This document shows positions 1 through 64,000 of a DNA stretch of 64,000 nt, one piece after another. The stretch comes from Bacteroidales bacterium (GTDB lineage Bacteria; Bacteroidota; Bacteroidia; Bacteroidales; VadinHA17), in NCBI GenBank assembly GCA_049792755.1, contig JBARBF010000042.1, forward strand, positions 14,999-78,998, given 5' to 3'. The translations under genes were made by a program, and so were the position numbers. The notes beneath the pieces were generated by a model. It was not told the DNA's origin, made no database searches, and worked only from the letters and a program-made list of their open reading frames with translations. How positions within the stretch are numbered: the stretch's first letter is position 1; each line of letters starts with the position of its first letter.

Positions 1-127
1 GGCCATCAAAAATTTGCCATCCGTTTAATCCCGGGTTTCCGGTCTGTAATACCCGGATAGACACTTTCTGAGCAATAACAGAGAATGAGATCAGATATAA
101 AAGTAAAATGAATAAAAACCTTTTCAT
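1..127 (-). CDS. 5' end of an exported protein of unknown function (partial, continues beyond the left edge)
   Basis: Reverse-strand ATG at 125-127 is followed by MKRFLFILLLYLISFSVIAQKV..., which looks like a signal peptide, and the frame stays open to position 1. It is too short to appear in the ORF track. Confidence 0.35.
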   Translation of the reverse strand, partial: MKRFLFILLLYLISFSVIAQKVSIRVLQTGNPGLNGWQIFDG

Positions 128-388
128 GAACAAATATAAACTATGTAAGAGATCAAATCTGAAATTTTCTCCATTATAAGCTATTCAATTCTGCAGAATT
201 ATTAAAAAATAATCATATCCTGTAAAACAGACAAGCAATGAATATGTTTTATTCCGGTTACCTGATACCGGTATCAATATTTATATTTAACAGAGTCTTA
301 TCCTGCGAATTAATTGAAACTTTTGCAGGCATGGTCCTTCCCAAAATATTCTGTGATTAATATAGTACTATCTGATAATCAATGCTAT

Positions 389-850
389 TTATTTTGCATC
401 TTTCAATGCTTCCTTCACCGATGCCCTGAAGATATTATACGACCAGGTAGCTCCTGATATTGCGTCAATTTTGTTAATGTCCTGTTTTACCGCCAGTTTT
501 TTCGGATAGGTTTGAACACCTTTCCAGTCATTCCTGCTTTGCTGAATATATTCAGCATTACCTTCAAAATGCTTTTCATATTCTGCATTGAAGGCTTCGT
601 GTAAGCTGGAATCTCTTATTATAAAATCAATATCGGTAAAAACACCGTTTTTAAGTGTAAATTGAACACTTCCCCAGAATGGTTCATAAATATACTTTGC
701 CCGTGACTTCCCCTTATATGTGCCATCTCTGTAAATGACAGATGTATCCTGAACTATATTTTCCTGAATTTTAGGCCTCTGAGAAAAGACTGATGTTGAT
801 AAGAATAAAGTTAAAAATATAACAGAAACGAAGGTAGCAAGTCTTTTCAT
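389..850 (-). CDS. secreted FMN-binding domain protein
   Basis: 153-aa ORF with an N-terminal signal peptide. The C-terminal DAISGATWSY motif is typical of FMN_bind domains. Confidence 0.7.
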   Translation of the reverse strand: MKRLATFVSVIFLTLFLSTSVFSQRPKIQENIVQDTSVIYRDGTYKGKSRAKYIYEPFWGSVQFTLKNGVFTDIDFIIRDSSLHEAFNAEYEKHFEGNAEYIQQSRNDWKGVQTYPKKLAVKQDINKIDAISGATWSYNIFRASVKEALKDAK

Positions 851-937
851 TTAATAAAATTTATATAACATATTTCGTCATGGTCAAAGCAATTATTCGG
901 CTTACTCGATGAATAAGACCGTTAATATTATCTGAGA

Positions 938-1063
938 CCCTTTGTGGACTTCTGCGATTCCTCCCTTGTGCTCTGTGTAACAAAAAATAAGGACTTACAC
1001 AACTTGTCCCGCTGAGGCGGGATAATCAAACAGAGAACCATTGAGATCCACAGAGGAAATCCC
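938..1063 (+). repeat. dispersed intergenic repeat, family 1 (CACAGAG-type heptamers plus two hairpins)
   Basis: Contains TGTGTAA-N14-TTACACA (974-1001) and CCCGC-TGAG-GCGGG (1008-1021). It aligns with the reverse complement of 32237-32339. Confidence 0.75.
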
Positions 1064-1129
1064 AAATTAAATATTAAAAAACCTGCATTTGATCCGGTTC
1101 TGTATGATTTAATCCCGAGATTATCAGGA

Positions 1130-2044
1130 TTAATAACCCCACTTCCTCATTATATCCAGGTCCGCTTTAGCGCAATACATAGGAGTTTTATCTCCATATG
1201 ATTCCTGTTCAATAATATAGCATCTGGTTCCTCCTTTGTTAGTTGCGAGCTCACAGACTTTTTGGGTATTTACGATACCTTCACCGAGGATTGTGCTTTC
1301 ATATTTTTCTGTCCCGGCTTTGGCAGGTATTTCATCTTTCACATGAACAATCTCAAATCTGCCGGGATATTGATTCATAACGTCAAGGGCGATTGCTCCC
1401 CCGTTATAAAGGTTACCCATGTCTAGCTGCAATGCAACAAGATCAGGATCGATACTCTTCATGATAATATCAAATATCTTTTCGCCATTCAGTTTTTGGC
1501 TGAACTCAAAATCGTGATTATGATACCCGAATTTCATCCCTGACTTTTTGCACAACTCTCCGCATTTATTAAAGACGTCCATGTATCCTTTAAAATCATC
1601 ATAGGTCTTTCTCATACTCTCGTCCATAAAAGGACTGATTACCCACTTTTGCCCAAGCGTCGCTGCATCTTCAACGGTTTTTTTCCAGCTGTTGCTGAAA
1701 TCTTTTTTTGTTGCATCCCAATGTTCTTTCCCCATGACTGTATGGCCGCTGATCATTTTCAGACCAAGTCCATCAAGCACTTTTCTGAATTCAGGAGCTA
1801 AAAACCCATAAAATTTCTTATTAATATAATTAGCATGTTCTACATAAACATAGCCCATTTTAGCAAGCTGTGCAAGGGATCCTTCAGGATCTTTCATCAT
1901 ATCATCGCGTACGGAATACAGTTGTATTCCAACCATTCCTTTTTGTTTATGCTTACCGGAAGCAAAAACCGACCTGGGGAGGATTGCTGCACCAAGAGCG
2001 ATCATGGCTCCTGATTTTAAGAATGTTCTTCTTGAAGATTTCAT
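1130..2044 (-). CDS. Tat-exported sugar phosphate isomerase/epimerase family protein (xylose-isomerase-like TIM barrel)
   Basis: 304-aa ORF with a twin-arginine signal (SRRTFLKSGAM). The body resembles the AP_endonuc_2 / xylose isomerase-like TIM-barrel family. Confidence 0.75.
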   Translation of the reverse strand: MKSSRRTFLKSGAMIALGAAILPRSVFASGKHKQKGMVGIQLYSVRDDMMKDPEGSLAQLAKMGYVYVEHANYINKKFYGFLAPEFRKVLDGLGLKMISGHTVMGKEHWDATKKDFSNSWKKTVEDAATLGQKWVISPFMDESMRKTYDDFKGYMDVFNKCGELCKKSGMKFGYHNHDFEFSQKLNGEKIFDIIMKSIDPDLVALQLDMGNLYNGGAIALDVMNQYPGRFEIVHVKDEIPAKAGTEKYESTILGEGIVNTQKVCELATNKGGTRCYIIEQESYGDKTPMYCAKADLDIMRKWGY

Positions 2045-2158
2045 ATAAATGAGTTTTTAGATTAAATTTAATCAATAGTTTCTTAATATTAATCGAAGGA
2101 TAAAGTTATAAAATCAGTCAGATCAAACAAATAAATTCCGACAATTGGATACCTGATA

Positions 2159-5044
2159 TTATTTATAAGAAATATTTTTCGCACCTCCAATTTTTGCATT
2201 TGATATTTTTGTTTTAAATAAAGAGAGAAGTTCTTCCGGATTAAGGGTTTGTGAAGGATTGAATTTATCAGATGACATGTATTTAAGAATTGAGCTATAT
2301 AGCTGTCTTCCTTCCGGTTTATTCTGAATCCTTTTCAGATCAGACATACATACCAGCAATTTCCCTTTTCCTACGGTGAATTCGAATATTAAGCCCAGTT
2401 TATGGTTCCTTTCAATATTATCGATAACCTGGACAAGAGGACGATAATCTTTTGGTGCATTATCCAGAATAAAAGGACGGCTGTTTTTGACAATAGGCCA
2501 CCATTGCCAGTTTGAATGAAATTCAGTTGGAAAATCACTGAATAATGGAAGTTTAGGATTGGTAAGGATTGACATAGTACCGGGCGATACTGGTTTATTA
2601 TTTGATTCTGATATACCTTTGAACATCCTGAAGTTCCAGTAATCGGGAGTAAACAAACCTCCAACTGAAAGATCCCTTGTTTCATTAAAATCAGGGAATA
2701 ATAATACCCTTGCACCATCAACAAGCTGTGACATTGTGATTTTATCCAGATTTTTTGTAACAAGAATGTTATCAGGTACCTTTGTATTTGTATAGGAGGG
2801 ATATACCCAGACAGGATAAGAGTTTTCATAAGGAGTGCCTTCGATAATGATTGAAAGAATAAGTTTCTCCGCTTTGGAAAACTTTAAAAGATCAATATTA
2901 ATTGAACCAACATTCGTTAATCCTCCCTGTACTATATTAACTGCTTCATCACCCTGGAAAACTGTTTCGCCTTTTCCGTTTTTAAGTTCCCATCTTACTG
3001 ATTGTGCTTCTAATGAGGTTTCTGAATAATTTGCTACCTGGATCTTTGCTCTGAATTGTTCATTGCTTGCCCAGCAGTATTTTTCCATAATAACTAAAGG
3101 AACAACCTTGTTGCAGAAATGACTGAATTCCTCAGGAGTTATAATTCCTTTGTTATCCATAAATGCATCGAGAAGGCCAACTAATGCAGTCCCCTGCCCA
3201 GGGAAATCCTGGAGGTCGAGAAGGTGAAAACCTCCAAAACCGGGAGTTCTCATTGCCATCTCAATATCAGCTTTATAACAAATCGCACTCAATGCTCCTG
3301 ATGCTTTGAAGAAATCTTTAGCCTGATCACTCAGATTATTCGTCTTTAGACGTTCCCTGAAGACTTCAAAATTCCATGGCTTCATAACGCCGGTATACTT
3401 TTTTATCTCAGCATAATCAGGATAAATCTGATACTGGCCAACTTCTGTTCCGACAGATGGAACCGAACATTTTGATATGGCACCTGAATAATTCCGATCA
3501 GTTGACGGATAGCGACCGTTAATATAACCACCATCGTTTGCATCGGCGAACGAGAAGGAGCCTCGTATATGTGTGCTGTATGTTGTATCCCTGTCAGCAC
3601 CAACCCGGCAAGCGGCATAATAATCCTCACCCTCAGCCTGGCCTCTGAAACCTAAATAATTATTTGATCCATAGGCCATTAGATGTCGATTGTCAATCGA
3701 TTTAAAATGATTCAGAACTTCTTTCATAATGTCAAAATCGCCAGAAAGTTCATTCCCGAGAGCAAACATTACAAATGATGCATGATTTCCATAAGTGTCA
3801 AGAATATGATCACCCTCTTTGAGAAGAAAGGTATTCAAATCAGAATTTCTGTTTTTGCTGAATCCGCCCCAGAAAGGCAGTTCCGGCTGAAGGTATATTC
3901 CTTCAATATCTGCCGCTTCAAATGCTGCGAGAGGTGGTGTCCATGAATGGAAGCGGTAAAAATTTATATTATACGATTTCGCAATTCTGAATACTTTTTG
4001 CCAGCCTTTAACATCCATTGGAGGATAACCTGTTAACGGGAAAACACAGGCATCATGCTTTCCGCGAAGAAATGTCTTTATTCCGTTTACTGTAAACTGA
4101 GTTCCCTGTGTGGAAAACTTACGCATTCCAAAATCAAGGGAGGTATTATCGAGAAGCCTGTTACTTTTCAGACTGACAGCCAGTTTGTATAAAGCCGGAT
4201 TAAACTCGCTCCAAAGGAGGGTTTTGCTACCCATGGTATAAGTAACTTCAATTATGTTTTCACCTTTCCTGAGTGAAACCGGATATGACTTTGGTGGGAC
4301 ACTGTGCTTGACATCTGTATTCCATGCATCAGCTTTCATGATCAGATTTGCCTTTCCGGCATAGCCTTCAGGATTAGAGATTTTCACCTTTACCGTGATT
4401 TTTTTCAGGACGATATCGGGATAGACCTGAACTGTTTCAATGTGAACCGGGTTATATGCCTCGAGACAGAATTTACCGAGAATCCCATTCCAGTTGCTTT
4501 GTGTATGCTCTGTCCAGGCATGTGAACCTGTCACACCTTCCGGTACAGAACTGTTATCATTATTTACCAGAATTGTAAGTAAGTGTTTCCCCGGAGAAAG
4601 ATGGCCTGTAAGATTATAGTACTGTGCTGTAAGTAAATCATTGCTGCTCCCTATGAAATAATTATCAACCCAAACCTGCGTTGGTTTGGTCCTCTCCATC
4701 ATTAACCTGATATAATTACCGTTCCAGGTATCAGGGATAACAATCTCCTTTTGATACCATGCCATACCGGCGTACATCATTTCACGCGAAAGCCTCATAG
4801 TTTCCAGTCTGTTGGTATTAGGAATCCCTTTTTTGTTTTCATCAAGTGTCCCCGGTAGTTTCACTGAATCGGAAAGATTCCTGCTATACCACTTTTCACG
4901 AATACCTTTCCTGGCTGTATCCAACGAAAACTTCCAGGAACCGTTAAGCAGTATTGTATTATGAATGGGGACAAATGATCCTCTGTTACAGGATGTTCCC
5001 ACAAGTACTAATGCTATTAAGAAGTATTTAAATCTATAAAACAT
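2159..5044 (-). CDS. glycoside hydrolase family 2 protein (beta-galactosidase/glucuronidase-like)
   Basis: 961-aa ORF with a signal peptide. GH2-like motifs are present: LWSEFNPALY, NFYRFHSWTPP, FALGNEL. Confidence 0.75.
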   Translation of the reverse strand: MFYRFKYFLIALVLVGTSCNRGSFVPIHNTILLNGSWKFSLDTARKGIREKWYSRNLSDSVKLPGTLDENKKGIPNTNRLETMRLSREMMYAGMAWYQKEIVIPDTWNGNYIRLMMERTKPTQVWVDNYFIGSSNDLLTAQYYNLTGHLSPGKHLLTILVNNDNSSVPEGVTGSHAWTEHTQSNWNGILGKFCLEAYNPVHIETVQVYPDIVLKKITVKVKISNPEGYAGKANLIMKADAWNTDVKHSVPPKSYPVSLRKGENIIEVTYTMGSKTLLWSEFNPALYKLAVSLKSNRLLDNTSLDFGMRKFSTQGTQFTVNGIKTFLRGKHDACVFPLTGYPPMDVKGWQKVFRIAKSYNINFYRFHSWTPPLAAFEAADIEGIYLQPELPFWGGFSKNRNSDLNTFLLKEGDHILDTYGNHASFVMFALGNELSGDFDIMKEVLNHFKSIDNRHLMAYGSNNYLGFRGQAEGEDYYAACRVGADRDTTYSTHIRGSFSFADANDGGYINGRYPSTDRNYSGAISKCSVPSVGTEVGQYQIYPDYAEIKKYTGVMKPWNFEVFRERLKTNNLSDQAKDFFKASGALSAICYKADIEMAMRTPGFGGFHLLDLQDFPGQGTALVGLLDAFMDNKGIITPEEFSHFCNKVVPLVIMEKYCWASNEQFRAKIQVANYSETSLEAQSVRWELKNGKGETVFQGDEAVNIVQGGLTNVGSINIDLLKFSKAEKLILSIIIEGTPYENSYPVWVYPSYTNTKVPDNILVTKNLDKITMSQLVDGARVLLFPDFNETRDLSVGGLFTPDYWNFRMFKGISESNNKPVSPGTMSILTNPKLPLFSDFPTEFHSNWQWWPIVKNSRPFILDNAPKDYRPLVQVIDNIERNHKLGLIFEFTVGKGKLLVCMSDLKRIQNKPEGRQLYSSILKYMSSDKFNPSQTLNPEELLSLFKTKISNAKIGGAKNISYK

Positions 5045-5111
5045 GAAAATAAGTTTTGATTATTATTAAACTGAAATGTTTTTCAATTGCCAAGCCGGAC
5101 CGGGCAATATT

Positions 5112-5873
5112 TCATTCATACATATTATCAATATCCGTACCCGATATCCCGATCATAAGATTACTAACCTTATTAATTATCTCTTTTAAACATTTTTCTC
5201 CTTTCTCCGGTGTTGCTTTATACGGATTCCCAATGCCGGTGTCATCTGTAACCTTCGACCATTTCCTTTCCGTCCATGCCCATTTTTCATTTAAAGCTTT
5301 TATCCTGAATTTTTTGCCAATCCCCTTCCCTGCTTCATTTAACGGCAGAACTAATTCAGGTGCAAGAAATTGCATAATACTTGTTTCCATTTCATCCGCA
5401 TGTCCCCCTCCATTTTCAAAAAAATCAGAATTTGTAAACGACTGATACCAATTACAACTACAGATAAACATCTTAGGATACCTGGGTCCCAGTTCCCTGA
5501 TCATTTGCTTAAAATCATTGCCTCCATGTCCGTTAAGAATCAAGAACTTATAAATTTCATGTCTGTTAAGAACATCCGTAACATCATTCAGGATTGAAAA
5601 TTGTGTACTGGGGTTCAGGTTAATATTTATCTTAATGTCAAGCTGACCTGTATTCACACCGAAAGGAATTGTTGGCAGAACAATTACCTCCGAGCCTTTT
5701 TCAAAGGCTATCCGGGCAGACTCTTCTGCAATTCTCTCAACCATAATATTATCAGTGGCAAATGGCAGATGGTAATTATGAGCTTCTGTAGCGCCCCATG
5801 GTAAAACAGCAAGGTTGATATGTTTGTCTTTGAGTGCCTTCCAGTTTGTCTCGGATAAAATAAATGGCTTCAT
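5112..5873 (-). CDS. creatininase family amidohydrolase
   Basis: 253-aa ORF carrying the LPWGATEAHNYHLPFATD and NGHGGN motifs of the creatininase family. Confidence 0.8.
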   Translation of the reverse strand: MKPFILSETNWKALKDKHINLAVLPWGATEAHNYHLPFATDNIMVERIAEESARIAFEKGSEVIVLPTIPFGVNTGQLDIKININLNPSTQFSILNDVTDVLNRHEIYKFLILNGHGGNDFKQMIRELGPRYPKMFICSCNWYQSFTNSDFFENGGGHADEMETSIMQFLAPELVLPLNEAGKGIGKKFRIKALNEKWAWTERKWSKVTDDTGIGNPYKATPEKGEKCLKEIINKVSNLMIGISGTDIDNMYE

Positions 5874-5955
5874 TCTTTTAAAATGTTTGATGGGATATTG
5901 TTTTTTACGGAATACGAAAATAGTAAATTCTACAGTATTATGGCAATAGTCAGTC

Positions 5956-7500
5956 TCAATGATGTGAAAAAAGAATCTTTAACCTGTTGTTCCAGAATTC
6001 ATTAAAACTGCTCTTTGGATTTTCACACAGATATACGGAAGTCCCATATTCCCTAGCATCAGGATTTGATATTTTGCCAACCAGAGTGATTTTATTAAAA
6101 AGTAATTGCACATCCTGTCCCAGTTCACTGTTAATATAGATAACCGATGTGATATCAGGGTTAAACTTCCTGGGAATCCAGTACCTGAAACTTTCATTGA
6201 AACTAACCGGTTCGGGGAGTTGATATTTTTTACCAATTATTGTAATTGCCCCTGCCTGACCATAATTTTCACAATATATAAAACTGGCTTTTTTATCGCC
6301 TATCATGCTGTATGCTCTATCAGCAACGGATGTCAACTCTTCCCATCCCAGCATGTCAGCATAATCCTGGGGCAATGAATGTATTGAGTTATCCTCAAAT
6401 CGCCTGGCGATTATTATTCCATATTTTGTTTCAAGAATATGGAAATATTTTACCAGTCCATCACTTTTGTAAACCGGCAGACCCACCGGAACTCCTGGTA
6501 TTGTAAGCACTACAAGCATAACAGGCAAAACAATTCTTGTCCATGCTCTTTTCAAACTATAATCGAATGAAACCGCTCCTGCAGCAATCAGGAACGGGAA
6601 GATTCCTATGGTATAATAGCTCTTACCTCGCAAGAGCATTAGAACAACAATTATAAAGATAACCAGTATTCCCAGGAAGCGGTACTTTATACCTTTCCTG
6701 TTTAATAGAATGAAAAACAGTCCGGCTATAATAAGAACCGATGCAAATGCACCCATCATCAGTTGTTCAGCAAGAAAGGTAACCCTATCGACGTTGACAA
6801 GTTGTGTGCGTTTCAGTTCTGCCAGGTGATTGACAACCGGGAGATTGTTTATTATTTGCCAAATGATATTAGGAGAGCATATTAATAGTCCGGCAGCTAT
6901 ACCTAACCAAAACATTTTCTTTGTAAAAACATTTCGATAACGGGTAAAGGGAACTATTACCAATAAACCGGCAAAAAACACTCCGATCAGGTATTTGTTA
7001 AGTATTGAAAAGCCTGCGGCAATTCCGAAATAGAGCAGATATTTTCCCTTTCCTGAATTTATATAACGAACGAGCAGAAACAATAAAAATGTCCAGAAAA
7101 AAATGTCCAGAAAAACTGGCATAAAAAGTGAAAATGATCTCAGGGCAAATCCGGCAATCAAAAACCCTATTCCTGATAAAACCCTTGCATAATGAGATCC
7201 TCCAAGGTCTTTTGCGATTGCTGCAACAAGCAAAATCATCACTCCGCTCATAAGTGCAGGTAAAATTCTGACAGCAAATAAACCATGCCCGACAGTATTC
7301 TGAAGGAGCCATGCCAGCCATCCGATCATAGGCGGAACAGTGGCGAATCCTAATGCCGGGTGTTCTCCCAGAGAAAAATAGAGAAGTTCATCTCTATGAT
7401 ATTCGAGGTTTCCGATAACCAGCAAATGAATAAAAACATTGAATATGGCGATAAAAATGACTGGCAGGTCAGCTGAAATCTTTTCTTTATATGATTTCAT
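5956..7500 (-). CDS. polytopic membrane glycosyltransferase, GT39/ArnT-like
   Basis: 514-aa ORF with more than 10 hydrophobic segments. The N-terminal half resembles PMT_2/ArnT-type glycosyltransferases. Confidence 0.65.
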   Translation of the reverse strand: MKSYKEKISADLPVIFIAIFNVFIHLLVIGNLEYHRDELLYFSLGEHPALGFATVPPMIGWLAWLLQNTVGHGLFAVRILPALMSGVMILLVAAIAKDLGGSHYARVLSGIGFLIAGFALRSFSLFMPVFLDIFFWTFLLFLLVRYINSGKGKYLLYFGIAAGFSILNKYLIGVFFAGLLVIVPFTRYRNVFTKKMFWLGIAAGLLICSPNIIWQIINNLPVVNHLAELKRTQLVNVDRVTFLAEQLMMGAFASVLIIAGLFFILLNRKGIKYRFLGILVIFIIVVLMLLRGKSYYTIGIFPFLIAAGAVSFDYSLKRAWTRIVLPVMLVVLTIPGVPVGLPVYKSDGLVKYFHILETKYGIIIARRFEDNSIHSLPQDYADMLGWEELTSVADRAYSMIGDKKASFIYCENYGQAGAITIIGKKYQLPEPVSFNESFRYWIPRKFNPDITSVIYINSELGQDVQLLFNKITLVGKISNPDAREYGTSVYLCENPKSSFNEFWNNRLKILFSHH

Positions 7501-7598
7501 TTCAAAAATGATCTATTGAAATAATTTGCTTTTCAATTTTGTGTTGTAAGGTATAAAATAAATATTATGAGTATCGTAAATTGCTAATAATTTATTGT

Positions 7599-7664
7599 GA
7601 GATTCCTCGCTGGCGCTAGGAATTCAGAACGAATCCGCCATCAGGCGGAGAAGTGAGGAATCTC
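7599..7664. repeat. GC-rich nested hairpin module
   Basis: A 10-bp outer stem (GAGATTCCTC at 7599-7608 with GAGGAATCTC at 7655-7664) encloses the CCGCC-ATCA-GGCGG hairpin (7635-7648). Confidence 0.7.
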
Positions 7665-7794
7665 CAATCAATAGAAACTGAATATTGGTATAAAAGAAAT
7701 AATTTTTATATTCACGATTCCCAATATTCAATTTAAATAAAATGAGTATCGGAAATGAATAATAAAAGCTGAGTATATTTTTCTATTTTGCATG

Positions 7795-7888
7795 TACTCA
7801 ACCCCCCGACCCCCTTCTCTTGCAGGCAAAAGAAGGGGGAGACACTTTTTAGCCCCTCTTTGCGAAGCAGAGAGGGGCTGGGGTGAGT
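7795..7888. repeat. three-way-junction-like C-run/G-run hairpin module with a GCGAAGC loop
   Basis: The outer stem is tactcaacccc/ggggtgagt. Hairpin a is CCCCCTTCT (7810-7818) with AGAAGGGGG (7831-7839). Hairpin b is AGCCCCTCT (7851-7859) with AGAGGGGCT (7871-7879), with GCGAAGC at 7862-7868. Confidence 0.7.
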
Positions 7889-8092
7889 TCATGAGTATAA
7901 ATAACTGATCTTCAAACATTTTATATTATTTTATTGCTCATTACCGAGAGTCATATTAAATAATATTATTTCAGAAAAAGTAAAAGGATATGATTGCAAT
8001 TATATCTGAATTAATCTCCGGATTTATTTTTTTGCAGAAGGGTGCGGGTCAAAACATAAAGTCAGGTCGATTTTAGCCTGTGAAACTATGGG

Positions 8093-8791
8093 TTATACTG
8101 TGGTTAAAAGAGAATGGAAATTAAAGAACACCATAAAGTTATTCAGTATAATTGCTTTAAGCTTATCAACTCCTAAGTTCAGATCGTTAGCCACTTTATC
8201 ATAAATCTTTCGGATATCCACTTCTGCTCCGTCAGTTTCCAGAAATATTTTATCGACCGGTAAACGTCTTAATAAGTCCCGTGACTCTGATCTGAGAATA
8301 AAATCGAACCAGAATGAAAGATACATACCTTTCGACAGCAACTGACCAGCCAGTTCAAAGTTTCCCCTGAATCCATGAACCAGCCAGGGCATTTTTGGTT
8401 TCAGTTTTTTTTGAACTGAAAGAAGCTCATCCCAGGCTCTGACACAATGAATAATAACAGGTTTCAGAGTTTCTTCCGAAATGGTTACCTGTTCTTCAAA
8501 GGCTTTGCGCTGAAGCTCAATGGCAGGTCCTCTCAGCCTGTCAAAACCAGCCTCCCCTATAGCTATAATATCAGAATGATTTGCTGAGTTCCTGACTGAG
8601 GTAACAAGTCGTTTATAATTATCTTCATTAAGGAACCAGGGGTGTATACCAAAAGTGTACGCGACTCCTGAAACTCCTGCAGGCAGTTTTTCTTCATGTG
8701 CCATCAGGCTTTCGAGGATAAAGATTCCGGTAGCCGGAGTATTTCCGTGAACATGTATATCAATATAGTCACCGCGGTGCGGTAGATGCAT
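8093..8791 (-). CDS. TatD family metal-dependent hydrolase
   Basis: 232-aa ORF with DIHVHG near the N-terminus and ETDG near the C-terminus, consistent with the TatD-like amidohydrolase pattern. Confidence 0.65.
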   Translation of the reverse strand: MHLPHRGDYIDIHVHGNTPATGIFILESLMAHEEKLPAGVSGVAYTFGIHPWFLNEDNYKRLVTSVRNSANHSDIIAIGEAGFDRLRGPAIELQRKAFEEQVTISEETLKPVIIHCVRAWDELLSVQKKLKPKMPWLVHGFRGNFELAGQLLSKGMYLSFWFDFILRSESRDLLRRLPVDKIFLETDGAEVDIRKIYDKVANDLNLGVDKLKAIILNNFMVFFNFHSLLTTV

Positions 8792-8796
8792 CTCTT

Positions 8797-10305
8797 CTAT
8801 TTGCTTAACAGAGTAATACCTTTGTCAATACGTCTGAGGGTCTCTTCTTTTCCTAACCAGCTTATAATATCAAACATATGAGGGCCTCTTAAGGAGCCAA
8901 CGATCACAAGTCTGAATGCGTTCATTATTGCGCCGGTGTTATAGCCATTTTTCTCAATCCAGGTCTTAATTACCGGTTCAGTTGCAGCAGGGGAGAAATC
9001 AGACATTTTCTCAAGCAGAGACCTTAATTCCGTAATAAGAACAGCAGAATCCTCTTTCCAACGTTTATTTACAGCTTCCTGATCATAAGTTTCCGGGGCT
9101 TTAAAAAAGAAATCTGTCTGTTCCCAGAAATCTTTAACAAAACTTACCCTCTCTTTGACAAGTCCTATAAGTGTCTCAAGTCTTATAATATCAACATGAT
9201 ATCCTTGTGCTCTCAGAAATTCTCTGAATTCCAGGGCGAGATGATTATTTGTTTTATTTTGAAGATATTGGTGATTAAACCATTTTGCCTTTTCAGGGTC
9301 AAAACGGGAACCCGATTTGCCAACTCTGTCAATTGAAAAAGCATTTATCAGCTCATCCATAGAAAATATTTCCTGCTCGGTTCCTGGATTCCAGCCCAGC
9401 AATGCAAGCATATTAATAAAGGCTTCTGGATAATATCCATCCTCGCGATAACCCTTTGCTGTTTCTCCATATGGCCAGAAGAGAGGAAATACAGGGAATC
9501 CCATTTTATCCCCATCACGTTTACTTAATTTACCTTTTCCATCGGGTTTCAGCAGCAATGGCAGGTGGGCAAAAAGAGGCGGTGTCCAGCCGAAAGATCT
9601 GTACAACAAAACATGAAGTGGCAATGAAGGGAGCCATTCTTCTCCTCTGATTACATGGCTGATCTTCATCAGATGGTCATCAACTATATGTGCAAGGTGA
9701 TAAGTCGGCATGCCGTCTGATTTGAACAAAACCTTATCATCGAGAGTCCTGGTATTTACCACAATATGCCCCCTGATAAGATCATCAAAGTGAATATCCT
9801 CATTATGCGGCATTCTATACCTTATAACATAAGGTTCTCCTTTATCGAGTTTCTCTCTCCATTCAGACTCCTTTAATGAGACTGAGTTAATCAGTTTTTC
9901 CCTTACTTCATCATTATAAATAAAAGTTTTTCCAACTTTTTCTGATTCGGTTCTCAGAGTTTCAAGTTTTTCGGGAGTATCAAATGCATAATATGCATGG
10001 CCTTTATCAATAAGGATATCAGCATATTGCCTGTATACTGTTTTCTTATCACTCTGCCGGTACGGACCATAATTTCCTCCTTCCCTGATTCCTTCATCAA
10101 CAACTATTCCGCACCATTCAAGAGATTCCATTATATATTCTTCGGCACCCGCAACGTATCTTGCCTGATCCGTATCTTCGATCCTTAAGATAAAAGTTCC
10201 TCCGTTCTTTTTTGCGAAAAGGTAATTATACAGAGCTGTTCTTACTCCTCCTATATGCAAAGGGCCCGTGGGACTTGGGGCAAAACGTACTCGTACTTGT
10301 TCCAT
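8797..10305 (-). CDS. gltX: glutamate--tRNA ligase
   Basis: 502 aa with HIGH-type PTGPLHIGGVRTAL and KMSKS-type KLSKR motifs. Architecture is that of a full-length GluRS. Confidence 0.95.
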   Translation of the reverse strand: MEQVRVRFAPSPTGPLHIGGVRTALYNYLFAKKNGGTFILRIEDTDQARYVAGAEEYIMESLEWCGIVVDEGIREGGNYGPYRQSDKKTVYRQYADILIDKGHAYYAFDTPEKLETLRTESEKVGKTFIYNDEVREKLINSVSLKESEWREKLDKGEPYVIRYRMPHNEDIHFDDLIRGHIVVNTRTLDDKVLFKSDGMPTYHLAHIVDDHLMKISHVIRGEEWLPSLPLHVLLYRSFGWTPPLFAHLPLLLKPDGKGKLSKRDGDKMGFPVFPLFWPYGETAKGYREDGYYPEAFINMLALLGWNPGTEQEIFSMDELINAFSIDRVGKSGSRFDPEKAKWFNHQYLQNKTNNHLALEFREFLRAQGYHVDIIRLETLIGLVKERVSFVKDFWEQTDFFFKAPETYDQEAVNKRWKEDSAVLITELRSLLEKMSDFSPAATEPVIKTWIEKNGYNTGAIMNAFRLVIVGSLRGPHMFDIISWLGKEETLRRIDKGITLLSK

Positions 10306-10431
10306 TTTAAGATTAAATCGGTAATTGTAATTGCAAATATAGACAAACCCGATTACATATAATACTATAACGAAAATCAGGTTTTAAATGATGGATTTGT
10401 AGTAATTTAGCAGCGATAAAATTATCACTTT

Positions 10432-11466
10432 ATGATGAAGATGAAAGCGTTGGTAAAAGCGAGACCCGGGAAGGGTTTATGGATGCAGGATGTACCGGTT
10501 CCTGAACCGGGCCTTAATGATGTCATTATCAAGGTGAAAAAATCAGCTATTTGTGGCACTGATCTCCATATTTATGAATGGGATCCCTGGTCGCAAAAAA
10601 CTATATGCACTCCAATGGTCATTGGTCATGAGTACATGGGATATATCGAAAAAATGGGTGCCGGAGTTACGAACCTTAAAATTGGTGAAAGAGTTACCGG
10701 GGAAGGCCATCTTGCCTGCGGTCATTGCCGTAACTGTCGCCGCGGAAAAGAGCATGTATGTGAAAACACTGTGGGAATTGGTATTCATATCGATGGATCT
10801 TTCGCAGAATATGTAAAAGTGCCAGCTGTAAATGTTATTCCGCTTGATCACAGGATCCCAGACGAATGGGCAGCAATTATGGACCCATTCGGAAATGCAA
10901 CTCATACAGCTTTATCGTTTCCTTTGATAGGTGAAGATGTCCTGATTACCGGATCGGGTCTGATTGGCAGTATGGCCGTTGCGATTGCGAGGTTTGCCGG
11001 TGCAAGATTTATTGTTGCCAGCGACCTTAGTGATTCCCGTCTTGATATTGCCAAAAAAATGGGAGCCACTCTTACTGTTAATCCATCAAAAGGAGAAAAA
11101 ATTTCGGATGCAGTTAAAAAGCTGGGTATGAGAGGATTTGATATTGGCCTGGAAATGTCAGGATCTCCGAAAGCTTTCGTGGAAATGCTTAATAATATGT
11201 ATAATGGTTCAAGTATCTCATTACTTGGAATACTTCCGTCAAACTTCGAGGTTCCGTGGAGCGATATCATTTTCAAAGCAATAACCTTAAAAGGTATTTA
11301 TGGCCGTGAGATGTGGGAAACATGGTACAAGATGGAACAAATGATTATAGGCGGTATAGACTTAAATCCTGTTATAACACATCGTTTTCCTATAGATGAT
11401 TTTCAGAAAGGATTTGATGAGATGGAAAAAGGCAACTGCGGAAAAGTAATATTAAACTGGGATTAA
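10432..11466 (+). CDS. tdh: L-threonine 3-dehydrogenase
   Basis: Zn-dependent ADH fold (CGTDLHIY, GHEYMG). The N-terminal MKALVK...WMQDVPVPEPG pattern matches enterobacterial Tdh. The probable true start is the ATG at 10441. Confidence 0.9.
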   Translation: MMKMKALVKARPGKGLWMQDVPVPEPGLNDVIIKVKKSAICGTDLHIYEWDPWSQKTICTPMVIGHEYMGYIEKMGAGVTNLKIGERVTGEGHLACGHCRNCRRGKEHVCENTVGIGIHIDGSFAEYVKVPAVNVIPLDHRIPDEWAAIMDPFGNATHTALSFPLIGEDVLITGSGLIGSMAVAIARFAGARFIVASDLSDSRLDIAKKMGATLTVNPSKGEKISDAVKKLGMRGFDIGLEMSGSPKAFVEMLNNMYNGSSISLLGILPSNFEVPWSDIIFKAITLKGIYGREMWETWYKMEQMIIGGIDLNPVITHRFPIDDFQKGFDEMEKGNCGKVILNWD

Positions 11467-11477
11467 CTAATAATAAT

Positions 11478-11568
11478 CCTTTGAGTTACCTGGTGTTTAC
11501 ATTGTGTTCCTTAGTGGTAAAAAATTGAACCACAAAGAGCACAAAGGAATTCCCAAAGGCTCACAAAG
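11478..11568 (+). repeat. dispersed intergenic repeat, family 2 (CACAAAG heptamers around a hairpin)
   Basis: cctttgagtt...ggtaaaaaattgaaCCACAAAGagCACAAAGgaattc...CACAAAG aligns with 23275-23346. Confidence 0.75.
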
Positions 11569-11583
11569 TAAAGAAATAAGAAT

Positions 11584-12774
11584 ATGTATAAAGATTATCA
11601 GACGCATCTGGAAAAAATAATTGAAGAAATAAAAGAAGCCGGTTTATACAAGAATGAACGTATAATCGTATCACCGCAGGGTGCGGAAATTGAACTGAAC
11701 ACCGGGCAGAAAGTACTGAATTTCTGTGCCAATAATTACCTTGGGCTTTCTAATGACAAGTCACTTATTGAAGCAGCGAAAGCATCTCTCGATGATCATG
11801 GCTATGGAATGTCGTCGGTAAGATTTATTTGCGGCACAACAGATCTCCATAAAGATCTTGAGAGAAAAATTGCCGGATTTTTCGGAACAGAAGATACTAT
11901 TCTTTACGCAGCCTGTTTTGATGCAAATGGTGGAGTTTTTGAACCTCTTCTGAATGAAGAGGATGCAATTATTTCCGATTCGCTGAATCATGCTTCGATT
12001 ATTGATGGTGTACGTCTTTGCAAGGCTCAACGCTACAGATATGAAAACGCTGATATGACAGATCTCGAAAAACAACTACAACTAGCTCATAATCAGAGAT
12101 TCAGACTTATTGTAACTGATGGAGTATTCTCGATGGACGGCAATGTGGCACCTCTTGACAAGATTGTTGAGCTGGCAAATAAATACAATGCCATGGTTAT
12201 GGTTGATGAATCACACTCAGCTGGAGTAGTAGGAAAAACAGGAAGAGGAGTTACCGAACTCTTTAATATTACCGGAAAAGTTGAAATAATTACAGGCACA
12301 CTTGGAAAAGCCTTCGGTGGAGCTATTGGCGGATTCACAACAGGTAAAAAAGAGATAATTGAGATTCTTAGACAAAGGTCTCGTCCCTATCTTTTTTCAA
12401 ATTCCATACCACCTATGGTAGCTGCAGCCGGGATCAGAATGATTGAAATGATGACAGAAACAAATGTTCTTCAGGATAAACTTCATTATAATGCTAAATA
12501 CTTCATTGCCTGCATGAAAAAAATGGGATTCGATATAAAACCAACTAAATCAGCTATTTGTGCAGTTATGTTATATGATGCAAGATTATCTCAGGACTTT
12601 GCATCGAGGCTGCTTAAAGAGGGCATCTATGTTATCGGATTCTATTTCCCGGTAGTTGCAAAAGGAGAGGCAAGAATAAGGGTTCAGCTCTCTGCAGCTC
12701 ATGAAAAGGAACACTTGGATAAGGCGATCAGGGCTTTTGGGAAGATAGGCAGACAACTCGGTGTAATAAGATAA
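11584..12774 (+). CDS. kbl: glycine C-acetyltransferase (2-amino-3-ketobutyrate CoA ligase)
   Basis: 396-aa PLP enzyme with SMDGNVAPL and the TLGKAFGG lysine motif. It lies directly downstream of tdh. Confidence 0.9.
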   Translation: MYKDYQTHLEKIIEEIKEAGLYKNERIIVSPQGAEIELNTGQKVLNFCANNYLGLSNDKSLIEAAKASLDDHGYGMSSVRFICGTTDLHKDLERKIAGFFGTEDTILYAACFDANGGVFEPLLNEEDAIISDSLNHASIIDGVRLCKAQRYRYENADMTDLEKQLQLAHNQRFRLIVTDGVFSMDGNVAPLDKIVELANKYNAMVMVDESHSAGVVGKTGRGVTELFNITGKVEIITGTLGKAFGGAIGGFTTGKKEIIEILRQRSRPYLFSNSIPPMVAAAGIRMIEMMTETNVLQDKLHYNAKYFIACMKKMGFDIKPTKSAICAVMLYDARLSQDFASRLLKEGIYVIGFYFPVVAKGEARIRVQLSAAHEKEHLDKAIRAFGKIGRQLGVIR

Positions 12775-13658
12775 TGAATAAGTATCTTTTCCAAATATAT
12801 CGCATCGTGGTTCCCAAGCCATTGAGAGTTATTATCCTGAAGAAAACGTTCCGGAATAAAATTCTGAGACATTTTGCCTCTTTGCCCGGAAATGAGGTTA
12901 ATGATGAGCAGAAAGAAGTACTGCAATACCTTAAACACAACGAGCTCAGGATTTTTCCCTATCACTTTCATAACAATTATTCCCCTGAAAAGATTGAAGT
13001 GATGTACGATAGCGGAAATAGTATGCGATATGTGTTACAGGAAGGGAAGAGGCTGTATTTTAAAAAACGATGGAAGGAGGCAAGGATAAAAAAGGCCTAT
13101 TGCGAGCTTTTAAGGGAACAGGATCCGGACAGCCCTCACAGGTATCTGACAGATTCGTTTACTATTGGAAAAGATGACGTTTTAGCTGATATCGGAGCTG
13201 CCGAAGGAAACTTTTCCCTGGCGGTAATTGAAAAGATCAGGAAGGTTTATATGTTTGAATATGACCCTGAGTGGATCGAAGCACTCAGGGCTACATTTGC
13301 TCCATGGTCAGACAAAGTTGAGATTATTAATAAGTATGTATCTGATCGCGATGATAACTCACATGCCAGATTTGATACTTTTTTTAAAATCAGGGAGGAT
13401 ATTACCTTTCTGAAAATTGATGTTGACGGCGCTGAATCGGTTGTTTTAAAAAGTTGTGATGAAGTATTCAACACAGATAAGCCCTTCAAATTAGCCCTCT
13501 GTACATATCATAAAAATGATGATGAAAAAGATTTTGCTTTATTACTGAATGGTTATGGATTCAGGATAACACCTTCTAAAGGATATATGATCCATTATTA
13601 TGATAAAAAAATGAAAGCGCCGTATCTGAGGAGAGGGCTGATCAGAGCTGTAAGATAA
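12774..13658 (+). CDS. FkbM family SAM-dependent methyltransferase
   Basis: 294 aa with a DIGAAEGNFS SAM loop and the FLKIDVDGAE motif of Methyltransf_21/FkbM. Its ATG shares 1 nt with the kbl stop codon. Confidence 0.6.
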   Translation: MNKYLFQIYRIVVPKPLRVIILKKTFRNKILRHFASLPGNEVNDEQKEVLQYLKHNELRIFPYHFHNNYSPEKIEVMYDSGNSMRYVLQEGKRLYFKKRWKEARIKKAYCELLREQDPDSPHRYLTDSFTIGKDDVLADIGAAEGNFSLAVIEKIRKVYMFEYDPEWIEALRATFAPWSDKVEIINKYVSDRDDNSHARFDTFFKIREDITFLKIDVDGAESVVLKSCDEVFNTDKPFKLALCTYHKNDDEKDFALLLNGYGFRITPSKGYMIHYYDKKMKAPYLRRGLIRAVR

Positions 13659-13660
13659 AG

Positions 13661-13770
13661 GAACAACGAAGTAAGAACATTTGAACCAACGAATTAAGAA
13701 TGCAGAAGTGATCTTGGCAGGAAAAAAATTCTGACTTCTGATTTCGTTTGTTCTATTGTTCAATTGTTCA
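13661..13770 (+). repeat. ~100-nt imperfect-palindrome element, family 3 (MITE/REP-like), directly after a stop codon
   Basis: By eye it aligns at roughly 85 percent identity with the reverse complement of 27743-27844. The internal arms pair (cagaagt/acttctg, aacgaa/ttcgtt). Confidence 0.8.
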
Positions 13771-13798
13771 ATAAAAAAGGGTGCTCGTGAAAGCACCC
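13771..13798 (-). terminator. Rho-independent terminator of nrdJ
   Basis: On the minus strand, the hairpin GGGTGCT-ttcacg-AGCACCC is followed by TTTTTTATT, about 50 nt after the nrdJ stop. Confidence 0.7.
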
Positions 13799-13845
13799 CG
13801 CTGATATATGATAATTCCCAAAACACGGGACCCCATATTAAAATT

Positions 13846-16479
13846 TTAACCGCATTTGGATGATCCGCAATCTTTGCATATCAGACATCCCTCTTCGTAG
13901 ACAAGGTTGTCTGAACCGCATTCACCGCATTTGCCTTTTGCCTTTGTTCCGTTTGGTATGTATTTTTTCAAAGCTCTCTCAACTCCATTCTTCCAGTTAT
14001 TAATCGACTCACTGTCGAGCTTTAAAGATGTTACAAGATTAACCACATCCTGAATTGGCATCTCATGTCTTAAAACACCTGAAATCAGTTTTGCATAATT
14101 CCAGAATTCCGGCTTGAACATGTGAGATAAACCTCCCATAGTTTTCTTATAGCCATATTTGTCGGTATATTGAAAATCATAACGGGTATTCCCATCTTCG
14201 TCCTTTATTTTTATTATTTTGCCTTTCAGGATGCTCTTTGGAATAGGGAATATCTCTTCATCAGCTATACCGGTAAATATCTCATAAGGGCGGCTCTCTT
14301 TAAGTCCGACAAAAGCGACCCATTTTTCTTCATTTATATTAAACCTGATAACATCACAATCAAGAACTTTTGGACGTTTTGGTCTTTCAGGCCGTGCTTC
14401 TGTTTTTCCTGCGATAAGGATACCGTTCCTCGATCCATCGCGGTATACTGTAGCTCCCTTGCATCCCGATTTCCAGGCTGTAAGATAAAGCTCACTGACA
14501 AGTTCTTCTTTTGCCTCGGCGGGAAGGTTTATAGTAACGCTTATTGAATGGTCAACCCATTTCTGAATTGCACCCTGCATTTTAACCTTTGCAATCCAGT
14601 CAACATCATTTGCAGTGGCTTTATAATAGGGCGATTTTGCAATTATCGATTCAATCTCCTCGTCTCTCATTCTTGTGACTTCATCGGTATCGTAGCCGTT
14701 CAGTTTCAGCCAATCGACGAATTTATGGTGGAAAACATTAAATTCTTCCCATGAGTCGCCAACTTCATCTTTGAATGTCACCTTTACATCCAGATCATTT
14801 GGGTTAACTTTCCTTCTTCTTTTGTAAAAAGTGGAGAATATCGGTTCAATTCCGGATGTTGTCTGTGTCATAAGGCTTGTAGTGCCGGTCGGTGCAATAG
14901 TAAGAAGTGCTATATTTCTTCTGCCGAATTTAACCATGTTGTTATACATGACAGGATCGGCCTCCTTCATTCTTAAAATAAAAGGGTTGTTTTTCTCGCG
15001 TTCAGCATCATAAATTGTAAAAGCACCCCTCTCTTTTGCCAGGTATGTCGAAGCTTTATAGGCTTCAAGAGCGAGTGTTTTATGAACTTCGACTGAAAAG
15101 TATGTAGCCTCATCGCTGCCATATCTTAATCCAAGACCTGCCAGCATATCTCCTTCCGCTGTTATTCCAATTCCGGTTCTTCTTCCCTCTTCCGATTTCT
15201 TCCTGATGTTACTCCAGAGGTTTTTCTCTACATGTTTTATCTCTTCAATCTCCGGATCTGCATTTATCTTTGCAAGGATTACATCGATCTTTTCCAGTTC
15301 AAGATCAATAATATCATCCATCATTCGCTGAGCCAAACCCACATGTTCCTTGTACAAATCAAAGTCGAATTCGGACTTTTCGGTAAAAGGATTATTGACA
15401 TAGCTGTAGAGGTTAATTGCCAGTAAACGACAGCTGTCGTACGGGCATAATGGAATCTCACCGCAGGGATTTGTTGAAACTGTTGCATATCCCAGATCGC
15501 TGTAGCAATCGGGAACACTCTCTCTTATAATTGTATCCCAGAATAATACGCCCGGTTCAGCTGATTTCCATGCATTATGTATAATCTTCGTCCAGAGTTG
15601 CAATGCATCTATATCTTTTGCAAATTTCGGATTGGCAGAATTAATAGGATATTGCTGTCTGAAAAGTGTCTTATCTTCAACGGCTTTCATAAAATCGTCG
15701 GTCAGCTTAACAGAGACGTTAGCACCTGTAACTTTCCCGCTCTCAAGCTTGGCATCGATGAATTTTCCCGAATCGGGGTGTTTGATTGAGATAGAGAGCA
15801 TAAGGGCCCCTCGTCTTCCATCCTGAGCCACCTCGCGAGTTGAATTGGAATATCTTTCCATAAAAGGTACCACACCTGTGGAAGTCAGTGCACTGTTGAG
15901 CACAGGAGTTCCCTTAGGTCTGATGTGTGAAAGATCGTGACCTACGCCGCCTCGTCGTTTCATTAGTTGTACCTGCTCCTGGTCGATTTTCATAATCCCT
16001 CCGTATGAATCGGACGATCCGTCGTTACCAATCACAAAGCAGTTCGATAATGAAGCAATCTGGTAATCATTCCCTATGCCTGTCATTGGGCCTCCCTGGG
16101 GAACAATATATTTGAAATCCTTGAGAACATTGTAAATCAATTCCTCGGAAAGAGGGTTCTTATATTTCATCTCCACCCGATGTATTTCCCGGGCCAGTCT
16201 GCGATGCATGTCGTCGGGTGATTTTTCGTACAGGTTTCCGTATGAATCCTTTAAAGCATATTTGTTTGCCCATACCCTTGCAGCAAGTTCATCGCCTTTG
16301 AAATACTGTATACTTTCTTCAACAGCTTCTTCGTGAGAATAAACAACTTTCCCGTGTCCCCGGTTCTTATACATTTCAATATCTTTCCCTTTCTCTGTTT
16401 TCTGCATCTCGGGTGCTGAATTCTGGTTTTTTGCTTTTTCAGTCACAATAGCTGATTCCTGGACAAATAGCTCTTCCAT
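13846..16479 (-). CDS. nrdJ: adenosylcobalamin-dependent ribonucleoside-diphosphate reductase (class II RNR)
   Basis: 877 aa with a VSTNPCGEIPL active-site loop and a C-terminal CGECG...CLICKDCG zinc ribbon, as is typical of class II RNR. Confidence 0.85.
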   Translation of the reverse strand: MEELFVQESAIVTEKAKNQNSAPEMQKTEKGKDIEMYKNRGHGKVVYSHEEAVEESIQYFKGDELAARVWANKYALKDSYGNLYEKSPDDMHRRLAREIHRVEMKYKNPLSEELIYNVLKDFKYIVPQGGPMTGIGNDYQIASLSNCFVIGNDGSSDSYGGIMKIDQEQVQLMKRRGGVGHDLSHIRPKGTPVLNSALTSTGVVPFMERYSNSTREVAQDGRRGALMLSISIKHPDSGKFIDAKLESGKVTGANVSVKLTDDFMKAVEDKTLFRQQYPINSANPKFAKDIDALQLWTKIIHNAWKSAEPGVLFWDTIIRESVPDCYSDLGYATVSTNPCGEIPLCPYDSCRLLAINLYSYVNNPFTEKSEFDFDLYKEHVGLAQRMMDDIIDLELEKIDVILAKINADPEIEEIKHVEKNLWSNIRKKSEEGRRTGIGITAEGDMLAGLGLRYGSDEATYFSVEVHKTLALEAYKASTYLAKERGAFTIYDAEREKNNPFILRMKEADPVMYNNMVKFGRRNIALLTIAPTGTTSLMTQTTSGIEPIFSTFYKRRRKVNPNDLDVKVTFKDEVGDSWEEFNVFHHKFVDWLKLNGYDTDEVTRMRDEEIESIIAKSPYYKATANDVDWIAKVKMQGAIQKWVDHSISVTINLPAEAKEELVSELYLTAWKSGCKGATVYRDGSRNGILIAGKTEARPERPKRPKVLDCDVIRFNINEEKWVAFVGLKESRPYEIFTGIADEEIFPIPKSILKGKIIKIKDEDGNTRYDFQYTDKYGYKKTMGGLSHMFKPEFWNYAKLISGVLRHEMPIQDVVNLVTSLKLDSESINNWKNGVERALKKYIPNGTKAKGKCGECGSDNLVYEEGCLICKDCGSSKCG

Positions 16480-16770
16480 ATATTTTTGTTATTCTCTGAT
16501 TTTAATGAGATTAAACGGCCACTGATTTTTTAAGCGGGTAATTGCTAAATTAATCAAGCATACCACTTGATGCAAGAGTAAAAATTTAAGTTTATTAACA
16601 TTTGATGACATAGTTATTAACTATTATATATGTGCCTGATTATAAATTTGTTAATTAGTATCAGCCTGTCATATAAACAATTACTAAAGCCAAAAGTTCA
16701 GGCAAATATTAGGATTTAGAGTGCTGTTGTCTTATATAATATTTGTTCACGGTATTTTTAAAAATCATAA

Positions 16771-16802
16771 TAAAAAAGGGGCTGCCTGAATCCGGCATCC
16801 CC
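16771..16802 (-). terminator. Rho-independent terminator of the TonB-dependent receptor gene
   Basis: On the minus strand, the stem GGGGATGCC/GGCAGCCCC (one mismatch) is followed by TTTTTTA, about 20 nt after the stop at 16824. Confidence 0.65.
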
Positions 16803-16823
16803 TTAAAAAGAACTAAATTATAA

Positions 16824-19800
16824 TTAGTTGAATATGTATCTGAGACCAATCTGACCTCTCCAGCGGGAGAGCAAATCAGACAATAAATATGGATTACCGT
16901 TTGTCTGACCTGAAGCATCATAGGTAAAATTAGGTGTTGAACCGGTCAATCCTTTGTAATTAATAAGGTTAAACTGCTGGTTGCTGGCATAGATTGAATG
17001 ACCCCACTTCTTGTTCAGCATATTGCCAACATTCAGGATAGCAAAAGTGACCTGCAACTTATTTACAGAGGTTCCGGCTTTGACCTTAAATTCCTGGAGA
17101 AACTGGAAATCGAATTGATTCTGCCAGGGTGACCGGGCTGCATTTCGTTGGGCATACTGTCCCCTGTGACTATTAAGATATTTGTCGTGTGAAATGAAGG
17201 CATCCAGAGCGGTCCATTGGTCAGCCGGACTTACTGCTGGCGCTGAAGCGGTCGCTGGAATTGTGATAAGGTTAATATCTGACTGTTTGGCAGGGATAAA
17301 AATCATATCATTTGTAGTTCCATCATTATTCATATCACCGTTGTAGATGTATGAAAGAGGCTGACCCGATTGTCCGTTATAGAAGAGTGACACCTGGGTT
17401 GATAACATACCTTTCAGATAATCTTTCTTATAAGATATAAGTCCGGTGATTCTTGATCCCAGGTCAAAATTTGATCTTGTGAGCTCAAGAAAATTCGGAC
17501 CATAAATATTATTTACATAACGCCAGTTCGAATAAGCTACGCTCGAAGTGCCGGAGTTGAGATCGGTCGACCTTCCAAATGTATATGAAACCTGTGCATT
17601 GAATCCGTTATCAAATTGTTTCTGCAACTGGAAAACAAAATTGTAGGAATACCCCAAACTGGTGTTTTCAAACTTTATGATTTCATCAAAATTTTGATCA
17701 AACCTTCCCGTTAAGTAACGTGGTCTCTGGTCAACACCCGTAAATTGAAAGTTTGGATCGACTGTCCTGTTAAGGTCAATGAAATTGACATTGTTGAAAG
17801 TTTTGCTATAGATTCCCTCTATTGTTGCAACAACACCCCATGGCAGTTTTTGATCAATGGCAAGATTAGTTCTGAATACCTGTGGAAATTTCAGGTTTTT
17901 ATCAACGACATTGATGGCACCTCTTCCGGCAACCTTTCCAAGATCAGTTGCAAGTGGCTGAGTATATGGATCCGGGTCAAATTTCAATCCGGCGGGATTG
18001 GTTATCGGAGTTGCACTTGAAGCTGAACTTCCCACACTATAGGTTCCGTTAAGTTCTCCATTGTTTGAATATTGATTTGATATCCAGACAAAAGGCACCC
18101 TCCCAGTGAACAGTCCTGATCCTCCTCTGACTTGCGTGGTTCTATTGTCAAACACGTCCCAGTTGAATCCAAAACGAGGTCCCCACATAATCCTGGACTT
18201 TGGTAAAACGCCTGTAGCTACTCCCTGAGTTGCATAGGCTGTATTGAATGCATCATTTACTCCGGGTTTATCGGGAAATACCGGAATATCTATACGAAGT
18301 CCGCCTGTAATCTGCATATTCTTCATTATCTGATACTCATCCTGGGCATAAAAACCAAATTGAGAAGCCTTAAATTTAGCAGCGCCTTTGCTTTGTGAAG
18401 GATTGTCTGTTGTATCAAAAGAATAGCCAATTGCATAATAGGTCGGAGCGACCTCGGCAGGAGTTCCTACAGTTTGAAAATTTGCCAGTGAATTATAAGC
18501 ATAGTCGCCAAAAATGTTCTGAACAAAAAGATTATAGAATGAATAAAATTCATTATGGGTCCCTATCGTTATTGAATGTTTTCCTCTGAAAATACTGAAT
18601 TCATCATCTAACGAGAAAATCTTCTGTTTAAGCAGGTTAGCAACAGATGAGTATTCACTTCCAAAAGTAATTGTTCTGCCACCACTCAGGTTTACCAGCA
18701 CGGTTGGAAAGTCAGCGCCTACCGGATTGCGATCATCCACAACAGAAGTGTATCCAAGCATGAAGCGATTTGACAAGCTATTGCCCAGAATACTGCTTAG
18801 CTCTAAACCGGTTGAATTTGTGGTACTTGGAAAGATGTATCCGTTGTTATAAAATTGCAAAGCATTGGCATTACGACTTATAGTGAAATTCTCACCATAA
18901 GTGTAACTATGCCTGAGAATTAATTTGTTTTTGTCATTTATATTCCAGTTAACCTTTGCCAGGATCTTATTGCTGTTAGTTATACTATTTATATTAAGAT
19001 AGCTTCCCGGATCGTAATTGGGAGCAACTCTGTTCAAAACTGCAAGAACATTGTTAACATCATCAAGAGTTATGTTTGAAGTTGCCGTTCCCGGTACATT
19101 GGAAAGAGGATAAGATTTCCGGGTTATTTCTCCACTGACAAAGAAAAACACTTTATTCTTTACAATTGGACCACCAAGTGAGAAACCACCCTGATAATCT
19201 GAATAATTTGCCACAGGAGATTTTGTTCCGGTTTTTGGTTCATATTTACCTACAAGATTTTCATTATTTCCATAATAATAAGCTGTTCCGGTAAATTTAT
19301 TTGTGCCGCTTTTAGTTATGGCATTAATACCACCACCTGTAAAACCTCCCTGACGAACATCATAAGGAGCAATGTTTATCTGGAACTCTTCAATCGCATC
19401 GAGGCTTATCGGCTCAATCCCTGCCTGCCCCCCGTTTGTACCGGAAGAAGTCAGACCAAAAACATCATTGTTAACCAATCCATCGATTGCAAACTGATTG
19501 TACCTGTTGTTTGCACCGGCAAAAGAGGTACCGGAACCGGAAGTATTTGCAAGAGGACTGATCTTGGTAAAATCTTTCAAACCCCGTGAAATAGTAGGAA
19601 CAGTATTAACTGTCTCATTGGATACGTTAATAGCTGCACCGGTTCTCCCTGAGTTTATAATGCTGTTTTTCCCGGCAGTAACAATAACTTCACTGAGACT
19701 TGTTACTGAAGGAGAAAGATTGATTACCATATCGGTTACGTTTCCAAGGCTTAAATTAATATCACTATAAACTTCCTGTTTATAACCAATAAAAGAGACA

Positions 19801-20054
19801 GTCACCTGGTAAGGTCCGCCAACCCTCATATTAGAGATAGTAAAACGACCATCTTTATTTGTAAGAACTCCATACTGAGTTCCTGATGGAACATGTACTG
19901 CAACAATGGTAGCTCCTGCCAGAGCTTCCTTTTTTTCGTCAACAACCAGTCCTTTCAGACCTGATGTTGTGACCTGTCCATAGGTATTTGTTATCAGGAC
20001 TCCAACCAGAATAATGGCAAGACCAAGGTTTAGTAAAACTTTTTTCATAATCAT
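16824..20054 (-). CDS. TonB-dependent receptor with N-terminal carboxypeptidase-regulatory-like domain (Oar-like)
   Basis: 1076 aa with a signal peptide, a CarboxypepD_reg-like start (GLKGLVVDEKKEALAGATIVAV), a plug/barrel, and a terminal aromatic residue (RYIFN). No SusD-like partner is present. Confidence 0.9.
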   Translation of the reverse strand: MIMKKVLLNLGLAIILVGVLITNTYGQVTTSGLKGLVVDEKKEALAGATIVAVHVPSGTQYGVLTNKDGRFTISNMRVGGPYQVTVSFIGYKQEVYSDINLSLGNVTDMVINLSPSVTSLSEVIVTAGKNSIINSGRTGAAINVSNETVNTVPTISRGLKDFTKISPLANTSGSGTSFAGANNRYNQFAIDGLVNNDVFGLTSSGTNGGQAGIEPISLDAIEEFQINIAPYDVRQGGFTGGGINAITKSGTNKFTGTAYYYGNNENLVGKYEPKTGTKSPVANYSDYQGGFSLGGPIVKNKVFFFVSGEITRKSYPLSNVPGTATSNITLDDVNNVLAVLNRVAPNYDPGSYLNINSITNSNKILAKVNWNINDKNKLILRHSYTYGENFTISRNANALQFYNNGYIFPSTTNSTGLELSSILGNSLSNRFMLGYTSVVDDRNPVGADFPTVLVNLSGGRTITFGSEYSSVANLLKQKIFSLDDEFSIFRGKHSITIGTHNEFYSFYNLFVQNIFGDYAYNSLANFQTVGTPAEVAPTYYAIGYSFDTTDNPSQSKGAAKFKASQFGFYAQDEYQIMKNMQITGGLRIDIPVFPDKPGVNDAFNTAYATQGVATGVLPKSRIMWGPRFGFNWDVFDNRTTQVRGGSGLFTGRVPFVWISNQYSNNGELNGTYSVGSSASSATPITNPAGLKFDPDPYTQPLATDLGKVAGRGAINVVDKNLKFPQVFRTNLAIDQKLPWGVVATIEGIYSKTFNNVNFIDLNRTVDPNFQFTGVDQRPRYLTGRFDQNFDEIIKFENTSLGYSYNFVFQLQKQFDNGFNAQVSYTFGRSTDLNSGTSSVAYSNWRYVNNIYGPNFLELTRSNFDLGSRITGLISYKKDYLKGMLSTQVSLFYNGQSGQPLSYIYNGDMNNDGTTNDMIFIPAKQSDINLITIPATASAPAVSPADQWTALDAFISHDKYLNSHRGQYAQRNAARSPWQNQFDFQFLQEFKVKAGTSVNKLQVTFAILNVGNMLNKKWGHSIYASNQQFNLINYKGLTGSTPNFTYDASGQTNGNPYLLSDLLSRWRGQIGLRYIFN

Positions 20055-20212
20055 GAAAGTTAGGATTAAGGTTTAATAAAATATCAACAAGGTTATCGTA
20101 AATAATTGACTTATAGGTTACATCAGAATTACAATAATGTTAATTCCGTAGCTTCAATTTACTGCTCTTTAAATGAACCTAATTAATTAAGAATCGATTA
20201 GTTTTTAACAAC

Positions 20213-21463
20213 TTATGAGTGCTGCCTGTTGATATCTTTTTTGAAGATTTCTTTGATTATAATTTCTGAAGCTCCTGCATTTTTTTTTACATATTCTGAT
20301 GCCATTTCAGCTGAAATTGTATACGTTTTATTATCAGAAAGCCATAAATCCAAATTTCTTTCAAAATCATCAAAACCGAGAAACAACTTTGCGCCTCCTA
20401 TATTAAGCAGATCAACTGCTTCTTTGAAATATTCATATCTGGGTCCGAAAAGTACAGGGATGCCCCAGCACGCTGGTTCAAGTATGTTATGGATGCCTTT
20501 CCCGAATCCGCCTCCGATAGCTGCTATAAATGCATAACGGTAAGCTGAAGAAAGCATACCAATATTATCAATTATAAGCACACGTATATCAGCTGAAACT
20601 TCAGAGTATTCGGAGAATCTTGCATGTTTTACCCTGATAAGTTTTTCCAGTCTTTCGATATTCCCTTTATCAATTTCGTGTGGGGCAAAGACCCATTTCA
20701 TTCTCGAAGGGAAACGGTTAATATACTCTGCAATTATCTCCTCATCCTGCCTCCAGCTACTACCGGCCAGGAATAATTTTTCATTTCCCCTGAAATGATC
20801 GAGCTGAGGAATATCTCTGGCAGTACCTGCTATCTGAACTACTCTGTCGAACCTCGTATCACCTGCAAGAGAGACTTTCTCTAATCCGATTCCTGTAAGA
20901 AGGTCAAAGGATCGCTGATCCTGCACAAATATTCTTTCAAATTTTCTCAGCATATTTCTGAAAAACGACCCATACCACTTGAAAAAATGTTGTCCGGGCC
21001 GAAATATTCCTGAGATAAGATATAACGGAATCTTCTTCCTGTAAAGCGCTGATATATAATTATTCCAGAATTCATATTTGACAAATATCACAATTTCGGG
21101 TTTGACCAGATTTAAAAACTTGGCAGCATTGCCCGGAGTATCTGCAGGCAGATAACTAATACAATCTGCATTATCATAATTCTTTCTTATTTCAAATCCT
21201 GAGGGAGAAAAAAATGTCAGCACAATTTTAAATACCGGCATTTCTCTTTTGATGGATTCTATTACAGGTCTTCCCTGCTCAAATTCACCAAGTGATGCAC
21301 AATGTATCCATATTACCCTGTCTCCGGGTTTTATTTTATCAGCTATTTTTTCAGCCCACTTTTTCCTGCCTTTAACCCATAAAGATGCCCGTGAATTAAA
21401 TGGAGCCACAAGTTGAGCAAGCGCTGAGAAAATGAGGATTCCTATGTTGTATAAAACTTCCAT
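20213..21463 (-). CDS. waaA: 3-deoxy-D-manno-octulosonic acid transferase
   Basis: 416 aa with the IWIHCASLGEFEQGRPVIE motif of the KdtA/WaaA N-terminal domain. Confidence 0.85.
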   Translation of the reverse strand: MEVLYNIGILIFSALAQLVAPFNSRASLWVKGRKKWAEKIADKIKPGDRVIWIHCASLGEFEQGRPVIESIKREMPVFKIVLTFFSPSGFEIRKNYDNADCISYLPADTPGNAAKFLNLVKPEIVIFVKYEFWNNYISALYRKKIPLYLISGIFRPGQHFFKWYGSFFRNMLRKFERIFVQDQRSFDLLTGIGLEKVSLAGDTRFDRVVQIAGTARDIPQLDHFRGNEKLFLAGSSWRQDEEIIAEYINRFPSRMKWVFAPHEIDKGNIERLEKLIRVKHARFSEYSEVSADIRVLIIDNIGMLSSAYRYAFIAAIGGGFGKGIHNILEPACWGIPVLFGPRYEYFKEAVDLLNIGGAKLFLGFDDFERNLDLWLSDNKTYTISAEMASEYVKKNAGASEIIIKEIFKKDINRQHS

Positions 21464-21584
21464 AAATACTGGTTTCGAGTTGCCAAAGGTAATAAAAAAG
21501 GCGTAATGGCGTAATGGGCAAAGGGGGGATAAAATGACTAAGTCATTTCAGTTATGCCATTAATTAAAATAGTCCTATTTTTGA

Positions 21585-22550
21585 ATGAAATTATCTTTCC
21601 ATATGGTAAGACTTATTGCCCTGATCATCTCTATAATTTTGCAGATAATTGCTGCTTCTATAGCGTTGGGATTCATGAAGCTAACCAAATACAGACTTTC
21701 GTGGATATTGTTATCACTCTCCTTTGTCTTCATGGCTGTACGTAAGATCATTCAGCTTTTTGAGTACTTCCGGGGTACTCCGTCATTTACCTGGCAGCTT
21801 ATAGATGAATGGATTGGAGTTCTTATTTCAGTGATGATAATTGGAGGTGTCATCCTCATCCGGGAAATATTTTACTCGCTGAAACGAGCTGAAACTGACA
21901 GATCACGATCCGAAAAGAGAGTTATAAATGCAATAATAAACACTGAAGAAAATGAAAGAAAGAGATTTGCAAAAGATCTTCACGACGGTCTCGGACCTAT
22001 ACTGTCAACAGTAAAAATGTCTCTTTCCGCATTAAATGAAAGAATAAAAGATCCATCAGGATCGGTGATCCTTAATAATACAAACCACCTTGTGAATGAA
22101 GCTATCAATACCATTAAAGACATCTCCAATAACCTGAGCCCGCACGTCCTTTCAAATTTTGGCCTTGCGAGCGCAATCAGCGCATTTACCACAAAAATCA
22201 ATCAAACCAAAGCTGTTGAAATTGATTTTAAGTCGAATATGGAAGGCCAGAGGCTGGAAAATGAAAAAGAAGTTGTGATTTATCGTGCTGTCTGTGAGCT
22301 CATTAATAACTCTATTCTGCATTCCGGAGCTTCCCGGATTGAGATAGAATTAAACAAACACGAAAAATTTGTTACTTTGCAGTTCTATGACAACGGACGA
22401 GGTTTTGATACATCCTCATTAAGCAAGGAAGATACGAAAGGCATGGGACTATCAAACATTGAGACCCGCGTAAAAACAGTTGAAGGGGTATTTATTCTTG
22501 AAAGTACTCCAGGTAAAGGAACAAGTGCTCTTATCAAACTGATTGAATGA
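21585..22550 (+). CDS. membrane sensor histidine kinase (HisKA_3 type)
   Basis: 321 aa with 3-4 N-terminal TM segments, an H-box DLHDGLGPILS, and an HATPase (YDNGRGF, GMGLSNI). Confidence 0.85.
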   Translation: MKLSFHMVRLIALIISIILQIIAASIALGFMKLTKYRLSWILLSLSFVFMAVRKIIQLFEYFRGTPSFTWQLIDEWIGVLISVMIIGGVILIREIFYSLKRAETDRSRSEKRVINAIINTEENERKRFAKDLHDGLGPILSTVKMSLSALNERIKDPSGSVILNNTNHLVNEAINTIKDISNNLSPHVLSNFGLASAISAFTTKINQTKAVEIDFKSNMEGQRLENEKEVVIYRAVCELINNSILHSGASRIEIELNKHEKFVTLQFYDNGRGFDTSSLSKEDTKGMGLSNIETRVKTVEGVFILESTPGKGTSALIKLIE

Positions 22551-23218
22551 ATCTTTTTAACCCGGAACCGGCTAAAATGGAAAAAATAAGGATAGTAATT
22601 GCAGATGACCACCAGCTTTTTCGCAACGGTTTAAAAATACTTCTGAACGCTTTCCCTGAATTCGAAGTGACAGCCGAAGCTTCCAACGGCGAAGAATTTC
22701 TGAAAATTCTGAGAAACACAAAGGCAGATGTTGCCCTGATGGATATTAATATGCCAGAAATGGACGGCATAGAAGCTACAAGAAAGGGGCTTAAAATTTG
22801 TCCGGAAATTGACATTATTGCTCTTTCAATGTATGGTGAGGAAGAGTATTATTATAAAATGGTTGACGCAGGTGCCAAGGGATTCCTGCTTAAAGATTCT
22901 GACATCTCAGAAGTTAAAGAAGCGATACTCACAGTACGAAAAGGAGGAAGCTATTTTTCACAGGAACTGCTTTATCATGTCATTCAGAAGATAAAATACA
23001 GGGAACAGGAAAGCAAATCAGCCGCTCTGTCAAAAAGAGAAAAAGAAATACTGTTCAAAATCTGTGAAGGCCTCTCTAACCAGGAGATCGCTGAGACTCT
23101 TTTTATTAGTAAAAGAACAGTAGATAAACACAGGGCAAACCTTCTGGGAAAAACAAACTCCAAGAATACAGCGAGCCTTATCCTTTTTGCAATAAGAAAT
23201 AAATTAATAGAGATTTGA
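22547..23218 (+). CDS. NarL/LuxR family response regulator
   Basis: REC domain (IVIADDH, DINMPEMDG) plus a LuxR HTH (SNQEIAETLFISKRTVDKH). The ATGA overlaps the kinase stop. An alternative start at 22577 (MEKIRIV) is plausible. Confidence 0.9.
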   Translation: MNLFNPEPAKMEKIRIVIADDHQLFRNGLKILLNAFPEFEVTAEASNGEEFLKILRNTKADVALMDINMPEMDGIEATRKGLKICPEIDIIALSMYGEEEYYYKMVDAGAKGFLLKDSDISEVKEAILTVRKGGSYFSQELLYHVIQKIKYREQESKSAALSKREKEILFKICEGLSNQEIAETLFISKRTVDKHRANLLGKTNSKNTASLILFAIRNKLIEI

Positions 23219-23274
23219 TTAAATTCTATATTTAATTATATGAGTACAAGGTTCTTAGAGTTACTTTGTTTTAA

Positions 23275-23346
23275 CCTTTGAGTTCCTTTGTGGTAAAAAA
23301 AACTTAACCACAAAGGGCCACAAAGGAATTCACCTATGCACACAAA
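23275..23346 (+). repeat. dispersed intergenic repeat, family 2
   Basis: Sequence is cctttgagttCCTTTGTGGTaaaaaaaacttaACCACAAAGGgCCACAAAGgaattcac. The hairpin is at 23285-23316. Heptamers start at 23309, 23319 and 23341. Confidence 0.75.
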
Positions 23347-23379
23347 ATATTAATTCAGAAATAAATTATAATATACCCT

Positions 23380-23745
23380 ATGGCTGAATCACATAACCTG
23401 GGTCAGAAAGGAGAAGACCTGGCTGCGGATCACCTGGAGAAATCGGGTTTCAAGATACTCCTCCGAAACTGGAAATGGGGTAAAAATGAAATCGATCTGA
23501 TTGCTGAGAACCAGGATTTTATCATATTCGTTGAAGTAAAAACTCGAAATGATGATTATCAGATGCATCCTGTCACTGCCGTAACCAAAGAAAAACAAAA
23601 GTCTATAATCAGGGCAGCCAATGGTTACCTGCAAAAATTCAATATAGATAAAGAGGGCCGGTTTGATATAATAACTGTAATTAAATCGTCCGATACCTTT
23701 AATATAGATCATATAGAGGGAGCATTTTACCCGACACTGAGATAA
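23380..23745 (+). CDS. YraN family (UPF0102) endonuclease-like protein
   Basis: 121 aa. GEDLAADHLEKSGFKIL..NEIDLIA...FVEVKTR matches the YraN/PD-(D/E)xK pattern. Confidence 0.8.
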   Translation: MAESHNLGQKGEDLAADHLEKSGFKILLRNWKWGKNEIDLIAENQDFIIFVEVKTRNDDYQMHPVTAVTKEKQKSIIRAANGYLQKFNIDKEGRFDIITVIKSSDTFNIDHIEGAFYPTLR

Positions 23746-23765
23746 GAAATCTGAAGTGAACCAGA

Positions 23766-23883
23766 GTTGAAATCTCTCTGCCGCAATGCGGCATCTCCTC
23801 TAAAAGGGAGCTAAAATGTGGAAATAAGAAGAATTTCAATAGTTTTCAGAGAATTAATCCCGCATAAGCGGGAGAAGGGGGGC
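23766..23883. repeat. cluster of short GC hairpins (GCCGC-AAT-GCGGC, CCCGC-ATAA-GCGGG, G-run)
   Basis: Hairpins lie at 23780-23792 and 23859-23872. The same CCCGC-N4-GCGGG module occurs at 1008-1021 and 32253-32266. Confidence 0.6.
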
Positions 23884-23921
23884 AAAACTCGAGGCACTTT
23901 ATAAATAAAAATACTCTGATT

Positions 23922-24242
23922 ATGGATATAGTAACATTAAGAGACTATTGCATCTCAAAAAAAGGAGCAACCGAAAGCTTCCCATTCGGAGAAGATACTC
24001 TGGTATTTAAAGCCGGTGAAAAAATATTTGCACTGGTTAATCTCGATGGCGACCTAAGCATAAACCTGAAATGTGATCCAACTCTTGCAGTTGAACTAAG
24101 GGAAAGGTACTCCTCAGTGACTAGCGGTTATCACATGAATAAAAAACACTGGAATACTGTTTTACTTGACGGATCTGTACCTGATAAAGAGGTATTTTCA
24201 TGGATCGATCATTCTTACGATCTGATTGCAGGTAAGCATTAG
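23922..24242 (+). CDS. MmcQ/YjbR family DNA-binding protein (3' end rebuilt by an insertion)
   Basis: 106 aa with ...YHMNKKHWNTVLLDG... typical of the YjbR fold family. Its last 83+ nt are duplicated at 27643-27725. Confidence 0.75.
   Translation: MDIVTLRDYCISKKGATESFPFGEDTLVFKAGEKIFALVNLDGDLSINLKCDPTLAVELRERYSSVTSGYHMNKKHWNTVLLDGSVPDKEVFSWIDHSYDLIAGKH
24132..24214 (+). repeat. left copy of a perfect 83-bp direct repeat (att-like), inside the yjbR-family CDS
   Basis: Manual alignment shows it is identical to 27643-27725 (cacatgaataaaaaacactgg...tggatcgatcattc). Confidence 0.9.
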
Positions 24243-24286
24243 ATTACAACAATTGGCCGGAATAATTCTGTTTTTTCCTGAGCTTT

Positions 24287-24553
24287 AATATTACGGTGCT
24301 CTGCACCTTTGGTTCTGCTTTTCAAATGAATTTCTACAAATATTTCGCAGCTCTGCTGCTTTTCAAAATACTCATTCGGTTGAAACATTCTGACTATTTG
24401 AATGTAAATTAGTACGGTGGAGATATGAAGGTGCAGAGCACCATAATATTTGTAGATAATTGTCTGTTGAAGATTTAAAGGTGCAGAGCACAGAAATATT
24501 TGTAGCAGACAAATTATTGTCGGAAAAGAGAAGGTGTAGAGCACCGAAATATT
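24287..24553. repeat. array of five ~25-29-nt hairpin-plus-tail repeats (2 inverted, 3 direct; 50-53 bp phasing)
   Basis: Unit consensus is AAGGTGCAGAGCACCnnAATATTTGTAG. Copies lie at 24287-24309(-), 24334-24362(-), 24427-24455(+), 24477-24505(+) and 24530-24553(+). Confidence 0.85.
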
Positions 24554-24730
24554 ATATTAAGTGCTTGATTAATATATATTACCTGAATCAATCCCCAATC
24601 ATTCAGCAGAATTTAATGTGATTAATAACGTATTAGGCATTATAAGACTGGTTGTTTGGTTTATTTATAACAGGAGTCAATATTAATTACAAAATATTTC
24701 TAAAACTATTATGATATTTAAAAAATACCA

Positions 24731-24744
24731 TCTACATTTGTAGA
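24731..24744. promoter_or_regulatory. candidate BlaI/CopY-type operator (TCTACA-TT-TGTAGA) overlapping a TAnnTTTG -7 promoter box
   Basis: A perfect 6-2-6 palindrome lies 26 nt upstream of the blaI-like ATG. Its core, TACAttTGTA, fits the TACAnnTGTA box of this repressor family. TACATTTG (24733-24740) fits the Bacteroidota -7 consensus. Confidence 0.5.
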
Positions 24745-24769
24745 GTTTATAAATCAAACGTAGAGTAGC

Positions 24770-25147
24770 ATGCATCTCACAAACGCTGAAGAACAAATTA
24801 TGAAACTGCTTTGGAGACTAGACAAAGCGTTTATTCGTGATCTTCTAAATGAATTTCCGGATCCAAAACCAGCCCCGACAACTGTACTCACATTATTAAA
24901 GCGAATGATTGATAAAGGATTTGTCAGTTATAAGCTGTACGGGAATTCTAGAGAATACTACCCTATGATCAAAAAGACTGATTACTTTTCAGATCATATT
25001 AATGTATTGATCAAAGACTTCTTTAACAATTCAACTGCTCAGTTCGCCTCATTTTTTACAAATGAGACAGATATGAGTCCTGAAGAATTAAAAGAACTAC
25101 GAGATTTAGTAGATGAAAAAATTGAATCAAAAAAGGTGAAAAAATGA
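24770..25147 (+). CDS. BlaI/MecI/CopY family transcriptional repressor
   Basis: 125 aa with a winged-helix N-terminus (LTNAEEQIMKLLW...TVLTLLKRMIDKGFV) typical of the Penicillinase_R family. The ATGA overlaps the downstream M56 gene. Confidence 0.85.
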   Translation: MHLTNAEEQIMKLLWRLDKAFIRDLLNEFPDPKPAPTTVLTLLKRMIDKGFVSYKLYGNSREYYPMIKKTDYFSDHINVLIKDFFNNSTAQFASFFTNETDMSPEELKELRDLVDEKIESKKVKK

Positions 25148-27171
25148 TAGCTTATATTTTAAAATCAAGTCTAAGTCTGTTATTTTTATTCGGACTTTAC
25201 TGGTTCATTCTGAGAAAAGAGAAACTTTTCACATTTAACAGGTATTTCCTTATATTCTCAATCCTCTTATCTGTTATCATTCATTTTATATCAATCCCCG
25301 TAGATATTCTGGGAAACAATGTCCAGAGAAATGTTATTACTGTGTTAAATAGTAACCTTTCTGTATTTAATACCGAACAAAATATAATTAATGATATATC
25401 ATATCTTCCGATTACTGAGGACCAAACTACCGATGAGGTGCATCCTTCTTTTATCACCCTCTCGAAAATTTTGTTATTTCTATACATTTCAGGGGTTATT
25501 GTACTCATGTCTCGTTTCATACGGAATATATACCTCATCTCCAAACAGATAAGAATGTCTGAAAATGCTATATATTCTGGAAAAAGACTAGTTCTAATCG
25601 AAGATCTGATTAATCCGTATTGCTTTTACAAAACCATATTCGTAAACAAACACGACTATCTTAATAGAAAGATCGGAACAGAGTTACTAGCGCATGAGCT
25701 GGAACATATAAAGCAATCCCATTCAATTGATATATTATTCCTTGAATTAGTCCGAATCGTTTACTGGTTTAATCCGATTCTTATTTTGTATAGTAGAGCT
25801 ATCCGAGTTAATCATGAATATATGGCTGATAATGGCGTCCTCAGGGAATCTCTCGATATAAAGAGCTATGCCGATAAACTATTAAGTTTTATTAGCTGTA
25901 AAAGAAATATACCATTAACAAGTGAATTTAATCACTCACTAACGAAAAGGAGATTGCTAATGATAACAAAACCCAAGTCTAAAAGTGCCATTTACGGATT
26001 AAGAATCACATTGACTCTATGTATGATATTAGTATTCTTCCTTTTCTTTAGTTTTAAACCATCGAATGCACAACCAATTATCTCATTAACAAATCATAAA
26101 GATGCTATAGATACATTACTGATTGATGAAGATTCTTTAAAAACCAGCAAGACTATTTTGAAACTTACGACTCAGTCATCCAATGTAATTGACAAGAAGG
26201 TTACATACACCTCCTCAGGATATATTAAACGAGATACAATAAATCAAATGATTATACTTGTCGATAATGCCATTGTAAGCTTTGGTGAGATTACTATTAA
26301 AGCCGATTCTATTGTTTTTAATAAAAGAACAAACCAAGTATATGCAATTGGGAGGCAAGGTAGATCTGGTACGATTATTGGTAAGCCAATCTTTAAAGAA
26401 GGTTCTCAGGATATGGAAGCTGATGAGATTACATATAGCTTGAACACACGAAGAGCAGTTGTAAAAAATGTCAAAGCACAAGTAAACATAAAACTTAATG
26501 ATAGAGGATCTCTTGTTAATTCCCCCACTCCTAAACAGATTGATAAATCAAATAATGATGCCACAAAATCGATTGGGAATGAGAATATGTCAACTCTCCC
26601 TGAAAATGAAAACCCAGAACTATTTCCAATTAATAAAGATGAGTTTACTGAAATAAAAAGAAATTTTGGTGAAAAAAATATATATTCAAACACATCGGAT
26701 TTTTTGTTTTTAAACTCTGATCAATTAAAACCATTAGGTATTGAACTTAATAAGGATGGGGTGTTTTACAAAAACCTTAATCCCAACTGGAAACAAGATA
26801 AGGTTAGGTACTCTTGTTTAAGTTTCTATTGTAGTAGCAACAATTATTTGACTACAAATCATTACTCAGAGACAGATGTAATCAAAGCTAGAAACAGAAA
26901 TGAAAGGTTGTTAGTTAAGATGGAAATAACAAGAAATGATTTTTACCCAATATTAATAGGGAACACTAAAGGAAAGCAAGGTTTAAATAATGAAACCTTG
27001 GCGGAAGATTTAAAGCTTTTCCCTGTTGCCATTTGCATGAGTGAAACGAAATTGCGAAATAGAAAAGATACTATCGTTGTATGGTTCAAACCTTCAGAAG
27101 CTTTGAAGAAAGCATTACCAGAGAATGTAAAGATTGAAGACTATTTGAAACTGCCGATAAGAACGAAATAA
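25144..27171 (+). CDS. BlaR1-like M56 family membrane metalloprotease/sensor with an unassigned ~370-aa C-terminal domain
   Basis: 675 aa with N-terminal TM segments, an HELEH zinc motif (nt 25693-25707), a further TM segment, and then an extracytoplasmic region I cannot assign to a penicillin-binding sensor fold. Confidence 0.8.
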   Translation: MIAYILKSSLSLLFLFGLYWFILRKEKLFTFNRYFLIFSILLSVIIHFISIPVDILGNNVQRNVITVLNSNLSVFNTEQNIINDISYLPITEDQTTDEVHPSFITLSKILLFLYISGVIVLMSRFIRNIYLISKQIRMSENAIYSGKRLVLIEDLINPYCFYKTIFVNKHDYLNRKIGTELLAHELEHIKQSHSIDILFLELVRIVYWFNPILILYSRAIRVNHEYMADNGVLRESLDIKSYADKLLSFISCKRNIPLTSEFNHSLTKRRLLMITKPKSKSAIYGLRITLTLCMILVFFLFFSFKPSNAQPIISLTNHKDAIDTLLIDEDSLKTSKTILKLTTQSSNVIDKKVTYTSSGYIKRDTINQMIILVDNAIVSFGEITIKADSIVFNKRTNQVYAIGRQGRSGTIIGKPIFKEGSQDMEADEITYSLNTRRAVVKNVKAQVNIKLNDRGSLVNSPTPKQIDKSNNDATKSIGNENMSTLPENENPELFPINKDEFTEIKRNFGEKNIYSNTSDFLFLNSDQLKPLGIELNKDGVFYKNLNPNWKQDKVRYSCLSFYCSSNNYLTTNHYSETDVIKARNRNERLLVKMEITRNDFYPILIGNTKGKQGLNNETLAEDLKLFPVAICMSETKLRNRKDTIVVWFKPSEALKKALPENVKIEDYLKLPIRTK

Positions 27172-27642
27172 CGAGCCATAAAAAAGGGTTAAATAAATAA
27201 AGATGACCTTCCACAGAAAATTTGAATGACATATTGCTGGTTTTCTTTATCAATAAATTCCATTAAATCCAAATAGTCTATTTCGATTCTTCTTCCTCTG
27301 TACCGAGATATGTATTTTGTAACAAACCTCCTGTCACCTGAAAGGAAGATAAATTTGGATTTATTTTATTCAATCAGAATTTGCGTTTCAAAACTTGAAC
27401 AAACTCCTCATTATTGTCCAAAACCTGGCTTAAACCTGGCATGAAATAAAAAACCACTTACAGATTTTTCTCGCAAGTGGTTGATTATTAAAAGTGGGCT
27501 CAGCTGTGCTAGAATCAGCGACCGCTTTAATATGAAACCAATAAGTAATTTATCTTTAAACATAGGAAATAACATAAAACAATGTCCTTAAATTTAGATA
27601 AAGATGCTGTATATCAAATAATTAAACAGTATAGTTAAAATA

Positions 27643-27725
27643 CACATGAATAAAAAACACTGGAATACTGTTTTACTTGACGGATCTGTACCTGATAAAG
27701 AGGTATTTTCATGGATCGATCATTC
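27643..27725 (+). repeat. right copy of the perfect 83-bp direct repeat (att-like)
   Basis: Identical to 24132-24214. Confidence 0.9.
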
Positions 27726-27744
27726 ATATGACCTGGTAAAATGA
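27646..27744 (+). pseudogene. orphan 3' fragment of the yjbR/mmcQ-family gene (probable ancestral 3' end)
   Basis: Reads MNKKHWNTVLLDGSVPDKEVFSWIDHSYDLVK* in frame. There is no upstream remainder of the gene and no obvious RBS or promoter. Confidence 0.7.
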
Positions 27745-27844
27745 ACAAACGAACAATTGAACAAACGAAGTCAGAAATCAGAATTTACTTCCTTCCATGA
27801 TCACTTCTGAATTCTTAATTCATTTGTTCTATTGTTCTTACTTC
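27743..27844 (-). repeat. family 3 palindromic element (inverted copy), directly after the orphan yjbR 3' end
   Basis: See 13661-13770. It begins within the stop codon of the orphan fragment. Confidence 0.8.
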
Positions 27845-27964
27845 AAAAAAAACTGAATTACAGATCTTTTTTGGAATATTTCTGCAATTATTCAATTCTA
27901 ATGCTCGATAATTTTTCTAGCTTAGCGCTTTATTTATCATCTTTATAAATATCCCAAAGTCAAA

Positions 27965-29191
27965 TTGTCATTAAATTCTTATACCATGAAAACCCGTATC
28001 CTGCTGGCATTTATTCTGTCACTTTTTATTGTACCGTCCTTTGCGCAAAAGAAAAATTCTGCTTCTCAGAAAACTGAAGAGGGTTACAAGTTTACTCCTG
28101 TAGCCGAATTAAAAGCGACTTCCGTTAAAAACCAGGCAAGCACCGGTACCTGCTGGGATTTCGCAACAACTTCATTTATTGAATCTGAATTACTCCGGAA
28201 AGGGAAAGGAGAATATGATCTTTCGGAAATGTATATAATCAGGTGTAACTATGTTGATAGGCTTAAAGATAACTTTATCAAAGAGGGAAAAGGGAACATC
28301 GTAGGAGGTGGTCAGGGTCATGATTGGATTGTCGAATTCGTGAAAAATGGCATTGTACCAAATGAAGTTTATACAGGCCTCAATTATGGTATACCGAACC
28401 ATAACCATAGCGAACTTAACGCTTTTATCAATGCAATTGCCGCTGTTCCTGTACAGAGAAAAAGAGAAAGCGACCAGTATTTTAGCATAGTGAATGCAGT
28501 ACTTGACATTTATCTCGGCAAATTACCTGAGACATTTACATATAAGGGTGTCGGCTATACTCCAAAATCATTTGCAGCCAGTCTTCAGATTAATCCTGAT
28601 GATTATGTTGAAATATCATCTTTTACTCTGTTCCCATTCTATAGTCAGGGGGTCGTCCCATTTCCTGACAATTGGCGAAACGCTAATTACTATAATGTTC
28701 CTCTCGATGAATTGATAGAAATAATGGATTATTCTCTGAAAAACGGTTACACAGTTAACTGGGATGGTGATGTAAGTGAAAAGGGATTCTCATATGTCAA
28801 AGGTGTCGCTATAATACCGGAGCTCGAAAAAGTCGACCAGTATTCCCCTGCCGATAAAGCCAGACTCGGGAAGATGACCCCGGATGAGCGCACAGCTGAA
28901 GCCTATAAGTTCAGCAGGCCTTTCCCGGAGGTTAAGGTAACGCAGGAAATTCGTGAAACAGGATATGATAATAAAACTACAACTGACGATCATAGTATGC
29001 ATATTACCGGTATTGTGAAAGATCAGAACGGCACCAAATATTATATTACCAAAAACTCATGGGGAACTGACAGGAATCCGTTCGGAGGCTACCTGAACAT
29101 GTCTGAAAACTATGTCAGGGCAAAAACGATCTATATTATGGTTAATAAAAATGCTATTCCTGCTGAAATAAAGACAAAACTGGGGTTGTAA
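27965..29191 (+). CDS. C1 family cysteine peptidase (aminopeptidase C / bleomycin hydrolase-like), exported
   Basis: QASTGTCWDFATTSFIESE is a catalytic-Cys motif. The signal peptide is MKTRILLAFILSLFIVPSFAQ. The probable true start is the ATG at 27986. Confidence 0.75.
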   Translation: MSLNSYTMKTRILLAFILSLFIVPSFAQKKNSASQKTEEGYKFTPVAELKATSVKNQASTGTCWDFATTSFIESELLRKGKGEYDLSEMYIIRCNYVDRLKDNFIKEGKGNIVGGGQGHDWIVEFVKNGIVPNEVYTGLNYGIPNHNHSELNAFINAIAAVPVQRKRESDQYFSIVNAVLDIYLGKLPETFTYKGVGYTPKSFAASLQINPDDYVEISSFTLFPFYSQGVVPFPDNWRNANYYNVPLDELIEIMDYSLKNGYTVNWDGDVSEKGFSYVKGVAIIPELEKVDQYSPADKARLGKMTPDERTAEAYKFSRPFPEVKVTQEIRETGYDNKTTTDDHSMHITGIVKDQNGTKYYITKNSWGTDRNPFGGYLNMSENYVRAKTIYIMVNKNAIPAEIKTKLGL

Positions 29192-29199
29192 CTATCGAG

Positions 29200-29219
29200 A
29201 GGCCACGCCATGGCGTGGC
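29200..29219. terminator. perfect 20-nt GC-rich palindrome between convergent genes (hairpin, possible bidirectional terminator)
   Basis: ggccacgccatggcgtggcc lies between the peptidase stop (29191) and the stop of the minus-strand gene (29221). There is no clear U-tract on either side. Confidence 0.45.
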
Positions 29220-29220
29220 C

Positions 29221-30219
29221 CTATTCTGCCATAAGATTACAGCCCCTGATATCGGAATTGTCGAACCTGCCAAGGACCTCGAAGCCTTCATCTTCATGAA
29301 TCCTGCCAAGATCCCCTGTAGCAATAAAAGAACATGAGTTTATATTTGCCAGGTCTATTATATTAATCCCTCCTGTTCCGGATGATTCATTATAAAGGGT
29401 CAGAGGATCCATAGGATCTCTGATAATTATTTTCATCCATGGCGGACAGTAAAATATCCCATCTTCTTTTGAATAAGCCTGACTCAATAATTCGGTCATC
29501 CCATACTCAGAATGAACTGAAAGAACATTCAGTTTTTCTTTTAAAATAGTGTGAAGCTCTGAACGTGTAATTTCTTTCCGCCTTCCTTTCATACCTCCTG
29601 TCTCCATCACGATTACTCCGGAAAGATCAGGTTCCTGGTTTTCTGCAAGGTCAAGCAGTGCAAAACTGACACCCAGTAACAGGACTTTTTGTTTTGCTTC
29701 TTTGGCATTCTTTATTGTCAGAAATAAGTTTCCGTTGTTATTTTTATAAAAACCGCTGAGTGGATTCCTGCTCCTCTTAATCAGATAATCAGCCATGTAA
29801 ACGAGCGAAGATCCTCTTCTTTCAGTGTAGGAAGGAAGCAAAGCGGCAATAAGATATTTTTCAGGTTCGCCGTAAAACAGTTTGAAACATCTCAGGAAAC
29901 TCTCTTCATATAAGTGTAATTCAGTTACAAAGTGTCTTCCGGGGATAATCCCTGTCGTACCGCTGCTTTCAAAGATCATTTCAACTGGAAAATTACCGGA
30001 AATTATTTTATGATTTCTGAATAATTCTACCGGAAGGAAAGGTATCTGGTAAGGAGTTTTTATGTCAGAAGGGACTTTCCCAAGCTTCTTTATAAAATCC
30101 TGATAAACAGAATTATGATCGTATTGATAATTAAATACTTCAAGTGCAGTTTCCCAAAAGTCTTTCTTGCTTTTAATATTGAATATCCGCCTCTGCAAAT
30201 TCTGCAACTGCGTCATCAT
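29221..30219 (-). CDS. LuxE/PaaK-like acyl-protein synthetase/acyltransferase family protein
   Basis: 332 aa. From recollection, its overall pattern resembles the widespread Bacteroidota LuxE-family 'acyl transferase' proteins. Its start overlaps the upstream lipoprotein stop (ATGATGA). Confidence 0.5.
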   Translation of the reverse strand: MMTQLQNLQRRIFNIKSKKDFWETALEVFNYQYDHNSVYQDFIKKLGKVPSDIKTPYQIPFLPVELFRNHKIISGNFPVEMIFESSGTTGIIPGRHFVTELHLYEESFLRCFKLFYGEPEKYLIAALLPSYTERRGSSLVYMADYLIKRSRNPLSGFYKNNNGNLFLTIKNAKEAKQKVLLLGVSFALLDLAENQEPDLSGVIVMETGGMKGRRKEITRSELHTILKEKLNVLSVHSEYGMTELLSQAYSKEDGIFYCPPWMKIIIRDPMDPLTLYNESSGTGGINIIDLANINSCSFIATGDLGRIHEDEGFEVLGRFDNSDIRGCNLMAE

Positions 30220-30746
30220 TTACCGGGAAAGGTTGATGAGCCATCAGGTTGATAAACCCATTGAAAAGTGCATTCCCCATAAGCTACAGACTGCCTTGTT
30301 TCATTAACAGTACTTACGATTCTTAATTTTGTATAGTTTCCGGTTCCTGACCTGAAGATCCATACCTGGTTTGCACTTATCGGATCGGCCATATCCTGCC
30401 ATTGTGTTACAGAGACTGTTTTTAGATTATCGAAGGCCGATTGGGCTGAAGTTACATCAGCAAAATCACCTGCTTTAAAAAATGATGGATTGAGATTGTT
30501 TGACTGAAGAGTTAATCTTGAGATCTGGTTGTCAACATTAACATAGATAGAGATATCCGGACCAGGATTATTTGTTGTGGGGACCAGTTTTGCCGTAGAA
30601 AATGAAAAGCCGTAGTTGTAATAAGTCGTTGAGTAGTAAGTAATGTTATCAATTGTATCAAGGCCTGATGTGCGGGTTGGTTCTTTTTTTGTGCAACCCG
30701 GGAGAATTGAAGAAATAATAATTAATATAAATATTATCCTTTTCAT
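30216..30746 (-). CDS. lipoprotein of unknown function
   Basis: 176 aa with a lipobox (SSILPGC) followed by a Thr/Asn/Tyr-rich region that looks like a beta-rich domain. I recognise no family. Confidence 0.6.
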   Translation of the reverse strand: MKRIIFILIIISSILPGCTKKEPTRTSGLDTIDNITYYSTTYYNYGFSFSTAKLVPTTNNPGPDISIYVNVDNQISRLTLQSNNLNPSFFKAGDFADVTSAQSAFDNLKTVSVTQWQDMADPISANQVWIFRSGTGNYTKLRIVSTVNETRQSVAYGECTFQWVYQPDGSSTFPGK

Positions 30747-30830
30747 AATGCAAAGATAATCGTTTTAGAATTAACCATGTTTCAATGTAAATGGCACACT
30801 TTCCAAAGAAGATATGATCAACATGTAGCT

Positions 30831-30877
30831 ACCTCTCTCCGTCCCTCAGTCTCTTCGTCTCTAAGTCTCTCGTCTTC
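30831..30877. repeat. tandem octamer repeat NNGTCTCT x5-6 immediately 3' of pgk
   Basis: Plus strand reads acCTCTCT ccGTCCCT caGTCTCT tcGTCTCT aaGTCTCT cgtcttc. The mRNA-sense strand reads AGAGACNN. Confidence 0.7.
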
Positions 30878-30879
30878 AG

Positions 30880-32166
30880 CTACTCTCCGCGAATTGCAGT
30901 AATCCCCGGAAGTTTTTTTCCTTCCATATACTCTAGCATAGCGCCGCCACCGGTTGAAACGTAGCTTACCTTATCGGCGAGTCCGTTCTTATTGATTGCA
31001 GCAACTGAATCGCCGCCTCCAATAAGGCTGTATGCCCCTTTTGAAGTAGCAGCAGCTATCGCTTTAGCAATTGCAGTTGTACCTTTTGAAAATTTTTCCA
31101 TCTCAAAGACACCCATCGGTCCGTTCCAGAGTATTGTTCTTGAATTTTCAATAACCGAAGAAAACTCTTTAATAGTTTTCTCTGCTATATCCAGCCCCAT
31201 CCATCCGTCTTCAACGGCACCGACAGCAGAAACTTTAGTATTAGCTTCATTATCAAACTTATCAGCGTTAAGACTATCGATAGGCAGATAGAGTTTAACT
31301 TTCTTTTCTTTTGCTTTATCAATGAGTTTCAGAGCAAGATCAAGCTTGTCCTCTTCACACAGAGACTTACCTATCTTACCACCCATTGCTTTAATAAAAG
31401 TATATGTCATACCACCACCGATAATCAGGTTATCGACCCTGTTCAGAAGGTTTTCTATCAGCATAATCTTATCCGAAACTTTTGCACCACCCATTATTGC
31501 GGTAAATGGTTTTTGCGGACTCTTAAGAACCTTATCCATTGCTGCAAGCTCGCTATTTATGAGGAAACCGAACATTCTCTTATCAGTGTCAAAATAATCA
31601 GCCATTACGGTAGTGGTGGCATGAGCCCGGTGGGCAGTTCCAAATGCATCATCGACATAAATTTCCGCATAGCCGGCAAGTTTTTTTGCCATCTCTTTTT
31701 GTTTTATTTTCATCTCAGCCTTTGCAGCTTTTTTCTCCTCATCAGTAACTGTCTCAGACAGAATTGGCTTACCCTCTTCTTCAGGATAAAAACGGACATT
31801 TTCAAGAAGAAGAATTTCTCCTGGTTTCAATGCCTCTGACATCTTCACAGCTGATTCGCCGAGGCAATCATCAGCGAATAATACCTTTTTACCAAGAAGC
31901 TTTTCCAGAACGGTAAGAACAGGCTTAAGCGAGTATTTCTCCATACGTCCTTCCGGTCTTCCCAGATGTGACATAAGAATCAGACATCCGCCATCGTTTA
32001 GAATTTTATTTATTGTCAGTAATGCTCCCCTGATCCTGGTATCATCAGTAACAGCAAAAGTCTTTTTGTCGAGGGGCACATTGAAATCGACCCTCACTAT
32101 TGCCTTCTTGCCTTTGAAATTAAAGTCCTGAATCATTTTCATAAATCGAATATTTTTAATTAACAC
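30880..32166 (-). CDS. pgk: phosphoglycerate kinase
   Basis: Contains [19 protein letters not shown] and IGGGDSVAA motifs. The likely true start is the ATG at 32142 or 32136; position 32166 is a GTG. Confidence 0.95.
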
Positions 32167-32236
32167 AAGTATTTTTCAATTACAAACCTACATTTTTTTT
32201 GGAAATAATCCTTTCTAATCAAGCCTCAAAATATTC

Positions 32237-32339
32237 ACCTCTGTTCAACTCTCCCGCCTTAGCGGGAAATGTTGTGTAAGTTCTTTGCATTTTAGTTACA
32301 CAGAGGGCCACAGAGAAGGCACAGAGAGCCACAGAGAAC
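32237..32339 (-). repeat. dispersed intergenic repeat, family 1 (inverted copy) with four phased CACAGAG heptamers
   Basis: Contains CCCGC-CTTA-GCGGG (32253-32266) and TGTGTAA-N16-TTACACA (32273-32302). CACAGAG heptamers start at 32299, 32309, 32320 and 32330. Confidence 0.75.
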
Positions 32340-32378
32340 TATTATTAATTCCTGAACTGAAGAGAACGCTTTAGTTTA

Positions 32379-32924
32379 ATGTTACACCTTTATAAAAGAA
32401 TGATTAAATTTGAAAAAAAAGCTATGGCAAAAATTACGTTTAAAGGGAATCCGGTAAACACCTCTGGAAATCTTCCTTCAAGAGGTACAAAGGCCCCTGA
32501 TTTTTCGCTTGTAAAATCAGATCTCGGATTATTATCGTTATCAGAACTTAAAGGGAAAAAAGTTATTCTTAATATATTCCCCAGTCTCGATACATCTGTC
32601 TGTGCAGCAACGGTCAGAAAATTTAATCAGATGGCCGCAGGAATAAAAAATATGAAAGTTCTCGGGATATCGAAGGATCTTCCTTTTGCACATGGACGTT
32701 TCTGCACTACTGAAGGCATTACCAATGTTATAACCCTGTCAGGTTTCCGCGACAGAGAATTTGGCAGAGCATATGGCATTGATTACATTGACGGGCCAAT
32801 GGTCGGACTCTATGCAAGAGGGATAGTCGTAATTGATGAAACCGGGATTGTCATTTATACCGAGCTTGTTCCTGAACACACACAGGAGCCTGATTATGAA
32901 GCAGCACTTAAAGCTGTTCAATAA
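32379..32924 (+). CDS. tpx: thiol peroxidase
   Basis: FPSLDTSVCAATVRKFN is the peroxidatic Cys motif. The likely true start is the ATG at 32424 (MAKITFKGNPV). Confidence 0.9.
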   Translation: MLHLYKRMIKFEKKAMAKITFKGNPVNTSGNLPSRGTKAPDFSLVKSDLGLLSLSELKGKKVILNIFPSLDTSVCAATVRKFNQMAAGIKNMKVLGISKDLPFAHGRFCTTEGITNVITLSGFRDREFGRAYGIDYIDGPMVGLYARGIVVIDETGIVIYTELVPEHTQEPDYEAALKAVQ

Positions 32925-32974
32925 GTTAGGCCTCGACATAGCCTGTCTATTATTTGTTTTTTTGAGACACTCAA

Positions 32975-34102
32975 ATGAATTTTTCTCAGATCCCCGGCCA
33001 AAAAGAGATTAAAGCAAAACTGCTACGGTCAGTCAAGGAAGAAAGAGTCAGCCATGCGCAGCTTTTTGCCGGACCCGAAGGATGTGGCAGTATGGCTCTG
33101 GCATTGGCATATGCGAGGTATATAAGTTGTGAAAACAGAACGGATTTTGACTCTTGCGGCACCTGCAAATCGTGTGTAAAATATGAGAAAATTATCCATC
33201 CTGATCTTCATTTTGTTTTTCCGGTTATTAAAGGAAAGAAAGCTTCAGATCCGGTTAGCGACAATTATTTAGTGGAGTGGAGAGAGTTCTTAAAGAGATC
33301 TCCTTATTTTTCTCTTAATAACTGGATGGATTCAATAGAAGTCGGTAATGCCCAGGGAATGATATTTGCTTCGGAAGCTTCTGAAATAATAAAAAAACTG
33401 AGCCTTAAGACTTTCGAATCAGACTTTAAGATAATGATAATCTGGCTCCCTGAAAAAATGCATCAGGCAACTGCCAATAAACTTCTTAAGATGATCGAGG
33501 AGCCGCCGGAAAAAACTCTGTTTCTCCTGGTATCTGATGAGCCCGATAAGGTTATACCTACTATCCTTTCAAGATGTCAGCTTGTAAAAATCCCATCCTT
33601 CAAAAGTAGTGATATAGAGAAATATCTGTTCGAAAGGTTTAAGATAGCAGGGGAAAAAGCTGAAGATATATCGCGTGTTTCAAACGGAAATATTACAAGG
33701 GCAATTGAGCTTTGTGAAAATGAAGATTCTTCTCTGGCGAATCTGGAACGTTTTAAAAGTCTGATGAGGTTTGCCTGGAAACGCGACATCCTTTCAATCA
33801 TTAACTGGTCTGAAGAGATTGCAACCACAGGCAGGGAAGCTCAGAAAAACTTTATCTCCTTTTCCATGAGGATTCTTCGGGAAAACCTTATGCTGTCTCT
33901 CGATCAGCAGAAAAACAGTCTTGTTTTCCTTACAGGAGAAGAGGCGACTTTCTCAGGTAATTTCCACCCTTTCATAAATGAGAACAATATATATCCGCTT
34001 ATAGAAGAGTTCAACCTTGTATATTCCCATATTGAGTCGAACGGAAATGCAAAAATAATCTTCCTTGACCTTGCCCTAAAAGTTATCAGGCTTATCCGCT
34101 GA
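32975..34102 (+). CDS. holB: DNA polymerase III subunit delta'
   Basis: 375 aa with HAQLFAGPEGCGS, a CxxC zinc module (SCGTCKSC), and the ILSRCQ sensor motif. Confidence 0.8.
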   Translation: MNFSQIPGQKEIKAKLLRSVKEERVSHAQLFAGPEGCGSMALALAYARYISCENRTDFDSCGTCKSCVKYEKIIHPDLHFVFPVIKGKKASDPVSDNYLVEWREFLKRSPYFSLNNWMDSIEVGNAQGMIFASEASEIIKKLSLKTFESDFKIMIIWLPEKMHQATANKLLKMIEEPPEKTLFLLVSDEPDKVIPTILSRCQLVKIPSFKSSDIEKYLFERFKIAGEKAEDISRVSNGNITRAIELCENEDSSLANLERFKSLMRFAWKRDILSIINWSEEIATTGREAQKNFISFSMRILRENLMLSLDQQKNSLVFLTGEEATFSGNFHPFINENNIYPLIEEFNLVYSHIESNGNAKIIFLDLALKVIRLIR

Positions 34103-34176
34103 TCATTATATCGAATATTGAAATTGATTCATTTATTCATTACTTTTGCGAAATAATTTCGAATCTTAAATATTTT

Positions 34177-35328
34177 ATGACAGATAATGAAGATATTCAG
34201 GGGAAAACCGGTGAAGAGATCCGGATGCCTGATATAACATATAAGCCCGGATATAATAAGCTGGACTCTTTCAATTGGCTGAAAGATCTGCCTGAAACTC
34301 CTGACTTGAATGACATAGTTGAGATCCGATTCAAAAATACCAGAAAAGGATTTTTCAGGAATGTGAACGGGTTAAGGCTTGAGATAGGCGATGTGGTCGC
34401 AGTTGAGGCATCTCCGGGTCATGATATTGGAAGAGTTTCGATGGTTGGACACCTGGTAGAAGAACAGCTAAAGAGGCTCAAGGCACATCCATCTCCTGAT
34501 GATCTGAAAAAAGTTTACCGTAAAGCAAAGGAGGTTGACATTCAGAAATGGGAGGAGGCAAAGAAGCTGGAGACTCCCACAATGTTGCGTTCAAGGAAGA
34601 TTTCTGAAGAACTCAAACTTAATATGAAGATCGGGGATGTTGAATATCAGGGAGATAAGACAAAAGCTATTTTTTATTACATTGCCGACGAGAGAGTTGA
34701 TTTCCGCCAGCTTATCAAAGTCCTTGCCGATGAATTCAGGGTTAGAATTGAGATGCGCCAGATAGGTGCGCGCCAGGAAGCGGGAAGAATTGGAGGAATA
34801 GGGTCATGCGGAAGGGAATTGTGCTGTGCAACACATATAACTAATTTTATTTCAGTTACAACAACTCATGCTAAATATCAGGAATTATCGCTGAATCCAC
34901 AAAAACTGGCAGGGCAATGCAGTAAACTTAAATGTTGCCTGAATTTTGAATTAGATTGTTATGTTGATGCGCAAAGATCATTCCCGCCAAGAGATATTCC
35001 GCTTGAAGCTATTGACTGTACAGGCTATTTCCAGAAACTTGAAGTTCATAAAGGTCTGTACTGGTATTCGACGGATCCCCATTCAAATGCAAACCTATTC
35101 GCACTTCCGGTGCAGAGAGTCAGAGAAATTCAGACTATTAACAAAAAAGGAAAGAAAGTCGACAAACTTAAACTGGTAGACGAATCCTGGGAAGTAACAC
35201 CTGTTTCTCAGGACTTGTTAGAGAATAACAGCCTCACCAGGTTCGACCCTCCTGATAATAAAAGTCAACAGAACAAGAGTACACACAAAAGAAAAAACAG
35301 GAGATTCAATGATAAAAGGAATAAATAG
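34177..35328 (+). CDS. PSP1 domain protein (RicT/YaaT-like)
   Basis: 383 aa with the Cys-rich PSP1 C-terminal pattern (GSCGRELCCATH...CSKLKCCLNFE) and a basic tail. Confidence 0.8.
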   Translation: MTDNEDIQGKTGEEIRMPDITYKPGYNKLDSFNWLKDLPETPDLNDIVEIRFKNTRKGFFRNVNGLRLEIGDVVAVEASPGHDIGRVSMVGHLVEEQLKRLKAHPSPDDLKKVYRKAKEVDIQKWEEAKKLETPTMLRSRKISEELKLNMKIGDVEYQGDKTKAIFYYIADERVDFRQLIKVLADEFRVRIEMRQIGARQEAGRIGGIGSCGRELCCATHITNFISVTTTHAKYQELSLNPQKLAGQCSKLKCCLNFELDCYVDAQRSFPPRDIPLEAIDCTGYFQKLEVHKGLYWYSTDPHSNANLFALPVQRVREIQTINKKGKKVDKLKLVDESWEVTPVSQDLLENNSLTRFDPPDNKSQQNKSTHKRKNRRFNDKRNK

Positions 35329-35791
35329 ATTTTCATTCATTTTTATAATGACATCTTTATTATTACTATTATCATGCAACAGTAAAGTAGTTTATACAAA
35401 TTCACGGGCATTTGCTGACGAGACCTGGAAACTGATGGATATCTCAACCTTTAAAGTTCCGATAACAGATACGGTTAACAGCAATAATGTCGTCTTTACT
35501 ATCAGAAACGGAGCCTCATACCCATTTCGTAATATTTATCTCTTTGTGACCACAACATCCCCTGATGGGAAAAAAATTACTGATACTCTTCAGTACAACC
35601 TTGCTGATGAAAAAGGAAAGTGGTATGGCAGGGGATTTGGAGATATACATGAACTAAATCTTCCTTATAAATCAAATGTCTATTTCCCCTTAAAAGGAAC
35701 ATACGAGTTTAAGATTCAACATGGTATGCGCATTGAAAATCTTAAAGGTGTTTATGATTTCGGATTGAGAATAGAAAAGATCGGAAAATAA
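35309..35791 (+). CDS. gldH: gliding motility/T9SS-associated lipoprotein GldH
   Basis: 160-aa lipoprotein (LLLLLSCNS). The FTIRNGASYPFRNIYLFV pattern and the holB-PSP1-gldH neighbourhood are recalled from Bacteroidota genomes. Confidence 0.7.
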   Translation: MIKGINRFSFIFIMTSLLLLLSCNSKVVYTNSRAFADETWKLMDISTFKVPITDTVNSNNVVFTIRNGASYPFRNIYLFVTTTSPDGKKITDTLQYNLADEKGKWYGRGFGDIHELNLPYKSNVYFPLKGTYEFKIQHGMRIENLKGVYDFGLRIEKIGK

Positions 35792-35801
35792 ATCTCTGCA
35801 G

Positions 35802-36497
35802 GTGGGAAAGAATAAACTGGCCAGATGGACGGAGCTGGGATCATACAAGAATGTCATTCAACCGGAAATAGAGGATATTTCAGATAAAGATCATCCTATA
35901 AAAGGGAGATGGAATAAAGACCTCTTTAAAAATGAAAATCCTATTGTTCTTGAGCTCGGATGCGGTAAAGGAGAATATACTGTCGGCCTGGCCAATAATT
36001 TCCCTTATAACAATTACATAGGAATTGACATTAAGGGAGCCCGAATGTGGAGGGGAGCCAAAACTGCCAATGAACAGAAGTTGACTAATGTAGCTTTTCT
36101 TCGTACCAGAATTGAATTCATTAATTCCTTTTTTTCTGAAGATGAGGTTAACGAGATCTGGATTACTTTTCCCGATCCTCATACCGGCGTCAGAAACTCA
36201 AATAAGAGACTTACATCTCCGTGGTTCCTGAATTCCTACAGTCATTTCCTAAAAGATAAGGGATTAATTCATCTTAAAACCGACAACAAAGAACTTTACG
36301 ATTTCACTTCTGAAGTTTTAAGTCGTAATAATCTTGAAACCATCATCTCAACAAATGATCTGTACTCGGAAAATATTGATAATATTCTTTCAATCAGGAC
36401 CCATTATGAAAAGATTTTTCTGGATGCTGGTCTAAAAATCAATTTCCTCTCTTTCAGACTGGATAAACTCAAAATTATTGAAAATGTCTCAGCTTAA
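35802..36497 (+). CDS. trmB: tRNA (guanine46-N7)-methyltransferase
   Basis: 231 aa with an LELGCGKGEY SAM motif and the FPDPH motif. Start codon is GTG. Confidence 0.85.
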   Translation: MGKNKLARWTELGSYKNVIQPEIEDISDKDHPIKGRWNKDLFKNENPIVLELGCGKGEYTVGLANNFPYNNYIGIDIKGARMWRGAKTANEQKLTNVAFLRTRIEFINSFFSEDEVNEIWITFPDPHTGVRNSNKRLTSPWFLNSYSHFLKDKGLIHLKTDNKELYDFTSEVLSRNNLETIISTNDLYSENIDNILSIRTHYEKIFLDAGLKINFLSFRLDKLKIIENVSA

Positions 36498-36831
36498 GAT
36501 AAAAGTGAGTGACGACTTTTTCTCAAAAGTATATGCGGTGACAAAGAGTATACCATACGGAAGGATAACCTCATATGGGGCCATTGCCCGCTATCTGGGT
36601 TCCGGCAGATCGGCCCGGATGGTCGGTTGGGCTCTTAATGTAAGCCACAGCAATCGGGAATTTATACCAGCTCACAGGGTAGTGAACCGTAATGGCATTC
36701 TATCAGGCAAACATCATTTCGGTAATTCGACAACTATGGAACAACTTCTCAAAAATGAGGGCATAATAGTGGAAAATGACCGGATTATCAATTTCAGGGA
36801 AAAGTTCTGGGACCCTGGGAAAGAACTTTAA
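36478..36831 (+). CDS. MGMT-family DNA-binding protein lacking the acceptor cysteine (alkyltransferase-like, ATL)
   Basis: 117 aa. The helix-turn-helix/Asn-hinge region is conserved, but the active-site PCHR reads PAHR (Ala codon at 36670-36672). Confidence 0.8.
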   Translation: MKMSQLKIKVSDDFFSKVYAVTKSIPYGRITSYGAIARYLGSGRSARMVGWALNVSHSNREFIPAHRVVNRNGILSGKHHFGNSTTMEQLLKNEGIIVENDRIINFREKFWDPGKEL

Positions 36832-36863
36832 TAAGTTTAGGTTACAGATTAATCTCTTTCGTT

Positions 36864-37038
36864 AACCCCCTTTTCATTCCCCCCAAGGGGGGAAAAATCC
36901 TTTCTATTTTAGTATAATTTGCCTAAATACCAGAGTATTATCGCCCCTCTGGGGGAGATGTCAGCGAAGCTGACAGAGGGGTTCTACTCCCCAAACGGAT
37001 TCCTTTGGGGGAGATTCCACGAAGCGGCAGAGGGGGTT
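36864..37038. repeat. ~175-nt compound C-run/G-run multi-hairpin element closed by an outer stem
   Basis: The outer stem is AACCCCCT (36864-36871) with AGGGGGTT (37031-37038). Inner hairpins lie at 36877-36894, 36944-36981 (with GCGAAGC at 36964-36970) and 36987-37013. Confidence 0.7.
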
Positions 37039-37150
37039 TAAATCACAAAAAAAATCTTTAATTGGTTTTTTATATTTTGCATTTTGACAAAAAACCAGTA
37101 AACTTGCACCTTGTTTATATTTAAATCAAATAAAAATAACAATAAATAAC

Positions 37151-38257
37151 TTGGTATTTCCAAAAGATCAGATATTAAAAGCTCTTTCCAGGGTTATTCA
37201 TCCCGAAAAAAAGAAAGATATAGTTACTCTGGGGATGGTCTCGGAAGTAGATTCGGGAGAAAATGGAATATCTGTCACACTTACTCCGGAAAAATCGAAC
37301 GATCCTTTCATTTCATCTGTTAAGAGCACAATTGTAAAGACTATAAAAGAGGTATTGGGACCCGATATGATAATTAACGAGATTAAAGTCCAGCCCAGGG
37401 TTATAGTAGGAAAAGTTCAGGAAAAAACTTCGGATGTGTTACCAGGAGTGTTAAATATAATTGCTGTAGCCTCTGGAAAGGGTGGGGTCGGCAAGACGAC
37501 AATAGCCGTAAACCTGGCTATTTCCCTCGCAAGAATGGGGTACAGGGTCGGACTGCTTGATGCAGACATCTTTGGACCATCGGTTCCAAAAATGTTTAAT
37601 GAAGAAAAATTCAGACCTGAAGTAAAGAGAGATGAGCATGGTGATCATATTATCCCGTTAATTAAATTTGGTGTCAAAGTACTCTCAACAGGTTTTTTTG
37701 TTGATCCTTCGGATGCAGTTATCTGGCGCGGGCCCATGGCTTCCAACTTCCTTAAACAATTGATAATACAGGGTGAATGGGGTCAACTCGATTATCTGCT
37801 TGTTGATTTACCTCCAGGCACCAGCGATATTCATCTGACTCTTGTTCAGGAGGTTCCTGTTACCGGGGCTATTATAATCAGCACACCGCAGGAGGTTGCT
37901 CTTGCTGATGCAGTAAAAGGGATTTCAATGTTCAGAAGCGATAAAATAGATGTACAGGTTCTTGGATTGGTCGAAAACATGTCGTGGTTTACACCCGCGG
38001 AACTCCCTGAGAACAGATATTACATTTTCGGGAAAGAAGGTTGCAGAAAACTTGCTGAAAAAATGAATGTGCCTCTGCTTGGACAGATTCCTCTGGTGCA
38101 GAGCATTTGTGAAAGCAGCGATAACGGGCAGCCTGCAGCCCTGGATGATTCAATTGTTGGGAATGCTTTTATGACACTTGCAAAAGAACTTGACAAAAGA
38201 GTCATCCAAAGAAATAAAGAGCTGAGACCAACCGTTAAACTTCAGATTACTAAATAA
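37151..38257 (+). CDS. apbC: Mrp/NBP35 family Fe-S cluster carrier ATPase
   Basis: 368 aa with an N-terminal MIP18-like domain and the deviant Walker A SGKGGVGKTT. Start codon is TTG as given in the ORF track. Confidence 0.9.
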   Translation: MVFPKDQILKALSRVIHPEKKKDIVTLGMVSEVDSGENGISVTLTPEKSNDPFISSVKSTIVKTIKEVLGPDMIINEIKVQPRVIVGKVQEKTSDVLPGVLNIIAVASGKGGVGKTTIAVNLAISLARMGYRVGLLDADIFGPSVPKMFNEEKFRPEVKRDEHGDHIIPLIKFGVKVLSTGFFVDPSDAVIWRGPMASNFLKQLIIQGEWGQLDYLLVDLPPGTSDIHLTLVQEVPVTGAIIISTPQEVALADAVKGISMFRSDKIDVQVLGLVENMSWFTPAELPENRYYIFGKEGCRKLAEKMNVPLLGQIPLVQSICESSDNGQPAALDDSIVGNAFMTLAKELDKRVIQRNKELRPTVKLQITK

Positions 38258-38270
38258 ATTTGCCAAATAT

Positions 38271-38510
38271 ATGACAGACACTACAAGTATTAAAGACCGC
38301 GTCCTTAAAGCGCTTGAAAGAGTAAGACCTTATCTTCAGTCTGATGGCGGAGATATTGAATTCATAAATGTTTCAGAGGATATGACAGTGAAAGTTAAAC
38401 TTACCGGAGCATGTCATGGTTGTCCTTACAGTTTGCAGACATTAAAGGCAGGAGTTGAACAGGCAATTATGAAGGAAGTACCCGAAATAAAGAGAGTTAT
38501 TTCAGCCTGA
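38271..38510 (+). CDS. NifU-like Fe-S cluster scaffold domain protein
   Basis: 79 aa with the GDIEF...GACHGCPYS motif of the NifU C-terminal domain. Confidence 0.85.
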   Translation: MTDTTSIKDRVLKALERVRPYLQSDGGDIEFINVSEDMTVKVKLTGACHGCPYSLQTLKAGVEQAIMKEVPEIKRVISA

Positions 38511-38590
38511 GAAAACACATCCGCTCAATTTTATTTACCTTTGAGATACTATACACAAAATTAGTTAGTTATAGTATTAAAAGTCATCTA

Positions 38591-41245
38591 TTGGCTTCAG
38601 ACAAAATATCATATAAATATCTGGTGTTATTGGGGTTAGCCCTGATACTTACTTACTGTTCGGTCGAAAAAAACACCGGCTCAAGCAGGTTTTATCAGAG
38701 CCTGACTTCGAGATATAATATCTATTTTAATGGGAATGAGAGTTTTAAAGCAGGCCTGAATAAAATATCAAAGGGTTATCAGGATGACTATGCAGAGTTA
38801 TTGAGAGTATTCGAATACAGTGATCCTTCAACTGCCTCTCTTTGTTCCTCCGATATGGAAAGGGCAATACAGAAAGCTTCAAAACTTATTTCTCTTAAAT
38901 CCATAACTGCAAAACCGGAATTCAAGGATATGAATGATCTCTCTGAAAAGGATAAAAAACTCCTGGAAAAGAAAGAATATAATGATTGGGTTGACGACAG
39001 TTATCTGTTAATTGGCAAATCAAGGTTCTATAAACATGAGTACAATTCAGCCACCTCAGTATTCAACTACTGTATAACAGATGCAAACGATTCGTTAATC
39101 AAGACCGAGGCTGTTATATGGCTGGCCAGAATATATAACGAAACCGGCAATTACAGTGAGTCATACAGATTAATCAATGGTATAGATATTACAACGGATA
39201 TTTCAAAGTCGCTAAGATCAATGTACTATACGACACTGGCAGATCTGTTCATCAAACAAAAAAGATACTCTGAAGCAATTGATCCCCTTGGAAAATCAAT
39301 TGAGATTGTTTCAGGCAAAAGGACCAGATACAGACTTACATATCTGCTAGCTCAGTTATATGAGAAAACAGGAGATGGAACCAGGGCTACATCACTATAC
39401 AGACAGGTTGTTAATATGAACCCACCTTATGATGTTGAATTTAATGCCAGAATAAACATAGCCGGTGTTTTTGATATTAATTCCGGTAATCCGAAGGAAA
39501 TAAGAAGGGAGCTTGAAAGAATGTTGAATGATTCTAAAAACAAGGAGTATCAGGATCAGATTTACTTTGCGCTTGGTAACATATCGATGAAAGAGCAGAA
39601 GGAGTCGGAAGCCCTTGGATACTATAGAAAATCTGCAGTTGCAAGATCACAGAATCAGAATCAGAAAGGCAGGTCTTACCTTGCTCTTGCAGGTTATTTC
39701 TTAAAGAAACAAGATTATATAAAGGCAGGAACCTACTATGATAGCGCTGTTTTTTTTCTGAATCAGAAATATCCCGATTATCTGACAATAAAAACCAAAT
39801 CACAAGACCTTAATGCCCTTGTCTCCCAATTGAAAATAGTTCAGCGTGAGGACAGCCTTCAAAAGGTTGCCAGAATGACTGAACCTGAGAGAAATGCTTT
39901 GATTGCATCAATAATAGCAAAGGCCGTTAAAGACAAAACTGAAGCCAGAAACACGGCTAATACAGACAGGTACAATCTTGGAGAATACTATGAGAATGAA
40001 AGACGGGCTCAGGGGAATATAGATCAGGAGGGCAAATGGTATTTTTATAATCAGACAGCATTGACATTTGGCCGTACTGAATTTCATAAACGGTGGGGCG
40101 ACAGAAAACTTGAAGACAACTGGAGAAGGTCAAACAAAGCGAGAGTAAATAATACGCAGGCTTCCAATAATCCTAATGAAGCTGCTCAGCATGTATCTGA
40201 CACACTGTCAGCCGAAACCGATTTTAAGAAACCTCAATTCTATTTAAAAAACCTGCCGTTAAAAGACTCTTTAATTATCATTTCCAACGAAAGAATAGCA
40301 AATGCTCTGCTAAATGCAGGTAAAGCATATGCTGAACGCATACCTGACATGGTCAGGGCGACTGAAACATTCGAGTCGCTTATTAACCGATTCCCTAACA
40401 ACGAACTTGTTCCTGAAACATTATATAATCTGTATAATGTCAACAAAGAAGGGAACAATGCAAAATCCGAAACTTACAGACAACGATTACTCCAAAAGTT
40501 TCCCGATAATGAGTTTGCCAGGATACTATCAGATCCTGCCTATTATGAGAAAAAAATTGCAGAACTGAAAATGGCTGAAAAAGTTTACGAAGATGCTTAT
40601 ACCGCATATAAAAACGAAAAATTCAACGATGTAATTTCTATCAGCAATGATGCACTTAAAAAATATCCTCAGGATCAGCTCGCTCCTAAATTTATGCTAA
40701 TACGGGCATACTCGGTGGGTAAAATTACCGATGAAAGAACTTTCAAGGAAGAACTTAAGAATCTTGTTGTTCTATGGCCTCAAACTGCCGAGAGCAAGAA
40801 AGCCGTTGAGATTATCGCATATCTCAACCAGAAGATGCCTGAACTTAAAGTTGAGGAAGATAAAAAAGTTGCTGCTGAGATTTATACCGCCGATACAACT
40901 TCAAATCATGTATTTGTTTTGATAATTACCGATCCTGCCTTTAATTTGAACCAGGCATCATTTGATGTAATCAGCTATAATATTGATAATTTTACAAATA
41001 AGAATTTCAAGTCTGCCGGAGCACTCATTGATAATAAATTTATTCAGATAATAGTATCTGGGTTTCATGATTATACCCAGGCAATGGATTATTACAATGC
41101 TTTCAAAACTGAAAAGGTTGTAAGAAATCCGACAGGCGCAAAAATGATGACATTTATAATAAGTGATAATAACCTCAAAGTCCTGAAAAACGATAAGGAT
41201 CCGGCACGTTATCAGCTTTTCTTCAAGGATAAATATTTGAAATGA
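38591..41245 (+). CDS. sprE: T9SS/gliding TPR lipoprotein SprE (PorW)
   Basis: 884 aa with a lipobox (LILTYCS), the conserved N-terminal SRFYQSLTSRYNIYFNG pattern, and TPR-rich length as in SprE/PorW. Confidence 0.75.
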   Translation: MASDKISYKYLVLLGLALILTYCSVEKNTGSSRFYQSLTSRYNIYFNGNESFKAGLNKISKGYQDDYAELLRVFEYSDPSTASLCSSDMERAIQKASKLISLKSITAKPEFKDMNDLSEKDKKLLEKKEYNDWVDDSYLLIGKSRFYKHEYNSATSVFNYCITDANDSLIKTEAVIWLARIYNETGNYSESYRLINGIDITTDISKSLRSMYYTTLADLFIKQKRYSEAIDPLGKSIEIVSGKRTRYRLTYLLAQLYEKTGDGTRATSLYRQVVNMNPPYDVEFNARINIAGVFDINSGNPKEIRRELERMLNDSKNKEYQDQIYFALGNISMKEQKESEALGYYRKSAVARSQNQNQKGRSYLALAGYFLKKQDYIKAGTYYDSAVFFLNQKYPDYLTIKTKSQDLNALVSQLKIVQREDSLQKVARMTEPERNALIASIIAKAVKDKTEARNTANTDRYNLGEYYENERRAQGNIDQEGKWYFYNQTALTFGRTEFHKRWGDRKLEDNWRRSNKARVNNTQASNNPNEAAQHVSDTLSAETDFKKPQFYLKNLPLKDSLIIISNERIANALLNAGKAYAERIPDMVRATETFESLINRFPNNELVPETLYNLYNVNKEGNNAKSETYRQRLLQKFPDNEFARILSDPAYYEKKIAELKMAEKVYEDAYTAYKNEKFNDVISISNDALKKYPQDQLAPKFMLIRAYSVGKITDERTFKEELKNLVVLWPQTAESKKAVEIIAYLNQKMPELKVEEDKKVAAEIYTADTTSNHVFVLIITDPAFNLNQASFDVISYNIDNFTNKNFKSAGALIDNKFIQIIVSGFHDYTQAMDYYNAFKTEKVVRNPTGAKMMTFIISDNNLKVLKNDKDPARYQLFFKDKYLK

Positions 41246-42795
41246 GGAAAATAAAAATACTTTGGACCGATGACGAGGTAGAGGCTCTCAAACCACATAT
41301 TTTTTTTCTTGAGGAAAAAGGTTATGAGATTGATACATGCTCAAATGGTAACGATACGATTGACCTTGTCAGGCAGAATCGTTATGATCTTATTTTTCTT
41401 GATGAAAACATGCCCGGATTAAGCGGAATGGAGACGTTAAAGCTGATAAAGGAGGTAAGGACCGATATTCCTGTTGTTATGATCACCAAAAGTGATGAAG
41501 AAGATATAATGGAAGCAGCAATAGGATCAGAAATTGCTGATTATCTGATTAAACCTGTAAAACCAAAACAGGTACTTCTTGCAATAAAAAAGATTCTCGA
41601 TCAGCGACGCCTTATAACAGAAAAGACTACCATTGATTACAGACTGGAATTCAATCGGATCAGCAGTTTGATCTCTTCGGCCACAACTTTTACTGACTGG
41701 TCTGAATTATATAAAAAATTAGTCTTCTGGGAATCTGAACTTGAAAAATCCACTGATCCGGGGATGACTGAAATACTTAAACTGCAGCTGAACGAGGCAA
41801 ATAATTCATTTTCGAAATTCATCACCGGTAATTATCTCGATTGGTTAAAGCCTGAATGTACTGACAAACCGTTGCTTTCCCCTGCCCTTTTTTCGCAGAA
41901 GATTTTTCCCCGGGTAGATCAAAACAGTCCGCTTTTTTTTATCCTTATAGATAACATGAGGTATGACCAGTGGAAAACAATTTCTGCAGAGTTGTCGGGG
42001 TTGTACAGGATCATTGAAGAAGATCTTTATTACAGTATTCTGCCAACTTCGACCCAGTTCAGCAGGAACGCTCTTTTTGCAGGACTGATGCCTTCAGCAA
42101 TTGCAAACCTTATGCCAGATCTATGGATAAACGATGATGAGGAGGTAGGAAAAAACAATTCTGAAGAAGAATTATTCAGAGCCCAGTTGAAGCGTAAAGG
42201 GCTAAATTACAAATGGTCCTATACAAAAGTAAGCAGCAGCCTTGAAGGTAAAAAAGTAAACGATAAAGTAAGGTCACTGCTTGAAAATGACCTCAATATA
42301 CTTGTTTTCAATTTTGTTGATATGCTGTCGCATGCCAGAACCGAGATTAGCATGATCCGCGACCTCGCTAGCGAAGAGCCGGCATACAGGAGTCTGACCC
42401 GTTCCTGGTTCATTCATTCATCTTTGTTTGAATTACTAAAAACAATTGCCTCACATCCGGTTAAAGTAGTATTCAGCACTGACCATGGTACAATAAGAGT
42501 ACAAAATCCTATTAAAATCATTGGGGACAGGAAAACATCACCTAATCTCAGGTATAAAATGGGCAGAAACCTGGATTATGATCCAAAAAAAGTTTTTGAA
42601 CTGATCAGTCCCGAAAAAGCTATGCTGCCAAAAACTAATTTAAGCTCAAGATACATTTTCGCCATGAATCAGGACTTTCTTGTCTACCAGAACAACTACA
42701 ACCATTATGCCACTTATTATAAGGATACCTTTCAACATGGCGGTATTTCGATGCAGGAGATAATGATACCTGTTGCATATCTTGAACCTGTATAG
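41242..42795 (+). CDS. porX: T9SS response regulator PorX (REC + PglZ/alkaline-phosphatase-like domain)
   Basis: 517 aa. The N-terminal REC domain (ILWTDDE...FLDENMPGLSG) is followed by a PglZ-like domain. The ATGA overlaps the sprE stop. Confidence 0.8.
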   Translation: MRKIKILWTDDEVEALKPHIFFLEEKGYEIDTCSNGNDTIDLVRQNRYDLIFLDENMPGLSGMETLKLIKEVRTDIPVVMITKSDEEDIMEAAIGSEIADYLIKPVKPKQVLLAIKKILDQRRLITEKTTIDYRLEFNRISSLISSATTFTDWSELYKKLVFWESELEKSTDPGMTEILKLQLNEANNSFSKFITGNYLDWLKPECTDKPLLSPALFSQKIFPRVDQNSPLFFILIDNMRYDQWKTISAELSGLYRIIEEDLYYSILPTSTQFSRNALFAGLMPSAIANLMPDLWINDDEEVGKNNSEEELFRAQLKRKGLNYKWSYTKVSSSLEGKKVNDKVRSLLENDLNILVFNFVDMLSHARTEISMIRDLASEEPAYRSLTRSWFIHSSLFELLKTIASHPVKVVFSTDHGTIRVQNPIKIIGDRKTSPNLRYKMGRNLDYDPKKVFELISPEKAMLPKTNLSSRYIFAMNQDFLVYQNNYNHYATYYKDTFQHGGISMQEIMIPVAYLEPV

Positions 42796-42801
42796 CACTA
42801 T

Positions 42802-43215
42802 ATGGACCTTATAATAAAAGATAAAAGGCATATATCCTCCGCTGCCAGACTACTTCTGAAATTCTCGGGTGATAAGAAAATATTTGCTTTTTATGGATCT
42901 ATCGGTGCAGGAAAAACAACAATTATCAAGGCTGTCTGTGAATCGCTGGGCGTCATAGATATTGTGACCAGTCCCACTTTCACCCTGGTAAATGAATACA
43001 GGACATCCGGCGGAGAATCATTATATCATATCGATTTCTATAGAATTAAGAAACAGGAAGAAGTCTACGACTTTGGTGTTGAGGAGTATCTTACCGGCGA
43101 TTCATATTGTTTTATGGAATGGCCTGAACTTATTGAAGAATTACTCCCGCCAGAGACAGTAATTGTGAGAATTTCAGTTGATAACCAAGAACAGAGAACA
43201 CTTTCAATATCTTAA
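42802..43215 (+). CDS. tsaE: tRNA t6A biosynthesis ATPase TsaE
   Basis: 137 aa with the P-loop GSIGAGKTT and the SPTFTLVNEY motif. Confidence 0.85.
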   Translation: MDLIIKDKRHISSAARLLLKFSGDKKIFAFYGSIGAGKTTIIKAVCESLGVIDIVTSPTFTLVNEYRTSGGESLYHIDFYRIKKQEEVYDFGVEEYLTGDSYCFMEWPELIEELLPPETVIVRISVDNQEQRTLSIS

Positions 43216-43276
43216 ATTTATCTTATTTTGCTCTCTATTCCAAATTATTTACCTTTGAGGAAATATCTCTCTCACA

Positions 43277-44500
43277 ATGATGAATGGCAAAGCTAAGAGC
43301 GGAAAAGTCAGTTTTGAAAATACTGTATTCATGCCAAAAGAGGAACACCTCGAAACTGCTGTTAAAAACCGCAGGATTTCGATCGGTATTCCCTGCGACA
43401 AAAAAGACGACGAAAAACGGGTCGCTCTGACCCCGGAAGCAGTTTCTCTGCTGGTTGATAGCGATAATGAGGTTATTGTTCAGAAAGGTGCCGGACTCGG
43501 AGCAAATTATACTGATAAGGATTATAGTGAGAACGGAGCCATAATAAGTGATTCTCCAGCCAGAGTCTTCAGTGCTGATGCAGTAATAAAGGTTGCTCCT
43601 TTTTCTGAGAAAGAAACTGAATTTCTTAAAGGCAATCAGGTAATCTTATCATATCTGAATGTTCTGAAACTCAGCGAAGAAACTCTTGGAAAGCTCATCA
43701 GAAAAAAAGTGACTGCCATCGCCTTTGAAAAAATACGTGATGTAAACGGGGAAATGCCTGTTGTGGAATCAATGAGCGAAATAGCAGGAATAACATCTCT
43801 TCTTATTGCATCGGAATATCTGAGTAATATGCACGGAGGCAAGGGTGTGATGCTTGGTGGAATTACCGGAGTCACTCCAACCGAAGTTGTCATTCTTGGT
43901 GCAAATACAGCAGGTGAATTTGCTGCCAGGGCAGCTATCGGACTTGGATCTACCGTAAAAATTTTCGACAATTCCGTTCCTCGCCTGAGAAGGTTTCAGA
44001 ATCTTCTGGGGCAGCGTCTTCAGACTTCAGTTTTTCATCCCCAGGTTCTTAAAAAGGCTCTTAAATCTGCCGATGTGCTTATTGGTGCTATTGAACTTGA
44101 GGATCTCAGGCCATGGTATTACATTACAGAAGATATGGTGCGGAACATGAAAAAAGGTGCAGTGATTATCGACCTGAGTATTGACCGGGGCGGTTGCATC
44201 GAAACAACTGAGTGCCGGGCCTTAAAGGATCCTGTATATGAAAAACATGGTGTCATTCATTTTTCCGCATGGAATCTCCCGTCGCGAGTGGCACGAACAG
44301 CCTCTATAGCTCTCAGCAATATTTTTACACCTTTGCTTCAGAGTATGGCCGATGCCGGCGGTATTACTCAACTGCTCAAGAATGATCAGGGAGTGCGAAA
44401 CAGCGCCTATTTATATAATGGCATGCTAACGAATGAAACATTGGGCCAGAAGTTCGGAATCATATCTAAAGACCTCGATCTTCTGATATCAGCATTCTGA
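43277..44500 (+). CDS. alanine dehydrogenase family NAD-binding protein
   Basis: 407 aa with AlaDH/PNT N- and C-domains and a Rossmann motif (VILGANTAGEFAAR). Confidence 0.75.
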   Translation: MMNGKAKSGKVSFENTVFMPKEEHLETAVKNRRISIGIPCDKKDDEKRVALTPEAVSLLVDSDNEVIVQKGAGLGANYTDKDYSENGAIISDSPARVFSADAVIKVAPFSEKETEFLKGNQVILSYLNVLKLSEETLGKLIRKKVTAIAFEKIRDVNGEMPVVESMSEIAGITSLLIASEYLSNMHGGKGVMLGGITGVTPTEVVILGANTAGEFAARAAIGLGSTVKIFDNSVPRLRRFQNLLGQRLQTSVFHPQVLKKALKSADVLIGAIELEDLRPWYYITEDMVRNMKKGAVIIDLSIDRGGCIETTECRALKDPVYEKHGVIHFSAWNLPSRVARTASIALSNIFTPLLQSMADAGGITQLLKNDQGVRNSAYLYNGMLTNETLGQKFGIISKDLDLLISAF

Positions 44501-44554
44501 TTATCAGACAAATCGAAGCGAAACCGTTTAACCACTTACCTCATTATCAATATC

Positions 44555-46588
44555 ATGAAGAATTTTAAAAGATATCTTGTCACTTCAGCATTGCCATATG
44601 CAAACGGACCTATTCATATCGGTCATCTTGCCGGTGTTTATATTCCATCGGATATTTATACAAGATATCTGAGAATGAAGGGAGTGGACGTGTTATCTAT
44701 TTGCGGATCAGATGAACATGGTGTACCTATCACTCTCAAAGCACGTAAGGAAGGGGTGTCACCCCAGGTTGTTGTTGACAGATATCATGCAATGAATAAA
44801 AAAGCATTCGAGGATTTTGGAATCGCATTCGATATATATTCACGCACTTCCAATAAGGTCCATTACGAAACTGCATCGGGATTCTTTAAAACTTTATATG
44901 ACAAAGGTGAGTTCACTGAAAAAACATCTGAACAATATTATGATGAGGAAGCAGATTGTTTTCTGGCCGACCGGTATATTATGGGTACATGTCCGCATTG
45001 TGGGAACGAGAATGCCTACGGTGACCAGTGCGAAAAGTGCGGAACATCGCTTAGTCCTGATGAACTTATTAATCCCCACTCTACCGTAAGCGGCAGTAAA
45101 CCGGTATTGCGTGAGACTCTTCATTGGTATCTCCCACTCGATAAATATGAAACATGGCTTAAAAAATGGATCCTTGAAGATCATAAAGAATGGAAAGTAA
45201 ATGTTTACGGACAATGCAAATCGTGGCTCGATCAGGGTTTACAGCCAAGGGCCGTCAGTCGTGATCTCGACTGGGGTGTTCCTGTACCTGTCGAAGGTGC
45301 AAAAGGGAAAGTACTATATGTCTGGTTCGATGCTCCTATCGGTTATATATCTGCTACAAAAGAACTTACACCCGAATGGGAAAAATACTGGAAGGATAAT
45401 AATACAAAAATGATTCATTTTATCGGAAAAGATAATATAGTGTTCCATTGCATTATTTTCCCGGCTATGCTCAAGGCTGAAGGCAGTTATATTCTCCCTG
45501 AAAATGTCCCGGCAAATGAGTTTCTGAACCTTGAAAATGATAAGATTTCAACATCCAGAAACTGGGCGGTATGGCTTCATGAATACCTTGAGGATTTTCC
45601 GGGGAAACAGGATGTCCTTAGATATTCTCTCTGCGCAAATGCTCCTGAGACAAAGGATAATGATTTCACCTGGAAAGATTTTCAGGCACGAAATAACAAT
45701 GAACTGGTTGCAATTCTTGGAAACTTTGTCAACAGGACCCTGGTACTGACAAATAATTATTACGGAGGGAAAGTTCCTGAAATCGGCACAACTGATTCAA
45801 ATGATAATTCTGTATTAGCGGAAATAACACGGTTAAAGGAAAATGTTGAAACCTGTCTTGAAACTTTCAGGTTCCGCGAAGCGCTTAAAGAAGCAATGAA
45901 TCTGGCACGACTGGGCAATAAATATCTGGCTGATGCTGAACCCTGGAAGGTAATTAAAACCGATCCGGAACGTGTTAAAACTATAATGAATATAGCTCTG
46001 CAGATAACTGCAAATCTGACTATTATCTGCGAACCTTTTCTTCCTTTCTCAATGGAAAAACTGCGGGTTCTGATTAATCTGAATGAGTTGAAATGGGAGA
46101 ATGCAGGGAAACAGAACCTGCTTCCCACAGGACATATGATTAACAAAGCCGAACTGCTCTTTGATAAGATTGAAGACGAAGAGATCGCGAGGCAGATAAA
46201 TAAGCTTCTTGCAACAAAAAAATCAAATGAAGATAACAGTTCAAAAACTACTCCGGGAAAAGAACCTGTTACATTTGATGATTTTACAAAAATAGATATC
46301 AGAACCGCAACTATACTTGAAGCAGAAAAAATCCCGAGAACCACTAAACTTCTTAAGCTTAAAATTGACACAGGTATTGATATACGAACTATAGTATCAG
46401 GTATAGCGGAGTATTATGATCCCGCATCCATAATAGGTAAACAGATTTCAATTGTCGCCAATCTCGAACCACGTAAGATTAAAGGAATAGAATCTAAAGG
46501 TATGATACTGATGGCTGAAGATAAAAGTGGGAAACTGGTTATGGTCGCTCCGGCTGACAAAGTGAATAACGGAAGTATGATTAAATAA
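44555..46588 (+). CDS. metG: methionine--tRNA ligase
   Basis: 677 aa with HIGH (PIHIGHLAG), Zn knuckles (CPHCG, CEKCG), a KMSKS-like motif (KISTSRN), and a C-terminal Trbp111/EMAP-like tRNA-binding domain. Confidence 0.95.
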
Positions 46589-47551
46589 CTATTTTTTTCT
46601 TGAGACCCAGGCTCCGGGGAATTTTTTTAAAATGCTATCTTTTTTTATATCAGCTGAATTCAGATCATTGCATGTCATCGCGCATACTCTGTAAAAGCCA
46701 TTTTCAGCTGCAACTATCTCCGGAGTAAATCCTTCTTCTCTCAGTATATTTATCTGCGAGTCGGCATTCTCTTTTGATCTGAAACTACCGGTTATTACAT
46801 AATATTCACTTTTGGCCGTAAGAGCAGGAGCAGCAACAACGATGGCGGAAGTTTTATAGGAGATTGGATTGGTGGTTTCTTCTTTCCCGGAAGCTTCAAC
46901 AGAATTACCCTGATCCACTGCTTTTTTATTATTCTCAAATTCAGCTGTTACCAGCGGATTCATAGTTGTTGATTCAACCTTTGCCTTGAATAGATCTGTT
47001 TTAAACGGAACCACAAAAAGAAGTGAGAGAAGAGGAATGATCACTGCAGCCCTCCAGAGTACCTTTCTTATTGATGCCTGTTTTAATGGATCCTTTTCTC
47101 TGTGTCTGATTATTCTCTTCCTTACATCATATCCTTCAAGAGGCAAACACTGGAAAGGTTCAAATCCGTAAGAATCAAGATGATAATTTACAGTTTTGTC
47201 TGGCTCAAACTGAACATTTCCTTCCGTGTTGTTAACAAAACTTCCAATATTATCAAAAACAACTTTCTCTCCTTTTTCAAGTTTCTTTCTAAGTCCGGCA
47301 ACAAATTCTTCTACTAAATTTCTGGCATCGCCATAATTTATTTTTAACGCTATAGAGATCCTTCCTGCCAGTAGTCCATCATTATGATTCAGATTCCTGT
47401 TAAAAGATATCTGCTTTACAGGGGGATAAAAAGTACCGGTGCTTTTCTCTATTCTTGCAGGAGTATAGTTGCCTATAAAACCACCGAAACCCGGGACAAT
47501 AACACAATCATTTCCGAATAATAATTCCCTTATAATAGCTGTCACATCCAC
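46589..47551 (-). CDS. SPOR domain protein with an N-terminal HU-like domain
   Basis: 320 aa with an HU/CCDC81-like N-terminus, one TM segment, and a C-terminal SPOR-like repeat (YYVITGSFRSKENA...GFYRV). Confidence 0.7.
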   Translation of the reverse strand: MDVTAIIRELLFGNDCVIVPGFGGFIGNYTPARIEKSTGTFYPPVKQISFNRNLNHNDGLLAGRISIALKINYGDARNLVEEFVAGLRKKLEKGEKVVFDNIGSFVNNTEGNVQFEPDKTVNYHLDSYGFEPFQCLPLEGYDVRKRIIRHREKDPLKQASIRKVLWRAAVIIPLLSLLFVVPFKTDLFKAKVESTTMNPLVTAEFENNKKAVDQGNSVEASGKEETTNPISYKTSAIVVAAPALTAKSEYYVITGSFRSKENADSQINILREEGFTPEIVAAENGFYRVCAMTCNDLNSADIKKDSILKKFPGAWVSRKK

Positions 47552-47776
47552 TGCCGGTTCTTCTTTTGATTAATACAAATTTAAGAAAAAAAAGTTAATT
47601 ACAATATTTATTCAGGTTCGGTGGTAAAACCCATCAGTCCCAATTATGCGGAACATCTCAACTAACTGGGTGATAATACTCTGACATTTAATCACATTTT
47701 TCTAAAACAGTGAGCCTTTTAAGGGGGTACATTGAAGAGCAGGATCACACTTAGACGATTCTGTTTTGCGAGTAAG

Positions 47777-47870
47777 ACCCCTCTGGCTCTTCGCACCATC
47801 TTTCCTAAAAGAGGAGGAAATCCTTACACATTTAGTGTATTAGCCCCCCAAATGGGGTTTTGGAGGGTAG
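47777..47870. repeat. C-run/G-run hairpin module related to the 7851-7879 and 36944-36981 modules
   Basis: The reverse complement of gacccctctggctcttcgc reads gcgaagagccagaggggtc, the same CGAAG..CAGAGGGG motif. It also contains gccccccaaatgggg. Confidence 0.55.
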
Positions 47871-47915
47871 TTCAATAAAAAATATTATCTTCGTATTTCA
47901 AATTTCCTGCATGAA

Positions 47916-49052
47916 ATGAGAGAGATACAAATGGTAGACCTGAGAGCCCAGTATGAAAAGATCGGGTCGGATATTGATAGTGCAATAAAATCTGTCCTTT
48001 TATCAACAGCATTTATAAAAGGTCCTGAAGTTAAGCTATTTGAAGAAGAGCTTCAGGAATATATGGGTGTAAAACATGTGGTTTCGTGTGCAAACGGAAC
48101 TGATGCACTGCAACTTGCAATGACAATTCTCGGTCTGAAACCCGGTGATGAGGTAATCACAACAGACTTCACTTTTATTGCTACGATTGAGGTAGTAGCC
48201 CTGCTTGGCTTAAAACCGGTTATTGTTGATCCGGAACCCGGGACATTCAATATTTCGGTAACAGCTATCAAAAAAGCTATAACTCCAAAAACAAAAGCTA
48301 TTGTTCCTGTCCATCTTTTTGGCCAATGTGCCGACATGGAGAGTATTATGGAGCTTGCAAAGAAAAATGGTCTCTTTGTAATTGAAGATGCAGCACAGGC
48401 AACCGGAGCAGATTATATCTTTAAAAACGGAACTACCAAAAAAGCAGGAACCATAGGACATATCGGGACGACTTCATTTTTCCCTTCCAAAAACCTGGGT
48501 TGTTACGGTGATGGAGGCGCTCTTTATACTGACGATGAGACATTCGCAAGGAAACTAAGGAGTATTGCTAACCACGGTATGAAAATAAGGTATCATTATG
48601 ATGATATAGGTGTTAATTCAAGATTGGATACTATTCAGGCAGCTGTTCTGAGGGTAAAACTTAAACATCTTTCGGAATTCAATTCGGCAAGAAAGAAGGT
48701 TGCGGATTCCTATGACAAAGCCTTTGAAGGGTGTCGTTTAATATCGGTTCCTGAAAGAGTGAACTATTCTTCCCACATTTTTCATCAATATACAATCAAA
48801 GTAAAGAACGGGAGAAGAGATGAACTAAAGAAATTTCTTGAATCAAAAAAAATCCCTTCAATGGTTTATTATCCGGGTCCTCTTCATCTGCAAAATGCCT
48901 ATGGTTACCTTGGTTATAAAGAAAATGATTTTCCTGTTACAGCCTCTCTGTGTAAAGAGGTGCTCTCTTTACCGATACATCCTGATATGGAGAGGGAACA
49001 AATTGATTATATTACGCTTAATGTTTTGGAATTCTTCGATAAATTACAATAA
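47916..49052 (+). CDS. DegT/DnrJ/EryC1 family sugar aminotransferase (WbpE-like)
   Basis: 378 aa with the PLP-lysine motif FFPSKNLGCYGDGGA. Confidence 0.85.
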   Translation: MREIQMVDLRAQYEKIGSDIDSAIKSVLLSTAFIKGPEVKLFEEELQEYMGVKHVVSCANGTDALQLAMTILGLKPGDEVITTDFTFIATIEVVALLGLKPVIVDPEPGTFNISVTAIKKAITPKTKAIVPVHLFGQCADMESIMELAKKNGLFVIEDAAQATGADYIFKNGTTKKAGTIGHIGTTSFFPSKNLGCYGDGGALYTDDETFARKLRSIANHGMKIRYHYDDIGVNSRLDTIQAAVLRVKLKHLSEFNSARKKVADSYDKAFEGCRLISVPERVNYSSHIFHQYTIKVKNGRRDELKKFLESKKIPSMVYYPGPLHLQNAYGYLGYKENDFPVTASLCKEVLSLPIHPDMEREQIDYITLNVLEFFDKLQ

Positions 49053-49630
49053 TGGAGAAGGAATACTTTGCTCATGAAACAGCTGTTATAGATGATGGCT
49101 GTAAAATTGGAAAAGGAACAAAGATATGGCACTTCAGCCATATTATGACAGGTTCGGAAATAGGAGAAAACTGTAATATCGGCCAGAATGTTGTTATTTC
49201 TCCGGGTGTAAAACTGGGGAATAATGTCAAAGTTCAGAATAATGTCTCAATCTATACCGGAGTCACTTGTGAAGATGACGTGTTCCTGGGTCCTTCTATG
49301 GTATTTACAAATGTGATTAACCCCCGAAGTGCAATAGTCCGGAAGGACCATTATTATACAACCATCGTGGAGAAGGGATCCTCAATAGGAGCCAATTCCA
49401 CAATTATATGCGGAAATAAAATCGGGACCTATTCATTTATCGGGGCCGGAGCTGTTGTTACAAAAGATGTCAAGCCTTATGCTCTGGTAGTTGGCAATCC
49501 TGCAAGACAGACCGGTTGGATGAGTGAATACGGACATAAACTTAATTTTGACACTTCCGGCCTCGCTTCCTGTCCTGAAAGTGGAGAGAGTTACAAGATT
49601 GAGGATGGCAAAGTTTCTAAAATATTTTAG
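49052..49630 (+). CDS. hexapeptide-repeat N-acetyltransferase (WbpD-like)
   Basis: 192 aa with left-handed beta-helix repeats. It overlaps the upstream stop by 1 nt. Confidence 0.8.
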   Translation: MEKEYFAHETAVIDDGCKIGKGTKIWHFSHIMTGSEIGENCNIGQNVVISPGVKLGNNVKVQNNVSIYTGVTCEDDVFLGPSMVFTNVINPRSAIVRKDHYYTTIVEKGSSIGANSTIICGNKIGTYSFIGAGAVVTKDVKPYALVVGNPARQTGWMSEYGHKLNFDTSGLASCPESGESYKIEDGKVSKIF

Positions 49631-50614
<984 letters not shown>

Positions 50615-50617
50615 CCT

Positions 50618-51907
50618 ATGTACAATAAACTAATTAATAAGGAAACTAAGCTATCAGTCATCGGCCTAGGTTATGTTGGCCTTCCGATCGCTCTTGAATT
50701 TGCAAAGCATATAAGTGTTGTCGGCTTTGATATAAAACACGAAAGGATTGCCCTGATGAAAAAGGGCATAGATCCAAGTAATGAACTTAATTCAGATGCA
50801 TTTAAGAATACCGATATTGTTCTTACAAGCGATCCTGCAGATTTAAAAGCTGCTTCATTTCATATTATTGCTGTTCCGACACCAACTACAAAGACAAATT
50901 TGCCTGACCTTACTCCCGTTCTGAAAGCAACTGAAATAATTGGAAGAATTTTAAAAAAAGGAGATTATGTTGTTTATGAATCGACTGTCTACCCGGGCTG
51001 TACTGAAGATGATTGTATTCCCGTCCTGGAAAGGTATTCTGAATTAAAATGCGGTCTTGATTTTAAGGTTGGCTTCTCACCCGAAAGAATAAATCCGGGT
51101 GACAAGGATCATACTCTTACAAAAATTGTAAAAGTAACCAGCGGTTGCGATACCGAATCTGCTGAAAACATCGCAAAAACTTACGAACTTATAATCAAAG
51201 CAGGAGTTCACCGGGCAAGTTCAATTAAGGTTGCAGAATCGGCAAAGATCATTGAAAACACCCAGCGTGATATTAATATTGCTTTTATGAATGAACTTTC
51301 AATTATATTTAACAGACTGGGTATAAATACATTCGAAGTACTGGAAGCTGCAGGAACAAAATGGAACTTCCTTAAGTTTTATCCTGGTCTTGTAGGAGGG
51401 CATTGCATAGGTGTTGATCCGTATTATCTCTCATTCAAGGCAAAAGCACTGGGATATCATCCCCAGATGATTGATTCGGGAAGGTTCATCAACGATAGCA
51501 TGGGCAGATATATAGGAAAACAGACTGTCAAAAAGATAATTGCTGCCGGCAAGAATCTGAAGGGTTCAAGAGTTCTGATAATGGGGATTACTTTTAAAGA
51601 AGATGTTACAGATATCCGAAATTCAAAGGTCATAGACATAATCAGTGAACTGGATGATTTCGGAATATCTGTTGATGTTATTGACCCCGGTGCAGGGAAA
51701 CATGAGGTAAAAGAAGAATATCAGATTGATCTTAAAGCTCAACCCTTTGAAAAATACGATGCAATAATCCTCGCAGTAAGCCATAAAGAATATCTAAATC
51801 TGGATGAATCGTATTTTAATAATTTTCTGAATAATAATGGAATTGTTGTGGACGTGAAAGGTGTTCTTCGCGGAAAAATAAATAATCATACATATTGGAG
51901 CCTCTAA
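50618..51907 (+). CDS. nucleotide-sugar 6-dehydrogenase (WbpA/TviB-like UDP-N-acetylhexosamine dehydrogenase)
   Basis: 429 aa with VIGLGYVGLPIA and the catalytic-Cys motif GGHCIGVDPYY. Confidence 0.85.
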   Translation: MYNKLINKETKLSVIGLGYVGLPIALEFAKHISVVGFDIKHERIALMKKGIDPSNELNSDAFKNTDIVLTSDPADLKAASFHIIAVPTPTTKTNLPDLTPVLKATEIIGRILKKGDYVVYESTVYPGCTEDDCIPVLERYSELKCGLDFKVGFSPERINPGDKDHTLTKIVKVTSGCDTESAENIAKTYELIIKAGVHRASSIKVAESAKIIENTQRDINIAFMNELSIIFNRLGINTFEVLEAAGTKWNFLKFYPGLVGGHCIGVDPYYLSFKAKALGYHPQMIDSGRFINDSMGRYIGKQTVKKIIAAGKNLKGSRVLIMGITFKEDVTDIRNSKVIDIISELDDFGISVDVIDPGAGKHEVKEEYQIDLKAQPFEKYDAIILAVSHKEYLNLDESYFNNFLNNNGIVVDVKGVLRGKINNHTYWSL

Positions 51908-52938
51908 TGAAAAAGAAAATTCTGGTAACCGGAGGAACCGGATATATAGGATCTCATACAGCAGTTGAACTTATCAACGAAGGATTCGAAGTAATAATTA
52001 TTGATAACCTGTACAACTCGGAAGCAACTGTAGTTGAAAGAATATACAAAATAACCGGAGTCAGACCATTTTTGGAAGTTCTGGATCTGTGTGACATGGA
52101 AAAACTTGACAGATTTATTCAGAACCACAGGGATATTTCTGCTGTCATTCATTTCGCAGCTTATAAAGCTGTGGGTGAGTCAGTTATTAAACCACTTGAT
52201 TACTACCGGAATAATCTTCTATCATTGGTTAATCTGCTGGAATCAATGAAACGTTATGATATTCCTGACCTGGTATTCTCATCTTCATGTACAGTTTACG
52301 GTCAGCCGGAAAAGCTTCCCGTAACTGAGGACGCACCTCTGCAACCAGCCACTTCCCCTTATGGAAATACAAAACAGATCGGTGAAACTATAATAAGGGA
52401 TACAACCTTATCTGACAGGAACATTAAAGCAATTTCATTAAGATATTTTAATCCTATCGGGGCACACCCGTCAGCTCTGATCGGGGAGCTGCCAAAAGGT
52501 GTTCCGGAAAACCTTGTTCCTTATTTAACGCAGACCGGATATGGTATCAGGGAAGAACTAAAAGTTTTCGGAGATGATTATAACACACCTGACGGATCAT
52601 GCATCAGAGATTACCTTCATGTAGTCGACCTTGCAAAAGCACATGTAGTCGCAATAAAAAGGCTTATTGAAGGAAAAAACAAAGCAGATTATGAGGTTTT
52701 TAATCTCGGAACCGGAAAGGGAGTTTCAGTGTTCGAGGCTATAAAATCATTTGAACGGGTTTCGGGAATTAAATTGAAGTATAAGATAGTAGAAAGACGA
52801 GCAGGAGATATAGAAAAAATATGGGCCGATCCATCTTATGCGAATAAAGAACTTGGCTGGAAAACCCTTAGTTCCCTTGATGAAGCTATGAAAACGGCAT
52901 GGGACTGGGAGAAAAACATCAGAGCTAACAAAATTTAA
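51895..52938 (+). CDS. galE: UDP-glucose 4-epimerase
   Basis: VTGGTGYIGSH and SPYGNTK (YxxxK) motifs. The likely true start is the ATG at 51907, which overlaps the upstream stop. Confidence 0.85.
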   Translation: MEPLMKKKILVTGGTGYIGSHTAVELINEGFEVIIIDNLYNSEATVVERIYKITGVRPFLEVLDLCDMEKLDRFIQNHRDISAVIHFAAYKAVGESVIKPLDYYRNNLLSLVNLLESMKRYDIPDLVFSSSCTVYGQPEKLPVTEDAPLQPATSPYGNTKQIGETIIRDTTLSDRNIKAISLRYFNPIGAHPSALIGELPKGVPENLVPYLTQTGYGIREELKVFGDDYNTPDGSCIRDYLHVVDLAKAHVVAIKRLIEGKNKADYEVFNLGTGKGVSVFEAIKSFERVSGIKLKYKIVERRAGDIEKIWADPSYANKELGWKTLSSLDEAMKTAWDWEKNIRANKI

Positions 52939-52940
52939 AT

Positions 52941-53996
52941 ATGAAACGAACTATTCTGATTACAGGTGGTGCGGGTTTTATTGGTTCTCATGTTGTCAGA
53001 AGATTCGTCGGCAAATATCCTGAATACCTTATTGTTAATGCCGATAAGCTAACTTATGCAGGAAATCTTGAGAACCTTACGGATATCGAAAATGAAAAGA
53101 ATTATAAGTTTGAAAAAACTGATATCGTTGAAAAAAAATCTGTTCTTGATCTTTTCGGGAAGTACAACTTCGATGGAGTAATTCATCTGGCAGCCGAATC
53201 ACATGTCGATCGTTCAATCACCGGCCCCGATGAATTTGTTTTTACTAATATTGTTGGAACGGTAAACCTGCTTAATGCTGCGCTTAATAACTGGAGAACC
53301 GCATTCGAAGGAAAGCTATTCTATCATATTTCGACCGATGAAGTGTATGGTTCACTGGGAAAAGAGGGTCTCTTTACTGAAGAAACTGCCTACGATCCCG
53401 GAAGCCCTTATTCCGCATCAAAAGCAAGCTCCGACCATTTGGTAAGAGCTTATTATCATACCTTCGGAGTTCCAGCTGTGATATCCAATTGTTCTAATAA
53501 TTATGGCCCAAACCAGTTTCCTGAAAAACTTATCCCTCTCGCTATAAACAATATTAAAAATAACAAACCGATTCCTGTCTACGGGAAGGGTGAAAACATC
53601 CGTGACTGGTTATATGTCGAAGATCATGCTTCAGCAATCGATCTTATTTTTCATGGAGGCAAGATTGGGGAAACCTATAATATCGGCGGTAATAATGAAT
53701 GGAAAAATATTGATCTTATACTTCTTCTTTGCAGAATAATGGATAGGAAACTTAACCGTTTTTCAGGAACATCCGAAAAACTGATTACATATGTTAAAGA
53801 CAGACCGGGACATGATCTCAGATATGCAATTGACTCCTCAAAATTACAGAAAGAGCTGGGTTGGTCGCCTATACCTGATTTTGAAGACGGTCTCAGTAAA
53901 ACAGTCGAATGGTATCTTGCAAATACAAAATGGCTCGACAGGGTCCTGTCAGGTGATTATAGTAAGTATTATGACCGTATGTATTCAGACAGATAA
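52941..53996 (+). CDS. rfbB: dTDP-glucose 4,6-dehydratase
   Basis: 351 aa with ITGGAGFIGSH, STDEVYG and YSASKASSD motifs. Confidence 0.9.
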   Translation: MKRTILITGGAGFIGSHVVRRFVGKYPEYLIVNADKLTYAGNLENLTDIENEKNYKFEKTDIVEKKSVLDLFGKYNFDGVIHLAAESHVDRSITGPDEFVFTNIVGTVNLLNAALNNWRTAFEGKLFYHISTDEVYGSLGKEGLFTEETAYDPGSPYSASKASSDHLVRAYYHTFGVPAVISNCSNNYGPNQFPEKLIPLAINNIKNNKPIPVYGKGENIRDWLYVEDHASAIDLIFHGGKIGETYNIGGNNEWKNIDLILLLCRIMDRKLNRFSGTSEKLITYVKDRPGHDLRYAIDSSKLQKELGWSPIPDFEDGLSKTVEWYLANTKWLDRVLSGDYSKYYDRMYSDR

Positions 53997-54005
53997 TTTT
54001 AAAAA

Positions 54006-56012
54006 TCAAAGGATTTTGTTCAACCGATTTATCAGCTCATCTCCAAGAGCCCTTTTTTGCTTTATATGTTCACGAATGGCCGCAACAACACTATTAGATT
54101 CAAACTCTCCCCGAACCTGCTCAAAATCCATCCTTTTATCTTCAGCACTACCGTCTATACCAAATCCTGTCATGGCTGACAAAGTAAATTCCTTCCTTGC
54201 ATCTTCATAAAGAAGATTATCCAGTTCAATAACGCTTTTTTTCCACTTTTCAACCATCCCAATAACATCATTAGCAGTTAATTTACTTACAGATATACCT
54301 GTTTCCTCTTCTATCCTTTCACATACCCATGTCCATTCCCACGTATAGTATGAATTGTGTAATCCGATAAAAGACCGTTCCAACACTTCAACAGAAGTAA
54401 TCTTTTCTGACTCAACATCCTCTAAAAGAGCATCAACTTCTTTCTTCGGCGCAATCAATCCTGCCAGATCAACCCATTCTCCCTTTCCTTGTGAACTGTC
54501 TGAAGCAAGTCGATGCTGAAGCTCTTCATTTGTTTTAAATTGACAGTTTTCAAGCCGTTTTATTAATGAGTTCCCAAGGAACTTATTTATACCTGTCTGA
54601 TAAAGTTCTATTCCCCGTTCGAGAGAGTGACCGGTTATTTTCATTTTATTGTAAGTGTACGGATCAGTCCCGGCAGGTGATTCCGATTTTAGTTTTCGCA
54701 GGATTTCCCTGCCTTCGAACATTTTACGGATTGTATAAGGACTAAGCAGGTTAAAGTTCACCTGGTCTATCTTGAACGGATCTTTTCTTACATCCCTGAC
54801 AGGCCATTTTTGCGCATCTCTGATAGTACCCACGCTTCTTAAATTAATACCCGGGACAAGTATGCTTTCATCGTTGCTTTCAATGAGATATGAAAAAGGA
54901 AGTGATGAAGTATCAATATTCTTATAATGACGCCCCATTATAAGTGTGTAGGGTCCGATACGTGCCGGCCACAGGAGATATGAATCGCTTGTTGTTTTGG
55001 AACCCCTTTCCATAATTCCCTGGTGAATAGGTCCAAGCTTATACATGTGGTTACTCTGGTTAGAACCACTGCCTGCATTCATAAATGAAAAGATCCCTGC
55101 TATCAGTAATGTTGATTTATGGTGTGTAACCGTATAGGGTCCGGCAAAAATTGAACATGCTTCTCCATGATATCCACCGCAGTTTGCAAAAAAAAGCGAG
55201 TTCTCTGCAGAATAATGCTTGGCAAGGATGCAACCCTGTCCTATGAAACATTTATCTATCAAAGTGGATTCTGTTACTTTCGATCCTGAACAAATTATAA
55301 AATGTTCCATAATTACTCCCGGACCAATAAAAACAGGATCAGTTTCACAACTGTTTACTGATCCTTCGTTCAGAGTTATAGCTCCTTCAACATGACTGAA
55401 CGGGCCGAATTTTACATTACGGATATTGCTTGAGTTGAAAATTCTTGAGTTTTGTCCTATTATTCCTGTTTCGGATGAATGAGATAAAGAATATTCATCA
55501 ACCATTTTCTCAATTATTCTTACAGCCTCGAACCTGTGTCTGTAGAGAGCGATAATATATGCCTCATGAGCCGAAAGCCTGTCCCATATTTTAACTGCTC
55601 TTCCCCCGGTCTCGTTCAGGACATTTACTATGGTACCGTTTCCAAAAGCTGAAATGCCTTCTGAATGAATTTTTCCACAGTTTTTTATAACTACTTTATC
55701 TTCAATATTATAATTTGCGATATAATCACCAATATTATTGATTATAACATTAGATCCTATAATACAATTATGTAGTCGGGCGTTTCGAATACCACTTTGT
55801 ACGCTTACTCCTGATTCATCAATAAAAGGTTCGTTGAAAACACCAAGACTAATATTACCCGAGAAGATTACATTAACGCACTTTTCAGGATCAAATCCAT
55901 CCTTAACTTTAACACGGTTCCAGTCATCGCAACTGCAGCCATTAGAAATTAAAATCGAAATTTCCAGCTCTTTTATGTTCCTGAAATCATCTGTCATGTT
56001 CATTTCGAACAT
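54006..56012 (-). CDS. conserved protein of unknown function, DUF4954-like (predicted beta-helix N-terminal half)
   Basis: 668-aa ORF immediately downstream of glmS. The name rests on my recollection of the conserved Bacteroidota glmS-DUF4954 pair. I recognise no catalytic motif. Confidence 0.55.
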   Translation of the reverse strand: MFEMNMTDDFRNIKELEISILISNGCSCDDWNRVKVKDGFDPEKCVNVIFSGNISLGVFNEPFIDESGVSVQSGIRNARLHNCIIGSNVIINNIGDYIANYNIEDKVVIKNCGKIHSEGISAFGNGTIVNVLNETGGRAVKIWDRLSAHEAYIIALYRHRFEAVRIIEKMVDEYSLSHSSETGIIGQNSRIFNSSNIRNVKFGPFSHVEGAITLNEGSVNSCETDPVFIGPGVIMEHFIICSGSKVTESTLIDKCFIGQGCILAKHYSAENSLFFANCGGYHGEACSIFAGPYTVTHHKSTLLIAGIFSFMNAGSGSNQSNHMYKLGPIHQGIMERGSKTTSDSYLLWPARIGPYTLIMGRHYKNIDTSSLPFSYLIESNDESILVPGINLRSVGTIRDAQKWPVRDVRKDPFKIDQVNFNLLSPYTIRKMFEGREILRKLKSESPAGTDPYTYNKMKITGHSLERGIELYQTGINKFLGNSLIKRLENCQFKTNEELQHRLASDSSQGKGEWVDLAGLIAPKKEVDALLEDVESEKITSVEVLERSFIGLHNSYYTWEWTWVCERIEEETGISVSKLTANDVIGMVEKWKKSVIELDNLLYEDARKEFTLSAMTGFGIDGSAEDKRMDFEQVRGEFESNSVVAAIREHIKQKRALGDELINRLNKIL

Positions 56013-56022
56013 TTAAGATTTA

Positions 56023-57864
56023 TTATTCGACAGTTACCGACTTTGCCAGGTTCCTGGGCTGGTCAACATTGCATCCTCTAAGGACTGCAATATGATATGA
56101 AAGCAATTGAAGCGGAATTACTGCGAGCAACCCGGAGAAGATAGGAAGTGTTTCAGGTACTTCAAGAACATAATCAGCCATTTTACTTATTATTTCATCT
56201 CCTTCGGTAACAATAGCAATAACATTTCCTTTTCTTGCTTTAATTTCCTGAATGTTACTCACAATCTTTTCATATGTGTCATCTTTTGTAGCTACGACAA
56301 CAACAGGCATATTCTCATCAATAAGGGCAATCGGGCCATGCTTCATTTCTGCAGCAGGATAACCTTCAGCATGGATATATGAAATTTCCTTCAGTTTAAG
56401 AGCGCCTTCAAGAGCTACAGGAAAGAGATATCCTCTCCCAAGGTAAAGAGCATTATGTGTATTTTGAAAAACTTTTGCAAGTTCAAGAGCCTGATTATTT
56501 ACTTTAAGTGCATTCTCAATTTTACCTGGAATTGCCGTAAGCTCAGTAATAAGTTCTTTATATGCAGAATCGGAGATAATTCCTTTCTTATGTCCGATTT
56601 CAAATGCCATCATTGCCAGAACCAGAACCTGAGTTGTAAATGCTTTTGTTGATGCAACACCTATTTCGGGGCCTGCATGTGTATAAACACCTGCATCGGT
56701 TTCCCGTGGAATACTGCTACCTACAACATTGCATATTCCGATGACTTTAGCTCCTTTCTCCCTGGCAAGTTTGACAGCAGCAAGAGTGTCGGCGGTTTCA
56801 CCGCTCTGGCTTATCGCAATTACAATATCACCTTTTTTTATAATAGGATTCCTGTAACGGAATTCTGATGCATATTCCACTTCCACCGGAATCCTGGTGT
56901 ACTCTTCAAAAATATATTCTCCAACTAATCCGGCATGCCATGAGGTTCCGCAGGCGATTATTATAATTCTTTCTGATTGTGTCATTGTTTCAAAAACATC
57001 AAGCAGCCCACCAAGCTTCACCCCTGAAAAATCTGGTAATATCCTTCCTCTGAAAGTATCATGAATGGCTCGCGGCTGTTCAAAAATTTCCTTCAGCATA
57101 AAATGAGCAAAACCCTCTTTGTCAATCTCCCCTATTTTAAGATCAAGTTCTTTGACTTCTGGTTGTATCTTTTCTGTTCTTATAGTTTTAAGGACAAGTT
57201 CATCTTTCTTGATTATTGCAATATCGTCATCATTCATATAGATAACTCTTTGTGTATATTCGACAATTGGGGTAGCATCCGAAGCAATAAAGTTTTCACC
57301 TTCTCCCACTCCGATAACAAGAGGGCTTCCCTTCTTGGCTGCAAACAGCCTGTCGAGCTCCTTTGTACAGATTATCACCAGTCCGTATGTACCTTCAACC
57401 CTGTTTAGAGCCAGGGTAATTGCCTGTTCAGCAGTGAGGTCGCCTTCAAGATACATATGCTCAATAAGATTAGCTAGAACTTCTGTATCAGTCTGACTTT
57501 TAAATTTTACTCCCCTGCTCTCGAGATGTTTCTTGAGACGCGCATAATTTTCAATTATACCATTATGAACAACAATGAAGTTGCCTTTAAAGGATAACTG
57601 AGGATGCGCATTCAATTCATTTGGTTCGCCGTGAGTGGCCCACCTGGTATGACCCATTCCTGTCGTACCATCAAAGCTTGATTTGTTAACAAGATCCTCA
57701 AGGTCTTTTACTCTTCCCGCGCATTTAAATATTTTTGCTTCTCCGTTTACAAGAGCCATGCCGGCAGAATCATATCCGCGATATTCAAGTCTTTTCAGAC
57801 CATTAATTATTATTTCACGGGCTTGTCTTGATCCTATATAGCCAATAATTCCGCACATATTCAA
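56023..57864 (-). CDS. glmS: glutamine--fructose-6-phosphate aminotransferase
   Basis: 613 aa with the N-terminal MCGIIGYIG nucleophile, two SIS domains, and a C-terminal KSVTVE. Confidence 0.95.
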   Translation of the reverse strand: MNMCGIIGYIGSRQAREIIINGLKRLEYRGYDSAGMALVNGEAKIFKCAGRVKDLEDLVNKSSFDGTTGMGHTRWATHGEPNELNAHPQLSFKGNFIVVHNGIIENYARLKKHLESRGVKFKSQTDTEVLANLIEHMYLEGDLTAEQAITLALNRVEGTYGLVIICTKELDRLFAAKKGSPLVIGVGEGENFIASDATPIVEYTQRVIYMNDDDIAIIKKDELVLKTIRTEKIQPEVKELDLKIGEIDKEGFAHFMLKEIFEQPRAIHDTFRGRILPDFSGVKLGGLLDVFETMTQSERIIIIACGTSWHAGLVGEYIFEEYTRIPVEVEYASEFRYRNPIIKKGDIVIAISQSGETADTLAAVKLAREKGAKVIGICNVVGSSIPRETDAGVYTHAGPEIGVASTKAFTTQVLVLAMMAFEIGHKKGIISDSAYKELITELTAIPGKIENALKVNNQALELAKVFQNTHNALYLGRGYLFPVALEGALKLKEISYIHAEGYPAAEMKHGPIALIDENMPVVVVATKDDTYEKIVSNIQEIKARKGNVIAIVTEGDEIISKMADYVLEVPETLPIFSGLLAVIPLQLLSYHIAVLRGCNVDQPRNLAKSVTVE

Positions 57865-57912
57865 TAAGTTTTAAAATGTGAGTACCAAAGTAGTTATTCT
57901 GGTTCACAAATT

Positions 57913-59352
57913 CTAGAACTTGGTATAGGTAAATTCAAATTTAATAGGAGTTTTGCTTTTATTGGCTTCCAGGACAACATTTTTAGTACCGGTTCCCTCA
58001 AATATATCCACTTCCGGCTCTATATTGCCTGTTGCATCTTCAAGATATGACTGGACGAATGCAGGAATATTGAAATTATATACCTGGGCAACTGAATCGA
58101 GCTTACCGTCAAAAAATGCATGACTAAGATCTACTGACGATGCCAGTGAATAATCGGGCACAGTATATTTGATCCCGGTTTTTGATCTGTATCTTATATA
58201 TAATTGTGGCGGGACATTTCGCGTAATATAGATATTACCAGGGGTGGATTTGAAATGAACCGGTACAACTAACTTGGCTCTGTTTACGGCAACTTTGCCA
58301 AATGATTTATCATTTTTCAGGTCCCTGAGCCCGGGTAAAATTAATTTTGTATAGACCCCGTTAAGAGATTGCACGTAAGAAAGTGTGTCTCTATAGGTTG
58401 TGTTTCTGTGTGCCATCTTATCTCCAAGTGTGGCAGTACTAAAATCATGTGAAAACGTATTAAAGGATGCATTCGTGTTCTTTGCATCAAGCTCGAAAGA
58501 ATATTCTTTGGCAGTCCCGGTGGTATCGTGCAGAAATAAAACAAAATAATTATTATAGGTCGTTTGGTCCGATTGAAGACTTAAAGATATGAGGAAGGGG
58601 TCAGAACTTGTAGAATTCAACTGGAAGTACAACCCTTTGAAATAAGATCTGAAATCAGGTATGTTATTATTATAAAATAGTTTAGATGTATCGCGTGTAA
58701 GATAATTCCCAAAGTCAATACCTTTTCCCGGTAAAGAGAGTATAATATCGTTTATGGTATCGGTGCGGAGTGTTGGAAGTACAATATCAGTTACCTTAAA
58801 ACCTGTTGTGTTTACAGGTGTGTTTGGATAATAGGCTGAATCGACATAAATCTGGTTACTTATCTCTGAGAAGCTTAAAGTATTTACCGCACCGGATCCT
58901 CCATTTTTTACTGTCAGTATATGAAGATATAACTGCACTGAATCTACTGTAAATGGCAGACCGTCCCACTTAGGGTTAAGTCTTATTTGGGTAACAAATC
59001 CTGCTGTAGTACTCCCGAAATAGGGATCATAGTCATGTCCCAGGTAAGAAGTTGAAGAAAGGTCGCTCCTGGATGAATCATCGTACATTAAATAAGAGAA
59101 AACGCTTAATGTGTCAATGGCTTTAATTGAGACAAAATCACCTTCAGGAAGAATATCTCCTCCTATATTCAAGACCTCCTTCTTGCATGAGCTTGCAAAG
59201 ACAATTATCAAGACAACTAATGAAGTGAAGAATATACTAAAGAGATTTGGGGAAACAGAAATAATTCTGTGGTAGTGGCGGGAACTATTACAATATCTTG
59301 TCATAAAAATCATTATAGGCATCAATATATTCGGTCTCATCCTTAAATTCAA
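57913..59352 (-). CDS. lipoprotein of unknown function, DUF4270-like
   Basis: The lipobox (IVFASSC) lies after a long unlikely N-extension, so the real start is probably the ATG at 59304 or 59313. The family name is recalled from the conserved glgA-like/DUF4270 neighbourhood. Confidence 0.55.
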   Translation of the reverse strand: MNLRMRPNILMPIMIFMTRYCNSSRHYHRIISVSPNLFSIFFTSLVVLIIVFASSCKKEVLNIGGDILPEGDFVSIKAIDTLSVFSYLMYDDSSRSDLSSTSYLGHDYDPYFGSTTAGFVTQIRLNPKWDGLPFTVDSVQLYLHILTVKNGGSGAVNTLSFSEISNQIYVDSAYYPNTPVNTTGFKVTDIVLPTLRTDTINDIILSLPGKGIDFGNYLTRDTSKLFYNNNIPDFRSYFKGLYFQLNSTSSDPFLISLSLQSDQTTYNNYFVLFLHDTTGTAKEYSFELDAKNTNASFNTFSHDFSTATLGDKMAHRNTTYRDTLSYVQSLNGVYTKLILPGLRDLKNDKSFGKVAVNRAKLVVPVHFKSTPGNIYITRNVPPQLYIRYRSKTGIKYTVPDYSLASSVDLSHAFFDGKLDSVAQVYNFNIPAFVQSYLEDATGNIEPEVDIFEGTGTKNVVLEANKSKTPIKFEFTYTKF

Positions 59353-60091
59353 GAACCGGTTTGTTAACTGTAATCAGGTATTTTTTCAAATCTTCGTTTA
59401 TATCCTCACTTCCAATAATGATTCCGTCAGAATATTTGATAGCCAACTTAGACACATTAACAAAATCCGGTTTCTTAACCATTTTAAGGTTTTCCCCGTC
59501 TATTCCATCGAACCGTAGTTTATCTGCGAATGTTGATCTAAACGGAGTTTTAAAATCATTATTGTAAATGGAATAGATTATTTTGTAGTTATGAAATAGC
59601 GGATCATCATTATATATACTACGCAGATAAACCGGTACCAGGGCCGACATCCATCCATGGCAATGCACTATATCAGGAGCCCATCTCAGCTTCTTGACAG
59701 TCTCAATTACACCCCTGGCAAAAAAGAGCGCCCTTTCATCATTATCTTCAAATTCCCGCCCCGAAGCATCGCTGATTACATGCTTTCTCTGGAAATAATC
59801 GTCATTATCAATAAAATACACCTGCATCCGGGCTGATTGAATCGAAGCAACTTTGATTATCAGCGGATGATCGGTATCGTCAATAATCAGGTTCATCCCC
59901 GAGAGCCTGATCACCTCATGAAGCTGATTCCTTCGTTCATTGATACAACCATATCTCGGCATGAAAGTCCGGATTTCTTTTCCTCTTTCCTGAATGCCCT
60001 GGGGGAGAAATCTTCCGATTTTCGATAATTTTGTCTCACCTAAGTAAGGGGTGATCTCTTGTGAAATGAATAATACCTTCCTGCTTTCCAT
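59288..60091 (-). CDS. short glycogen/starch synthase-like protein (Glyco_transf_5-type N-terminal half only)
   Basis: 267 aa. VLFISQEITPY...DIVHCHGWMSALVP resembles only the N-terminal Rossmann half of GlgA. Confidence 0.7.
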   Translation of the reverse strand: MESRKVLFISQEITPYLGETKLSKIGRFLPQGIQERGKEIRTFMPRYGCINERRNQLHEVIRLSGMNLIIDDTDHPLIIKVASIQSARMQVYFIDNDDYFQRKHVISDASGREFEDNDERALFFARGVIETVKKLRWAPDIVHCHGWMSALVPVYLRSIYNDDPLFHNYKIIYSIYNNDFKTPFRSTFADKLRFDGIDGENLKMVKKPDFVNVSKLAIKYSDGIIIGSEDINEDLKKYLITVNKPVLEFKDETEYIDAYNDFYDKIL

Positions 60092-60247
60092 TTACCTGCC
60101 TGGATATACCATTTCGATTTAAGGTGCAAAGATAGTAAAAATTAATAACATAATAAAAATGCGGATATTCAGATGTATCCCTTTAACCCTTATCTTACTC
60201 AGCTTGAAAATCACCAAATGCCAGATTAAATAATTTAGTTTAAGTTT

Positions 60248-61123
60248 GTGAAAAATTGCAATAATATGAAGGCCATACGTACTGTCGCTGAATTGCAAAC
60301 CCGCTTAAAAGAAATGCATCTTTCGCCTGTCGGTTTTGTTCCAACAATGGGGGCTCTGCATGAAGGTCACCTATCACTTGTGCAAAGCGCTGTGCAACTT
60401 TGCCCGATAGTTGTAGTGAGCATTTTTGTAAATCCTGCACAGTTCAATGATAAAAATGATCTGAGGAATTATCCGAGAACACCTGACGAAGACCTGGCTC
60501 TGCTTAAGAGTGCTCTAAGAGAATCAGATCTTGTCTTTACTCCCGGCGTCAAAGAAATTTACCCTGAAGAAGATAAGAGGCAGTTTCATTTTGGGAACCT
60601 CGATCAAGTAATGGAAGCTCTTCATCGTCCCGGTCATTTTAATGGGGTTGCCCAGGTTGTAAGCAGATTGTTCGAAATAGTAAAACCCGATATTGCCATT
60701 TTTGGTTTGAAGGATTTTCAGCAGCTTGCCGTTATAAAAGCCCTGGTAAAACAGACTGATAACAATGTAAGGATAATTGGGAATCCCATAATCCGTGAGA
60801 ATGATGGATTGGCAATGAGCAGCCGGAACCGTCTTCTTGACCCGGAAATCAGGCACCAGGCATCCATTATCTATAAAACAATCTCTGCTGTTACTTTAAT
60901 GATAAAAAGTTCCGATATAACTGAAATTAAATCATTCGTAACTGACAATATTAACAGTGTTCCGGGGTTCGTGGTAGAATATTTTGAGATTGTGGATGAT
61001 ATTGACCTTATTCCCCTGAGCAAAAAAAATGAAATGAGAATAGACAAACGATATTTTGGATGTATTGCCGTTGTTGCAGGGAAAATTCGTTTGATAGATA
61101 ATATTGAAATTGGATTGGTCTGA
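60248..61123 (+). CDS. panC: pantoate--beta-alanine ligase
   Basis: VPTMGALHEGHLSL motif. The likely true start is the ATG at 60266 (MKAIRTV). Confidence 0.9.
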   Translation: MKNCNNMKAIRTVAELQTRLKEMHLSPVGFVPTMGALHEGHLSLVQSAVQLCPIVVVSIFVNPAQFNDKNDLRNYPRTPDEDLALLKSALRESDLVFTPGVKEIYPEEDKRQFHFGNLDQVMEALHRPGHFNGVAQVVSRLFEIVKPDIAIFGLKDFQQLAVIKALVKQTDNNVRIIGNPIIRENDGLAMSSRNRLLDPEIRHQASIIYKTISAVTLMIKSSDITEIKSFVTDNINSVPGFVVEYFEIVDDIDLIPLSKKNEMRIDKRYFGCIAVVAGKIRLIDNIEIGLV

Positions 61124-61177
61124 ACCAAAAGGTTAATTACCTTTGCACTCTAATTAGGATCAACAAGATATAATAAG

Positions 61178-61528
61178 ATGTTAATAGAAGTAATAAAATC
61201 AAAAATCCACAAGGTTACAATTACAGGGGCAAACCTCAATTACATGGGAAGTATAACAATTGATGAAGATCTTATGGATGCTGCAAACCTGATAGAAAAC
61301 GAAAAAGTCCATGTTTTAGATTTAAACAACGGAGAACGTCTTGAAACTTATATAATAAAAGGGATCCGCGGTTCCGGAGAGATCTGTCTTAACGGTGCTG
61401 CTGCCAGGAAGGTCATTATTGGTGATATTATCATTATTATGTCGTTTGCGTTCCTCGATTTTCAGGAAGCACAATCATTTAAGCCTGTAATCATTTTCCC
61501 CGATACTAAAACCAATAAACTGATCTGA
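61178..61528 (+). CDS. panD: aspartate 1-decarboxylase
   Basis: 116 aa with [26 protein letters not shown], which contains the Gly-Ser self-cleavage site. Confidence 0.9.
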
Positions 61529-61530
61529 AG

Positions 61531-62562
61531 TTGAAAAAAAGTATTCTGCAAACATTTAAATTTACGGCTTTCTTAGCTGTCGGAGTGCTTCTGCTTTGGA
61601 TTGCATTTCGCAATATCGACTTTTCAAAGCTATGGGCAGAATTGAAAGAAGCAGATTATTCATGGCTCCTGCTGTCTGTAATCTTTGGATTATTTGCCTT
61701 TATAAGCCGCGCCCGAAGATGGGTACTGCTCATAAACCCCCTTGGTTTCAAACCTTCGACCAGGAATGCTTTTTATGCAATGATGACAGGTTATCTGGCA
61801 AATATTGCCTTGCCAAGAATCGGAGAAATTACACGCTGTGTGGCATTAGGTAAAAAAGAAAAAATCCCGGTAGATAAGCTTTTCGGAACTGTTGTTATTG
61901 AACGCACAGTCGACTTTCTCTCCTTGCTGACCATAATGGTAATAATGATATTCACAAGCGGGAAACAGATAGGTCTTTTTCTTAAAGAAAGTATTCTTTT
62001 ACCAATACAACAGAAAGTGTACTCAATCTTTGGAAACACCTGGGAACTTTGGATAATCCTTTTCTCGGTTGGTATAATCACTTTATTCCTACTGATAAGA
62101 TACAAAAAAAAATTGCGTAAGATCCGTTTATTCTCAAAGTTATTCGACCTTGGCCATGGAATTATTGACGGACTGAAAACTATTACAAATCTTAGAAGAA
62201 AATGGGAATTCATTTTCCATACTGTATTCATATGGTTAAACTATGTCCTTATGACCTGGGTTGTGGTATTCTCCCTTAAAAGTACTTCACATCTGACTCT
62301 GGGTAACAGCGTTTTCATTCTTGTAATAGGGGGATTAGCAATGTCTGCACCCGTACAGAGCGGACTAGGTGCTTTTCATTATATTGTTTCCCGAGGTCTG
62401 CTTATCGTTTTTGGAATACCTATTGAAGACGGACTGGCGTATGCATTACTTACTCATGAAGCGGAACTTATTTCTATCGCGATTCTTGGTGCTATATCAT
62501 TCTTCATCATTTTCAGAAAAGATAAGGGAAGCCCCCCAACCCCCCTAAAGGGGGGCGCATAA
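61531..62562 (+). CDS. UPF0104 / lysylphosphatidylglycerol-synthase-TM-like (flippase-like) membrane protein
   Basis: 343 aa with about 8 TM segments. The last ~11 codons (GSPPTPLKGGA) are encoded by a C-run/G-run repeat module. Confidence 0.6.
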   Translation: MKKSILQTFKFTAFLAVGVLLLWIAFRNIDFSKLWAELKEADYSWLLLSVIFGLFAFISRARRWVLLINPLGFKPSTRNAFYAMMTGYLANIALPRIGEITRCVALGKKEKIPVDKLFGTVVIERTVDFLSLLTIMVIMIFTSGKQIGLFLKESILLPIQQKVYSIFGNTWELWIILFSVGIITLFLLIRYKKKLRKIRLFSKLFDLGHGIIDGLKTITNLRRKWEFIFHTVFIWLNYVLMTWVVVFSLKSTSHLTLGNSVFILVIGGLAMSAPVQSGLGAFHYIVSRGLLIVFGIPIEDGLAYALLTHEAELISIAILGAISFFIIFRKDKGSPPTPLKGGA

Positions 62563-62570
62563 GGGGGAGT
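62531..62570. repeat. C-run/G-run hairpin module overlapping the 3' end of a CDS
   Basis: Sequence is gccccccaacCCCCCCtaaaGGGGGGcgcataaggggga. The 6-bp C/G stem is at 62540-62555. A related module sits at the window end (63966-64000). Confidence 0.65.
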
Positions 62571-62578
62571 AAAAGATT

Positions 62579-63940
62579 ATGGCAAAAAACAAAACAGTAT
62601 TCGTCTGTCAGAACTGCGGAGCAGAATCACCTAAATGGATCGGAAGATGTCCTTCATGCAAAGAATGGAACACTTACCATGAAGAGATAATTATTGCTGC
62701 TTCTTCTCGTGAGGTCTCATATATTGTGAAGCAGGAAAAAAGGAGACCTGAACTTCTTGATAACATCAAGTCTGATGAACTTGGCAGGCAGAGAACAGGG
62801 ATATCTGAGCTTGACAGGATCCTGGGGGGAGGCATAGTAGGCGGATCTTTGATTCTTCTGGGTGGAGAACCCGGTGTCGGCAAATCGACCCTGGCACTTC
62901 AGCTGGCTCTTGCTCTTAAAGGGAAAAACATTCTTTATGTTTCAGGAGAAGAGAGCGAAGAACAGATCAGTCTCAGGGCGCGAAGGATGAAAAACTCCAA
63001 TCCTCAATGTTACATACTTTGCGAAACAGAACTTGAAAGTATCCTTACACATGCTGAGACCATTAAACCCGGATTAATTATAATTGATTCTATACAGACA
63101 ATAAGTAATGCATTGCTTGAGTCTGCTGCAGGATCTGTATCACAGGTCAGGGAATGTGCCGCCCAGCTTCTTAAATACTCCAAGATTACCGGAATTCCAA
63201 TCGTTCTGATTGGACATATCACAAAGGATGGAACACTTGCCGGTCCAAAAATTCTTGAACATATCGTTGATGTGGTTCTCTATTTTGAAGGGGACAATAA
63301 CTATGTTTACCGTATACTCCGGTCTGTTAAAAACCGGTTTGGTTCCACTGCTGAATTAGGCATCTTTGAAATGGTAGAAACGGGTTTAAGGGAAGTCAAT
63401 AACCCTTCTGAAATGTTTATCAACCAGCACGATGAAGCCCTCAGCGGAATCTCAATTGCTGCAACCGTTGACGGATTGAGACCATTTCTGATAGAAACAC
63501 AGGCGCTTGTAAGCAGTGCCGTATATGGAACTCCACAGAGAAGCTCCACCGGTTTCGATATAAGGAGGCTGAATATGCTGCTTGCTGTGCTCGAGAAAAG
63601 AGCCGGGTTTAAACTGGGTATTAAAGATGTCTTTCTGAATATTGCAGGAGGAATCAAAGTAACTGATCCTGCAATAGACCTGGCAATAATAAGTTCTGTT
63701 CTTTCTTCAAACCTCGATATTCCCATCGGCCGGGAGATATGTTTTTCGGGTGAAACGGGTCTGTCGGGAGAAATAAGACCTGTTTCCCGTATCGAACAGA
63801 GGATCCGGGAAGCATCAAAAATGGGATTCAATAAAATATATATATCGAAATATCACAGAAATATATCGGTTAAGGAACTGAATATTGAAGTGGTTCTGGT
63901 TGGGAAGATTGAGAATCTGATCCGATCACTCTTTAGTTAA
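62579..63940 (+). CDS. radA: DNA repair protein RadA
   Basis: 453 aa with a zinc finger (CQNCGAESPKWIGRCPSC), Walker A (GGEPGVGKST), the KNRFG motif, and a Lon-like C-terminal domain. Confidence 0.95.
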   Translation: MAKNKTVFVCQNCGAESPKWIGRCPSCKEWNTYHEEIIIAASSREVSYIVKQEKRRPELLDNIKSDELGRQRTGISELDRILGGGIVGGSLILLGGEPGVGKSTLALQLALALKGKNILYVSGEESEEQISLRARRMKNSNPQCYILCETELESILTHAETIKPGLIIIDSIQTISNALLESAAGSVSQVRECAAQLLKYSKITGIPIVLIGHITKDGTLAGPKILEHIVDVVLYFEGDNNYVYRILRSVKNRFGSTAELGIFEMVETGLREVNNPSEMFINQHDEALSGISIAATVDGLRPFLIETQALVSSAVYGTPQRSSTGFDIRRLNMLLAVLEKRAGFKLGIKDVFLNIAGGIKVTDPAIDLAIISSVLSSNLDIPIGREICFSGETGLSGEIRPVSRIEQRIREASKMGFNKIYISKYHRNISVKELNIEVVLVGKIENLIRSLFS

Positions 63941-64000
63941 GTTTGCATCCACTACTCTTCATAAATCATTAAGACCCCCTTGCCCTTCGGGCACTCCCCC

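Follow-up and report, generated by a model that had tools for sequence, protein, structure and literature searches.

REP elements classically occur in more than 100 copies per genome and, to our knowledge, nearly all work on the biology of these repeats and of the RAYT enzymes has been done in Proteobacteria. The enzymes of the IS200/IS605 group act on a folded single strand, and the ends of the elements of the IS608/ISDra2 type lie in direct orientation. The REP-associated Y1 enzymes likewise act on a folded single strand, and canonical REPs carry GTAG 5' of the palindrome (PMC8266576). Repeats tagged with GTAG have been described in Proteobacteria, Cyanobacteria, Chloroflexi and the PVC superphylum, and for Bacteroidetes CGTC-tagged repeats only (Di Nocera et al., 2013; PMC3733652). 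Among the Y1 transposases, subclass 1.2 was defined by the motifs DH[IV]H, WQ and Y---Q--HH, a length of ~148 aa, a specific C-terminal tail and its presence in Bacteroidetes and Cyanobacteria; it was reported as a low-copy group, found mostly in these two phyla and without the properties of insertion sequences, and it was tabulated as 'REP: no' (Quentin et al., 2018; PMC6006769). A full-text literature search for the sequence strings of the repeat unit presented here returned unrelated primer matches only, and a description of the family was not found in the literature on REPs in Bacteroidota, where one of the queries was too generic to be informative.

The window, that is, the whole 64-kb stretch of DNA that was analysed, contains one cluster of hairpin-plus-tail units, which occupies the 527-bp gap between a yjbR-family gene and a blaI-like gene (Table 1). 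This array is very probably a REP/BIME-like cluster of a family that is dispersed in Bacteroidota and tied to an IS200-like HUH/Y1 transposase of subclass 1.2. The unit is a short single-stranded-DNA hairpin with a 5-bp stem and a triplet loop (AGA or similar), followed by 2 nt and AATATT(TGTAG). In the window the plan reads AAG, stem, AGA, complementary stem, 2 nt and AATATT, with TGTAG added in the three inner units, and the outermost ones (copies 1 and 5) end at AATATT. The five copies lie where the earlier note on this DNA had placed them, in the layout -t -F +F +F +t (F, full tail; t, ending at AATATT), and their same-strand spacings of 50, 53 and 52 bp agree with the 50-53 bp that it had given. 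The first base of copy 1 is 44 nt from the 3' end of yjbR, and the arm with the GCAGC variant stem is the one that faces this gene.

Table 1. Features of the array region and its surroundings, in window coordinates (F, full unit; t, terminal unit).
Feature	Position	Strand	Description
93-bp yjbR 3' end	24132-24224		
yjbR-family gene	23922-24242	+	Pfam YjbR, 113.9 bits
ORF over the array	24239-24544	-	101 aa
Copy 1, left-arm terminal unit (t)	24287-24310	-	hairpin GGTGC-AGA-GCACC at 24295-24307; AATATT at 24287-24292; without TGTAG
Copy 2, left-arm inner full unit (F)	24334-24362	-	variant stem GCAGC-AGA-GCTGC at 24347-24359; tail AATATTTGTAG, on the + strand CTACAAATATT at 24334-24344
Degenerate sixth unit	24376-24406	+	GGTTG-AAA-CATTC-TG-ACTATTTGAATG; in phase, 52 bp before copy 3
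Copy 3, right-arm first full unit (F)	24428-24455	+	hairpin GGTGC/AGA/GCACC at 24430-24442; tail AATATTTGTAG at 24445-24455
Copy 4, right-arm second full unit (F)	24478-24505	+	GGTGC/AGA/GCACA, full tail
Copy 5, right-arm terminal unit (t)	24531-24553	+	hairpin GGTGT-AGA-GCACC at 24533-24545; AATATT at 24548-24553
Tail-only copy of the earlier note	24687-24700		
Palindrome	24731-24744		TCTACATTTGTAGA
blaI-like gene	24770-25147	+	Penicillinase_R
blaR1-like gene	25144-27171		downstream of blaI
Repeat of the 93-bp yjbR 3' end	27643-27735		past blaR1

As single-stranded DNA, the hairpins of the window are predicted to fold with -2.6 to -5.0 kcal/mol. Copy 1 (-4.5 kcal/mol) is 100% identical to its counterpart in L035, the corresponding locus of an uncultured Bacteroidales MAG; copy 4 has one stem mismatch and folds with -2.6 kcal/mol; copy 5 has one G·T pair in its stem, and its AATATT is followed by ATATTA instead of TGTAG, an ending (AATATTATATTA) that is common to loci L002, L021, L025 and L102. 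When up to three mismatches are allowed, the 15-mer core of the unit occurs five times in the window, against 0.85 expected, and four of these five occurrences fall within the array region. The degenerate sixth unit was flagged by a loose, noisy scan and confirmed by alignment with L035, in which it is kept with 84% identity, and DNA folding no longer predicts its hairpin. It takes the place of the tail-only sixth copy that had been proposed earlier, which lacks a hairpin and is not conserved in L035. The 101-aa ORF that covers the array, on the minus strand, has no Pfam match and is spurious, in line with the remark of the earlier note that repeats of this type give rise to false small ORFs in other Bacteroidota.

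The evidence for selection on the hairpin comes from the family as a whole. A set of 150 units was picked by the tail alone, so that pairing had no part in the selection and circularity was avoided. In this set, 90.5% of the stem cells are paired (66.8% in shuffles), double-sided stem changes number 136 (33 in shuffles) and covariation is scored at 0.539, compared with 0.143 in shuffles; none of 500 shuffles reached the observed score, the slid controls stayed at or below 0.156 and all five stem pairs covary. The variants that arise by paired changes are GGTGC/GCACC, GCGGC/GCCGC, GCAGC/GCTGC, GCCAC/GTGGC, GCTGC/GCAGC and GGTAC/GTACC. By this test the units are, as is required of REPs, hairpin-forming palindromes under selection. 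The claim that the hairpin is selected is thus borne out, and the claim that the stem is kept by compensatory changes holds across the family; for the window itself the latter had overlooked that copy 4 forms four pairs only.

The extent of the family was estimated by scanning the genome contigs of a species-representative collection with the exact pattern AAGGTGYAGAGCACNNNAATATT, which covers four of the five window units and was found in more than 119 chromosomal stretches. Among the matches listed, nearly all belong to Bacteroidota of several classes, with members of Bacteroidales, Lentimicrobiaceae, Dyadobacter, Chitinophaga, Saprospiraceae, Marinifilum, Arcicella and Sphingobacteriaceae, the others being three contigs, two from a Clostridia-labelled MAG and one from a MAG with the label Chlorobiota, and up to six contigs come from one MAG. 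The viral contigs that were searched with the unit pattern gave no matches. The earlier note had advised a genome-wide count and had held that a dispersed REP family would speak against the other two roles it considered, namely accessory sites of a recombinase and auxiliary sites of a BlaI-like repressor. Such a family is what the count revealed, at more than 119 unrelated chromosomal places, which agrees with its third suggestion, that of a REP-like family spread over the genome and forming a cluster here.

In the fetched loci, the spacing between units of the same orientation shows a sharp peak at 51-52 bp, and the arrays are built of blocks of one orientation each, with a single point of inversion (--++, --+++ and similar). 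The commonest layout among the matches listed is -t -F +F +t, with 22 cases, and 19 of these 22 canonical arrays carry a variant stem in one inner unit. Of 33 arrays, 27 have the variant-stem arm turned towards the 3' end of a gene, and the all-GGTGC arm is without orientation bias (16 vs 14). The tetranucleotide GTAG is conserved and lies 3' of the hairpin, after GnAATATTT. The spacers are conserved between genomes; this, together with the presence of both orientations in one array, is the reason why a CRISPR-like or guide-array reading was rejected, and the nature of the only recurrent neighbour speaks in the same sense.

This neighbour was identified by clustering all the ORFs of the loci among the matches listed, and it is a Y1 transposase. 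Its gene is present in 15 loci, in 13 of which it lies at most 450 nt from the array, and among the same matches the gene-less arrays far outnumber it. In several loci (L007, L039, L062, L063 and L079) the stop codon of the Y1 gene overlaps the AATATT of a terminal unit, and in L062 the gene is bracketed by inverted doublets, in the order +F+t, Y1 gene, -t-F. The partner protein has 153-160 aa (~155), matches Pfam Y1_Tnp with 94 bits, ends in a conserved EEY...FEFF C-terminal tail and has the invariant residues D54, H55 and H57 (DH[IV]H), W95 and Q96, and Y115, Q119, H122 and H123 (Y---Q--HH). Judged by the published motifs, length, tail and taxa, it can be assigned to the TnpA_Y1 subclass 1.2 of Quentin et al. 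(2018). No tnpB partner was noticed, in passing, beside these Y1 genes. The window contains no Y1 gene; its array is a gene-less copy of the module found 3' of the Y1 gene in related Bacteroidales. The parts of this module are an arm with a variant-stem inner unit that abuts the gene 3' end, a variable centre, and a GGTGC arm that keeps the head-to-tail 51-52-bp register and ends at AATATT.

The association of units and enzyme could also mean that the units derive from an active IS200-type insertion sequence present in many copies, either as its ends or as miniature versions of it, so that the Y1 gene would be that of an ordinary selfish element and not a domesticated gene of the REP/RAYT type. 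The protein does fall in the NCBIfam IS200/IS605 equivalog (NF033573, 65.5 bits vs a cut-off of 55), its closest solved structures are those of insertion sequence transposases, with ISDra2 TnpA as the closest, and fragments of the Y1 gene 3' end are found beside the arrays of L003 and L021, with a similar flank in L002. However, the units that flank the Y1 gene are inverted, whereas IS200/IS605 ends are direct, and the arrays stay fixed at the same locus across relatives with ~82-88% protein identity. Subclass 1.2, moreover, has been reported as low-copy and without IS properties (PMC6006769). Taken together, these observations make an ordinary insertion sequence an unlikely source of the units, and the REP-like reading is preferred.

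An independent test was performed with 80 metagenome loci that were chosen only by their similarity to the Y1 protein (50-94% identity) and in which every perfect hairpin of 5-6 bp was accepted by the detector if the tail came after it with at most two mismatches, at no more than 160 nt from the gene. A hairpin-plus-tail unit was found within this distance in 66 of the 80 loci, compared with 9 of 1770 background windows (0.5%). Where the genes are at least 75% identical to the query, units lie just downstream of the stop codon in 19 of 21 cases and just upstream of the start codon in 5 of 21; at 60-75% identity these fractions are 22/35 and 24/35, respectively, and the layout of the group is +F +t, gene, -t -F. 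The arrangement that defines a REPtron, a Y1 gene flanked by inverted repeats, is present in L062 and in the layout of this group. The genes with 50-58% identity keep the doublet layout and the tail AATATTT[G/A]TAG, and their stems are GTCCC/GGGAC and ACTCC/GGAGT. A distant clade with other stems and the same tail implies that the stem differs from one protein clade to the next and the tail remains constant, which is how a repeat would be expected to behave towards an enzyme by which it is recognised. At the Y1 gene, the variant stem is found in the 3'-side unit and GGTGC in the 5'-side units, which matches the asymmetry of the gene-less arrays.

The position of the arrays relative to ordinary genes is also informative. 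In the 60 arrays for which both neighbours were called (simple longest-ORF calls), the orientations of the flanking genes are (-,-) in 23, (+,+) in 20 and convergent in 17. None lies between divergent genes, so every array adjoins a gene 3' end, and this location argues against a role as promoter or operator. The -7 box of Bacteroidetes has the consensus TAnnTTTG, which the tail AATATTTG by inspection does not match, and the reading of the tail as a promoter was rejected on both counts.

A location at gene 3' ends is what would be expected if the units were transcribed RNA elements (a 3'-UTR stabiliser, a terminator or a small RNA family) with only a secondary link to the Y1 gene. The covariation of the stem fits this proposal, and so does the T-rich run that follows the first hairpin in the sense of the yjbR transcript and that was flagged as terminator-like. 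Nevertheless, each array has units on both strands, which means that no one transcript contains all of them in the same sense, and the 5-bp stem is weak. The Rfam covariance models gave no match in the whole window at gathering thresholds, and a permissive search of positions 24150-24800 gave chance-level matches only (E >= 0.5). A purely RNA element would, in addition, not be expected to bracket the Y1 gene tightly or to have clade-dependent stems, and this explanation is considered very unlikely. Within the REP-like reading, the T-rich run leaves room for the first hairpin to act on the yjbR transcript as a weak terminator or 3'-end stabiliser, by analogy with classical REPs.

The history of the locus can be followed in two relatives. 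In L035 the genes yjbR, blaI and blaR and the array are found in the same order as in the window, with YjbR and BlaI at 84-88% protein identity; the array has exactly one 52-bp unit fewer, the missing repeat of ~52 bp being the one with copy 4, and its units are 77-100% identical to those of the window, compared with ~70% for the adjacent non-coding DNA. L102 has yjbR, three tandem modules that each consist of a yjbR 3' fragment and an array, and then a C1 peptidase gene, without blaI-blaR1. The array therefore stays at the same place after yjbR in both relatives. On the basis of these sequence comparisons, the array is read as part of the 3' region of yjbR and as older than the splits of these species, and the 93-bp repeat described earlier as 'att-like' as a duplicate of the yjbR 3' end, such as is also seen with arrays at other loci. 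The cluster probably resides in the yjbR 3' region passively, by vertical inheritance. Its local role is ordinary.

This history bears on the proposal of a recombinase that would mobilise the blaI-blaR1 segment between the 93-bp direct repeats and use the units as arm-type or accessory sites. The array does lie just inside the left repeat, and a spacing of about five helical turns would suit the phasing of a bound protein. The segment, however, is without a recombinase gene, the same units are present at more than 119 unrelated loci, and L102 has both the arrays and the yjbR 3' repeats without blaI-blaR1; we consider this role, which goes back to the earlier note, exceedingly improbable.

The remaining proposal concerns the repressor itself. 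Upstream of blaI there is a perfect palindrome, with a core that is identical in L035, which overlaps a TAnnTTTG-type box 26 nt upstream of the start codon. It is likely to be the BlaI operator and separate from the repeat family. The 8-mer TTTGTAGA is common to the unit tail and to this palindrome, and the earlier note, which pointed out an identity between the two, had suggested as one possibility that the units serve the BlaI-like repressor as auxiliary half-operators. A second point in favour of such half-operators is the array of L026, located 97 nt upstream of a BlaI homologue with 36% identity. By chance, however, 3.2 occurrences of the 8-mer would be expected in the window, and four are present. 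In a tblastn comparison of BlaI and BlaR1 with all loci from the matches listed, only the syntenic L035 and one other locus were found, that is, one non-syntenic case (L026) in ~135 arrays among the matches listed, close to a chance value of ~0.7 (a rough estimate that assumes ~10 blaI-like genes per ~4000-gene genome). The BlaI/MecI operators are defined by a dyad TACA...TGTA beside a blaI-type gene; the units carry one half-site-like 8-mer, without the dyad needed by a BlaI dimer, and their tail is conserved across the family whatever the neighbouring genes. A function as half-operators is scarcely credible, and the array has no specific link to blaI-blaR1.

As for the mechanism behind the REP-like family, the target of the Y1 enzyme would most likely be the folded hairpin with its conserved tail, recognised where the DNA is single-stranded, as for instance at replication forks. 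Cutting and rejoining at the units would give rise to arrays, keep their units alike and make the arrays longer or shorter. Changes in the number of units, such as the 52-bp difference between the window and L035, may also result from slippage; transposition of units and slippage both give the same register. A more specific possibility, which we put forward tentatively and consider doubtful, is that the 51-52-nt unit is a minimal single-hairpin 'peel-and-paste' element mobilised by the subclass 1.2 enzyme. One hairpin would then serve as both left and right end, and cleavage and insertion would take place beside AATATT/GTAG, a motif regenerated by each copy; regeneration of the motif would account for the head-to-tail stacking in strict register and for arrays that end at AATATT. 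The polarity of the arrays with respect to the upstream gene would reflect the targeting of one template strand at the fork. The distances between hairpin and GTAG (~9 nt on the 3' side and ~25 nt on the 5' side) resemble the geometry of the right and left ends of IS608. By analogy, this suggests a single-hairpin mini-element, and slippage fits the register equally well.

With the family read as REP-like and tied to this enzyme, the orphan Y1 subclass 1.2 gains a candidate DNA substrate, a repeat whose tail is conserved, whose stems are specific to each clade and whose register is fixed at 51-52 bp. For annotators, many puzzling intergenic repeats and false ORFs of Bacteroidota can be explained by this pattern, and in the window itself the intergenic repeats can be annotated without any link to blaI-blaR1. 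If the peel-and-paste proposal were true, a repeat system that extends over several Bacteroidota classes would be driven by a Y1 subclass described as devoid of repeats and of IS properties.

Several known systems invite comparison. One close likeness is to the REP/BIME repeats and RAYT enzymes (TnpA_REP, or 'REPtrons') of Proteobacteria, which share with this family the short extragenic hairpin repeats, both dispersed and clustered, the conserved GTAG tetranucleotide, the location at gene 3' ends, the small HUH/Y1 gene bracketed by inverted repeat copies, the stems that change with the protein clade and the persistence of loci across related species. Three features nevertheless set the family apart from classical REP/BIME, namely where the tag lies, the head-to-tail register and the enzyme subclass. 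In the units there is no GTAG (or CGTC) tag at the 5' foot of the palindrome; the GTAG lies 9 nt 3' of the stem, instead of directly 5' of the palindrome as in classical REPs (PMC8266576). BIMEs have alternating orientations, whereas the blocks described here run head-to-tail at 51-52 bp with one inversion point, and the tail is conserved across several classes of the phylum, while classical REPs are lineage-specific. Class-2 RAYT enzymes have Y---NP where the partner protein has Y---Q--HH, and its score against NCBIfam REP_Tyr_transpos (NF047646) is 27.7 bits, below the cut-off of 80.

Compared with the insertion sequences of the IS200/IS605 group (IS608, ISDra2) and their miniature derivatives, which are the closest in sequence and in solved structures, the family may share by analogy the subterminal hairpins and the short conserved motifs at a fixed distance from the hairpin; it differs in that its flanking hairpins are inverted and not direct. 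The enzyme agrees with TnpA_Y1 subclass 1.2 in DH[IV]H, WQ, Y---Q--HH, a length of ~150-160 aa, the conserved C-terminal tail and its presence in Bacteroidetes (PMC6006769). Unlike the published subclass, which is listed as 'REP: no' (PMC6006769), the genes considered here are flanked by hairpin-plus-tail doublets that are also found elsewhere in the genomes.

The repeat array of the window and the blaI-blaR1 pair that follows it are enclosed between two copies of a direct repeat (see table). On the left, the repeat corresponds to the 3' end of yjbR, a gene of the YjbR family, and encodes residues 71-102 of its product; the right copy lies 3' of blaR1 and runs on into a different short C-terminus. 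In L102, another yjbR locus with arrays, the 3' fragment of yjbR is present three times with an array after each copy, and blaI-blaR1 is absent. Tandem amplification is seen in L066, L084 and L102, where each amplified segment comprises an entire array plus several hundred bp of its flank and contains no long ORFs.

Short remnants of the 3' end of the Y1 transposase gene, the recurrent neighbour of the arrays, abut arrays that lack an intact gene in L003 and L021, and these could be either decayed gene copies or a gene end transported along with the array. The divergent Y1 paralogue of L002, whose MAG is also the source of L039, shares 39% identity with the array-associated transposase; it has no flanking units, and the nearest array is approximately 3 kb away. 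Immediately outside the arrays of Lentimicrobiaceae MAGs there are further short, conserved hairpin-like sequences that recur between loci, and which may represent conserved gene ends, terminators or a second repeat family. Exact units have also been found in MAGs labelled as non-Bacteroidota, namely SABY01 (L082 and L120, Clostridia label) and JAADEM01 (L083, Chlorobiota label), which could reflect an error of binning or labelling, or a genuine spread to a sister phylum.

Features of the window and of other loci that carry the unit
Feature	Locus	Position	Strand	Remarks
Tandem array amplification	L066	2076-4143		period 616 bp, repeated four times
Tandem array amplification	L084	3375-4631		period about 422 bp
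Tandem array amplification	L102	1908-3148		period about 480-530 bp
Y1 3'-end remnant	L003	3469-3648		tblastn
Y1 3'-end remnant	L021	263-340		tblastn
Flank resembling Y1 3'-end remnant	L002	about 3618-3660		by eye only, array alignment
Second, divergent Y1 paralogue	L002	68-541	-	
Hairpin-like flank sequences	L004, L019, L058, L107	right flanks		recurrent
Hairpin-like flank sequences	L006, L082, L105-L107, L120	flanks		recurrent, reading CTGAGTTTTTCAGCAG
ORF	window	24239-24544	-	101 aa, GTG start, spans array
Spacer starts flanking second + unit	window	24456-24466 and 24506-24517		ATAATTGTCTG and CAGACAAATTAT
Perfect palindrome	window	24731-24744		TCTACATTTGTAGA, 26 nt 5' of blaI
Direct repeat	window	24132-24224 and 27643-27735		93 bp, copies 96.8% identical

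Within the window array, the 101-aa ORF has no Pfam match and is almost certainly a false gene produced by the repeats. The spacer starts on both sides of the second + unit are near reverse complements, and therefore this unit sits within a longer inverted repeat; the repeat of approximately 52 bp that bears it is the one absent from L035, the syntenic relative. The palindrome upstream of blaI overlaps a TAcaTTTG box (24733-24740) and its core has the same sequence in L035; it is probably the BlaI operator, situated on the promoter and serving autoregulation.

The BlaR1-like protein of the window (25144-27171) was also compared with that of L035 (5726-6601). Their alignment is restricted to residues 19-311, with 54% identity in this part against 84% for BlaI, and there appears to have been either a replacement or a strong divergence of the C-terminal sensor part.
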